From Mobula hypostoma (taxonomy: Eukaryota), in the NCBI RefSeq assembly GCF_963921235.1, contig NC_086097.1:32242001-32306000 (forward strand): a stretch of DNA of 64,000 nucleotides, written 5' to 3'. The notes beneath the pieces are model-generated. The model was given only the letters and a program-made list of their open reading frames with translations. It made no database searches and had not been told where the DNA came from. Shown here one piece after another: positions 1 through 64,000 of this stretch. The translations under genes and the position numbers were made by a program. Positions within the stretch are counted from its first letter, which is position 1. Every line of letters starts with the position of its first letter.

Positions 1-350
1 GGAATAAAGTCCTAGCCTGTTCAATCCTAATAACTCATGGCCCACATCCTGGCAACAGCCTTGTCAATTTTCTCTGCACTCTTTCAGATTATGAAGACAC
101 GCAGTCCTCTTTTATTGTCATTTAGTAATGCATGCATTAAGAAATGATACAGTATTTCCTCCGGTGTGATATCACAAAACACAGGACAGACCAAGACTGA
201 AAAAACTATATCTTTCCTGTAGGTACATGACCAGAACTGCACACAATACTCCAAATAAGGCCTCACCAAGATCCTACACAACTTCAACACAGCATCCCAA
301 CTCCTGTACTCAGTGCTCTGACTGAGGAAGGCCAGCGTGGCAAAAGCTTC
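1..350 (-). mobile_element. CR1-type LINE RT fragment, interrupted at ~84-205 by the 3' tail of another LINE
   Basis: LVRPYLEYCVQFWS motif. Confidence 0.8.
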
Positions 351-935
351 CTAGAGATGCTGCCTGGCCTGCTGCGTTCACCAGCAACTTTTATGTGTGT
401 TGTTTGAAATTCCAGCATCTGCAGATTTCCTCGTGTTTGCGTTTTTAAATTCACTACAGCGAAGCCTCTTCCGGTGATACCTACACTGAAAGAGTTTAAA
501 TCTTCTCTTCGACGGAAGTTCGGTAAAACCATCTCTCACTGCTCCCCATCTGTAATTTCTTCGGCTCTTCAACTTTTCGACCACATTTTGACTCAGACTC
601 TCTTGGCTCCATCCCTCCCCCTCCTGTCTTCTCCTATCATTTCAGATCCCCCCCTCTCCCTCCAACTTTCAAATCTCATACTAGCTCTTCTTTCAGTTAG
701 TCTTGATGAAAGGTCTTGGCCCAAAACATCGACTGTACCCATTCCTAGAGATGCTGCCTGGCCTGCTGCATTCACCAGCAACTTTTATGTGTGTTGCTTT
801 ACGACCCTATCTACCTGTGACAAACAAGAGAAAGTCTGCAGATGCTGGAAATCGGAGCAACACACACAAAATGCTGGAGGAACTCAGCACTCAACAGGCC
901 AGGCAGCATCTATGGGGAAAAGTACGGTCGGCATT
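351..935 (+). mobile_element. Penelope-like element fragment: tandem pseudo-LTRs with ORF start, plus an inverted pLTR piece
   Basis: Direct repeat ctagagatgctgcctggcctgctg.ttcaccagcaacttttatgtgtgttg at ~351 and ~745; decayed hammerhead-like motif at 698-735. Confidence 0.65.
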
Positions 936-1224
936 CCATGCGGTGACGAGGGATCCCTGTGCTACATGCCCTACTATTCACCGCGCAAGTCTTACTTCTG
1001 CTAAATGTGTTCTGGCTGGCCCATCAAAGCTTGACCACAGCAATTGACTCTGAAATTCCCTCCAGGCTTTCCCCTGCACCGTCTGCCGAGTGTTTTCCAA
1101 TCGGCCACAGCCTGTCTCCCACGATCACGCTCCTGCACACACACTCGACAGTGGAAGCACCTACCATTTGCCATATCCAGGTCTCAGTTGTCTGAGACTG
1201 TGAAATGGAGTCACTTTCTATTTA

Positions 1225-1555
1225 GAAGAATCGCTTTATTTGTCACATGTACATCGAAATTCTGAAGCGTACAGTGAAATGTATCGCTTGAGTCAACAAC
1301 CAACTCAGTCCGTCCAAGAATCGTGCTGGCAAGTCCGCAAGTGTCACTATGCTTCCGATGCCAACATAGCATACTCACAACTTATTAACCCTAACCCATA
1401 CGTCCTTGGAATGTGGGAGGAAACCAGAGCACCCGGAGGAAACCCACGTGGTCACGGGGAGAACACACAAACTTCCTACGATCAGCGGCGGGAATCGAAC
1501 TCTGATCAGTGATCGCTGGTGCTGTAAAGTGATGCACTAATCACTTTACCGCCGT
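1225..1555 (-). mobile_element. tRNA-derived V-SINE-like element. Other copies: ~4465-4750(-), 9173-9500(+), 18580-18890(-), 23470-23790(-), 39090-39385(-), 48430-48725(-), 52995-53295(-), 56165-56482(+), 60890-61155(-), 62930-63100(-)
   Basis: A/B-box head, core gggtttcctccgggtgctccggtttcctcccaca, tail ...gtgacaaataaagctaatct shared by most copies. Confidence 0.85.
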
Positions 1556-1779
1556 ATATTTCTAAAACTTTCTACTGATTCAAAAGAGAAGCCAGGGAAG
1601 GGAACGACAGCCAGAGGGTGATTGATATGCACGAGGCATCTCCTGCACCTTCCCCTCCATTCAGCACACAGACCCTTCAGCAGTAACAGACTCCAGCCCC
1701 ACAGCCCACTTCACCTCGCCGACACAAAGCACAGCTGGGCTCTGCAAATGGAGTGAAGAAGAATTCATGTCTATACGAC

Positions 1780-2074
1780 ACAGATCCCCGGGCTTTGGTG
1801 AGGAGGGACAGCGTATTTCACAGATCACTTCACAATAGAACTCCCACCACAGCGCTGACAAACGATAAATAGCATCCCAAATTGTGGAGTACAATCTGAT
1901 GTGACACACACTCCAGGAATCGGTTATTGCACATACAAACTGTCTGAACCCCAGATTAGATCCCAGTTTGTAACCCTCTCCCAGGGTATTGTTATTGCAC
2001 ATATAATCCTCGTATCTGTCCCGGGATTAGATCCCAGTCTATAACACACTCCCCAAGGTATTGTTATTCATAGA
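1780..2074. repeat. Degenerate ~70-bp minisatellite (ggattagatcccag..gtaacccactc..gttatt); resumes at 3987-4170 after the Tc1
   Basis: Motif recurs at ~1955, 2026, 4009 and 4077. Confidence 0.65.
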
Positions 2075-3984
2075 CAATGTCGAGAAAAAGTATTCACTCC
2101 CCTTGAAATTTTTGATGTTTTAATGAATCACAGTGGATTTAATTTGGCTTTTTTGGTCAACAGAAAAAGACACTTTTGTGTCAAAGTGACAACAGATCTC
2201 TATAAAGTGATCTAAATTAATTACAAATATAAAACATTAAATAATTGATTGCATGAGTCTTCACCCCCCCCCCCCTTTAATAGTTAAAGTCTCTCACGAG
2301 CCTCGTGGCCCATCAGGCCGGTGCTTATGCCGGTTTCCATGGCATGAAGCGACTGAGAGTACAAGACTTCCCCCTCCCCGGATAGGACACCAGTCTATCG
2401 CGAGGTTAACCCCCGGCATTTTTGTCGGTACCCATTCTCAGCTGGGTAGACGGAAGCATTGTGTGGTTAAGTGCCTTGCTCAAGGACGCACACGCTGCCT
2501 CGGCCGAGGCTTGAACCCATGACCTTCAGATCGCTAGTCCAATGCCTTATTCACTCGGCCATGCACCACACTCCCCCCCCCCTTTAATATGACGCACCAA
2601 ATAATTACTGGTGCAGCCAATTGGTTTTAGAAGTGACATAATTAGTTAAATGGAGATCACCTGTGTGCAGTCAAGGTGTTTCAACTGATTGTAGTAAAAA
2701 TATGCCTGTATCTGGAAGGTCCAACTGATGTGAGTCAGAATCATGGCAAAAAATGACACCATGAAGACAAAAGAACAAGCAACAATGCAAAATAGTTATT
2801 GAAAAGCACAAGACAGGAGATGGATACAAGAAAAATTCCAAGTCACTGAGTATCCCTTGGAGTATAGTAAAGTCAATCAATAGGAAATGGAAAGAATATG
2901 GCACAGCTGTAAGTCTTCCTAGAGCAGGCCGTCCTCACAAACTGAGTGACTGTGCAAGAAGGGACTAGTGAGTGAGGCCACCAAGAGACCTACGACAGCT
3001 CCGCAGGAGTTACAAGCTTCAGTGGCTGAGATGGGAGAGGCTGTGCACACAACAACTGTTGCCTGGGTGCTTCACCAGTCACAGCTTTGTGGGGGAGCAG
3101 GAAAGAGAAACCCACTATTGAAAAAAACTCACATGAAGTCTTGGCTAAAGTGTGCCAGAAGGCATGTGGGAGACTCTGAAGTCAGCTGGAAAAAGGTTCA
3201 ATGGTCTAATGGAACAAAAATTGAGCATTTTGGATATCAGACTAAATCCTATTTTTGGTATAAACCAAACACCACACATCATCAAAAACATATCATCCCT
3301 ACTGTGAAGCATGGTGGTGGCTGCATCATGTTGTGAGGATGCTTCACTGCAGCAGGCCCTGGAAGGCTTGTGAAGGTAGAGGGTAAAATGAATTCAGCTA
3401 AATTCAGGAAACCCTGGAGGAAAACCTGATGCAATCTGCAGGAGAACTGTGACTTGGAAGAAGATTTGTTTTCCAGCAAGACAATGACCTCAAGCCAAAG
3501 CTGCATAGGAATGACTTAAAAACAAGAGTTAATGTCCTGGAGTGGCCAAGTCAGAGTTCAGACATCAATCCAATTGAGAATTTGTGGCTGGACTTGAAAA
3601 GGGCTGTTCACTCATGATCCCCATGCAATCTGACAGAGCTTGAGCAATTTTGTAAAGAAGAATGGGGAAATATTGCAGTGTCCAGATGTGCAAAGCCGAT
3701 AGAGACCTATCCACACAATCTCAAGGCTGTAATTGCTGCCAAAGCTGCATCTCCTAAATACTGACTTGAAGTCGGTGAATATTTATGCAATCAACTATTT
3801 TGTGTTTTATATCTGTAATTAATTTAGCTTGCACTGTAGAGGTCTGATTTCACTTTGATACGGAAGAGTCTTTTTCTGTTGATCAGTGTCAAAAAAGCCA
3901 AATAAAATCCATTGTGATTCAATGTTGTTAAACAATAAAACATGAAAACTTCCGGGGGGGGGTGAATATTTTTTAAAACCACTG
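2075..3984 (+). mobile_element. Tc1/mariner DNA transposon with long TIRs and a disrupted transposase (~2755-3768)
   Basis: TIRs aaaaagtattcac.ccc / ggggtgaatatttttt; PTVKHGGG, FQQDND and W.SQS.D.NPIENLW remnants with stops and frameshifts; TA at the right end. Confidence 0.92.
2283..2571 (-). mobile_element. tRNA-derived CORE-like SINE nested in the Tc1
   Basis: Flanking duplication ccccccccctttaata; gtccttgagcaaggcacttaacc core; B-box-like ggttcaag. Confidence 0.75.
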
Positions 3985-4191
3985 TATAACCCTCCAAACT
4001 GCCTCAGGATTGGATCCCACCTGCAATCCACTCTCGGGGATCTGTAACTCTATATATTAAATCCCCGAACCTCTGGATGAGATCCAGGCCTGTAACCCAC
4101 TCTCAGCGTAGTGTTGTTACACACATCACCCTCCAATCTGCCCCTGGATCAGATCCAGCCAACCACACTGTACCCCTGCATGCCCCTCTAC

Positions 4192-4360
4192 CTCCTCTCC
4201 AGCCTCGGGTTCTCCACTGGACTCCGAGCCTCCGGCGTCAGGCAGAAACGTCGAGTGCTGCAGCCAGTCACTGACCCCGGTGGTCTCCCATGGGGCTCTC
4301 TTGCCCTCCCGTGACTCCTCCGCGGTGCAGGTGTGGCTCTCCCCGATCCTCCGCGCCGAG
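4192..4360 (-). CDS. Candidate exon SARRIGESHTC...GVSDWLQHSTFLPDAGG...AGEE (alternative acceptor at 4452)
   Basis: tttccacag| in phase 2; GAG|gtagag; CpG-rich non-repeat island. Confidence 0.45.
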
Positions 4361-5932
4361 CTGTGGAAACAGGCCTGTTGGCTGAAGGGCTGAGACCCCA
4401 GTGTCGGGCTGACTCGCGAAGTGGGACGGTCGGAGGAGGGAGTGGGTCGAGCCTGTTAAAAGTGAGCTTTATCTATCGCTGGTACATCGAAACATACAGC
4501 GAAACATGTCGTCTGCGCCAGCGGCCACCTGTCTGAGGATGTGCAGGTGTTGCCACGCTCCCAGTGCAAACATAACATGCCCACAACTCACCAACCTTAA
4601 CCGTACGTCTTTGGAATGTGCGGCAAGTCCAGAGCACCCGTACAGTCACAGAGAGAACGTACAAAGTCCTTACAGGTAGCAGCAGGAATTGAACCCTGAT
4701 TCCTGTCACCCTGAAGCACCGTGCTAACCACTACACTACCGAGCCTGCCATGGGGAGAGGAGAGCTGATCTGAATCTGATGAAGAGTGTCGGTTCGCACT
4801 AAGAGCTGGCACACTGTCTGCCACAGTAATCCCTTTCCAATTAGACTGGAAGTAAACAAGCCCTCACAGGGTCAGACGTGGGCTGATTACAACACGAAAC
4901 CGTGTGTGGCTGCTTGTATTAGGAGTTAGCTTATGACTGTTACGGGAACTGAGTCACAGCGAAAAGCTTTTGTTTGCCTGCCACCCAGACAGATCATTGC
5001 ACACACGAGTCGTTGTGGTAAACAAGCAAACATAACAGTGCAGAATAAGGTGTTACAACTTACAGACATGTGGTGCAGAAAGTCTAAGAGATGCAGAGCC
5101 AGAACAATGTAGACTGGGAGACCAAGAATTCATCTTCTCGTACAATAGTCTGGTGACGGTGGACTAGAAACCACCCTTGAACCAGGTGTACACACTTTCC
5201 GGCTTTTGCTATCTTCTGCCCGATGGGAGGCAGGAGAAGAACGTTCCGGGTGGGTGGGGTCTTTGATTATGCTGTCTGCCTACTGAGGCAGTGGGGACTG
5301 TCGGCAGAGTCTGTGGAGGGGAGGCTGGTTCCTGTGATGTGCTGAGCTGTGTCCACAACCCCCTGCAGTTTCTTGCAGTCACACGCAGAGCGGTTGCTGC
5401 AAACCAACAGGATAGGATGGCCTCTGTGGTGCAGCCATTAAAAACTGGTGAGGGTCAGGGGGGTCACGCCAATTGCGGAAGCAGAGGCTCCGACGGGCTA
5501 TCTCAGCTGTTGGGCCTGCGTAAGCAGGGGTCAGGGACGGGAGAGGATACTGAGCATAAGGCCCACACCTTTACTGTCCACAACAGGCTATCGTCCGCCC
5601 GCTGACAAAAATAACCACAGACTGGTATACTAATGGGGCATCACACCAGTACCCAGACTAACTACAGTGTCAATACAACCACAGACAGATACAGCAGAGG
5701 GGTGAAGGCCATTTGGCCCATCGAGTCCATGCTGACCATCAGCCACCTATTTTATTCTCCCCGCACTGTTATCACCCCCCCTCCAGATTCTACCTTCACC
5801 CACACACTGCAGGCATTTCCAGTGCCACCTATTCCGCACGTGAAGGGGGGGGAGCTGGAGTAGCCAGGGGCTATGGGGTGTCTGCTTTACTGTACTTACA
5901 GTTCTGAAACACTAGAGCTCCCCAGCACTCAC

Positions 5933-6132
5933 CTCTCCGTGGTCCCCTGCTCGGCCCTCAGCCTGTCCACCAGATAGCCAGTGTCGGGTATCTCGTTCCA
6001 ATAACCTTCGTCCTGGAGCGGCTGGGCCCGTGCCCCTGCCATTGGGACTGGGTCGTCAGCCGGTCTCTCTCCCTGCTCACACTGCTGAGGAAGGGGACAG
6101 TCACTGCTCGATCCCTGTTCCATGGGCAGGAT
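5933..6132 (-). CDS. Candidate exon ILPMEQGSSSDCPLPQQ...LVDRLRAEQGTTE(S/R)
   Basis: gtcttgcag| and AG|gtgagt; open in phase 0-2. Confidence 0.6.
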
Positions 6133-6529
6133 CTGCAAGACAGCGGAGAGAAGGCAGGTGGTGAACACTCGTCCTCACTACCCTCCCCACCATCCCTCTC
6201 CCTGCTCACAGCACAAACACCACCGAGGCGGCCCTGTTCCCCAGTCAAACAGCAGTCTCACAGAAATACCAGCAAGCTCGTCCTATCTGTCCATGTTTGG
6301 CCCCAACCTCTCTGAACTCTCCTATCCATGTACTTCTCTAGGTGGTTTGTAAATGTGGCTAATGTGCTCACCTCAACCACTATTCCTGACAGCACATTCC
6401 TAACACACCCCACCCTTTGTGTGAAGGAGCTGCCCTGACATCCCTTTTAAATCTTTCATCTCTGACCTTAAATCTTGCCTCCCTGGAAAAGGCTCTGTGC
6501 TTTCACCCTGTCTATGCCTCCTAACAATC

Positions 6530-6990
6530 TTATAAACCTCTGTCAGGTTACCCTCACTCTATAAACCCGTGTCAGGCTACCCTCACTCTATAAACCTCCG
6601 TCAGGTTGCCCTCACTCTATAAACCTGTGTCAGGTTACCCTCACTCTATAAACCTGTGTCAGGCTACCCTCACTCTATAAACCTGTGTCAGGTTACCCCT
6701 CACTATAAACCTGTGTCAGGCTACCCTCACTCTATAAACCTCCGTCAGGTTACCCTCACTCTATAAACCTGTGTCAGGTTACCCCTCACTCTATAAACCT
6801 GTGTCAGGTTACCCCTCACTATAAACCTGTGTCAGGTTACCCCTCACTATAAACCGTGTCAGGTTACCCCTCACTATAAATCCATGTCAGGTTACCCCTC
6901 AGTCTATAAACAGTGTCAGGTTACCCCTCACTATAAACCTGTGTCAGGTTACCCTCACTCTATAAACCTCTGTCAGGCTACCCCTCACTG
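6530..6990. repeat. 27-29-bp minisatellite (ctataaacctgtgtcaggttaccctcact), ~16 units, inside a CR1 fragment
   Basis: Tandem units read directly. Confidence 0.95.
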
Positions 6991-7064
6991 TCCTACGTTC
7001 CAGCAGATAAAGTCCCAGTTTACGCAACCTCCCTTTGTAACTCAGGCCCCCAAGTCCAGGCAAC

Positions 7065-8960
7065 ATCACAGAGTCACAGAAAAGTACAGCACAGAAACAG
7101 GCCCTTCAGCCCATCTAGTCCATGCCAAAACCACTTAAACTGCCTACTCCCATCGACTTGCACCGGGACCATACCCCTCCATACCCCTGCTATCCATGTG
7201 CCTATCCAGACTTCTCTTAAACGTTGAAACTGAGCTCACATGCACCATTTGTGCTGGCAGCTCATTCCACACTCTCACCACCCTCTGAGTGAAGAAACTT
7301 TCCCTCATGCTCCCCTTAAACTTGTCACTTTTCACCCTTAACCCATGACTTCTGGTTGTAGTCCCACCAGGCCTCAGTGGAAAAAGCCTGTTTGCATTTA
7401 CCCTACCTATACCCCTCAATTTCGTATACCTCTATCAAATCTCCCCTCAATCTTCTACATTCTAAGGAATACAGTCCTAACCTATTCAATCTTTCCTTAC
7501 AACTCGGGTCCTCCAGACCTGGCAACATCCTGATAAAACTTTTCTATGCTCTTTCCAGTTTAATTGTAACACTTAAGAAATTTGATAGATACATGGATGG
7601 GAGTGGTTTGGAGGGATATTGTCAGGATGCAGATAGACGGGACTGAGCAGAAAATTGGAGTCTAGCATGGCCTAGGTAGGTTGAATGGCTTGTTTCTGTG
7701 CTGTAGTGCTCAAAGACTCTACAGCATCTTTCTTGTAACAGGGTGACCAAAACTGTCCACAATACTCCAAGTACAGCCTTACCAGTGTGTTATATAACTG
7801 CGAGATAACATCCCAACTCCTATATTGAGTGCCCTGCTCGATGAAAACCCAGCTCCCAAATGCCTTCTTCACCAGCCTGTCTACCAGTGATGCTGCTTTC
7901 AGTGAACTATACACTTGCACCCCTGGGTTCCTCTGATCCATAATGCTCTCCAGGGCCCGATCATTCACTGTACAAGTCTAACCCTAGTTTGATCTCCCAA
8001 ATGCAATACCTCACGTTTATCTGGATTGAAAGCCATTTTGCCAGTCCACAGCCCATGTACCCAGCTCATCAAAATCGTCTTCTGACTTCTCCTCCTCTTT
8101 TAAAATGCTCTTAAGACCAGAAGGTCTCCGGAATAAGCTGCCAGAGGAAGTGCTAGAGGTGGCTATAGCAGTTACAATATTTCAGGTACATGGATCTCAA
8201 AGTTGGATACTGCATGCATACTGCAGACAATAAATGTACCTTGACCCTTGGATGGGAAAGGTTTAGAGGGATATGGGCCAAATACAGGCAAAAGGGACAG
8301 GCTCAAGTACAAACAATTCGGGCTGAACGGTCTGTTTTTATGTTGAATCACTCTACGACCTATTTCCATTGTCCAACCATTCACTTTATGTCCTATCCTG
8401 GTTTGATCTCTCAAAAGGCAATACCCTATACGTATCGACTTTGCCAATTTGCCAGTCCTCACCCGCATACAGGGCTGATCTAGATCCTGCTGTAAATTTT
8501 CATCATCTAAAACCCCACATTGTTAGTATTATCTGCACCTTACCCACCATTCACATCCGAATCGTTGATATAAATTATAAACAACAGAGGACACAGCCCC
8601 GAACCCTTTGACACAACGAAAACTCCCATGTGAGTAACAGCCCTTGACCATCACCCTCGGCCTCCTGGCAATAAGCCAATTGTTAATCCAATCCCTCTCT
8701 GTCCCTGGATCCCAAGCAATCTGTCCCTCCTGACCAGCTGCCACAAGACACCTCAAAGGCCTTGCTAAGGTTCATATAAGCAACATCCGCTGTTCTACCC
8801 TCATCTACGTTCTTACAGACAGGGGTGAGAACTGAACCCCTGAAGGGTGATCGCTGGCACTGCAAGGAGTGCCCAAGTACATGGTTCACTGTAAGTGGTG
8901 CCACAGGTACACGGGGTGGCCTGGCACACTGGCCTCATCAGTCAGCGTATCAGCGTACTG
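7065..8960 (-). mobile_element. Cluster of nested CR1 fragments, mostly on the minus strand
   Basis: FFTQRVVRVWNELP, LEYCGQFWSP and YMNLSKAF remnants. Confidence 0.8.
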
Positions 8961-9561
8961 ATCAAGTGAGTCTCGCCCCTCACACACTCACCGCGTGATC
9001 CCACGCCTTCGACCCACTCTTGGTCGAAGTATCTGTGTGTTCGACGTGGTGGTGAACCCAAGGATGTTAATGATGAGACTCAGGGGGAAACGACTCTCCT
9101 CAGGTGTCCTGGAACACGGGCTCTGAGTGTGAGCCAACCACGGTTCTGTGTAGGTTCAACACAATCTCTCTGGGGCGTCACGGTAGCCTAGCGGGTAGCT
9201 CAAAACTTTACAGTGCCCGCAAATTAGGGTTCAATTCACACTGTTGTCTGTGAGGAGTCTGTACGTTCTCCCCATGACCGCATGGATTTCCTCCAGGGGC
9301 TCTGGTTTCCTCCCCCGTTCCGAGGACGTCCCGATTATGGTTAGTAAGTTGTAAGCAAGTTATGTTAGCACTGGAAGCATGGTAATATTAGTGGGCTTCC
9401 CCCAGCACATCCCTGGGCTGTGTTGGTCGTTAACATAAACAACACATTTCACTCTACGTTTTGATTTTTTGCTGTACGTGTGCCAAATAAAGCTAATCTT
9501 TAATCCACTTTCCAGTCTGGTTGAGGAGGAGGGGATCTAGGGCAGAGGCAGTGAAGGTTAC

Positions 9562-9687
9562 CTGGGGCAGCTCCTCTGCTGTTGGTGTCACATCGTCATC
9601 GCTCCACATCGCCTCCTCCTGCTCGTCCTGGGCTTCTGCGGAACACTGCTGACCTCCTCCCCCGAGATCCAGGCCGAACTGCCTAAC
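9562..9687 (-). CDS. Candidate exon VRQFGLDLGGGGQQCSAEAQDEQEEAMWSDDDVTPTAEELPQ (alternative acceptor at 9725)
   Basis: CAG|gtaacc donor; phase-0 acceptor cgttcacag|; non-repeat GC-rich island; no recognised homology. Confidence 0.5.
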
Positions 9688-10989
9688 CTGTGAACGGAGG
9701 GTATGCCTGAGTCTCTGCTGGAGACCTGCAGAAGGAATCGTGGCTGTCTGCCGACACCCTCCCCAGAGTGTCTTCCCCCACCATTTCCACACCTTCAGTG
9801 CTCACCACCCCTCACACTTCCCAACCTTCCCCCTCATCACCCCTTCTATCCTGATCCTCACCCACACCCTCAACACTCCCCAACTCACCTCACCTCCCCA
9901 CCACACCCCACACACCTTCTGTATACTCTCACCCCAGTCCCCACTCCTCATCTTCCGACAAACCATTCCTTCTTTGTCACCCCAACCCCTCCCAACAAGC
10001 CCACCTCCACACACATTCCAAGCCCTCTTTCCCACCAACACCATCCTGTTTCACCTGCCTCTCCCATCCCATCACCTCCAAGAGGACCACAACCTTGTCG
10101 TGTTTTGGAGGCTTGCGTGCCTCAATGACCCAGAGAGTTACGTTGGCTGGAGTCAGGGCTCCATCCTCTGGCTCTTGGTGGAATCACCCATGCCAACAGG
10201 TCAAAGGCCAGACTGAGTGGGCCACCGACCCTCCTGGTCCAGGGGTTCAGCTCAGGGTTAACAACCCCAACTCCTACAGAAACAGCAATGAAGAATCCTT
10301 CCACATCTGAGTGCGACGATATTCCTGAGTCTCCACCCAGGACTTGCATGACTGACTGTAGTGAAATTCGAGGGGAAGCTACTGGCATGATGAAGGAAGC
10401 CCTGGACATTGCTGGACAGACAGAGATGGAGGACCTACTGTCCTAAATGCCAGCCATGTAACAGACAGGAAGTTAGTTAAGTCCCATCCCATCAACATCA
10501 GTACCCCACCCACATCTCAGACCGCCCCCCCCCCCCACTTCTTCCCCCTAAGATTTCCAGCACGTGGAGAAACTCACGTTTACACTTAGTACATTAACTG
10601 GTCTAATCATGACCACAAAAAACTGCAGAGTTGTGGACACAGCTCGGCACATTCACGGAAACTAGCCGTCATTCTGTGGGCTCTATTGACACTCCCACTG
10701 CTTCAGTAAAGCAACCACCATAATCAGACCCCACCCACCCTGAATATTCTCTCCGCTACCCCCTCCCACCCTGGATATTCTCATAATCAAAGACCCCACC
10801 CACACTGGATATTCTCTCCGCTACCCCCTCCCACCGGGCAGAAGATGCAAAAGCCCAAACGCACAAACAATTAGGCTCCGCTGTTATAGGACTATTATAT
10901 TGTTCCTCAGTATGAACCTCGATCTTACAATCTACCTCGTTACTGCCTTGCACCTCATTTTCTGCATGTGCTGGATTTTCTCTATAATG

Positions 10990-12668
10990 CTTCGAAAGGG
11001 AGAACACAACTACAGCTGTGAAGATCCCTGCTGCACCTGATGAACCTGTGATCTCCGTCTCAGAGGCCGATGTTAGACTGTCTTTAAAGAGAGTGAATCC
11101 TCGCAAGGCAGAAGGTCCCGATGGAGTAGATGGTAAGGCTCTGAAAACCTGTGCCAACCAACCAGTGGGAGTATTCAAGGACATTTTCAACCTCTCACTG
11201 CTATGGGTGGAAGTTCCCACTTGCTTCAAAAAGGCAACAATTATCAATTATACCAGTGCCTAAGAAGAATAATGTGAACTGCCTTAATGACTATCGCCCG
11301 GTAGCACTCACATCAACAGTGATGAAATGCATTGAGAGGTTGGTCATGACTAGACTGAACTCCTGTCTCAAGAGGGACCTGGACCCATTGCAATTTGCCT
11401 ATCGCCACAATAGGTCAATAGCAGATGCAATCTCCATGGCTCTCCACACAGCTTTAGACCACCTGGACAACACAAACACCTACATCAGAATGCTGTTCAT
11501 CATCTAGCTCAGCATTTAATACTATCATTCCCACAATCCTGATTGAGAAGTTGCAGAATCTGGGCCTCTGTACCTCCCTCTGCAATTGGATCCTCAACTT
11601 CCTAACAGGAAGACCACAATCTGTGCGCATTGGCGATAACATATCCTCCTCGCTGACGATCAACACTGGCGCACCTCAGGGGCACGTGCTTAGCCCACTG
11701 CTCTACTCCCTATATACACATGACTGTGTGGCTAGGCATAGCTCAAATACCATCTACAAATTTGCTGATGATATAACCGTTGTTGGTAGAATCTCAGGTG
11801 GTGATGAGGGGGCGTACAGGAGTGAGATACGCCAACTAGTGGAATGGTGCCCCAGCAACAACCTGGCACTCAACGTCAGTAAGATGAAAGAGCTGATTGT
11901 GGACTTCAGGAAGGGTAAGACGAAGGAACACATACCAATCCTCATAGAGGGATCAGAAGTGGAAAGAGTGAGCAGCTTCAAGATCCTGAGTGTCAAGATC
12001 TCTGAGGATCTAACCTGGTCACAATATATCAATGTAGTTATAAAGAAGGCAAGACAGTGGCTATACTTTATTAGAAGTTTGAAGAGACTTGGCACGTCAA
12101 CAAATACACTCAAAAACTTCTGTAGTTGCACCATGGAGAGCATTCTGACAGTCTGCATCACTGTCTGGTATGGAGGGGCTACTGCACAGGACCAAAAGAA
12201 GCTGCAGAAGGTTGTAAATCTAATCAGCTCCACCTTGGGTACTAGCCTACAAACTAACCAGGACATCTTCAGGGAGCGGTGTCTCAGAAAGGCAGCGTCC
12301 ATTATTAAGGACCTCCAGCATGCAGGACATGCACTTTTCTCACTGTTACCATCAGGTAAGAGATACAGAAGCATGAAGGCACACACTCAGCGATTCAGGA
12401 ACAGCTTCTTCCCCTCTGCCATCCGATTCCTAAATGGACATTGAAACTTTGGACACTACCTCACTTTTTAAAAAAATATACAGTATTTCTGTTTTTGCAC
12501 GTTTTTAATCTATTCAATATAAGTAATTGATTTACTTGTTTATTTATTATTTTAATTTTATATTTTTTTCTTTCTGCAAGATTATGTATTGCATCGAACT
12601 GCTGCTGCTGCTAGGTTAACAAATTTCACGTCACATGCCGGTGATAATAAACCTGATTCTGATTCTGA
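10990..12668 (+). mobile_element. Rex1/Babar-type LINE, 5'-truncated, RT frameshifted
   Basis: [26 protein letters not shown] and KFADD motifs; (gattct)n tail. Confidence 0.93.
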
Positions 12669-12669
12669 A

Positions 12670-13875
12670 AATTACACTGTGGGAATCGCGCCAGCACCTG
12701 GTGACCTTGTGATCTCGGTCTCAGAAATGACATCAGAACATCTTTCAAGAGGGTGAACCCTTGCATTGTATCAGGCCTTAATGGTGTGCCCGGTAGGGCA
12801 CTGAAAACCTGTGGCGACCCACCATGCCATGACTGTGTAGCTCGACACGGATCAAACACCGTCCATGAATTTGCTGATGCCACAACTCTTGTTGGCAGAG
12901 TTTCAGACGATGATGGGGAGGAGTACAGGAGTGAGATAGACCAGCTGGTTGAGTTGTATCGCAGCACCAACCTTGCGCTCAATGTCAGTGTAACACACCG
13001 TAAGGTTTCACTGCTAAGGCTAATGCAATGGCTTCTATGTAATGTTTCACTGCTAATGTAATGGCTTCTCTGCAGCAGCAATGTTTGGGTTGTGACTAGA
13101 GATAACGGGGCTTTGGAATGTATGTTATCCAACGGGAGAAATGTTGTTCTTTCTTGTGAGTCTGGAAGAGAGATTTTCACGGTCTTTCACTGGGGAGCAA
13201 TGGAGATAGAGGACGCGAATGGAGAACGTCGCAAGACCACCGGACGGAGTGGACTGAGGAGTGAGGGTCCGAAGGACGGCGATGCTTGGAGATCGACGGG
13301 AACAGATGAACAAACAGTGAGCTCCAACGATGCGCAATAGACTTCTTCCTTAAAATGGGCCCTTTTACTTTTTATTTTCTTTACTAACCCCACAGTCAGA
13401 TTAAGATTTATAAAGTTCAATCATTTAACTGCATACGGTGTACTGTCTGATATTTTGCGGTGCGGATTTGTAACCAGGCAACACATCACGCAGCATCCAC
13501 ACAGACGAGATTTCTCAGTTTGGCTGGGCCAGAAGTTGTTTTCCCCTAGACGAACAACGTGCTGGCCGAACCTGAGGGTTATATCGGTAAGACCAGAGAA
13601 CGGATTGTGGACTTTAGGACGGGGAAGTTGGGTGAACACACACTAGACCTCATTGAGGGGTCAGCAGGGGAAAGGGTGAACAGTTTCATCTTCCTGGGTG
13701 TCAACATCTCTGAAGATCTACCCTGGGTCCAACATACTGATGCAATTACAAAGGTGGCACACCAGTTGCTATATTTCATTAGGAGTTGGTATGTCACCAA
13801 AGACTCTCGCAGTTTTCTACAGATGTACTGTGGAGAGCATTCTAACTGGTTACATCACCATTTGGTGTGGTGGGG
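12670..13875 (+). mobile_element. Older deleted Rex1-type LINE fragment hosting a solo LTR
   Basis: FADAT, LALNVS and FLGVNISEDL remnants on both sides of the insertion. Confidence 0.8.
12989..13583. mobile_element. Solo LTR, probably Gypsy-type
   Basis: tgtaac...gttata termini; 4-bp TSD tcag/tcgg; host LINE resumes exactly at taagacc. Confidence 0.75.
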
Positions 13876-14235
13876 CTTGGGATGCTCTGTAAAACTCCAC
13901 CCTCAACCTACAGATCCAAAGGAAGGATTTCCAGCCACATGACTTCTCCCAGTGTCCTGACCAACGTCCCTCCCTCAGACAGTCCCACGAAAATCACTTC
14001 TCTTTCTATGATGTTCTCCTTCCCTCGGGGTGGAGGTGTCTCTTGAGGGGCCACAAGATGGGTCCTTCCTCCTGTTTGCCCCAACCCCATTAAAGTACTT
14101 GTGTTAGCTCCCCCTGTTGAGGAAGGCCTCTCTTCCCCACTGGTAATGGTCAGGCGTCCGTGGTGTCCCAGGGCATTGAAGAGGCACTGGCTGAGGGCAA
14201 ACCAGATTAGGTGGACCTTGCCAAGCCTCCATTAC

Positions 14236-14373
14236 CTGTTTCTCCATGGCCATGGTCGGGATGGACGCTGGGGTGGTCTCAAACCTTTCCTCAGTCTGTG
14301 ACAGGTCGCCTCCGGGATCCCGCTGACCTCCACTCATCTGGTCCAGCTCCTTCCACAATGCCGATTCCAGCAC
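14236..14373 (-). CDS. SYNE2-like: Exon VLESALWKELDQMSGGQRD...MAMEKQ (3' boundary uncertain)
   Basis: Start resembles recalled VMESSILNKMEHV; CAG|gtaatg donor. Confidence 0.7.
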
Positions 14374-15335
14374 CTAGGTCGGGGCAAGGAGCTGTGGTTA
14401 AAGGTCAAAGTTCAGAGCATTCTGTTGCTGGGTTACATCCTGACCTACTCAAGGCCACAATGGAAGGACCCCTTGCACCCCAAACCACAGCTCACGGGCC
14501 GCATGGAGCCTAGTTTTGGCCAATGCTGATTCCCAGGGTGTTGCCACCAGAAATCATGTACGTGCTGACGGGAGTCACGTATCAACCAGGCGGGGGAATG
14601 ACAGCAAGTTCCCTCCCTTGAACAACAATGGGCAAGTTAGTTTTCACCACAATCTGGCTGTTCCTGGCCCCATTCCTACTTTTATAGAACATTACAGCTC
14701 AGTTGTGCCAACCTTTTAACCAAATCACCCCTTTCCTCCAGTTTTCTTTCATCCATGTGTCTATCTAAGAGCGTCTTAAATGTCCCTGATGTATCCGCGT
14801 CTACCATCACCTCAGAAGAGCGTTCCACACACCAATCATTCTGTGTAAAAAAAAAATCAACTCTGACATCCCCCCTATACTTTCCTCCAATCACCTTAAA
14901 ATTAGACCCCCTCATATTAGCCATCTCCACCCTGGGGAAACAGTCTCTGGCTGTCTGTTCTATCAAGGCCTCTTATCATTTTGTACATCTCTATCAAGTC
15001 ACTTCTCATATTGCTTCACTCCAGAGCAAAGCCCTAGCTCGCTCAAGCTACCCTCATACGATGTGCACAAAGTGCTGGTGTCTGTCCTCCCCGTGGGATG
15101 CGTGGGTTTCCTCCAGGCGCTCTGGTTTCCTCCCACAGTCTAAAGACATACCAATTGGTAGGTTAGCTAGTCACTGTAAATTGCCCCGTGGTTAGGCTAA
15201 TCAGGGGTTGCTGGGGCGGCGTGATCTCGAAGGGCCAGAAGGACCTACTCCACACTGTCTCCCTCTAAATAAAAAATAAAAATCTTAGGTCAGGTAGCAT
15301 CGAAGGAGAGGAATAAACAGATTGATGAAGGGTCT

Positions 15336-16028
15336 TGTTCATCAGTCACTGAAAGTAAGCATGCAGGTACAGCAGGCAGTGAAGAAAGCTAATAGCATGT
15401 TGGCCTTCATAACAAGGGGAGTTGAGTATAGGAGCAAAGAGGTCCTTCTGCAGTTGTACAGGGCCCTGGTGAGACCACACCTGGAGTATTGTGTACAGTT
15501 TTGGTCTCCAAATTTGAGGAGGACATTCTTGCTATTGAGAGAGTGCAGCGGAGGTTCACGAGGTTAGTTCCCGGGATGGCGGGACTGTCATATGTTGAAA
15601 GATTGGAGAGACTGGGCTTGTATACACTGGAATTTAGAAGGATGAATGGGGACCTGATTGAAACATATAAGATTATTAAGGGATTGGACACGCTGGAGGC
15701 AGGAAACATGTTCCTGATGTTGGGGGAGTCCAGAACCAGAGGCCACAATTTGAGAATAAGGGGTAGGCCATTTAGAACGGAGCTGAGGAAAAGCTTTTTC
15801 ACCCAGAGAGTTGTGGATCTGTGGAATGCTCTGCCTCAGAAGGCAGTGGAGGCCAATTCTCTGGATGCTTTCAAGAAAGAGTTAGATAGCGCTCTTAATG
15901 ATAGCGGAGTCAAGGGATATGGGGAGAAGGCAGGAACAGGGTACTGATTGTGGATGATCAGCCATGATCACAATGAATGGCGGTGCTGACTCGAAGGGTG
16001 GAATGGCCTACTCCTGCACCTATTGTCT
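15336..16028 (+). mobile_element. Young CR1 3' fragment inserted into a palindromic Penelope-derived element; close sister copy at ~46815-47250
   Basis: LVRPHLEYCVQFWSP...FFTQRVVDLWNALP; host halves flank it. Confidence 0.9.
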
Positions 16029-17772
16029 AAAACATCGACTGCTTATTCCTTTCCATGAATGCTGCCTGACCTGCTGTTCCTCCAGCACTTCGCACTCGTT
16101 ACTTTGGATTTCCAGCATCTGCAGAATCTCTTGTGTTTTTCATTAAAACATGCTCTCTAATCCAAGCAGCATCCTGGTAAATCTCCTTTGGATCCTCTCT
16201 AATGACTTCACGTCCCTCCTACAATAATGTGACCAAAATTAAACACAATAGTCCAAGTGTGCATTACCTCACAGCTCTTGAACTCAATCACCCGACTAAT
16301 AAAGGCCAACACATCATACACATTCTTAACCACCCTACCAACTTCTGGCCTTCTATGGTCACGTTTTTAAACAATTCTGAAATTCTGGGATTTGGAAATT
16401 CAGTTCCCCAAATAGCTCTAAAGCCCCCCACACCCCCAAACCACAGACTCCTTGTATTGCAAGCCAAAGACACCCCCCCCCACAAAGCTGATGCCCATAC
16501 ACAAACCCAAAGATCGTAAATCCAAGATCCCTGGACCCAATCTCTACACTGGGTCCCATATCCAAACTTCCTGACCCATCAACTCAGACCAAAGACCCCA
16601 GACTCATGACCTGAGTCCCCTCCTAAACAGTTGTCCCTGAGACAGACAGAGTCCTTGTAGTTTTCAATTCACTGTTGTAATGACCTGTGTGAACAGTATG
16701 CAAAGCTCAAAGTTCAAACTAAATCTAATATCAAATTACATGTACGTTACCATATTTTACCTTGAGATTCGCTTCCTTACAGGGTTTTACAGGAAAAAAT
16801 ATGAAATACAATATACATAAACAAAGACTGACGAACAACCAATGTGCAAAAGACAAACTTTATAAAAAAATCTTTGAGAACATGAGCTGTAGAGTTTTGA
16901 AAGTGTTGAAAGTGAGTCTGTAGGCTGCAGAGTTGTGGCAATTTAAGTTATCCACACCAGTTCAGTAGCTTGAAGACAAGCTTTTCCCTTCACTCTTACA
17001 CCACCCTCCATTTTCCTTTCATCCACGTACCTATCTGCAGTAAGAGACTCTTAATGAATCTGTCTCTGTCACCACATCTGGCAGTTGTTCCCTGCACCCA
17101 CCACCCTCTGTGTTAAACACATCAGTAACTATACACTAAAGTTATATTTTTATTTCCTTTACAAGGACGGGGAATAAATGCAATCATGCCTGCTGCCTTG
17201 ATAACCCCAGCAAGTAAAACAGTTTACTGTACATAACTCTGCCACCTCCCCACCTTTGTATTCAGTTCCCCAAACAGTAAACAATAGCACTTCCGTAACG
17301 ACTCACTGTACCCACGCTCCGGCCGTTTGCAAATCACGTTCTACAACATCCTGATCCTCTGTGTCACAGAGCTCAACCATCTCTATTTCAATAAATCGCT
17401 TACGAAATTAGCACACAGAACTCAGAACAGCATTGGGACATAAAAAAGTGCAGCTTCTGAGGCCCACTTAGCATGCCCACAACTTACAAACATCTTTAGA
17501 ACATGGGAGGAAACCAGGTCACCCAGAGGAAACCTACATGGTCACGGGGAGAACATAGAAACTCCTTACAGTCACGGGAACTGAACCCCGATCTCACAGC
17601 TGTAGCTGTAATAGCGTTATGCTACCGTGCCAACCCACCATGGCCGACCGTTCCACAGAACATACAATCAACGCCCCATGCCAATTCAGAGTGAAACCTT
17701 GCTACTCCCTCTCCCACCCAGCCACCCGTCTGGCAGAAGGGTGCCCTGTTGCTACAGAGACCCCTCCCTTAC

Positions 17773-17874
17773 CTGTAACTCAAGCGGCACCTCCTCCCAC
17801 TCCAGCAGTTTCTGGATCCTCAATGCCTTCTCATGGAAGGTGCGGACCTGCTGTTCCCGTGCCCGAGCCTGGTC
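17773..17874 (-). CDS. SYNE2-like: Rod exon DQARAREQQVRTFHEKALRIQKLLEWEEVPLELQ
   Basis: 102 nt, phase 0-0, CAG|gtaagg; ends in PLELQ as in recalled nesprin-2. Confidence 0.9.
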
Positions 17875-18019
17875 CTGCAGGGAGAGTGACACGGGACAAT
17901 CAAGCAGACAAAGGCGACCAAAGGTCCAGCAAACCCTCTCAGTCCGAAGCTGCAGGCCAGCCCCAGATATAGGCAGCCCAGCACTGACCGAAGTTTAAAG
18001 ACTAGCTTTATTTGTCACA

Positions 18020-18580
18020 GGTGTCTATGCCTGGTCAGACCCCACTTGGAATACTATGCTCAGTTCTGGTCGCCTCACTACAGGAAGGATGTGGAAGCCA
18101 TAGAAAGGCTGCAGAGGAGATTTACAAGGATGTTGCCTGGATTAGGGAGTATGCCTTATGAAAACAGGTTGAGTGAACTCGGCCTTTTCTCCTTGGAGCG
18201 AAGGAGGACAAGAGGTGAACTGATAGAGGTGTATAAGATGAGAGGCATTGATCATGTGGATAGTCAGAGGCTTTTTCCCAGGGCTGAAATGGTTGCCACA
18301 AGAGGACACAGGTTTAAGGTGCTGGGGAGTAGGTACAGAGGAGATGTCAGGGTTAAATTTTTTTTACACAGAGAGTGGTGAGAGCGTGGAATGGGCTGCC
18401 GGCAACGGTGGTGGAGGTGGATACGATAGAGTCTTTTAAGAGACTTTTAAATAGGTACATGGAGCTTAGAAAAATAGAGGGCTATGGGTAAGCCTAATAA
18501 TTTCTAAGGTAGGGACATGTTCAGCATGGCACAGCTTTGTGGGCAGAAGGGCCTGTATTGTGCTGTAGGTTTTCTATGTT
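18020..18580 (+). mobile_element. CR1 3' fragment nested in a V-SINE; same family at 63540-64000(-)
   Basis: EYYAQFWSPHYRKD; tail ttctatgtttct. Confidence 0.88.
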
Positions 18581-21500
18581 TCTACATCAAAACATCGAAA
18601 CATACAGTGAAGTGTGTCGTTTTTGTCAATGACCAACACTGTCCAAGGATGTGCTGGGGGCAGCCCACAAGTGTCAGCATGCTTTCAGCACCAATATAGC
18701 ATGCCCACAGCTCACTAACCCTGACCTATGGTGTCTTTGAAATGTGGGAGGAAACCAGATCACCCAGCGGAAACCCAGACGGTCGTGAGGAGAACGTAGA
18801 AACTCCTTACAGACAGCGACAGGAATTGACCCTCAATGTTACAGCTGGTGGTGCAAAGTGTTATACTAACCACAATGCTACTGTGCCACAGTGACTGGTG
18901 GAAACACGCAGCTTGAGACCGAGAACAATATTTGGATGAAGACTGGAAAAACTCTCAAGGCAGGGTCCAACAATTCCTGAGGTTTTGATGGTGGTAAAGT
19001 ACATGGAAATATCTGGGAATGCCTCCTTTTATTTATCAAAGGCTGGCGGAAGTGGCTATTCAGTTCTCGCGGCTTCATTATAGGAAGGATGTGGTGGAGA
19101 GGGTGCAGAGGAGATTTACCAGGATGCTGCCTGGATTGGAGAGCAGTCTTAGGAGGAGAGGTTGAGTGAGCTCGAACTTTTCTCTTTGGAGTGAAGGAAG
19201 ATGAGAGAGGTGACTTGATCATCTCGTACAAGATGATAAGAGGCACAAATAGAGTGGAGAGAGACTTTTTCCCAGGGCAGAAATGGCCAATACGAGAGGA
19301 CAAATTTTAAGGTGATTGGAAGAAAGTATAAGGGGGGGAATGTCAGAGGTAATTTCTTTCCCACACTGAGAGTGGTGAGTGTGTCAGTGGAGCATCCTGC
19401 CAGGAATAGTGATAGAGGGGGATACATTAGGGACATTTAAGAGACTATCAGAGAGGCTCATGGATGAAAGAAAAATGGAGGGTTATGTGGGAGGGAAGAG
19501 TTAGGTTGAAGGGTCAGCACAACCTCATAAGCTGAAGGGCCTGTACTGTTCTACATTCTAATGCTGGTACTGTATACAATATTGGCTAGACTGAGCACTG
19601 AGTACAGCTCTGATCACTGCACACAGAGAGGACGTGACTGCACCAGAAAAGGGGCAGAGGAGAGTCACAAGGTTGGAAAACTGTGACTGAGGGAAGACTG
19701 GAGAGTTTGGGGTTGCTTTCTTTGGGGTCCAGAAGGCTGAGGAGAGATGACACTCATCCAGGTGGGGTGTTCAGTGCAGCTTCAACAGGCAATGCCTCAA
19801 GAAGGTGGTATCTGTCATTAAGGACCCTCAGCATCCAGAACATGTTCATCAAACACAGAACAGTACAGGCCCTTCCGTGCACAATATCGTGTTGATCTCT
19901 TAACCCATTCTAAGATCAACCTGACCCTTCCCTCCCACAGAGCCCTCCATTTTTCTATCATCCATGTGCTTATCCAACAGTCTCTTAAATGCCCCTAACG
20001 TATCTGTCTCTGCCCCCACCCCCGGCAGTACACTCCACACACCCATCACTCTATAAAGTTATAAGAGTACTAGATAGGGTGGACACTTGGTGTCTCTTCC
20101 CCAGGGTACTTGCCTGCTTATGAACCCATGAACACCACCTCACTATTTGCTCTCTTTTTACACTACTTATTTATGTGTTTATATATTTCTTAAATGCAGC
20201 ATGATTTTTTAAAGTAATGCACTGCACTGCTACCACAAAACAAAGTTCACAACATATCTCAGAGATAATAGGCCCGATTCTGATTCAGAGGGGGTGTAAA
20301 AGGGCATCATGGGGCTACAGACCACCTGAGTGAGTGGGACGGAGGGAGTTTGGCAGGTGGGATGTGAGGTCATCACTCTGGTACACAAAATGATAAAGCA
20401 GGGAAATTCAAGGGGAGAAAAGCAGAATTAAGGTTTCTGATCACGAACTACAGCAGTTGGGAAAGAGGGAATATTTGACTTGATTTAACCTGCGGAGAGA
20501 ATGGGACAGGGACGGACAGAACAAAAGGAACATCCATGACAAGGTTGAGGACAAGGTTGCCATGGGGATAAGCTGCTGAGGTCATCTGGTCAGTAATTTA
20601 TTGTTGTGGGAGGGGGGTGTTAATGAAGGAAGCTGCCGACTGAGGCCAGTCAGAGTGGGAGTACAAAAGATTTAAATGGTGGAAAGGCAGGTGGGACACA
20701 AGTGTTTCTGTTTTTCCTTCCAGTTCTCACGAACCCTGATGCTGCCTGGTTAGTTCTCACAGAGGCAGGGCATGTCGAGCTCGCCACTACACCTGGCTAG
20801 GGGGAATGAGCCTGTACTTTACCTGATGTAGAGAAATAAATTACAACATACCTGTAAGCTCAGTCTGCTGTGCCTAAACCTGCAGTACTAGTTCGGGAAG
20901 GTTCAGATTCTTGGCCTTGCCTCTTATACTGGGCTCCCTCTCTGAACCTCTCCCACACCCTAGTTTGGGCCTCTCCATTTCTCTCTCTCCCCATCTATCC
21001 CTCTCTGTTGCTCTCAGTCAATCCCTTGTTCTCTGTCATACACACTCTTTTCCACCTGCTCACCTGATGTCTCCCTCTCTATCTTTCTCAGAATCAGAAT
21101 CTCAAGTCAAAATAAATTTTCTTATCAAATTATTTATCTGTCACTTCCTTGAGATTCATTTTCTTGAAGGCATTTGCAAGAAAATAAAGAAATACATCAT
21201 TTACAAGAAAATATATATAACAAAGACAGACAAACAACCAGTTAGCAAAAAAAGACAAACTGCGCAAATTTTTTAAAAATTAAATTGAAAGGTTAAATAA
21301 AAAATACTGAGAACGTGGGTTGTAGAGTCCTTGAAAGTAAGTCTATGGGTTGGGGAGTCAGTTCAGATTTGTGGCGAGTGAAGTTATCCAAATTGGTTCA
21401 GACACCTGCTGGTTGCAGGGCTGTTCTCTCTTCCTGAACCTCTCCCTCAGTCCCACCCCTTCCCCAATTCCTCTGTCCTTCATTTGCTCCCCGTCTCTGG

Positions 21501-22632
21501 TACAGAAGGACAGACAGACCAACAAGCACAGGAAAGTGCCCCAGGTGCTCTGTTGGGGGAGGGGGGGTGTGGCAGCACATTACTGTCCTACCTTCTCAGG
21601 ATGTCTGGTCGGTCCCTACCTCCCGTACAGGTGGACTGCACCACGCCCTGCCTGGGATGTGGAGATGCCAGACTGTCTGACGGTTAGTAAAGTGAAAGTA
21701 AATTCTAACAGTGGTATGTGGGGAGGAGATTACACCACCATCTATTTCCTAACCAAACACACACTCTGCTTTGTGAAAGCTGGAGGAAGAGGGTTGGATG
21801 ATTAACGTAACTTAACTCTTTCGGTGCTGGATGCCTTTTGGAACTTCTGCAGATTCTGGGTTTGATTCTTCCCACAGATGTCCAATCTAACCCTGCACAG
21901 GGAGGGATGGTACTAAGGGAGGGATGGTACTGAGGGAGGGGCGGTACTGAGGGAGGGTCACACTGTGGGTGGGGTGGTGTTCACTATTCACAGAGGAGTT
22001 GAGGATCTCCCTGTACCCAGAATTCTTTACTTAATCCAAACCCAAAACTGCCAAACCACACTTTGTCTCCTTCATCCTGTGACTGGGATCCTGCTGTTCA
22101 CATTGGTCACCACCCCCTCCGTCCAACACGAGCAGCCCTCAGAGTGAGGCCTCTGACCAGGCCAGTTGCATGTGACCATCTCTTCAGCCACACCTGGCCG
22201 AGCACACAGAGAGTTGTCTCCACCCCTCCATGGGCTCTGTCTACACTTCTCACTGCCTCAGTAAAGCAGCCAACGTAATCAAAGGCCCCACACACCCCAG
22301 ACGTCCTCACTTCTCTCCTCTCCCATTGGGCAGAAGGTGAAAGCATGTCCCAACAGGCTCAAGGGCATCTCCTACCGGGCTGTTATGAGACTATTAAATG
22401 GTCTTCTGGTCTGCTGAGCTGGACTCTTGACCTCACAATCAACCTCGTCCCGTCCAAGGTCTTGCACCTTACCGTCTGCCAGCACTGCACTTTCTCTGTA
22501 ACTGTAATACTTTAATCTGCATTCTGTTATTGCTTCCCCTTGTATTGCCTCAATGTACTATTGTAACAAAACACTATATCCAGAAGGCATGCCAAACAAA
22601 GTTCCTGTCGTGACAACACTAAACCAACTTAC

Positions 22633-22803
22633 CGCACTCCCCCCATCCAGCGGCACTGGCCCCCGCTGGCTCACACTCTCTCCCAGCGGATCCTCCCTCC
22701 ACAGCACTCGCTCTCCCGTCCTCTTGCCACACTTGGTGAGACTGTCCCACAGGCTCAGAGCCTGCTGCAGGCTGCAGCCATATTTCTCCAACCTCTCCGT
22801 CAC
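22633..22803 (-). CDS. SYNE2-like: Rod exon VTERLEKYGCSLQQALSLWDSLTKCG...DGGSA
   Basis: 171 nt, phase 0-0, |gtaagt; L..AL.LW spectrin boundary. Confidence 0.88.
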
Positions 22804-23880
22804 CTGCCGAGAAACACGGGCTCATTGCGAGGCGACAGCACGGCGCGAATACAGGTGTTCACACATGGCACATATGTGGAGCAGCTCAGTTACAGGGAAA
22901 GGTTGGATAGGTTAGTCTTCATTCCCTAGAACATAGAAGGCTGAGGGGAGCTTTGATGGACCTATACAAAATTATGAAGAGTATAGACAGCGTAAACGCT
23001 TTTTGCACTGAGGTTGGTTGAGACTAAAACTAGATTGAGGGTGAAAGGGGAACTATTTAAGGGAACCTGATGGGGACTTCTTCACTCAGAGGGTAGAATG
23101 AGCTGCCAGTGAAAGTGGTGGATGTGGATTTGATGGTAAAAGTTAAGAGAAGTTTGAACAAGTACAGGGATGGGAGGGGTGTGGAGGATAATGCTCCAGG
23201 TGCAAGTAGATGGGACTAGGCAGAAGACCAGATTGACATGGGCTAGATGGACTGAATGGCCTGTTTCCATGCTGTAGAGCTCTATGATTCTGTCAACATG
23301 GAGCACAGGGTGATAAACACGGGTGTCCATCCAGGACATGCACATAGAACATATGTGCATACCGGCAACACAGAACAAACACATGTAGCATCAGCACAGA
23401 CCATCAACATGTTCGGCACACAACGTTCCATGACCTGGGAGAAGATGGACCAAGGGTGAGTTGATAGAAGATTAAGGACTAGCTTTATTTGTCACATATA
23501 CATCAAAACATACAATGAAGTCTACCATTTGTGTCAACGACTAAGACAGTCCGAGGATGTGCTGGGGGCAGCCCCCAAGTGTCGCTATAGCTCCGGCGCC
23601 AACACAGCATGCCCACAACTTACTAACCCTAATCCGTGTGTCCTCGGAATGTGGGAGGAAACTGGAGCACCTGGGAGCTCGCATGGTCATGGGGAGATTG
23701 TACAGACAGCAGCAGGAATTGAACCCTGATCACTGATTCCTGGCACCGTAAATCGTTACGGTAACCGCTACACCATCGTGTCACCACCCCCCACCCTCCC
23801 CACTCCGTTACCATGGAAGAATCCGGAACATGGTAGGGAGCCGTCATGAAACACCAGCTCCTCATCCTGAGGGCACTTAC

Positions 23881-24039
23881 GTCCAGCCACTGATCCACCA
23901 GGTTTTCCGCTTCTCCCTGGAAAGGCAGGGACTCTGATTCCGTGATCCTACGCAGGTTGGACTGCAGACGCCAGCAGATGTTCCTCAGTTTGTCCAGCAG
24001 CTCCTGCTTATCACTGAGATCCTGTCTGGTATCATCAAC
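23881..24039 (-). CDS. SYNE2-like: Rod exon VDDTRQDLSDKQELLDKLRNICWRLQ...PFQGEAENLVDQWLD
   Basis: 159 nt, phase 0-0, |gtaagt; resembles recalled PFEKEANIIVDRWLD. Confidence 0.92.
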
Positions 24040-24194
24040 CTGTTGATGCAATGGAGGAGTGATCAACACTCCAGTCCCCACAGGAGTCAGCCACAGGCCA
24101 GGCAGCAGCACAGCCATCATTCAGCCCAGTCACTCCGTGCTAGCATGTCACAGGGTACTTGTGGAAGGTTTCAGCACTAGAAGTCTTCAGTAAG

Positions 24195-25305
24195 GCAGTA
24201 CTGAGGTGAGGGTCTCACTGTGGGAGGGGAGGTACTGTAGGAGGTTCTCACTGAGGGATGGGCAGTACTGAGGGGTCTCTCTGAGGGAGGGGTGGTACTG
24301 AGGGGAGGTTCTCATGAGGGATGGGCAATACTGAGGGGCGGGTGGTACTGAGGGAGAGTCACACTGTGGGGGGGTGGTACTGAGGGAGGGTCACACTGTG
24401 GGAGAGATGGTTCTGAGGGAGGGTCACACTGTGGGAGGGGTGTTACTGAGGGAGGGGTGTTACTGAGGGAGGGTCACACTGAGGGATGGGTGGTACTGAG
24501 GGAGGGTCACACTGTGGGGGGGTGGTACTGAGGGAGGGTCACATTGTGGTAGGGGTGGTACTGAGCAAGGGTCACACTGTGGGGGGGGTGGTACTGAGGG
24601 AAGGTCACACTGTGAGAGGTGTTACTGAGGGAGGGTCACACTGTGGGAGGGGAGGTACTGAGGGAGGGTCACACTGTGGGAGGGGAGGTACTGAGGGAGG
24701 GTCACACTGTGGGGGGGTGGTACTGAGGGAGGGTCACACTGTGGGAGAGGTGTTACTGAGGGAGGGTCACACTGTGGGGGGGTGGTACTGAGGGAAGGTC
24801 ACACTGTGAGAGGTGTTACTGAGGGAGGGTCACACTGTGGGAGGGGAGGTACTGAGGGAGGGTCACACTGTGGGAGGGGAGGTACTGAGGGAGGGTCACA
24901 CTGTGGGGGGGTGGTACTGAGGGAGGGTCACACTGTGGGAGAGGTGTTACTGAGGGAGGGTCACACTGTGGGAGGGGAGGTACTGAGGGAGGGTCACACT
25001 GTGGGTGGGGAGGTATTGAGGGAGGGTCACACTGTGGGAGGGGAGGTACTGAGGGAGGGTCACACTGTAGGAAGGAGTGGTACTGAGGGAGGGTCACACT
25101 GTGGGAGGGGTGGTACTGAGGGAGGGTCACACTGTGGGAGGGGTGGTTCTGAGGGAGGGTCACACTGTGGGAGGGGTGGTTCTGAGGGAGGGTCACACTG
25201 TAGGAAGGAGTGGTACTGAGGGAGGGTCACACTGTGGGAGAGGAGGTACTGAGGGAGGGTCACACTGTGGGAGAGGAGGTACTGAGGGAGGGTCACACTG
25301 TGGGA
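24195..25305. repeat. G-rich ~34-bp minisatellite (ggtactgagggagggtcacactgtgggagggg), ~30 units; short relative at 21900-21980
   Basis: Tandem units read directly. Confidence 0.95.
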
Positions 25306-25494
25306 GAAGCAGTGTTTTGGGTTCGGTCTGCATACAGCAAGTCATTGAGAAATACCCATTGAAGGAATGCTAGAAATGGATAAGCAATCATCCCACCCTC
25401 CCCAAAGGCATTCATCCAGACAAACAACATTTCAGTGCACTGGAGCTGTTCCTCTGCTCAGATTACAAGGCCCCGAGCTGTCACCCATACTTAC

Positions 25495-25645
25495 ATCTCT
25501 CATTAGCTGCTGGAGCTTTTCTTTCGTCATGTAAGACGAGTGTCGTGGAGTCAGATTCTTGCCCTTCTCTATGGTGGACAGCAAATCCTTCTTGTGATTT
25601 TGGAACTCTCTCAGGAAGTCCACCAACAGAGAGCACTGCTCCTGC
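25495..25645 (-). CDS. SYNE2-like: Rod exon (W)QEQCSLLVDFLREFQNHKKDLLSTIEKG...SYMTKEKLQQLMRD
   Basis: 151 nt, phase 2-0, |gtaagt; resembles recalled LEQCGRVLELLKQYQNFK...SYMGKENL. Confidence 0.92.
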
Positions 25646-25734
25646 CTGGAGACACAAAGGGGCTGCGTTGCGGCACTGAACAACAGGCTGCCCTTCACAA
25701 AACAAAGTCTTTTGCTGAGTGTTAAGAGAGTGTT

Positions 25735-25915
25735 GTGATCTGAAGTCCAGATCAAAGTCGGAAAGATGATTGGAAGTCTGGATCAAAGCGCAAAGGTTAA
25801 TCGGAAGTCAAAATCAAAGCCCAAGGTCAGAGGTCTGGATCAAAGCGCAAAGGTTAATCGGAAGTCAAAATCAAAGCCCAAGGTCAGAGGTCTGGATCAA
25901 AGATTGATCATAAAT
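25735..25915. repeat. 59-bp direct tandem duplication (gtctggatcaaagcgcaaaggttaatcggaagtcaaaatcaaagcccaaggtcagag)
   Basis: Two identical copies plus degenerate flanks. Confidence 0.8.
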
Positions 25916-27435
25916 CCAAAAGTTGAGGCCCAAAGACTGAAGCCCCGAGTCTGTGAATCTCTGAGAGTCCACTAGGGAAGTCAGGACCCAGTGTCTGCAA
26001 ATCTATGAGACCACCAGAGGCTGAAGGCTGAAGGTGGCCTGCCTTGGCCTTCGCGGACTATGTATGTGCCTTTGGGAGTGAGGGAGGAACATGGCTTGCT
26101 TTGTTGTTGTTTTGTCAAGTGCTGTGTTCTGTTTTGTTGCGTCCTGCGTTGCTCTGCCTAGCACTGTGGGCACGCTATGCTGGCGCTGGAAGACGTGGCA
26201 ACACTTTCAAAGTACAACCAGCACATCCTTGGGTGTGTTGGTTTATTAATGTGAATGACACAGTTCATTGTACGTTTCAATGTATGTATGACACAGAGGA
26301 ACATCTGTTAAGGGATGGTGCAGTCTTTACAGCGACTAAACTGAGTGCCCAACAATTTCCAGGCTCAATCCTGACCTCGTGCGCTGCATGTGTGACATTT
26401 TCAAGTTCTCCCTGTGATCACACAGGGTTTCTTTGGGGCACTGGTGTTCAGTCAGATGGGAAGAACTTGGGTGGGGTTTGGAGAGGGTGCAGAAAGACCT
26501 GGATTAGAGGGTTTGTGTTATCATGAGAGGTTGGACACATTGGGTTTAATTTCCCTGGGGGCAGAGGCTGAGAGAGATGAGCAAGAGTATAAAAGGCATA
26601 ACCTCTTATAGTACACTGAGTGGACAGCCAAGACTGGTCACCTCATTATAGGAAGGATGTGGAAACTTTAGAAAGGGTGCAGAGGAGATTTATCAGGATG
26701 CTGCCCAGACTAGAGAGCACATCTATAGGTTAAGTGAGCAAGGGCTTTTGTCTTTGAAGCAAAGGAGGAGGAGAGCTGCCTTGACAGAGGTGTATAAGAT
26801 GATAAGAGGCATAGGTTGTGAGATATAGACTATGTGCAGGCAGATGGAATTATCGTGAGCTGTAGAGCCTGTCCCTATGTTGTACTGTTCTATGTCCTAG
26901 AACTTAAAACATTACAGCACAGTACAGGCCCCTTGGCCAACAATGTTCTGCAAATCTCTTAACCAATTCTAAGATCAATCTAACCCTTCCCTCCCACATA
27001 GTCCTCCATTTTTCTTTCACCTATATGCCTATCTAACAGTTTCTTGAATGTCCCTAATGTATCCGCCTCCACCACCACCCCTGGCAGGGCGAACCATGCA
27101 CCCACCACCCTCTGCATAAAATAAAAAAACTACCTCAATATCTCCCCATACTTCACTCCAATCAATATACCTTGTATTTGCCATTTCTACCACGTGGAAA
27201 AAATCTCTGCCTATCCACTCCATGTGCCTTGTCATCTTGTACAACTCTATCAAGTCACCTCTGTTCCTCCTTCACCCCTCCCTCGCTCTACCCAACCCCA
27301 CAAGACATGCTCTCTCTTCCAGGCATCATCTGTGTTCTGTGAATTTCCATGTGCATCCTCTTCCTGACCACTGTGTGCTGCCCGGAACCTGACATACAAC
27401 ATATTCACAGCAACTGTGTGCTTATGAGAGATGAA

Positions 27436-30400
27436 TCACTCACCAGTCCTAGAGGTCGCCCGCAGTGATGTCCCAAGCGTTACTACCCAGTCCTGGAGGT
27501 TGAAGCAACACTCACAACACGCTGGAGGAACTCAGCAGGTCGGGCAGCATCAGTGGAAATGATCAGTCAACGTTTCGGGCCGGAACCCTTTGACTGATCG
27601 TTTCCAGGGATGCTGCCCGACCTGCTGAGTTCCTCCAGTGTGTTGTGAGTGTTGCTTTGACCCCAGCATCTGCAGATTATTTTGTGTTTACAGTCCTGGA
27701 GGTTGCCTAGATATCCCATGAGTCACTACCCAGTCCTAGAGGTCACCCTGGATATCTCATGCATTACTAACCAGTCCTGGAGGTTGCCCATGGCGATGTC
27801 CCATAAGTTACTAACTAGTCCTGGAGGTTGCCCATGGCGATGTCCCATAAGTTACTAACCAGTCCTGGAGATTGCCCACAGCGATGTCCCATAAGTTACT
27901 AACCAGTCCTGGAGATTGCCCACAGCGATGTCCCATAAGTTACTACCCAGTCCTGGAGGTCGCCCTGGATATCTCATGCGTTACTAACCAGTCCTGGAGA
28001 TTGCCAACAGCGGTGTCCCATAAGTTACTACCCAGTCCTGGAGATTGCCAACAGCGGTGTCCCATAAGTTACTACCCAGTCCTGGAGGTCGCCCTGGATA
28101 TCTCATGCGTTACTAACCAGTCCTGGAGATTGCCCACAGCGATGTCCCATAAGTTACTAACCAGTCCTGGCGATTGCCCACAGCGATGTCCCATAAGTTA
28201 CTAACCAGTCCTGGAGATTGCCCACAGCGATGTCCCATAAGTTACTAACCAGTCCTGGAGATTGCCCACGGCGATGTCCCATAAGTTACTAACTAGTCCT
28301 GGAGATTGCCCACGGCGATGTCCCATAAGTTACTAACCAGTCTTGGAGATTGCCCACGGCGATGTCCCATAAGTTACTAACCAGTCCTGGAGATTGCCCA
28401 CGGCGATGTCCCATAAGTTACTAACCAGTCCTGGAGATTGCCCACGGCGATGTCCCATAAGTTACTAACCAGTCCTGGAGATTGCCCACGGCGATGTCCC
28501 ATAAGTTACTAACCAGTCCTGGAGATTGCCCACGGCGATGTCCCATAAGTTACTAACCAGTCCTGGAGATTGCCCACGGCGATGTCCCATAAGTTACTAA
28601 CTAGTCCTGGAGATTGCCCACGGCGATGTCCCATAAGTTACTAACCAGTCCTGGAGGTTGCCCACGGCAATGTCCCATAAGTTACTAACCAGTCCTGGAG
28701 GTTGCCCACAGCGATGTCCCATAAGTTACTAACTAGTCCTGGAGGTTTCACACAGCGATGTCCCACAAGTTACTAACCAGTCCTGGAGGTTGCCCATGGC
28801 GATGTCCCATATGTTACTAACCAGTCCTGGAGGTTGCCCATGGTGATGTCCCATAAGTTACTAACCAGCCCTGGAGGTTGCCCATGGCGACGTCCCATGC
28901 GTTACTAACCAGTCCTGGAGATTGCCCACAGCGATGTCCCACAAGTTACTAACCAGTCCTGGAGGTTGCCCACAGCGATGTCCCATAAGTTACTAACCAG
29001 TCCTGGAGATTGCCCACAGCGATGTCCCATAAGTTACTAACCAGTCCTGGAGATTGCCCACAGCGATGTCCCATAAGTTACTAACCAGTCCTGGAGGTTG
29101 CCCATGGCGATGTCCCATGCGTTACTAACCAGTCCTGGAGGTCGCCCACAGAGATGTCCCAAAAGTTACTAACCAGTCCTGGAGGTTGTCCACAGCGATG
29201 TCCCACAAGTTACTAACCAGTCCTGGAGGTTGCCCACAGCGATGTCCCACAAGTTACTAACCAGTCCTGGAGGTTGCCCACAGCGATGTCCCACAAGTTA
29301 CTCACCAGTCCTGGAGGTTGCCCACAGCGATATCCCACAAGTTACTAACCAGTCCTGGAGGTTGCCCACAGCGATGTCCCACAAGTTACTAACCAGTCCT
29401 GTAGGTTGCCCACAGCGATGTCCCACAAGTTACTAACCAGTCCTGGAGGTTGCCCACAGTGATGTCCCACAAGTTACTAACCAGTCCTGGAGGTTGCCCA
29501 CAGCGATGTCCCACAAGTTACTAACCAGTCCTGGAGGTTGCCCACAGCGATGTCCCACAAGTTACTCACCAGTCCTGGAGGTTGCCCACAGCGATATCCC
29601 ACAAGTTACTAACCAGTCCTGGAGGTTGCCCACAGCGATGTCCCACAAGTTACTAACCAGTCCTGTAGGTTGCCCACAGCGATATCCCACAAGTTACTAA
29701 CCAGTCCTGGAGGTTGCCCACAGCGATGTCCCACAAGTTACTAACCAGTCCTGGAGGTTGCCCACAGCGATGTCCCACAAGTTACCAACCAGTCCTGGAG
29801 GCTGCCCACAGCGATGTCCCACAAGTTACTAACCAGTCCTGGAGGTTGCCCACAGCGATGTCCCACCAGTTACTAACCAGTCCTGGAGGTTGCCCACAGC
29901 GATGTCCCACAAGTTACTAACCAGTCCTGGAGGTTGCCCACAGCGATGTCCCACAAGTTACTAACCAGTCCTGGAGATTGCCCACGGCGATGTCCCACAA
30001 GTTACTAACCAGTCCTGGAGATTGCCCACGGCGATGTCCCATGCGTTACTAACCAGTCCTGGAGGTTGCCCACAGCGATGTCTCATGCATTACTAACCAG
30101 TCCTGGAGGTTGCCCACAGCAATGTCCCATGCGTTACTAACCAGTCCTGGAGATTGCCCACAGCGATGTCCCATAAGTTACTAACCAGTCCTGGAGGTTG
30201 CCCATGGCAATGTCCCATGCGTTACTAACCAGTCCTGGAGATTGCCCACAGCGATGTCCCATGCGTTACTAACCAGTCCTGGAGATTGCCCACAGCGATG
30301 TCCCATGCGTTACTAACCAGTCCTGGAGGTTGCCCACAGCGATGTCCCATAAGTTACTAACTAGTCCTGGAGATTGCCCACAGCGATGTCCCATAAGTTA

Positions 30401-31410
30401 CTTACCAGTCCTGGAGGTTGCCCACAGCGATGTCCCATAAGTTACTAACTAGTCCTGGAGATTGCCCACAGCGATGTCCCATAAGTTACTAACCAGTCCT
30501 GGAGATTGCCCACAGCGATGTCCCATGCGTTACTAACCAGTCCTGGAGGTTGCCCACAGCGATGTCTCATGCGTTACTAACCAGTCCTGGAGGTTGCCCA
30601 CAGCAATGTCCCATGCGTTACTAACCAGTCCTGGAGATTGCCCACAGCGATGTCCCATAAGTTACTAACCAGTCCTGGAGGTTGCCCATGGCAATGTCCC
30701 ATGCGTTACTAACCAGTCCTGGAGATTGCCCACAGCGATGTCCCATGCGTTACTAACCAGTCCTGGAGATTGCCCACAGCGATGTCCCATGCGTTACTAA
30801 CCAGTCCTGGAGGTTGCCCACAGCGATGTCCCATAAGTTACTAACTAGTCCTGGAGATTGCCCACAGCGATGTCCCATAAGTTACTTACCAGTCCTGGAG
30901 GTTGCCCACAGCGATGTCCCATAAGTTACTAACTAGTCCTGGAGATTGCCCACAGCGATGTCCCATAAGTTACTAACCAGTCCTGGAGATTGCCCACAGC
31001 GATGTCCCATAAGTTACTAACTAGTCCTGGAGATTGCCCACAGCGATGTCCCATAAGTTACTAACCAGTCCTGGAGATTGCCCACAGCGATGTCCCATAA
31101 GTTACTAACCAGTCCTGGAGATTGCCCGCAGTGATGTCCCAAGCGTTACTAACCAGTCCTGGAGATTGCCCACAGTGATGTCCCATGCGTTACTAACCAG
31201 TCCTGGAGGTTGCCCACAGCGATGTCCCATAAATTACTAACTAGTCCTGGAGATTGCCCACAGTGATGTCCCATAAGTTACTAACCAGTCCTGGAGATTG
31301 CCCACAGCGATGTCCCATAAGTTACTAACCAGTCCTGGAGATTGCCCGCAGTGATGTCCCATGCGTTACTAACCAGTCCTGGAGGTTGCCTGCAGTGACA
31401 GTCCATGCTT
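27436..31410. repeat. 44-bp tandem array, ~85 units, derived from an exon end plus its 5' splice site
   Basis: Unit gttactaaccagtcctggagattgcccacagcgatgtcccataa; the highest-coordinate unit overlaps coding exon 31374-31553. Confidence 0.97.
27503..27690. mobile_element. Palindromic Penelope-derived non-autonomous element with 15-bp TSD. Relatives near 36500-36600, 38000-38280, 39545-39745, 53297-53415, 55308-55625, 58600-58720 and 61835-61970
   Basis: Inverted arms aagcaacactcacaacacgctggaggaactcagcaggtcgggcagcatc; TSD cagtcctggaggttg at 27488-27502 and 27691-27705. Confidence 0.8.
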
Positions 31411-31553
31411 CTTTGGCAGTCTGGACTATTTGTTGTGCCTCTCCAGCGAGGGTCGGGTTGGAGGTGACCAGCTGCTGAGCCATTTCCCTTAGCAGGGCGA
31501 GTTCCTGTTCCGTCCGCTGCAGCTCGCACTCCAACTCCTTCAGAGCGTCCAGC
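31374..31553 (-). CDS. SYNE2-like: Rod exon (R)LDALKELECELQRTEQELALLREMAQQL...AKEAWTVTAGNLQD(W)
   Basis: 180 nt, phase 2-2; donor TG|gttagt lies in the first unit of the 44-bp array. Confidence 0.85.
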
Positions 31554-31654
31554 CTGGGGGTGGGTTACAGGGTCGCAGTTAGTTCAGGCAGACTCAGACA
31601 AGTGTACAGGTGGAGGGGGTGGGGACTGAGACCCGGCTCGAGGACGGAGGGATC

Positions 31655-31930
31655 GGTTACCCAGCCTCGTGGACCAAGGTGTGAGGGAAGCAGAGGGTTA
31701 CCTCCATGTCAGCCTGCTCGTGGCTCAGGCCAAGCTGGCCATTTAAGAGTCCAGGCGGCAGGCATTCGAGGGCTCTGCCCAGGCCAACTGTCTGGGGTTA
31801 CGTCCATGCCCAGGTGTCCCTGGAAACATCCACTGGTACAATGGCACATTTCTAGCACGGGTGGGCACCTGAGGGGTTCAAGTGTGTTGTGGACAGCGAC
31901 GATTGCGTTGTGTAATTGTAAATACTGTGA
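31655..31930 (+). mobile_element. Decayed Tx1/L1-like LINE ORF2 3' end
   Basis: LLVAQAKLAI*ESR resembles the Tx1 C-terminal motif LLLGLAK.AI.KSR (recalled). Confidence 0.45.
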
Positions 31931-31934
31931 ACCA

Positions 31935-32755
31935 TCAAGGCTGTACAGGAATGAGACATACCAGCTAGTGGAGTGGTGTCGCAGCAATAACCTTGCACTC
32001 AACATCAGTAAGAGGAAAGAGCTGATTGTGGACTTCAGGGAGGGTAAGACAAGGGAACACATACTAATCCTCATATAGGGATCAGAAGTGGAGAGAAAGA
32101 GCAATTTCAAGTTCCTAGGTGTCAAGGCCTCTGAGGATCTGACCTGGTCCCAACTTATCAATGCAGCCATATTTCATTGGGAGTTGAAGAAGATTTGGCT
32201 TGTCACTCAAAACTCTCGAAAACTTCCACAGGTGTACCGTGGAGAGCATTCTAACACGTTGCATCACCGTCTGGTATGCGGGGGCGGGGGGGGGTGCGGT
32301 TCCTATTGCACAGGATCGAAGTAAACTGCAATCAGTCAGCTCCATCATGAGCACTAGCGTCCTTAGTATCCAGGACATCTTACAAGGCATGGTGCCTCAG
32401 AAAAGCGGCTTAAGGACCCCCACCACTCAAGACATGCCCTCTTCTCATATATACTGTCAGGAAGGAGGTACAGAAGCCTGAAGGCACTCACTCAGCGATT
32501 CAGGAACAGCTTCTTCCCCTCTGACATCTGACTCCTAAATGGACAGTGAACCCATAAACACTGCCTCACTACTTTTTAAAATTACTGATTTTGCACTAAT
32601 TACTTTGATTTAACTATTTATTATAAATATATATACTTACTGTAATTAAGTTTTTTCTCTGTATTTATCATGTATTGCATTGTACTGCTGCCGTAAAGTT
32701 AACACATTTCATGACATATGCCGGTGATGTTAAACCTGATTTTCATTCTGATTCT
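31935..32755 (+). mobile_element. Rex1-type LINE 3' fragment, same family as 10990-12668
   Basis: LVEWCRSNNLALNISK; aaacctgatt tail. Confidence 0.88.
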
Positions 32756-33039
32756 CTCCTACTTTCCTCCTGTGCAAAGTGTCGGGAGGGAAAGGCTGGC
32801 TTATCACAAGCTGGCAAATGATAAGATGTGGAGTCAACAGGTATAATAGGAGATTACTGGGACCAGGGGGTTGAGAGGTGGGCAGTGATAACTATGTTGT
32901 GATTTGAAATTGTAAACAGAGCACATCATGAAGTGCTGTAATTCTGTCCTTCTGTGGTCCTTTAATATACTGAATAAACAACCTCTGGGAAATGGAATGG
33001 AGAGTGGTTGGTGGAGGTGTTAATCCCAACGGTACCTAC

Positions 33040-33596
33040 CTCCCCTGTACGGCCGGAACTGTGGCTTCAGGTAACAACATGGCTTGTGCACATTGCTCAA
33101 TTTCTTGCAGGTGTTGGATGAGTCGCTCTTGCCCTGTGCGCATCTTCTCCTGAGGGGGATGCTCCTCCCGTCCAGTGGCATCTCTCTCCCGGTCCAGCAC
33201 TGCCACCAAGTCCTGGCAACGAACCCTGCCGCCCAAACTCCCGTCGCTGAGGCAGAGGCCCGCCGCCTCCAGTGTCTCATCCAGCTGTCGGGCCCTAACC
33301 CATAATCGCTTGGCCTCCTCCTCTGACCGTGGGCTGGGTGTCTCTGCAGCTGCCTGCTGCCCCTGTCCAGCTCCATCCCAGGGCTCTGCGGCCCACAGTG
33401 ACCGCAGGAAATGGTCCAGGCCTTGGAGCGCTGAGGCAGCAGCCTGCATCTGTGCCCCCATCTCCTGACATCGCTGGGCATAGGCATGGGCAATGGAGCA
33501 CACTGCACGGTGATCGACAGGCTCTAGGCTGTCTGGACGCTCACCACACACGACTTCACTGCCTTCAATCAGGGTCCCAGCCGCAGTCTGAAGTTG
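33040..33596 (-). CDS. SYNE2-like: Rod exon QLQTAAGTLIEG...ALQGLDHFLRSL...LLPEATVPAVQG(R)
   Basis: 557 nt, phase 0-2; resembles recalled nesprin-2 TLKALEDFLASL and LKDPTVPAVKHR. Confidence 0.9.
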
Positions 33597-33947
33597 CTGC
33601 AGAGTAAGTAACAAAGTCACAGTGCAGAAACAAGCCCTTTGGCCCAACTCTGCCATGTTGGCCAAACCCCTTATCTAAGAAATTATGTGCTGGCATTGCA
33701 AAGGTTACAGAGGAGGCCCACAAGAATGATCCCTGGGATACAAGGGTTAATATTTCAGGAGTGTTTCATGTCTCTGAGCCTGTACTCACTGCAGTTTCGA
33801 AAAATAGGATGGGGGTTTCACTGAAACATAACCAATATTGAAAGGCCTAGTCAGAGTGGACATGAAGAGGATGCTTCCAGTTGTGGGGGAGTCTAGGACC
33901 AGAGGGCACAACCTCAGAATAGAAGGGCAACATTTTAGAACAGAAAT

Positions 33948-34803
33948 TTTCGGATGACTCTGCCATAGTTGGATTTATCAGCAAGGGAGATGAGGTCGAG
34001 TACAGGGCTACTGTAGGAAACTTTGTCACATGGTGTGAGCAGAATTATCTGCAGCTTAATGTGAAAAAGACTAAGGAGCTGGTGGTAGACCTGAGGAGAG
34101 CTAAGGTACCAGTGACCCCTGTTTTCATCCATGGGGTCAGTGTGGACATGGTGGAGGATTACAAATACCTGGGGATACGTATTGACAATAAACTGGACTG
34201 GTCAAAGAACACTGAGGCTGTCTACAAGAAGGGTCGGAGCTGTCTCTATTTCCTGAGGAGACTGAGGTCCTTTAACATCTGCCGGATGATGCTGAGGATG
34301 TTCTACAAGTCTGTGGTGGCCAGTGCTATGTTTGCTGTTGTGTACTGGGGTAGCAGGCTGAGAGTAGCAGACACCAACAGAATCAACAAACTCATCCATA
34401 AGGCCAGTGATGTTGTGGGGATGGAACTGGACTCTCTCACGGCAGTGTCTGAAAAGAGGATGCTGTCTAAGTTACATGCCATCTTGGACAATGTCTCCCA
34501 TCCACTACATAATGTACTGGATGGGCACAGGAGTACATTCAGCCAGAGACTCATTCCTCTGAGATGCAGCACAGAGCGTCATAGGAAGTCATTCCTGCCT
34601 GTGGCCATCAAACTTTACTACTCCTCCCTTGGAGGGTCAGACACCCTGTGCCAATAGGCTGGTCCTGGATTTATTTCATAATTTACCAGCAGAATTTACA
34701 TATTACTATTTAACTATTTATGGTTCTATTACTATTTATTATTTACGGTGCAACTGTAACGAAAACCAATTTCCCCCGGGATCAATAAAGTATGACTATG
34801 ACT
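33948..34803 (+). mobile_element. Second Rex1-type LINE family, 3' fragment nested in a CR1 (~33670-35045)
   Basis: SDDSAIVG...KTKELVVD, YKYLGI and LYFLRRLRSF; (atgact)n tail; aaat at both junctions. Confidence 0.9.
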
Positions 34804-35049
34804 AAATGAGGAGGAATTTCTTTAGCCAGCGGGTGGTGAATCTGTGAAATTCACTGCCGCAAATGGCTGTAGAAGCCCAGTCTTTGTGTACATTTAAAGC
34901 AGGGGTCGATATGTTCTTGATTAGTAAGGGTGTCAAAGGTTTCGGGGAGAATGGGATTGAGAAAGTTAATAAGTCAGCTATGATAGAATGGTGGAGCTGA
35001 CTGGATGGGCCTCAGTCTGCTCCTATGCCTCATGATCTTATTGTCTAAG

Positions 35050-36345
35050 ATATGCACCTAAACTAATCCCATTTGCCCAGGTTTGGCACATATCTCTCTA
35101 AACCTTTGCCATCCTTGTTCCTGTCCAAGTGTCTTTTATTGTACCTGTCTCAATCACTTCCTCTGACAACTCATTCCATATATTGACCACCCTCTGGGTG
35201 AAGAAACTCTCCTTTAGGTCCCTTTAAAATTTTTTTGTCTCCTACCGTATGTCTAGTTTTTATTCCCCTTCCCTGGGAAAAAGACTATGTGTGTTCACCC
35301 CCCACGCCCATGGATATATACACCCCTCGGTCTCCTATGTCCCAATGAATAAAGTTGCAGCCTGCCCAACCTTCCCTATAACTCAAGCTCCCAAGTCTTG
35401 TAGATCTCCTCTGTATTCATAGCATCTTTCCTTTAGCAAGGTGACAAAAACTGAATGCAATATTCCCACTCAAGCCTTGCCAATACCTTGTATAACTGTA
35501 ACATCCCAACATCTATACTGAAGGCCAGCACGCCAAATGCCTTCTTCACCACACTGTCTCACCCATAATGCTGCTTCCAGCAAAATATGCACTTGTTGTG
35601 CCCCACAACTCTCCCATGATCTGACCATAAATCCTACCCTGATTTAACTTCTCAAAGTCAACACTGCATTGTCAGGATTATATTCCTTCATAAATCAAAG
35701 TACTGAGTATAGGAGTTGAAGTTGGTATATATGTGATGTTGAAGTTGTCCAAGACCTAATTATGTGAGGCCTAATTTGGAGTACTGTATGCAATTCTGGT
35801 TATCTGCCTACAAGAAGTAGATCAATAATTTTGAAAGAGTATAGAGAAAATTTACAAGGTGTTATGTGAGGACCTGAGTTATAGGATAAGCTTGAGTAAG
35901 TTATGACTTTATTCCCTGGAGTATAGGAGAACGAGGGGAGATTTAATAGAGGTATACAAAGTTATGAGAGGTATAGATAGAGTAAAAGCAAGCAATTTTT
36001 TCCAGTGAGGTTGGGTGGGACTGGAACAAGATGTCATGGGTTGGGTGAAACTGGAACAGGAGGTCATGGGTTAAGGGCAAAAAGTGAAATATTTAAGGAG
36101 AACCTGAGGAGGAACTGCTTCACTCAGAAGATGGTGAAAGTGTGGAACGAGCTGCCAGCAGAAGTGGTGGATACCGGTTCGATTTCCACATTGAAGAAAA
36201 GTTTGGACAAGTACATGGATGCTAAGGATATGGAGGGATATAGTCCAGGCGCAGCACAATGGGACGAGAAAGAATAAAAGTTTGGCACAGACTAGATGGG
36301 CCAAAGAGCCTGTTTCTGTGCAGTACTGCTTTATGACTCCATAAC
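35050..36345. mobile_element. Opposed CR1 fragments (minus 35050-35690, plus 35690-36345)
   Basis: RPNLEY.MQFW and FTQKMVKVWNELP remnants. Confidence 0.75.
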
Positions 36346-37004
36346 TCGAACATAACCTCATGGCTCTTGAACTTGGATCCAATCAGCCAACTTGCCTTTG
36401 ATCTGACCAGAAGGACAGCCAATGAGTTCTGTAATTGGACACCGGCTGGGAGGACACACAAAGAGCTCTGTGATTGGACACTGACTGGGAGAAAAAACAA
36501 TAGGTCCTGAAAAGGGGACTCGGCCTGAAACCTTCTGAGTCTCTCCAGCATTTTGTATATTTTGTTTGGACTTAAAACATCCGCAGAATTTCTTGTGAAT
36601 AGGATCTGTGATTGGACACTGACTGGGAGGACAGAGGACAGTAAATTCTGTGACTGGACATTGATTTTGAGGACAGACAACAATGAGCTCTGAGATTGGA
36701 CACTGATTGTGAGGACACCCACTTTCTTGCTCTGACATTGCCACCAAGCCTGTACATTCTCTCCCAGATACTTCCTGCACCTCATGAGAGCCTCTGCCTC
36801 CACCACCCCCTCAGCCAATGGATTCCCAATTCAAACCCCTCTCTGGGAGGGGACCCCCTGGATCCCCTTCCAAACCACTTCCCCCTTAAGCCTCAGGCCT
36901 CTAGGTCTGCCTTTGTTCTAACATGCTGTCGAATCTCCCATGCACCTTCTCCTGTACTGTGCACTCAGCACCTCCCACAAATCCACCTCTTTGACCAGAT
37001 GTAC

Positions 37005-37155
37005 CTTCAGCAGCTCCAGATGGGGCTCGAGCTTCAGGCTGCGTCCACTCAGCACCACTGGCTGACTCTGGAATCGGAGCAATGAGTCATGCAATGGGAG
37101 GATTTCCTCCTCTAGTCCCTCCAGGGTTCCGAGCACCGAGCTCAGGGACCGTTCT
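37005..37155 (-). CDS. SYNE2-like: Rod exon (R)ERSLSSVLGTLEGLEEEILPLHDSLLRFQ...HLELLK
   Basis: 151 nt, phase 2-0; helical heptad pattern. Confidence 0.82.
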
Positions 37156-38517
37156 CTGTAACAAACACATACAGCATTAACACCAGCACACAACCAACAA
37201 CAGACGTCTCTGTATCCTCCTCACTGGCAGTGAGAGAGGAGAAAAGTCACCAAAGGCTCCAGCAAATGTCTAGATGCATTTTGACTGGTCATATCACTAT
37301 CTGGTACAGAGGCCTGGAAAAAGCTGCAGAGGGTTGTAGATTCAGCCGGCTCCATTGCACGCCCAACCCTCCCCACTATCAAAGACATCTTCTAAAGGTG
37401 ATGCCTCAAGAAGGCAGTCTCCATCATTAAGGACCCTCATCAACTGGGACGTGCCCTCTTCTCATTAATATCACCAAGGAGGAGACACAGGAGCCTGAAG
37501 ACCCACACTCAATGATTCAGGAACAACTTATTCCCCTCCACCATCAGAATTCTGAAGAGTCCATGAACTGTTTTGCTGCCTTGCTCTATTTTGCTCTGTT
37601 TTTTCACTATCTACTGAGGACCTCCTGTAACTAATAAAGTGATCACTGAGTGTACGTTCCTGGTCTTCTGCTGCTGGAAACCATCCACTTCAAGGCTCAA
37701 CATGTTGTGCCTTCAGAGCTGCTCTCCTGTATACTACTGTTGTAATGTGTGGTTATCTGAGTTACTGTTGCCTTCCTGTCTGCTTGAACCAGTCTGACCA
37801 TTCTCCTCTGACCTCTCTCATCAACAAGGAGATTTCACCCACAGAACTGCTGCACAAAATCTCTTTTTTCTCTATTCTTATTGTAATTTACCATGTATTT
37901 TATGTCTTGCACTCTACTCCTGCTGCAAAACGAATTTCATGTCATGTCAGTGATACTAAATGTGATTCTGATTCTGGCAGGAGACTGCAGAGGATGAAAT
38001 CTGGGGCATTGCACCGACAGCAGGAGGAACTCAGCACGTCAGGCAGCATCGGGAGAAGGCAAAGGAGCGGCCCTCATTCTGAGTCAAACCCCGACACGAG
38101 GACTGAGAAAGGTGATGGTTAGTATAAAGGAGGGAAGGGAAGTGGTGAAAGAGGAGTCCGAGGTGATTGGTGGACTGAGGACGGGTGTGAGGGGAGTTGT
38201 GCCAGGTGAGGGCAGTTGGAGTAAGGCGTAGGGAGGGGAGTGCTGGAGATAGCTGCTGGAGGGAGGTAAAGAGGACCACAAGGGCTATCAGTCCCTGACT
38301 CTTTTAAGTAAAGGAGACGAAAGTGTGAACCATCAGGGGAGAGGGGTATGACAGACAGAATCAGAACCACAGAAGGGGTGGGTGGGTGGTGGGAGGGGGG
38401 GAGGTCAACTATATGTGCAGAGGGGGATGTAACCAGGAAGGGGAGAGAAGGTGAAGAGGGGCTGGAAGGTGAGGTTGGGGTGTGGTGATGTTCAGGCACA
38501 GAGGCAGCGGGAGGTAC

Positions 38518-38663
38518 CTGCGCTGGAGAGCTCGCAGTAGCTGCACCAGGTCCTCTCTCCCACTCCTAGTGGCTGAAGGCAGTATGTAGGGGTCCATTCC
38601 ATGCTCTTCCATCAGCTCTGCGTCAGACCCAGACAGGCAGGATGTCACTTCAGACTGGGCAGC
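38518..38663 (-). CDS. SYNE2-like: Rod exon AAQSEVTSCLSGSDAELMEEH...LVQLLRALQR(R)
   Basis: ctttcctcacag| and AG|gtacct; phase 0-2. Confidence 0.8.
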
Positions 38664-38854
38664 CTGTGAGGAAAGAGAGTGTCAAGGGCAGACATTTCCT
38701 ACCTACAGGCTGATATGGCAATGTCCTGCCAACACTACCCCCCTTTGTAAACCCAACGTCACCTATACAGTCCTAGTTCAAACACCCTATTTACTCTCAC
38801 CAAACTCTTTTTTTCCTCTCTCTCTCTCCTCCCTCCTCAATTCACAATCCATAC

Positions 38855-38972
38855 CTGCACCTCCTGAAGCTTCTCCCTCAGATCCAACAAGGTTGGCTGG
38901 CAGTGGGCGTCCAACGCACCCCAAGTCCCCAGCCTCTTCAACATCTGCTCCAAATTTTCTGCTGTTTCATAT
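38855..38972 (-). CDS. SYNE2-like: Rod exon (R)YETAENLEQMLKRLGTWGALDAHCQPTLLDLREKLQEVQ
   Basis: Phase 2-0; CAG|gtatgg; resembles recalled nesprin-2 RYDTY...LQAKLTDLQ. Confidence 0.82.
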
Positions 38973-40076
38973 CTGAGCACAAAGGAAAAGCACACAGCCC
39001 AGGTTAGACAGAATTTCAGCTGGGTGCTAACAAAAAGCAGATGTTAAACCGAGAACAGAGAGCTCTAAGACTGGACACTGGCTGAGAGGACAGAGATTAG
39101 CTTTATTTGTCACACGTACATCAAAACATCCAGTAAGTTGCATTGTTTTGCATTGACTGCCAAATTACAGTCTGCGGGTTGTGCTGGGCAGCCCACCAGT
39201 GTCACCACACTCCCAGCACCAACACAGCATGCCCACAACTTACTAACCCCAAGAGTACGACTTTGAAATCTGGGAGGAAACCCACACAGTCACAGGGAGA
39301 GTGTACAAACCCCTTATAGACAGCGGTGGGAATTGACCCAGGGTGATGTTTTAAAGCATTATGCTAACCACTACACTACTGTGCCTGGCTGGGAGGACAG
39401 GCTGTACACAGCTCCTGGGAGTTTCTAATTAGTGGCATCACCCATGGAGTCATACAGCACACAGACACAGCCCCTTTGGCAAACTCAGCCATGCCAGCCT
39501 GACCTAGTCCCACTTGCCAGCCTTTCACCCATATCCTTCTCTAGTAACACGTACAAAACACTGAAGGGAATCAGCAAGTCAAGCAGCACCTATGGAAAGG
39601 AATAAATAATCAACCTTTCTGTTCTGATGAAGGATCTTGGACCAAAACACCAAATGTTTACTCCTTTCCATTGACGCTGCTTGACTTGCTGAGTTCTTCC
39701 AGTATTTTGTACGTGTTACTCTGGCTTTCCAGAATCTGTCATGTTTCCAATTCTCTCCCAACTCTCCTATCCAATGTAATCTGGAGCAACGAGGATGACT
39801 TGGAAGGGTTGGGGTTATTGAGATTGGGTGAAACACAGGTAGAGGTCACTGAAATGAACCTTGGTGCCTACAATGACACCAACCATTCCTGTAACCAGTA
39901 ACCAATCTTCCCTCCTGCCTTTTGTTATGAGGATGAATCAGATCACAAAGAATCCTTCATCAGAATTCACTATCAGATCACAGAGAGTCCTTCATCAGAG
40001 ATCACTCATCTCTGCGGAATGAATCAGATCACAGAGAATCCTTCATCAGAGATCTCTCATCTTTGTGGAATGATAC

Positions 40077-40186
40077 CTTGTCACTACGTCACGGCTGCCT
40101 CGACCTTCCCTCTCTTGTTCCTCAAGGCCCTGAAGTTCTGTCCCACGGCGATCAGTCAAGGACAAAACCGGAATTCCAAACGACTC
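40077..40186 (-). CDS. SYNE2-like: Exon ESFGIPVLSLTDRRGTELQGLEEQEREGRGSRDVVT(R)
   Basis: Pyrimidine tract with tttag|; AG|gtatca; phase 0-2 is needed to bridge the neighbouring exons. Confidence 0.7.
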
Positions 40187-40214
40187 CTAAATCAGGGAAA
40201 GAAGAAGCACATAC

Positions 40215-40778
40215 TAAGATCCGACCCCAACTCAGAGACAGGAACACAGTGAGAACTGACCCCGGTTCGGAGATAGGGACACAGTGAGATCTGACCCCAG
40301 CTCAGAGACGGGGGTACAGTGAGTTCTGGCCCCAGCTCAGAGATGGGGGTACAGTGAGATCTGGCCCCAGCTCAGAGACGGGGACACAGTGAGATCTGGC
40401 CCCAGCTCAGAGATGGGGACACAGTGAGATCCGACCCCAGCTCAGAGACGGGGACACAGTGAGATCTGGCCCCAGCTCAGAGACGGGGACACAGTGAGAT
40501 CTGGCCCCAGCTCAGAGACGGGGACACAGTGAGATCTGGCCCCAGCTCAGAGACCGGGGTACAGTGAGATCCGGCCCCAGTTCAGAGATGGGAACACAGT
40601 GAAATCTGACCCCAGCTCAGCGACAGGGACACAATGAAATTTGACCCCAGTTCAGGGATGGGGGCAGTGAGATCTGATCCCAGTTTAGAAATAAGGGTAC
40701 GATGAGATCCAATCCTGGTTGAGAGACAAGGGTACAGTGAGACCTGATCCCAGCTCAGAGGCAGGAGTACAGTGAGCT
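40215..40778. repeat. 35-bp minisatellite (acagtgagatctggccccagctcagagacggggac), ~16 units
   Basis: Period of 35 (e.g. 40386 and 40421). Confidence 0.95.
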
Positions 40779-41191
40779 ATTTTTGCATAACTTATTTATT
40801 TATATACAGTACATATACATAAGTATACATATACATAGAAATATATATATATATACACACACACAAACTTTCATTTCTTAATGTAATATATTATTTTGTG
40901 TATTGCTGCTGCAAACAAATTTCACAACATAAATTTTATCTTAATTCAGTTTAGCAACATGGTAACCACTTTGATCATTTTGCACTAAACTAGACTTCTT
41001 CTTTGTTTCTTGTAAAAAATTGTGCATAATTTATGTTTAATTTGTGTTTTACTTGTGAATGTTGCTTATCTGATGCTCTGTGCCTGTGATGCTGCTGCCA
41101 GTAAGTTTTTCATTGCACCTGTGCATCCATCTACAATAAAATTAATCTTATTTCTCTGAGAATCAGTTAGAAAAGAAAAAAAACAGATTAC

Positions 41192-42578
41192 CTCTTCCAT
41201 CATTTCAGGTGATCTTCCACAATCCTCTCCGGCTGGGGCATACACCACACGTCTGCAGTCTGAAGATTCCCCCAGTGCCTGGGAATAATTAGGAATGGGC
41301 TGACTTTCTCCTGGTAATGATTCCCGTCTGTTCTCCTGCGCAGGTTGTCCTACATCAAGGTCCGACACGGAGCTGCCTACTTGCAGGAGCCCACTGGCCG
41401 AGAGCTGGTTCGAAGCCCCACACGGGACAGAGCCGAGTCCCTCGCCTCTCACCCCATCATCACTGGGAGCTGTAATATCCTGAGGGGCCGCTGGTAACTC
41501 CCCTGTGGGCACCCTCACCTGCCCATCCCAAACCACAGGGTTATTCCCTGGTGGAGAGCAGCCACTCTGTTCCTCTGCACAGGGACTGACGCCCTCGGCC
41601 CTGGGGCTCCAAGTCACTGTGCCACGGTCCTGTTCGTGCTTGTCCTCTGGTACTGTTGTGGGCTGAGGTTCTTTGGCCCTCCGTGTGCTCTGTTCGTGGG
41701 AGTGGTATCCCCAAGCCTGTGATCCTGAGGCGGGCAGGCCGCTCCCTGCAGCCTGGGGTTCTTCATAGGCACGACACGGGCCTGGGTTTCCACCTGGGAG
41801 CCCCTGCCCCTGAAGGCTAAAGCCCCCAGAGGTGGGTGGAACACTTCCCTCTTCCTTTCCCAGACCCAAGGGCCAGTTCCCACCTCCTGTCCCCAAGTCT
41901 CCTGCTACCCAAGTTTCTGGGCTCTCCGACCAGCTCTGGTGGCCACCCTTGGTCACAGGGAGGTGTCCGGCCAGGCTCTCCAGGTTGGCAGGGGGACCTT
42001 TCTGAACTGGCCCCACTGTGCCAGTCCCCACTGGGGCCCCGGTCTGTCCTGCATCTACTGTGACTACCCCACCCCGTATTCCTGCTGGCTGACCGAAACA
42101 CGGGGCAACTCCAGAAGCATCCGGCTCCCACCTTCCGAGGACTCCCAGTCTCTGATGGAGGTTGTCGGCTTCCTTGACCCCCTCCAGCTCACTGGATTCC
42201 TGAAGTATGTTCTGTCCATCCTCACTGAGTGAGCAGGACAGATAGCAAGGAGGGGCAGAACTGTCACCCTCGACTACGGGGGCTCTGGAAGCTGTTGGAC
42301 TCCCCTCCACCACTCGGGTGGGACCTCTGCTCTCCAGCCCAGCACCCAGAACATCTTCATCCGGGTCACCCCCTGCCACCCCGGGTGGGCGGACAGCCTC
42401 GGAGTCCCTGCTGCACTTGGCTGCTCTGAGCTCAGTGGGTTTCTGTTCCTCCTTGCCAGCACAAGTCACCATCCTGGCTGGATCTCCGGACCACTCCATC
42501 CCAGCCAGCCGACCAAGTTCCTCCTGTGATCCAGTCTGGAGCAGCTCACCCTCCCTCCAGACCGCGGCACCCGGCTCC
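41192..42578 (-). CDS. SYNE2-like: Large 1387-nt exon, ~462 aa G/P/S/E-rich, probably disordered
   Basis: Longest ORF in the window (41066-42499) extends in frame to a ttttgcag| acceptor; GAG|gtaatc donor; phase 2-0. Confidence 0.82.
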
Positions 42579-42719
42579 CTGCAAAATTAAATGTTCGGTG
42601 ATTGTCACATCTCCCAGACCCAAACAAACACAACCCGCACAATTAGACAGAGAGCAAAACTTGTTTGTCAACCTACATGCAAAACACCTGGAATGCTCCA
42701 CAAAATTGGCAATAAATCT

Positions 42720-43765
42720 TTCGAACATAGAACAGTACAGGCCCGTTGGCCCATGATATGCTGACCTTCCCATTTATTCTAGGATCACCTTCCTACCCAA
42801 ATAGTCCTCCATTTGTCTTTCATTCATGCCTACCTAGGAGTTTCTTAAAAGTCACTAATATATCTGCCAACCTACCCCCTCCCTGGCAGCACATTCCACG
42901 CACCCACTACTTGCTGTGTAAACAAAACTTACTTCTGACAACCCGCTACGCTTTCCTCAGATCACAGGAATATTATGTCCCCCTGTATTAGCCATTTACA
43001 CTCTGGGAAGAAGTCTCTGGCTGTCCACTCTTATCAGCTTGTACACCCCTATCAAATCACCTCTAATCCTCCTTTGCACCAAAGAGAAAAGCCCCAGCTC
43101 GCTCAACCTATCATCATATGTCATACTCTCTGATCCAGGCAGCATCCTGGTAAATGTCCTCATTGCCCACTCTAAAACTTCCACAACCTTCCTATAATGA
43201 GGCGACCAGAACTGAATACAATTGTACGTTCCAAGTGTGGCTTAACCAGAGTTTTATACAGCTGCAACATTACCATCAGACCATAAAACATAGGAGCAGA
43301 ATTTGGCCATTTGGCCCATCAAGTCTGTTCCACCATTCCATCATGCTGAATTTTTACCATTCTCCTCCCTTCTCCCAGCAGCCTTTAATCCCCCTAATAA
43401 CCAAGAACCTATCAACCTCTGCTTTAAATATACCCACTTACCCTATGGCTCTTGAACACAATCCCCCAACTAATGAAGGCCAGCACTCCATACACCTTCT
43501 TAACTACTCTACCAACATGCATGACAACTTTGCGGGATCGAGGGATGTGGACCCCAAGATCCCTCTGTTCCTGTGTACTGCTAAGAATCCTGCCATTTAC
43601 CCTGTACTCTACCTTCAAGTTCATGCTACCAAAGTGAATCACTTTACTCTTTTCCGGAATGAACTCCGTCTGTCACTTCTCAGCCCAGCTCTGCGTCTTG
43701 TCAATGTCCTGTTATAACCTATGACAACCTTCTGTACTATCCACAACAATATCAGCCATTGCAAT
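42720..43765 (-). mobile_element. Nested CR1 fragments
   Basis: FTRMLPG and EQRDLGVH remnants. Confidence 0.8.
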
Positions 43766-44000
43766 GGGACATTAAGTCCTCTCTCTCGGACTGCTCAGTC
43801 TTTGCATCAGTAATTTAGCAGAACTCAAGATCACCTTGCACTCTGACAATTCCTTTGAACATCTGGTCCTGGATCACAGTGAACAGCTGGTTCACCAAAA
43901 CCTCCAGGGGTTAAGACCTACCTCCCTCCCATCCTGGCCCTGGGCGATCCCACCTAAGGCAGGCTACTCATTAACATTAATGCAGCCAGAGGATACCTAC

Positions 44001-44161
44001 CCTGTCACAGGTGTCCCAGCCCCCGTCGCCTCCTCCAGCTTCCCTGGGCCGTGTTCACAGCCGGTGAGGCTGACCCTGTAGGCAGACCCACAGTCGGCCT
44101 GCTGCCCTGTCACCATTCGTGGTTCACCCTCCATCAAAGCAGCACCTTCGCCAGCAGCGGT
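44001..44161 (-). CDS. SYNE2-like: Exon TAAGEGAALMEGEPRMVTG...GAGTPVT(G)
   Basis: ttccttgcag| and |gtaggt; phase 0-2 matches the acceptor phase of the large exon. Confidence 0.75.
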
Positions 44162-44290
44162 CTGCAAGGAAACACAGACCCAGGTACATATTCACACAGG
44201 TATGCACATACACACATGCGCGCACACACACAGATTCACCGTGAGGCGAGACTGTCACCCAACCGGTGACCAGGCGCGGAGGTACAGTAC

Positions 44291-44455
44291 CTGCTGTGCG
44301 GGACCAGCTCCCCGGCAAACACTCGGCGTTCCCGGCACCGGCTCCGGCTCCGCCTCCGTCCCCATCTCGGACTGCCGACGAGCCCGGCCGGTCACCGTGT
44401 GCCGCACCGCAGAGTCCAGTCGCTGCAAGTGCGCGGCGACAGCCGGCTGCACCAC
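44291..44455 (-). CDS. SYNE2-like: Rod exon VVQPAVAAHLQRLDSAVRH...GAGPAQQ
   Basis: cccttccag| and CAG|gtactg; 165 nt, phase 0-0. Confidence 0.78.
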
Positions 44456-44826
44456 CTGGAAGGGAAACCACAGCTCTTTGGCGCCATTGCAGCCTCTGAC
44501 CCGAGAAGGGGAGAAACAGGTGAAGAGCTTCACCCAACACAGGCACAACGGTCAGGGGAGGCGGGACAGACGCTGTCGGGTCGGGCTGGGTCGGTCAGTT
44601 TGGGATAGAGGTCGGGGTGGGCCCGTCATCATTTTGGGATAGAGGACAGGGTGAAGTCGGTGGGTCGAAATGGGAAGGGTCGGGGAGGAGTTGATCGTGA
44701 TGGGACGAGGTGAGGTGAGGTAGGGTGTGTCAGGGTGGGGTTGCGGGCGGGCCTTTGGGCTGGGGCGGGGCTGGGCGTTCCGACTCCCCACAACCACCAC
44801 CACTACTACTACTACTATGGACTCAC

Positions 44827-44961
44827 CGCCCATTGCCGACGGAGTTCTTCCCGCAGCTCGGAGACCGCTTGGCGCTTCTGGGGGGAGGCGGTGGTCTGGA
44901 GCACGTCAGTGGCGGCAAGGAACCGGCACAGAGTCCCCGAGTCAAAGGCCCGGATCGTCTC
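44827..44961 (-). CDS. SYNE2-like: Rod exon ETIRAFDSGTLCRFLAATDVLQTTASPQKRQAVSELREELRRQWA
   Basis: 135 nt, phase 0-0, |gtgagt; ends in a spectrin helix-C Trp. Confidence 0.88.
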
Positions 44962-47461
44962 CTACGAGGAACAGCAGCGGCTCATATGGTGCTGGCCACC
45001 ACAACACACCCCTCTCCTATCCCCCCGACCCCAGTGACCAATCCCCTCCCCCAAGCCCTGACCTACTGCCCACCCTCATACTCCTCCCCGTGTCCACTAC
45101 CCACAAGACTCAGATTCCTCCCCTACGCACTGATCTGCGCACTGCCCATACTGCTCCACCCTCGGTCCTCTGACCTCACCTCTTCCCCTTGACCCACTGT
45201 CCCACCCTCGCACCTTTCCTCCAGCTCTTCCCCTTACCCACTGCCCCAGCCCTACCCCCTCCCCTACCCCTCTCCTTCCCCTGGGTCACAACTCACACAG
45301 CCCCAACTCCTTCCCTACCCCTTGCCCATTCCACCCCACCCTCAGACCTCTCTCCAACCCTCCCCAATCCACTGCCCACACAGCCCCACATCTTCCCCTA
45401 CCCCCTGCCCACACTACCCCACCCACCATCAGACATCTCCCCCACTCCTCTGCTCCACAGCACCCATCCTGCCCCTTCCCACCCCATCTCATCTCACCCC
45501 CACATCTTATGACCCAACCTGAGACACCAAGGTCTGCAGATGCTGGAATGGGCAGCATCACATAAAGTTTGAAACTTCGGCTGTCCATTTCCCTCCACAG
45601 TTTCCACTCAACCCTCTGGGTTCGTCCACCATCGTGTTTGTTGCTCCTTACCCCAGTCCCTCCGCAGCCTTGGATCCAATCCCACTGCCTTCACATCCCC
45701 TCCTATCCCCATTTTCTCCACCCCCCCCACCCTCCTGGGTCCCCCTCTCACCAGATAAACACCCCCACCCTGAGTATTGCCTGGCGTGCAGTGCAGTTAG
45801 ACACCAACAGACCCCAGAAACATCTGCCTTTTCTGTTGCCGACATCCCATCAGTTGGTCTGGACCCAATCTACCTACCCTACCTCCTCCCCCACCCCTAC
45901 ACCAACACAGCCAGAACTTGCAGGAAAAATGGGGAGGCTATTCATCCCCTTCAACCTGACTAGCACCAGTCAATCTATCTCCCTATGTATCCACACTGTA
46001 TTGATGGAACCATCTACTGGAACACTCACCCCCCCCCACTCCTGCCCCCTCCACCTTGTGTGTGATGCCCCAGCTCCAGTTTTAAGGCTTTATTTTCCCA
46101 CTCTGGAGGCAATAATCTCTCTCTGATCCACATCTCATGTCCCAGTCACATATCCCCACCTCTCCCTGGCCCCCCTCCCCAGGGAGCACAGCCTCAGGTG
46201 CCACGGGCAGCTCTGGAGGGCAAGTCATTGGGTACATTTAAAGTGGAGGTTGACAGGTTCTTGAATAGTCAGGATGTCAAAAGTTATGGGGAGAAGGCAG
46301 GTCAATAAGTCTGCCATGGTGAAGCAGACTCAATGGGCCAAATGGCCTAATTCTGCTCCTATGCCTTCTGGTCTTATTTCAAACTAAAAAGGGTTGAGCG
46401 AGCTGGGACTTGATTTCTCTTCGGAGCGAAGGAAGATGAGAGGTGACCTGATGGTGGGATATAATATGATAAGAGACATACATTGAATGGACAGTCAGAG
46501 ACATTTTCCCAGGGCGGAAATGGAAATGGCTAATACGAGGAAGTATAATTGTAATGTGATTGGAGGGAAGTAGAGGGAGGATGTTAGAGGTAAGTTTTTT
46601 TTCACAGAACGCTGGGTGCATGGAACACACTGCTAGGTGGTGGTAGAGGCAGATACATTAGGGACATTTTAGAAGATTCTTAGATAGGCACATGGATGTT
46701 AGAAAACTGGAGGGTTGTGTAGGAGGGAAGGGTGAGATTCATCTTAGAGTAGGCTAGAAGGTTGGCAAAATGGTGTGGGCTGAAGGGCCTGTACTGTGCT
46801 ATATTGTTCTGCATATGTTGAAAGATTGGAGCGACTGGGCTTGTATACACTGGAATTTGGAAGGATGAGAGGGGATCTGATTGAAACATATAAGATTATT
46901 AAGGGATTGGACACGCTAGAGGCAGAAAACATGTTCCCAATGATGGGGGAGTCCAGAACCAGAAGCCACAATTTGAGAATAAGGGGTAGGCCATTTAGAA
47001 CGGAGTTGAGGAAAAATTTTTTCACCCAGAGAGTTGTGGATCTGTGGAATGCTCTGCCTCAGAAGGCAGTGGAGGCCAATTCTCTGGATGCTTTCAAGAA
47101 AGAGTTGTATAGAGCTCTTAATGATAACGAGTCAAGGGATATGGGGAGAAGGCAGGAACGAGGTACTTATTGTGGATGATCGGCCGTGATCACAGTGATT
47201 GGTGGTGCCGGCTCGAAGGGCTGAATGGCCTACTCCTGCACCTATTGTCTATTGTTTTATGCCAGTCTCGATCAACTCCACCTGCCCAAACCTTCCAAAG
47301 TTGTATGTATCCAGAGCTAAGCCCAAGGGGCTCACATCAGACTGGGCTCCTGGACCAGTGAACTGGCTGTCCATCTCAGACTGGGCTCCTGGACCTGTCA
47401 ACCAACAGTCTATCTCAGACTGGGCTCCTGGACTAGTGGAGACGGTCTATCTCAAACCTAC

Positions 47462-47620
47462 CTGGTGCTTAGCAATGAGCTCCTCAGGGGTGCCCTCATC
47501 CTGAAGGAACTGCACCGCCCCTTGGATACAGGCTTCCACCTGCTTCCTCGATTCCTCGAATTCCTGCCTGACATCAGTCTGCAACATGGAGTTCTCAGTG
47601 TCCTGTGCTGATAGGGGTTC
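47462..47620 (-). CDS. SYNE2-like: Rod exon EPLSAQDTENSMLQTDVRQEFEESRKQVEACIQGAVQFLQDEGTPEELIAKHQ
   Basis: (ct)n-cag acceptor and |gtaggt; resembles recalled nesprin-2 DIRLKMEESQKELE...SPGELISKHK. Confidence 0.88.
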
Positions 47621-48889
47621 CTGAGAGAGAGAGAGAGAGAGCTTTAATAGAGTCATAGTCAGGGGTTGTGAATATATTTGAGCGGGTGTACCCAAATTGC
47701 CCCCACCACTTGCCTTCATAGCACATTCCAAGCACTCACCACCCTCTATTTAAAAAAAACTTGCCTCGCAGATCTCAGAACTCGCTCCTTTCTCCTGAAA
47801 TGCATATTCTGTTAACAGACTCTTGAACAGTCTTCTAAAGAGGTACTAAAGATGAACTCTTAATCTTACAATCTATCCCTCACATACCATGGTCATTTTC
47901 AGCAGAGATTGTCACTGATTAATTCCACTATGGACGGTTGCAAAGGAAGGAGGGCTGGGCGTGGGGCTAGCAATCCCATCATGTAAAAACCCAGAGCTAC
48001 AGAAGTTCCAAAGACCTCATCCCTGGGAGAGTTGGGATCACAATATGGGCTACATCGGGAGAACAACTTGACAGGGTGGGGCAGAACAGAGAACAGTGGC
48101 GAGCTGCTCTTGGCAGACTATGCCTCAGTAGGGGTGATAAGTAAGTATTATCTCTGATGAATGAACTAGCAACAATAATTTTAACATTTTAAAGGAAAAA
48201 GGATGAGATCTTTTCTTATTTACACGTATTCATTCTTTACTTTTAAAATATAACAGAGACAGATTTAAATAAATGAAGCATTTTAGAAAACTTTTTCCAA
48301 AGTTATTAATATTATTCTTTTAAAAATCTGATTACAGATTAGTATCATTTATGAATGGTATTGTTACTGTACCGAGAATACGGAATGTGGTGCTGCTGTT
48401 ACAGAGGAAGTGCGGTGCTAGTAGAGTGATTGAAGATTCGCTTTATTTATCGAAACGTGAGTGAAATGCCTCATTTGCGTCAAATCAAACCAGCGAGAAT
48501 TGTGCTGGGGGCAGCCCACAAGTGCTGCCACGCTTCCGACATACCATGCCCACAACTTACTATCCCTAATCAATATGCCTTTAGACTGTGGGAGGAAACC
48601 GTAACACCTGGAGGAAACCCACATGGTCCTGGAGAGAATGTACAAACTCCTTACAGACAGCAGTGGTTATTGAATCCTGATCGCTGGTGCTGTAAATTGT
48701 TACTAACCGCTACACCACTGTGCCCCTCCATAATGAGGTGCAAGGTCATAACGAAGTTGACTGTGAGGTCTGTTCAAGAGTTTGATAACAGGACATTCAT
48801 TTAAAGGGAAAGTGTACATTCAAAGGAGACGTAGGGCATTTTTTTTACACAGAGTGGTGCATGCCTGGGATGTGCTGCCGGGGGCTCAA

Positions 48890-49750
48890 ACCACATCATC
48901 AAGTTCACTGATGATACCACAGTGGGCGGCCTCGTCAGCAACAATCATGAGTCGGCATACAGAGAGGAGGTAGAGAGGCTTGTCAATGGTGTGAGAACGA
49001 CAACCTGGGTCTCAATGTGGACAAGACAAAAGAGATGATTGCCAACTTCAGGAAGACGCAGGTCAACCACTCTCCATTGCACATCAAATGGCTCTGCTGT
49101 GGAGAACGTGAAGAGTACCAAGCTCCTTGGTATGCGCATAGCAATAATCTAACCTGGACCCACAACACCTCCTCACTTGTCAAGAAGACACAGCAGTGTC
49201 TACACTTTCTGAGTAGTTTCAGGTGTCCCATTCTTATAACTTTTTACAGGAGAACCATAAAGCGTGTCCTGTCTGGCTGCACCACTGTGTGTTAATCTGC
49301 ATAGTATACTAAAATGCACCAAGATGATCAGTGAGGTCTCCCTTCCCCGCCCCCTCTATTTGTAACATTTAACGGGTGCATTGTATATGAAGGGCCTGAA
49401 GCATTGTTGAGGATCCCACAGACTCTTTGACCCACTACCATCAGGACGGAGGCACAGGAGCATCTGGGCTAGGACTGCCAGACTGGGTAACAGCTTCTTC
49501 CCTCAGGCTGTGAGATCTCTGAATACCCTGCCACCACTGAGATCTCATCACTGGGACAGTGAGCTGATCACTGTTTACCTGTGCTGCACTCTTCACATGT
49601 ATTTTGAATTGTATTTTATTAACTTATTTGTGGTGCTATTTTGTTTTAAGCGATGTGTGTGATATATGTATTGCGGGTGTATCGTGATCCAAAAGAAGGT
49701 TGTTTCATTGGGTTGTGTATGTGCACAGTCAGATGACAATAAACCGGTAC
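48890..49750 (+). mobile_element. Decayed Rex1-type LINE fragment; others at ~37250-37975, 51770-52210 and 56800-57590, all +
   Basis: KFTDDTTV and DKTKEMIANFRK remnants. Confidence 0.8.
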
Positions 49751-50107
49751 TGGGCTGGTGGTAGAGGCAGCTGTGATACAGATATTCAAGAAGTTCTCAG
49801 GCACATGAATGGAGGGATGTGGACATTGTGCAGACAGAAGGGATTAGGTGTCAGTAGTTCAGTGCAACATCATGGCCAAAGGGCCTCTTCCTTTTCTGAA
49901 CTGTCCTATGATCTAAGTTCCATGTTCTTAACAGCAGGATAGAAACTGTCCTTGAGCTTGGTGATTCGAGCTTTTCAGCTTTTGTATCTTCTGCCTGATG
50001 AGAAGAAAGAATGTGTAGAGTGGGTGAGTTCTTTGATTATGCTGGCTGCTTTACAGAGGCAGCAGGAAGTGTAGACAGAGTCCACAAAAGGGTGGGTGTA
50101 TAGTCAC

Positions 50108-50146
50108 CTTCAGTGCACCCTGGTGATCACAACTTTGACTGGTCCA
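50108..50146 (-). CDS. Candidate 39-nt micro-exon WTSQSCDHQGALK
   Basis: tttttttaaccag| and AAG|gtgact; symmetric phase 0-0, so it can be skipped. Confidence 0.4.
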
Positions 50147-50385
50147 CTGGTTAAAAAAACACCATGTCACAGATCTTTCACAGCGATTCTGACCCAGGTC
50201 ATTCCAAACCGGACCAGTTCAGGTGGCCCCAGGAGCTTGAGCCATTGCTTGACCACCCTCTCTGACGGAAGGGTAGTCGCTGTGATACAGAAGCATTACA
50301 GCTACACACAGATGGAGCGTCAGCCTCAGAATTAGCAAGCGGAGGCCTGATTCGTCAACTATCGGGAAAAGAGGTGACCCCCTAC

Positions 50386-50486
50386 CTTCATGTCCAGCTC
50401 GTCCGCAGGGAACCCCCTAGAATATTCCAGAAACTGTGACAGGTATGTTATGATCGATTTCTCGTCGGGTTTCTGAAGAGCAAAAT
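50386..50486 (-). CDS. SYNE2-like: CH2 end DFALQKPDEKSIITYLSQFLEYSRGFPADELDMK
   Basis: PDEKSI.TY..QF motif; 101 nt, phase 1-0; not shown in the ORF track. Confidence 0.93.
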
Positions 50487-50781
50487 CTGGGAAGGAAGGG
50501 AGACGGTTCAGAGTGATAAATCAGAGGATTACAACCTCCCCAACATTTCATTTTTCCCCTTTTCCTATCATTCTGAATGTCACCCCAAACCCCACAATCA
50601 GATCCCAGCCAGTAACCCACTTCCACGGATCTGTTGTTCTATATAAAAACTCTCCAAACTCTTTGATTAGATCCCACCCTGTAACCCACTTCCAAGGATT
50701 TGTTATTCTATATGCAAATGCTATGAACCCCTGGATTAGATCCCAGCAGTAACCCACTCCCAGGGTCTGTTATTCTATATA

Positions 50782-51274
50782 CACTCTAGCTACTTTATTA
50801 GGTATCCAATAAAGTGACCATTGAGTATATGTTCATGCTGCTCTGCTGCACACCACAGTTGTTACTTGAGTTCTTGTTGACTGCCTGTCAGCTGGAACCT
50901 TTCTGGCCATTTGCCTCTGACCTCTCTGATTAACAAGGTGTTTTTGCCCACAGAACCACTGCTCACTGGATGTTTTTTCTATTTTGTTTTTCACTCTTTC
51001 TTGTAAACTCTAGAGACTGTTGTGCATGAAAATCCCAGGAGATGAGTTTCTGAGATACTCAAACCACCCCATCTGGCACCAACAGTCATTCCATGGTCAA
51101 AGTCACACATATCGAATTTCTTCCCTATTTTGATGTTTGGTCTGAATAACAACTGAACCTCTTGATCATGTCTGCATGTTTTTATGTATTGAGTTGCTGC
51201 CACATGATTGGATGATCAGATATTTGCATTAACGAGCAGGTGTATAGGTGTACCTAATAAAGTGGCCACTGGGG
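50782..51274. mobile_element. Non-autonomous Tc1-like element inside a second block of the ~70-bp minisatellite (50500-51330)
   Basis: TIR cact..g..actttattaggta / tacctaataaagtggccactgggg; TA on both sides. Confidence 0.75.
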
Positions 51275-51453
51275 TATAAACCTCCTGACGCCCTGGATTA
51301 GACTTCACCTATTGCCCACACCAGGGTGATAGATCACTCCTAATAACCAGTCTTGCTTTCCCTTGCTCTCCCCCTCTTCCCCTCTCCCTCCTCATCCACA
51401 CCTTCTGCCCCATTCACCCCCTTTCCCTCATCTACACTTTCCACCCCACTCAC

Positions 51454-51650
51454 CCCGGGCATCCAGCAGCCTGGGAATTCCCAGCTGGTTTTCCGCAGTG
51501 CGGAAGACCGTCTCCAGCTTCTCTGTGTTGGACTGCTGCTGGAGCTTGGCTGTGTTGAGAAGGCCGGGACGCAGGGCGTTGATTACAGCAGCGAAGGCCA
51601 GGCCGTCGCTCCAGCTGCCGCTGAGGTCCTGGATGGTAACGGGCTGGTCC
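51454..51650 (-). CDS. SYNE2-like: CH2 exon DQPVTIQDLSGSWSDGLAFAAVINALRPGLL...AENQLGIPRLLDAR
   Basis: CH2 SW.DGLAF and LGIPRLL motifs; 197 nt, phase 2-1. Confidence 0.95.
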
Positions 51651-53466
51651 CTGTAACACACAGAACACACATCACCCTCACTGCCCAGCGAGGGAGGGGG
51701 AACCAGGGCAACCAGCAGGGACTTGGTACATCACAAAGAAATGGCTCTCTGAGGAGATGTTGCCAAAGGCTTTAGCAAATTTCCTTAGATGCACCGTGGA
51801 GGAGCCAATGCACAGGATCGGAAAAAGCTGTGGACAGCTGTATACTCAACCTGCTCCATCATAGGCACAAGCCTGTCCACCATCAAGGACATATCCAAAA
51901 GGTGATGCCTCAAGAAGGCAGCATCTAGTATCAAGGACCCTCACTTTCCAGAATATGCCCTCTTCTCATTACTACCATTGGAGAGGAGGGACAGGGGCCT
52001 GAAGACCCACACTCAACATTTTAGGAACTGCTTCTCTCCCTCCACCATCAGATTTCTGACCAGTCCGTGAACACTACTTCACAAGTTTTTGCACTATATA
52101 TTTACTTTGTAACTTATGGTATTTTATGACTTGGCACTGGGCTGCTGCTGCTGCAAAACAATAAATTTCATGACGTACATTTGTCAGTGATAATAAACCT
52201 GATTCTGATTCTGGACACGGTAATAACTGATTGCTTCTTCAATGAGCTGACACAGACAGATGAGTCAGAATGGCCTCCAATACTGAGACATTTCTGCCAC
52301 CAAAGGGTCACGCTGACCCACTTGTTCCCAGGGGACTACACAAAAGAGCCGGTCATTAACTTCAGGATGAGGAGCAGGGCACATGCCCCTTTATATAATC
52401 AGCATTGTAGAAGTGGAGATGTTTAAGAGCCTTGATAACCAAATAAAGCATCCTTTGTAGATGCATTGTGGCTTTGTATGACAAATGCTTTGCCCGTGAC
52501 CACAAGAAACTGCAGGGAGTTGTGGACACAGCTCAGCACATCACAGAAACCAGCATCCTCTCCGTGGCCTCTGTCTACACTTCTCACTGCCTCAGTAAAG
52601 CAGCCAGTGTAATCAAAGACCCCACCCACCCTTGACATTCTCTCTTCTCCCCTCTCCAACCAGCCAGGAGATGCAAAAACCTGAGAGCACGTCCCACCAG
52701 GCTGCAGGTCAGCCTCTATCCCACTGTTGAATGAATCTCTTGATCTCACAATCTACCTCACCGTGGCCTTTGCAATTTGTTTGTCTGACTGCACTGCACT
52801 TCCTCTAAAACTGTAACACTTTACTCTGCATTCTGTTCTGTCAACGTACTTGGGTATTGAACCATCTGTCTGGTACTTCCCCACCCTGCCTACCTACCTC
52901 TCTTCTCCCTCTCAGCTAGAGCCACCTATCCCTGCCAGCTCATGCTCCTCCCTTCCCCCACCATTTTATTCTGGCTTCTACTCTTTTCTTTAAACATAAA
53001 GATTAGCTGTATTTGTCACACGTACATTACAGTGAAATCTGCCGTTTTCGTCAACGATCAAGAAAGTCCGAGGATGTGCTGGGGGCAGCCTACAAGTGTC
53101 ACCATGCTTCCAGCACCAACACAGCATGCCCACAACTCACTAACCCTGACCTGTACATCTGTGGAACGTGGGAGGAAACTGGAGCACCGGGGGAAACCCA
53201 CATGGTCATGGGAAGAACGTACTAACTCCATGAGACAGCAGTGGGAATCGAACCCTGATTACTGGCACTGTAAAGCATTACAACACTACTGTGCCAGTTC
53301 TGACAACGGGTCTAGGCCCAAAGCATTGACTATCGATTCCCCTCCATAGTTGCTGTCCAATCAGCTGAGTTCTTCCACCATTTTTTGTGTGTTGCTCCAG
53401 GTATTCTGTTTCTCTCATGAAATGTGAGCTTTTCACTGTATCTCAGTTACCACCCACTCCACGTAC

Positions 53467-53636
53467 CTGGTCTTTTCCTGGACCCACTGCAGGAGGGCTT
53501 GCTTTGCTGACCACTTCCACTTTGAATGGAACCGTCCTCTCTTCACCGGGGGGGTCCCTGTGGGTGAGGCGGTCACTGGAGGTGACGGGACCCCTTCCGC
53601 AGAGTCCAGCTGTAACCCCATTGCCAGCTTCTCCAC
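53467..53636 (-). CDS. SYNE2-like: CH1-CH2 linker and CH2 start VEKLAMGLQ...SAKQALLQWVQEKTR
   Basis: S/T/P-rich nesprin-type linker, then SAK.ALL.W; 170 nt, phase 0-2. Confidence 0.93.
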
Positions 53637-55125
53637 CTGTCACACGGAAGTCACATCAAACGTAATGTGCAGGTAAAGACAACCCCGCCAGCACAGCACC
53701 ACAACATACAACACAAAACAGGCTCTTGGGCCCACAATGTCTATGCCGACCATGATGCTAAATTAAACTAACCCCTCCTGCCTACACAATGTCCATATCC
53801 CTCCATCCCCTGCTTGGTCATATGTCTAAAAGACTCCACCACAACCCCCCAGCAGCTAGTTCAGGGCACCCACCACTCTCTGAAGTTAAAAAAAAAACCT
53901 TGCCCAGCACATCTCCTTTATTGGCACATGGATGAAAGAAAAATGGAGGCTATGCTGGAGGAAGCATTAGATTGATCTAGACTCAGCTAAAAGGTTTGCA
54001 CAACATCTGGGGATGAAGGATCTGTATTGTGCTGTACCGTTCTATATTCATGAACTTCCCCTCTCACTTTAAACCTATGTCCTCTGGTATTTGAAATTTC
54101 CATCCTGGGTAAAAGATTCTGACTGTCTAGACCTCTCATCACGTACATCTGAAAAATAAAGCTAATCTTTAACTTTATTAACTTCCATCAGGTCTCCCTT
54201 CAGCCTCGCCATCCTAGAGAAGGTAGGGTAAGTTGTCCAGTCTCTCCTTACAGCTCATACCCTCTAATGCTGGTGAACCTCTTCTGCACTCTCGCCAAAG
54301 CCTCTACGTCCTTCCTGTAATGGGGTGACCAGAACTGCACACAATACATGATCCATTACCCTCCATGCCCTGTATCTTCGTGTATCTGTCCAACAGCCTC
54401 TTAAACACCTCTATTGTATCTGCCGCCAACACCACCACCACCCCCTGCAGCACATCTCAGCACCCACCACTCCGCGTGGGGAAAAAACCTGCCCCATACA
54501 TTTTAAATGCAGCTCCTCTAGCATTTGAACACTACCACAGTAACACATAACACAGCACTGTACCCCAGCATGGTCCTTAAAGCTCCGACCCAACGGACAG
54601 CCACTAATCTCATTTCATTCTCCCCACATGTACAAGGATGTTGCTGGGACTTAAGAGTTCAGAGTTAAAGGGAAAGGCTGAACAGGTTAGAACTTTATTC
54701 CCCGGAGCACAGGAAAATGAGGGAGATTTGACAGAAGTTTACAAAGAGTAAATGCAAGTAGGCTTATTCCACTAAGGCTGCGTGAGACTAGAACTAAAGG
54801 CCATGGGTTAAGGGTGAAAGCTGGAATGTTTAAGGGGAACATTTTCACTCGGGGTGGTGAGAGTGTGGTGCGAGCTGTCAGCGGAAGTGGTGGATGTGGG
54901 TTCGGTCACAACATTTAAGAAAGTCTGGGTATGGAGGCTATGGTCCAGGTGCAAGTCAGTGGGACGAGGCAGAATAATAATTCAGCATAGATGAGATGGG
55001 CCAAATAACCTGGCTCCGTCTGTAGTGCTCTATCATTCTATGACTATGATTTCAGGAAATAAAGTTCTAACTTATTCAATATTTCGCTATAACTCAGGAG
55101 ACCAGGCAAAGGGTGAGGTGGCTAC

Positions 55126-55218
55126 CTGGAAATGTGAAATGATGCTCCACACGAGGCCCAAGATGATGTTGGACTTTCCTTCTACGATGTCTGGGACATT
55201 GATGTTCACCAGTTTGAT
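55126..55218 (-). CDS. SYNE2-like: CH1 exon IKLVNINVPDIVEGKSNIILGLVWSIISHFQ
   Basis: ABS2 motif (KLVNI...DI.EG...LGLVW.II.HFQ); 93 nt, phase 0-0. Confidence 0.95.
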
Positions 55219-55630
55219 CTGAAGTAGGAAGCAACAAGTGTTACTGACCAGTCCTCATGGGTCAGAGAGCCACACAGTGCAGCCTGAGCAAGCCAAACAA
55301 CTGACCGAAACACAGGAGATTCTGCAGATGCTGGAAGTCTGGAGCAACACACACAAAATGCTGGAGGAACTCAGCAGGTCAGGCAGCATCCATGGAAGGG
55401 GAATAAACACCCGATGTTTCAGGCAGAGACCCTTCATCAGGACTGGAAAGGAAGGGGGCAGAAACCAGAATAAAATTGGGAGAGGGGGAGGAGTACGAGC
55501 TGGTAGGTGATGGATGAGATCAAGTGAGGGGAGGGGGGAAGGGAATGGGAATGACGAGAAGCTGGGTGGGGATGGGTGGATGAGGCAAAGGGCTGAAGAA
55601 GGCAGAAGGACGGTAGACCGTGGAACTGAC

Positions 55631-55711
55631 CGAATTTGCCTTCAGGAACTTCAGGGCAGATTGCACGTTGGCCCTCCAGTGGATAGGGTGTGTGCTCTTT
55701 TTCTCGCGTTC
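55631..55711 (-). CDS. SYNE2-like: CH1 exon EREKKSTHPIHWRANVQSALKFLKANS
   Basis: N...AL.FL CH1 motif; cttgcag| and |gtcagt; 81 nt. Confidence 0.93.
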
Positions 55712-58322
55712 CTGCAAGAGAATACAAACACCCAGAGGTCACCGTGTGTTCATCGCAGCCTGGACACACTCCGCGAGGATGCCTCTGATCCCGCACAAGG
55801 AATGTGCACAGCACGAGGCAGGCCATTTGGCCCACACTTCTCCACCTACCCCCTGCGCCAATCATGCACCCTCTCTCCCTTGTGTCCTGTACACTGTTCA
55901 GTGCAGGACACTCACGTTCTCCACGCTCTCCAGGGAAAGAGTTCCTCCACAATTTCCAATCAGATTTTTTTTTTTAATTGCTTCATGTTGGTGGACAGGG
56001 TTCTACTGTCATTCAATCAGACTTATAGAGTCAGACGGTACAGAAATAGGCCCTCAGCCCAACTCTCTGCCAACCAAGCTAGACCCATTTATCCACATTT
56101 GACCTGCATCCTTCTAAACTCCTCTCATCCATGCCTTATCCAAATGTCTATGTGTCTTCTAAATGGTGGGGTGATGGTAGTGTAGCAGCTAACGCAGTGC
56201 TTTACAGTGCCCGCGATCAGAGTTCGTTTCCCACCACTGTCAGGAGTTTGTACAGTCTCACCATGGCTCTGTGGGGTTTCCTCCGGACGCTCCTGTTTCC
56301 TCTCACATTCCAAAGACGTACAGGTTGGGGTTAGTCAGCTGTGGGACTACTGTGCCGGTGCTGGAAGCATGGTGACACTTGCGGGCTGCCCCCAGCACAT
56401 CCTCAGACTGTGTTGGTTGTGGGAGCAAACAACACATTTCGCTGTATGTCTCAATTCACGTGTGACAAATAAAGCTAATCTTTATAGGATAATCTCTTTA
56501 TTTTTAATGCACCTGTCTGAACTGCTTCCTCTTGGCAGCTTGTTCCATGTATTCACCACCCTCTGGGTGAAAATGTTTCCCTTCAGGTTCCTATTACATC
56601 TCTTCCCTCTCACCCTACACCTAAGCTCCTAGGTTTGGACACTCCTGCCCCAGGGAAAAGAGTGGTACAGATCACATTATCTGTGTTCCTCATGATTTTA
56701 AAATTTCTGTAAGGTCACCCCTCATTCTCCTACATTCCAAGGAAAAGACGACCTAGTCTAGCCAATCCCTCCAATCCTGGCAACATCCATGGATGCCCAT
56801 GAGCCAGTCCTCACTGGGGGGTCAGAGGTGACGAGGGTCAGCAGTTTTAAATTCCTCAGTGTTATCATTTCAGAGGATCTGTCCTGGGCCCAGCACGTAA
56901 GTGATATTACAAAGAAAGCTCAGCATTACCTCTATTTCCGAGTTTGTGAAGATCCAGCATGACATCTACAACTTTGACAAACTTCAATAGATGTGTGTTG
57001 GAGAGTATATTGACTGGCTGCATCACAGCCTGGTATGGAAACACCAATGCCTTGAACAGAAAATCCTACAAAAGTGATGGATATGGCCCAGTCCGTCATG
57101 GGTAAAGCCCTCCCCACCACTGAGCACATCTACATGGAGCGTTGGCGCAGGAAGATAGCATCCATTATCAGGGAGCCCCACCACCCAGGACATGCTCTCT
57201 TCTCACTGCTACCATCAGAAGAAGGTACAGGAGCCTCAGGACTCGCCTTTGGGTCCAGGAACAGTTGTTATCCCTGAACCAGGGTGGATATCTTCATTCA
57301 ACTTCACCTATCCCATCATTGAAATGTTCCCACAACCACTTTCAAAGATTCTTCATTTCATGCTCTTGATATTCATTGTTTATTTGTTTATTTTTAATGT
57401 CCCTTTTTTGACTCTCTTTTTGCATTTGCACAGTTGGTTGTCTTTGGAACACTGTCCGCTCTGTTGGTGCGGTCTTTCATTGATCCAATGATGGTTGTTG
57501 GATTTATTGAGTATGCCCGCAAGAAAATGAATCTCAGGGTTATATATGGTGACAGATATGTACTTTGATAATAAATTTACTTTGAACTTTAAATTTTTTC
57601 TACACTCTTTCCAGTTTAACTATAACAGAGTGACTGGAACAGTGCTCCAAGTCTCAGTATAGCCTCTCATGGCTTCCTTCTTCATCTCCCTGTACTGAAC
57701 GACTGGGGAAGGTGTTTGGTGCAGAGATGGGTGATAGGAAAAATGGAGGGCTATGTGGAAGGAAAGAGTTAGATTGGGCTTGATACAGGTTAAAAGGTCA
57801 GCACAACATCGTGGGCTGAAGGACCTCTCCTATGCTGTGATGATCTACGTTCCCAATGTATCTAGATGTCCACTAGAGACTGGAGGTCCTGACACAGCCT
57901 GTCCTGGAGTTGGAGGTGTGCATGTTGAGTAGGAGGGAGGAAAGCAGCTTGCTCTCCTGTTGTGTTGTTCTGTTGTTGCTTGTGTTGTTCTGCTGAACAC
58001 TGAGGGCACACTATGTTGGCACCAGAATGTGCGGCAACTCTTGTGAGCTGCCCCCAGTGCATCCTTAGGCTGTTTTGGTTGTTAACACAAACAATGCATT
58101 TCACTGTATGTTTCAATGTATATGTGATAAATGACTGAATCAGAATTCTGTTCTGTCATGTGACCAAGTGTCCCTGAATTCAACCAATCAGCATTGGCTT
58201 CAATCATGTGATCAAGCCTCCCAGCATGATTGGGCAGATTGGTGGACCATGATGGCATGATGGGATGGTAAGTTTCCCTCAGCCAGATCCTCTGACTCAC
58301 CCAAGTCAAGTGCCCCACTCAC

Positions 58323-58418
58323 CAGCTGTTGCCCAGAGAGGACCTCCAGCAGATCCAGGAGATGGTGTCCATCCCGAAGGTCCTGGTACAGGTCCTGGAC
58401 CACCGATGGCGACTTGTG
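58323..58418 (-). CDS. SYNE2-like: CH1 exon HKSPSVVQDLYQDLRDGHHLLDLLEVLSGQQL
   Basis: CH1 DL..DL.DG..LL.LLEVLSG motif; 96 nt, phase 0-0; |gtgagt. Confidence 0.95.
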
Positions 58419-59643
58419 CTGTCAGGGGACAAAGGCAACACATTACTGGGTTTGCACACTGCTACTCCACCAGCTCACCTTTTGCAGCGATTGGAGAAAC
58501 TTCCAGTGATCATGGAGATCTGCCGGGATCATGGAATCCTACCAGGATCAGGGAAACCCACAGACACTGAATCAGCAGCTCTGGACACGTGAAGTAAAGC
58601 TAAACACTGCAGATGCCGGAACCCTGAGACAAAAATATAAGTTGCTGGAAATAGCCAGCAGGTCAGGCAGCAACTTTGTAGAGAGAAAAAACATTTAATC
58701 TTTCTGACCTGTTGTCAGAAGAGAAAAGAGAAATAAAAGCTGGTGTTAAGTTACAGAGAGGAAGGGCAGGACGAAAGGATTCTATTAATGGTGAGGCTGG
58801 GGTTGGTGTGGGGTTAAAGCATTAGTAAAGCCACTGGTAGATGGCTGAGTGAGGAGAGTTACAGAGAGATGACAAATCAAGGAAGATAAGACCATAAGAC
58901 ATAGGAGTAGAATTAGGCCATTTGGTCCATCAGATCGTGGCTGATCCATTTTTCCCCTCCTCAGCCCCACTCCCCAGCCTTCTCCCATGTCATGTCCAAG
59001 GTGTGAAAGCTGTGAGATCTAGATCTGTGGAGGCAAGCCTGAGCAATGGCTTACTAATGGGGTTCAACATTATCAAGAGTGCTAGGTTTCAGGCGAGGTG
59101 TTAAACCTCTGGTGAGAGGGAGCTTGGATTTGGTTATTCTTGTCACATGTACAGTGAAAAGCTTGTCTTTTATACTGTTCATACAGATCAAATCATGACC
59201 CAGTGCACCGAGCTGGAATGAGGTACAATAACAGAATGCAGAGTAAAGTGTAGCAGCTGCAGGCAGGTTCAAGAGACCTAAAGGGCAACTTTTCCACCTG
59301 GGGATAGTATGTATATGGAATGAGGAGGACAGTTTTTATAAAAGGTATTTGAACAGGTACAAGGATAGGAAAGATCTGGGCTAAGCACATAGTTCAGGTA
59401 GGCAGACACTGATAAGTTGGGCCAAACGGCCTGTTTCTCTGGCTCTGTGACTCTCAAGACACACCAGATCCTGTGGCACTAATCCCAACATGAGCCCGTA
59501 AATTGGCTCTGATGTCCCAGACAATATGTCCAGGTTATCAGGTCATTGGACTCAGTGTCGTTCACAGAGTTCGCTGGTTATGTGTGCTGCAGAGTTTGCA
59601 TGGCTGTCAGTGGGCACCCCCTCCCCCCAGACCCTGTACTCAC

Positions 59644-59705
59644 CTTGGCCAGCTGGGCATTCACCCAGTTTGTGAACGTCCGCTTCTGCACCTGACTCTG
59701 TTCAG
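59644..59705 (-). CDS. SYNE2-like: CH1 exon AEQSQVQKRTFTNWVNAQLAK
   Basis: Classic ABS1 motif QKRTFTNW; ttgcag| and |gtgagt; 62 nt. Confidence 0.95.
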
Positions 59706-59796
59706 CTGCAACACAGGAGAAGCACAGTGTCGGGGAACTGTGGTTACAGCAACTTACTACACCCACAGTGCCCTCTCCTCCTCGCCACCCCCGACT

Positions 59797-59835
<39 letters not shown>

Positions 59836-61703
59836 TACACCTACACCCACGTACACCTGCACACACTTAAACTGTACACTTTTGCACACTTAAAGTATAC
59901 ATCTACACCACATACTGCACGTTTACACCCACACACATCTATGCCGACAGAAGTGCACACATTTATACACACTCTGCACACACGGAGTTCCCACCCACAC
60001 AAACAGACGCTGATGGACCCTCACACCCTGGTCCCTCCTGGGTGTGTGACAGGGATATGTCTCAGATTCAGTCTGCAGTGTACAGCCCTGCTGTTGAAGG
60101 CCATGTTTATACCCTGGAACCCACTCCAGGCACCCACCACCATCTGTGTAAAAAAAAAACTTGTTCCGCACATCTCTTTAACTTTTACCCCTCTCAGCTT
60201 AAAGCTCTACTCTCTAGTATTAAACATTTCCACCCCGGGGGAAAAAAGAGCTGCCTGCCCTATTGATGTCCCTCATAACTTTATGACCCTCTATCAGATC
60301 TCCCCTCAGCCTCCAACACTTCAGAGAAAACAGCCCAAGTTTGTCCAACCTTTCCTTTTAGCACATAAAGAGATTGAAGATCAGCTTTATTTGTTACATC
60401 TATATCAAAACATACAGTGAAATGTGTCATTTGAGAGCACAGACCATAGGAGCTGAATTAGGCTATCTGATCCATCAAGTCTGCTCCTCCATTCCATCAT
60501 GGCTGATTTATTATCTCTCTCAACCCCTTTATACTGCCTTCTCCCCATAATCTTTGACACCCTTAGTAATCAACCTCTTTAAATATACCCAAAATGACTT
60601 GGCCTTCACATCCGCCCAGGTCAATGAAGATTTACCACCCTCTGGCTAAAGAAATTCCTCTTCATCTCAAAAGGGACTGCTTGTATTCTGAAGCTGTGCC
60701 CCCTGGTCGTAGACTCTCCCACTGTGGGAATCACCCTCTCCATGTCCACTCTATCTAGGCTTTTCAATATTCAATAGGTTTCAGTGAGATCTCCCTGACC
60801 ATGTGGGATTCTTCCCCAGGTGTTTTAGCTTATTCCCACATCTCCAGTTGATAATTGGCTCCACTGTAAATCTTCCCTGGTGTGGGTGTTTCAAAACAAA
60901 TCAGCAAGGATGTGCTGGGGGCCGCCCGCTAGTGTCGCCGTGCTTCTGATGCCAACATAACATGCCTCCAACTTACTAACCCTAACCTATTCTGTACATC
61001 TTGTAGCATGGGAGGAAATCAGAGCACCAGGAGGAAACCCACGTGGTCATGGGGAGAATGTACAAGTCCTTATAGACAGTGGCAGGAATTAAACACTGTC
61101 CTTACAGCGGGTACTGTAATGCAGTTATGCCAACTACTACACGATCGTGCTGCCCCTCGAATCCAGGCAGCATCCTGGTAAATCTTGTGTGCACCTTCTG
61201 CAAAGCCGCCTCACCTTTCCTGTACACAATGCCAGAAATGAAGATAGTACTCCAAGTACAGCCCAGCTAGCATTTGAAACATCTGTATGGTATGGAGTGG
61301 AAATCTGCAAATTCCTACGTACAGCAGAGGGTGAGGTGTGCTGTGGATGTCCGTGTGAGTGAAAGGCATGAGGAGGCACAAGGGCCAGTCAGGGAGCGTG
61401 CCTGGAGTGCAATTCATCAGCTAGTTTGTGAGTCAATACTGAAGATACAGAAGTCGATGGCCAAAGACTGGAGTTGGAAGACCGTGTGTGTGTGTGTGTG
61501 TATGTGTGGTAGAAAAAGGACTTGTTTTGCTTTTGTTGCTGGTTGTGTTCTGCGCTGTTCAGCCAAGCATTATGGGCATGCTATGTTGGTGCTGGAAAGT
61601 GCTATCCCCCAGCACACCCCTACGTGTGTTGGTTGTTGATGCAAATGATGTATTTCACTGTTTGTTTCAATGTAGATGTGATAAATAAATTAATCTGACT
61701 TAC

Positions 61704-61746
61704 CCTGGTGATGCCGGAGGGAGCTGATCACTTGATTGACATACAT
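61704..61746 (-). CDS. SYNE2-like: Putative start exon MYVNQVISSLRHHQ(A); exon acceptor at 61778
   Basis: gataccATG; G|gtaagt donor in phase 1 joins the CT of the next exon to give ...HQAEQSQVQK. Confidence 0.75.
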
Positions 61747-61986
61747 GGTATCTGCAGACTGATCTCCACCTGTCCCTCCTACAAAACACTCCACTTAAAG
61801 AACTCCTCTGCCAAAGTGAGTCTGTTAGGTTAGGACACACGAGATGCAAGATGCTGGAATCTGTAGCAGCACAAAAGCTGCTAAAGGAACTCAGCAGGTT
61901 GGGCAGCGACTGTAGGTTAGGGAGAAACTCTCAATATCTCAGGTCAGCGCCCTGCTAGAGACTGGGACATCAGGACTTCTATTCAC

Positions 61987-62079
61987 TTGGCGTCGCCTCT
62001 GAAAGTGTTTCACTGCAGAAGGAGAGGAAATGAAGCTTTCTACTCTCCTGTGACTTGTCAGAACTGGTCTCTGGGGTGT
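61987..62079 (-). CDS. Possible upstream exon (5'UTR or in-frame N-terminal extension DTPETSSDKSQESRKLHFLSFCSETLSEATP)
   Basis: ctgtccag| acceptor and |gtgaat donor; phase 1-1, compatible with the next exon; no recognisable homology. Confidence 0.3.
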
Positions 62080-62524
62080 CTGGACAGATCAGAAATAGAA
62101 GCCAAAGTGTGATTGCAGTGTGAGAACACACACTGCACTGGAAGGTGTTACACAAATATAACCACTCCACCATCCATCAGAGAAAAGGCGAGATGTGCAG
62201 GGTAAAGTTTTTACCGAGTTTGATGGGTGCCTGGTACGCACTGACAGTGGAGGCAGATATGATAGCAGAGAGGATTTACCATGATGATGCCTGGATTAGA
62301 GACTAGAGAATCCTGGTTAGACCATTCTTGGAGTATTGTGTTAAATGCTGATTACCTCATTATAGGAAGGATGTTGGAAGCTTTGGAGGGGGTGCCAAGG
62401 AGATTTATCAGGGTGCTGCCTGCATTAGAGAGCATGTCTTACGAGCTAGGGTTTTTCTCCTTGGAGTGAAGAAGGGTGAGAAGTCATCTGGTCAAGGTGC
62501 ACAAACAAGATGATCGGAGTCATA

Positions 62525-62825
62525 TGTAACACTCAGCTATATTGGCTGGTATTTATCTAGGGGAAACCCTGTCCGCTGCCCACCTTGTCTCCCAGTTATG
62601 TTGGTTGCTGTACAAATGCCACCTCATTCAGCTTCAAACATCAATCATCAGCCAGCACACAATGTACATTTTACCAATTACACTTTATAGATATTACTAA
62701 GTCTATGAGATTAATAGAAGTACAGTACAAAAAAGGAATGGAAAAGGCGCCAGACTTATCAAAGGTCAATTTCTTTGTGCACACGTTGGAGCTCGGGACC
62801 AGTCGGACCCCTTCGACTCTTGTTT
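62525..62825. mobile_element. Probable truncated LTR fragment
   Basis: Begins tgtaac and interrupts a CR1 fragment; far terminus not identified. Confidence 0.4.
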
Positions 62826-64000
62826 TGCACTTACTTATTTGTTTTCTTATATATTTATTATTATAGCATGTTTTATTCAGAGATACAGCACAGTAACAGG
62901 CCCAGCCGGCCCAATGAGCCTGCGCTGCTCAATTGCTAACTAACCTGTGCGAATTGGAATGTGGGAGGAAACCGGAGCACGGGGAGGAAACCCACGCGGT
63001 CACAGGGAGAACGTGCCACTCCTGCCACACAACGGCGAGAATTGAACTCGGGTCACTGGCACTGTAAAGCAATGAGCTAACTTCTATACTACCGTGACAC
63101 ACAAGAATTTTATTTGTGTATAGCACTGTGCTGCTGCTGCTGCAAAACAGGAAATTTCTCAACATCCAGTACGTCAGTGATTTTTAAAAATTCTGATTCA
63201 GGCAGGGAAAGGAGCCAGGCGGGATTGACTTGGATGGTCAGCACGGAGTCAATGGGCCGAAATGCCTGTTGCTGTGCTGTACTGACGGGTGTTATAATGT
63301 TCTTGAACTGCCATATTCCTTCCCATGGCACTGACGGGCAGGGAGTTCCAGGGTTCAGACCCAGTGATGGTGAAGGATCAGTGTGATATTTCCAGGTCAA
63401 GGTGGTGTAGCACAGGGAGGAGAACCTTCAATTCTGCAACTTTGACATTTTCTAGGACTTTGGCCTAGAGCCTGACACTGTTTATCTAAAACATCTTTTC
63501 TGCATTCCCTCTCCTTTTTTGCTTCTCTCCTTCTTGACTTCATAGAAACATAGAAAACCTACAGCACAATACAGGCCCTTCAGCCCACAAAACTGTGCCG
63601 AACATGTCCTTACCTTAGAACTACCTAGGCTTACCCATAGCCCTCTATTTTTCAAAGCTCCATGTATCCATCCAGGAATGTCTTAAAAGACCCTATTGTA
63701 TCCGCCTCCACCACAGTCACCGGCAGCCCATTCCACGCACTCACCACTCTCTGCGTAAAAAAAAAACATACCCCTGACATCTCCTCTGTACCTACTTCCA
63801 GGCACCTTAAAGCTATGCCCTCTCATGCGAGCCATTTCAGCCCTGGGAGAAAGCCTCTGACTATCCGCACGATCAATGCCTCTCATTATCTTGTACACCT
63901 CTATCAGGTCACCTCTCATCCTTCATGGCTCCAAGGAGAAAAGCCCGAGTTCACTCAACCTATTCTCACAAGACATGCTCCCCAATCCAGGCAACATCCT

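Follow-up and report, generated by a model that had tools for sequence, protein, structure and literature searches.

A 44-bp minisatellite at an exon/intron junction of a nesprin-2-like gene in the ray Mobula hypostoma

A nesprin-2-like gene of Mobula hypostoma contains a 44-bp minisatellite (minus strand, 27435–31408) that starts at an exon/intron junction and repeats the splice donor of a coding exon into the intron behind it. It is most probably a junction minisatellite of the kind known from intron 7 (IVS7) of human F7, one that expanded near neutrally and whose pseudo-donors are mostly silent. The architecture has already been published for the human F7 kind, and the ray nesprin array is a large further example. 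All positions given below refer to the window, the whole stretch of 64,000 nucleotides that was analysed (NC_086097.1, 32,242,001–32,306,000, read on the forward strand).

The host gene

The 5' part of the gene occupies 4174–59718 of the window on the minus strand, with two CH domains, spectrin repeats and about 25 exons, which were placed as 25 ordered pieces by tblastn of the protein P0001. P0001, a nesprin-2-like protein of the stingray Hemitrygon akajei, was the best of 14 matches in a phmmer search with the exon upstream of the array. The source of eight of the 14 was looked up: seven were cartilaginous fishes and one was a lizard nesprin-2. In Pfam, P0001 has CH, Spectrin and KASH domains. 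The assignment to the nesprin-2 class was made on this protein, which has the CH pair, the spectrin repeats and the KASH domain, the window itself having CH fragments. The KASH end of the gene falls outside the window.

Three exons, all on the minus strand, frame the array. The upstream exon (33040–33596, 557 nt) is joined in RNA to 31553. The next coding exon (31374–31553) is 180 nt long, a multiple of three, and is supported by RNA-type contigs and by 92% identity to residues 1304–1364 of P0001; its 3' end forms unit 1 of the array. The downstream exon (25495–25645, acceptor at 25645) is 92% identical to residues 1365–1415 of P0001 and is in frame with the donor of unit 1. Across the array, the junction is colinear and without insertion in all eight of the homologous proteins compared (the 8 best long ones of the 14 matches), and the 180-nt exon is present in all four H. 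akajei isoforms. The residues encoded by unit 1 are those of P0001 and the intronic copies have drifted, which identifies unit 1 as the true end of the exon.

Pfam searches with single exons gave no family at the cut-off for the exon of the array. There was no match in a word-index search of proteins of 320–2000 aa, a range shorter than most orthologs, and an Atlas search gave no usable match.

Structure of the array

TRF called a tandem repeat at 27764–31390 with a period of 44, 82.6 copies and 93% matches. Anchoring on the donor gave 86 units including the exonic one, with the donor G at 31373, 31329 and so on to 27443, a copy number as counted in the assembly. Both methods bear out the preliminary description of an array of about 85 copies of 44 bp derived from the exon's own splice donor. 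Of the 86 anchored units, 82 are 44 nt long, three are 41 nt long and one follows an insertion.

Each unit is made up like the last 35 nt of exon 31374–31553 and intron positions +1 to +9. Unit 1 (31365–31408, minus strand) is this segment itself, with the authentic donor CTG/GTTAGT (G at 31373), the base at which both RNA-type contigs stop. The intronic array (27691–31364, minus strand) follows with units 2–84 and one partial unit, including the three 41-nt units and higher-order block duplications. A 188-nt palindromic interspersed repeat (27503–27690, no strand assigned) is inserted in a distal unit and is flanked by a 15-nt target-site duplication (27691–27705 and 27488–27502). Beyond it lies the terminal unit (27431–27478, minus strand), with a GTGAGT donor at 27438–27443 and a CAT at 27431–27433. 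The exon end is matched at 29 of 35 positions in unit 2 and at 22–28 of 35 in interior units; the best match outside the array, in the whole window and on both strands, is 22 of 35. The letters 17–30 nt upstream of the donor distinguish unit 1 from the intronic units.

The donor 9-mers of the 86 units fall into six types: CTG/GTTAGT in 65 units, CTA/GTTAGT in 10, CTG/GGTAGT in 5, CTG/GTGAGT in 3, CTG/GTAAGT in 2 and CTG/GTTGGT in 1. GT at +1/+2 is thus kept in 81 units, 80 of them downstream of the authentic donor, and is lost in the five CTG/GGTAGT units. Sixty-four downstream units have a 9-mer identical to the authentic one. The array has 44 distinct unit types; they are ordered and include duplicated blocks, and the ends of the array have diverged.

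The intronic part of the array contains 163 G-runs, two per unit, at a density of 1.94 per 44 nt compared to 0.62 elsewhere in the intron; the exonic unit has none. An adaptive gain of G-runs was considered and rejected: one or two ancestral changes followed by homogenisation suffice, and G-triplets are reported to be without effect in F7 (PMC1557585).

Each unit also has a CAG 5 nt before its donor, preceded, as judged from sequence only, by 9–12 pyrimidines in 20 positions (11–18 at the real acceptors of the gene). Recursive splicing in 5-nt steps via this CAG was set aside on account of the poor pyrimidine tract. Coding read-through of the array was also rejected, as any continuous frame through the consensus meets stops at every third unit.

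Donor strength and reading frame

Donors were scored by U1 duplex energy and by a frequency matrix; duplex energy overrates G-U pairs. On this scale the authentic donor has −6.8 kcal/mol, the GTAAGT units −10.7, the GTGAGT units −10.0 to −10.8 and the CTA variant −3.3. Five units pair better with U1 than the authentic donor does, while 16 of the 85 downstream units are weakened or dead. The five are GTAAGT in unit 12 (30884–30889) and unit 23 (30400–30405), GTGAGT in unit 42 (29564–29569) and unit 48 (29300–29305), and the terminal copy, all on the minus strand; their positions and their better U1 matches are those given in the preliminary description. At +3, +7 and +9 the terminal copy has other bases than the working donor.

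The authentic donor is weak for its gene. Compared to the 24 other donors, which were placed from tblastn ends, it is weaker than 18, equal to one and stronger than five, and it alone among the 25 has a T at +3.

Splicing from donor 1 to the acceptor at 25645 keeps the reading frame, and splicing from donor 2, at +44, shifts it. The first in-frame stop on read-through is a TAG at 31325–31327 (minus strand), within donor 2. The frame argument made earlier for this locus, that only the first donor keeps the frame with this acceptor and that later donors lie beyond the TAG, holds. A donor at +4 combined with an acceptor at 25641 would also be in frame, but was rejected with a U1 duplex of only −1.8 kcal/mol.

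Comparison with known junction minisatellites

The closest known system is the 37-bp VNTR of human F7 intron 7, in which only the most upstream intact donor is used and the pseudo-sites are functional yet silent (PMC1557585, Borensztajn et al. 2006). In F7 minigenes, 1–12 copies, or pseudo-sites with a CV up to 91, changed nothing, and G-triplets did not matter (PMC1557585). Only perfect pseudo-sites competed, with 70–90% use, and pseudo-site use fell with distance (PMC1557585). As in F7, the first unit of the ray array spans the boundary of an expressed exon, the donor is repeated in the intron (80 GT units), each unit has two G-triplets, and the most upstream donor alone was seen to be used, in both contigs available and for the major transcript form. 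Unlike F7, the ray array has 80 GT pseudo-donors rather than 4–8, its unit is exonic for 35 of 44 nt rather than 4 of 37 (PMC1557585), it includes natural variants stronger than the authentic donor, which is weak and has T(+3), and its host is a cartilaginous fish.

Junction-spanning minisatellites are also known in 6-16, CBS, LMNB2 and PDGF (PMC1557585). The CBS unit consists of 24 exon nt and 7 intron nt, and so is exon-heavy as in the ray, with 15–25 extra donors (PMC1557585); this 31-bp VNTR of exon 13/intron 13 is written c.1444_1467+7(16_21) (PMC2630376). The genes 6-16 and CBS splice from two pseudo-sites as well as from the real donor (PMC1557585), whereas the ray contigs, a thin data set, show no use of a pseudo-site. 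The 100-bp minisatellite of LMNB2 and the 81-bp minisatellite of PDGF intron 4 resemble the ray array in spanning the junction and in the use of the authentic donor alone, but have 10–18 copies (PMC1557585) where the ray has about 85. No junction-spanning case was found in the accessible part of PMC10078293, and a literature search for the ray nesprin minisatellite locus, with most subscription journals outside its coverage, returned nothing relevant.

The ray array is an unusually large natural case, with 80 GT pseudo-donors against 4–25 in the human cases treated in PMC1557585. The major transcript of this cartilaginous fish still takes the first donor, although that donor is weak and stronger copies lie behind it. 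The array would be a handy natural substrate for tests of 5' splice-site choice.

Donor use in RNA

Four of the 23 listed sequencing runs were compared with region 31286–33700, which covers array units 1–3 and ends upstream of the acceptor at 25645. The RNA evidence consists of assembled contigs from X6 and X8, two of the four RNA-type runs of M. hypostoma, both from one study; the other two runs compared, X11 and X19, are DNA runs of two related species. X6 was treated as RNA because one of its contigs skips the 1486-nt intron 31554–33039, a status taken from this contig and not from the run record.

In that contig (X6 record 17; 2655 nt, depth 11.5), 33039–33602 runs straight into 31552–31373, with no intervening letters, and a further 1046 nt lie outside the compared region. 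The seven exons predicted downstream, with a total of 1085 nt, could accommodate this stretch. The X8 contig (record 24; 588 nt) starts at 31373 and has 450 nt outside the region. Both exon-bearing contigs thus leave the genome at donor 1, and neither enters unit 2. In each contig the match ends one base beyond the exon, as it would with a G as the first base of the next exon. Contig ends and joints were read from tables dominated by LINE matches, with 2298 loose-end and 553 joint rows beyond those displayed. The major transcript form uses donor 1; assembled contigs drop rare and NMD-degraded forms, and a low-level leak, intron retention or exon skipping would be compatible with the data.

Leaky splicing without selection is the first of the alternatives to be weighed. 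A few to tens of percent of splicing would go through donor 2 or the GTAAGT units, on the pattern of 6-16 and CBS, yielding NMD substrates and a small loss of expression that depends on copy number or allele. The weakness of the authentic donor and the presence downstream of 64 identical and five stronger GT copies speak for it, as do the human precedents, which use the next two pseudo-sites (PMC1557585), and the array-type contigs in X6, which have a summed depth of 39.2 in the bin 31286–31366 (units 2–3). Spread over about 83 copies, however, this depth is about 0.5 per copy, compared to 11.5 for the mRNA contig, and although depth is a poor measure, the value is in line with intronic background. 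In X8 the depth in the same bin is zero, and both exon-bearing contigs stop at 31373. The nearest stronger donor, that of unit 12, lies 484 nt from donor 1 and would yield a 664-nt exon, and the use of pseudo-sites in F7 falls with distance (PMC1557585). We regard appreciable leakage as unlikely.

Related species

Tandem units were also found in both related species. In organism B (X11), a contig of depth 7.4 spans 31321–31987 and so includes the exon, donor 1 and unit 2 as far as +9, with 149 further letters; a second contig (depth 7.69) crosses 31364. In organism E (X19), a contig of depth 53.7 passes over 31364, its nearer end being 31 letters away, and a unique contig has a depth of 8.62. 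Organism E differs from the window at 92 letters and 6 gaps over 32849–33698, and the upstream exon is two residues shorter in both organism E and P0001.

The tandem units predate the splits from these two species and seem to differ in number among them. Array depth is about single-copy in organism B and about six times that in one contig of organism E, though depth gives only a weak hint of copy number. Finding the units in two related species makes an artefact less likely, and is compatible with either slow neutral persistence or function.

Origin and turnover of the array

A CAT at exon positions −34 to −32 (31405–31407) and the CAT at +11 to +13 of the terminal copy are exactly 44 nt apart when the two copies are aligned. 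A duplication seeded by microhomology should leave just such a match one period apart (PMC13167724), although the 3-nt match is short enough for chance; around CAT, 6 of 10 nt agree at the 44-nt offset. The terminal copy adjoins unique intron and so probably keeps the old donor. The suggestion in the preliminary description that its GTGAGT may be the ancestral donor gains from this spacing, and the terminal copy is probably the ancestral intron start.

Among the exact duplications within the array, the longest is one of 437 nt (11-unit offset), which includes both GTAAGT donors, followed by one of 223 nt (6-unit offset), which includes both internal GTGAGT donors. Unit 23 thus carries a copy of the event in unit 12, and unit 48 a copy of that in unit 42. 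Because each pair sits in an exact duplicate, the five stronger donors reduce to two mutations and the terminal copy. Set against the 16 of 85 units that are weakened or dead, this gives no sign of selection for strong decoys.

Under near-neutral expansion, a 44-nt segment over the exon end and donor, flanked by the CAT microhomology, would have been duplicated once. Slippage or unequal exchange would then have expanded the duplicate to about 85 copies, a process to which the block duplications attest. The exon-like part of the intronic copies has drifted, and unit 1 is under coding constraint. The spliceosome would take the most upstream donor, favoured, if the mechanism is that of F7, by exon definition and 5'-to-3' choice, and the two G-runs in each unit downstream of donor 1 may also favour it, again by analogy with F7. 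Transcripts that leak to donor 2 or to later donors would be frameshifted or meet the TAG, and would be cleared by NMD. The array would then be tolerated baggage and not a device.

Several observations count against near-neutral expansion with silent pseudo-donors. The authentic donor is weak, and its gap of about 4 kcal/mol to the GTAAGT units may exceed the range tested in F7. Perfect pseudo-sites competed in F7, and two pseudo-sites are used in 6-16 and CBS (PMC1557585). The tandem units persist in two related species. The RNA data are contigs only, from two samples of one study, and X6 has its array-type contigs.

If the terminal copy is the old donor, turnover of the array would have rewritten the working donor, from GTGAGT to the weak GTTAGT. 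A more far-reaching reading starts from this point. The array, with its 80 pseudo-donors and 163 G-runs, would have been retained at different lengths in three or more ray species and would set the efficiency with which this spectrin-repeat exon, whose skipping keeps the frame, is included or its intron removed. A splice site under concerted evolution would thereby let copy number regulate a giant nesprin in the manner of a dial. We consider this improbable. The array would carry greater weight only if its length alters splicing, or if an outgroup shows that repeat turnover rewrote the working donor.

Proposed splice competition

The preliminary description had proposed that the array might serve as a decoy for U1 or as a device for splice-site competition, with copy number as the tuning variable. 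As a selected device, it would bind U1 non-productively, and copy number would set the shares of productive, retained, skipped and NMD-bound transcripts. That a single intron has 80 GT copies together with 163 G-runs could be read in this way, as could the occurrence of units in three species and the 180-nt exon, whose skipping would keep the frame. There is also a resemblance to the decoy exons of SF3B1 intron 4, OGT and ARGLU1, in that extra non-productive splice sites lie in an intron of more than 1 kb with several competing 5' sites, a frequent feature of decoy exons (PMC6097662).

These known decoys, however, are highly conserved short exons that need both splice sites, including a U2AF-bound 3' site, and that give measurable intron retention (PMC6097662). 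The ray array is a variable tandem array that abuts the real donor, and its CAG has 9–12 pyrimidines in 20 where the gene's working acceptors have 11–18. Strong donors are not enriched among the units, the two exon-bearing RNA-type contigs leave at donor 1, with the exon included, and changes in F7 of copy number (1–12) or of CV (up to 91) left donor choice unchanged (PMC1557585). The wide difference in array depth between organisms B and E is a weak hint in the same direction. These results do not support the proposal, and a selected decoy is very improbable.

An assembly artefact, in which the array would be false or greatly over-expanded, could be argued from the count of 86 units, which is that of the assembly, but is extremely unlikely given the order of the 44 unit types with their duplicated blocks and diverged ends, the repeat inserted into a distal unit together with its target-site duplication, and the tandem units in independent runs of M. 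hypostoma and two other species.

TRF found four tandem arrays of more than 400 bp in the window. With four arrays, the chance that the seed of one spans a donor is roughly estimated at about 7.5%.

Structure and contents of the junction array

Across 27691–31373, every unit of the 44-bp exon/intron-junction array has a branch-point-like TAGTAAC that overlaps the donor. Upstream of the next donor, at a distance of 5 nt, lies a CAG. Each of these units also has two G-runs (163 in the array in total), which are absent from the exonic unit, the one formed by the exon end and the authentic donor.

The array is interrupted at 27503–27690 by a palindromic interspersed repeat of 188 nt, an almost perfect palindrome (89% self-complementarity across 166 nt; −130 kcal/mol as RNA) flanked by a 15-nt target-site duplication. 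It was inserted exactly at the cut position of a pseudo-donor, one of the intronic donor copies, and partial copies are found elsewhere in the window (348–438, 822–889, 16047–16138, 38020–38050 and 55308–55397). The length of the duplication points to arrival by retroposition rather than to a MER6-type insertion, as MER6 duplicates TA.

The downstream exon has AG acceptors at 25641 and 25645, 4 nt apart. Only 25645 keeps the frame with donor 1, the authentic donor, and it is 25645, not 25641, that matches the orthologs.

Other repeats and exons of the host gene

Other tandem repeats lie nearby in the gene – a 33-bp minisatellite of 34 copies (24198–25306) in the next intron, which contacts no exon; a 35-bp array (40217–40760) ending about 30 nt upstream of the acceptor of exon 40077–40186; and short 35/51-bp duplications (39937–40073) starting directly past the donor of that exon. 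Neither of the latter two copies a splice site of exon 40077–40186.

Among the proteins compared with the host gene, P0007 contains two copies of the junction motif, at residues 581 and 2201, and in P0012 the exon homologous to 31374–31553 looks to have been tandemly duplicated. The 1.37-kb low-complexity exon 41192–42562, between the CH domains and the spectrin repeats, is 80% identical to P0001 (nesprin-2-like, Hemitrygon akajei) and 30% to the sawfish protein P0002, which marks it as a fast-evolving insert.
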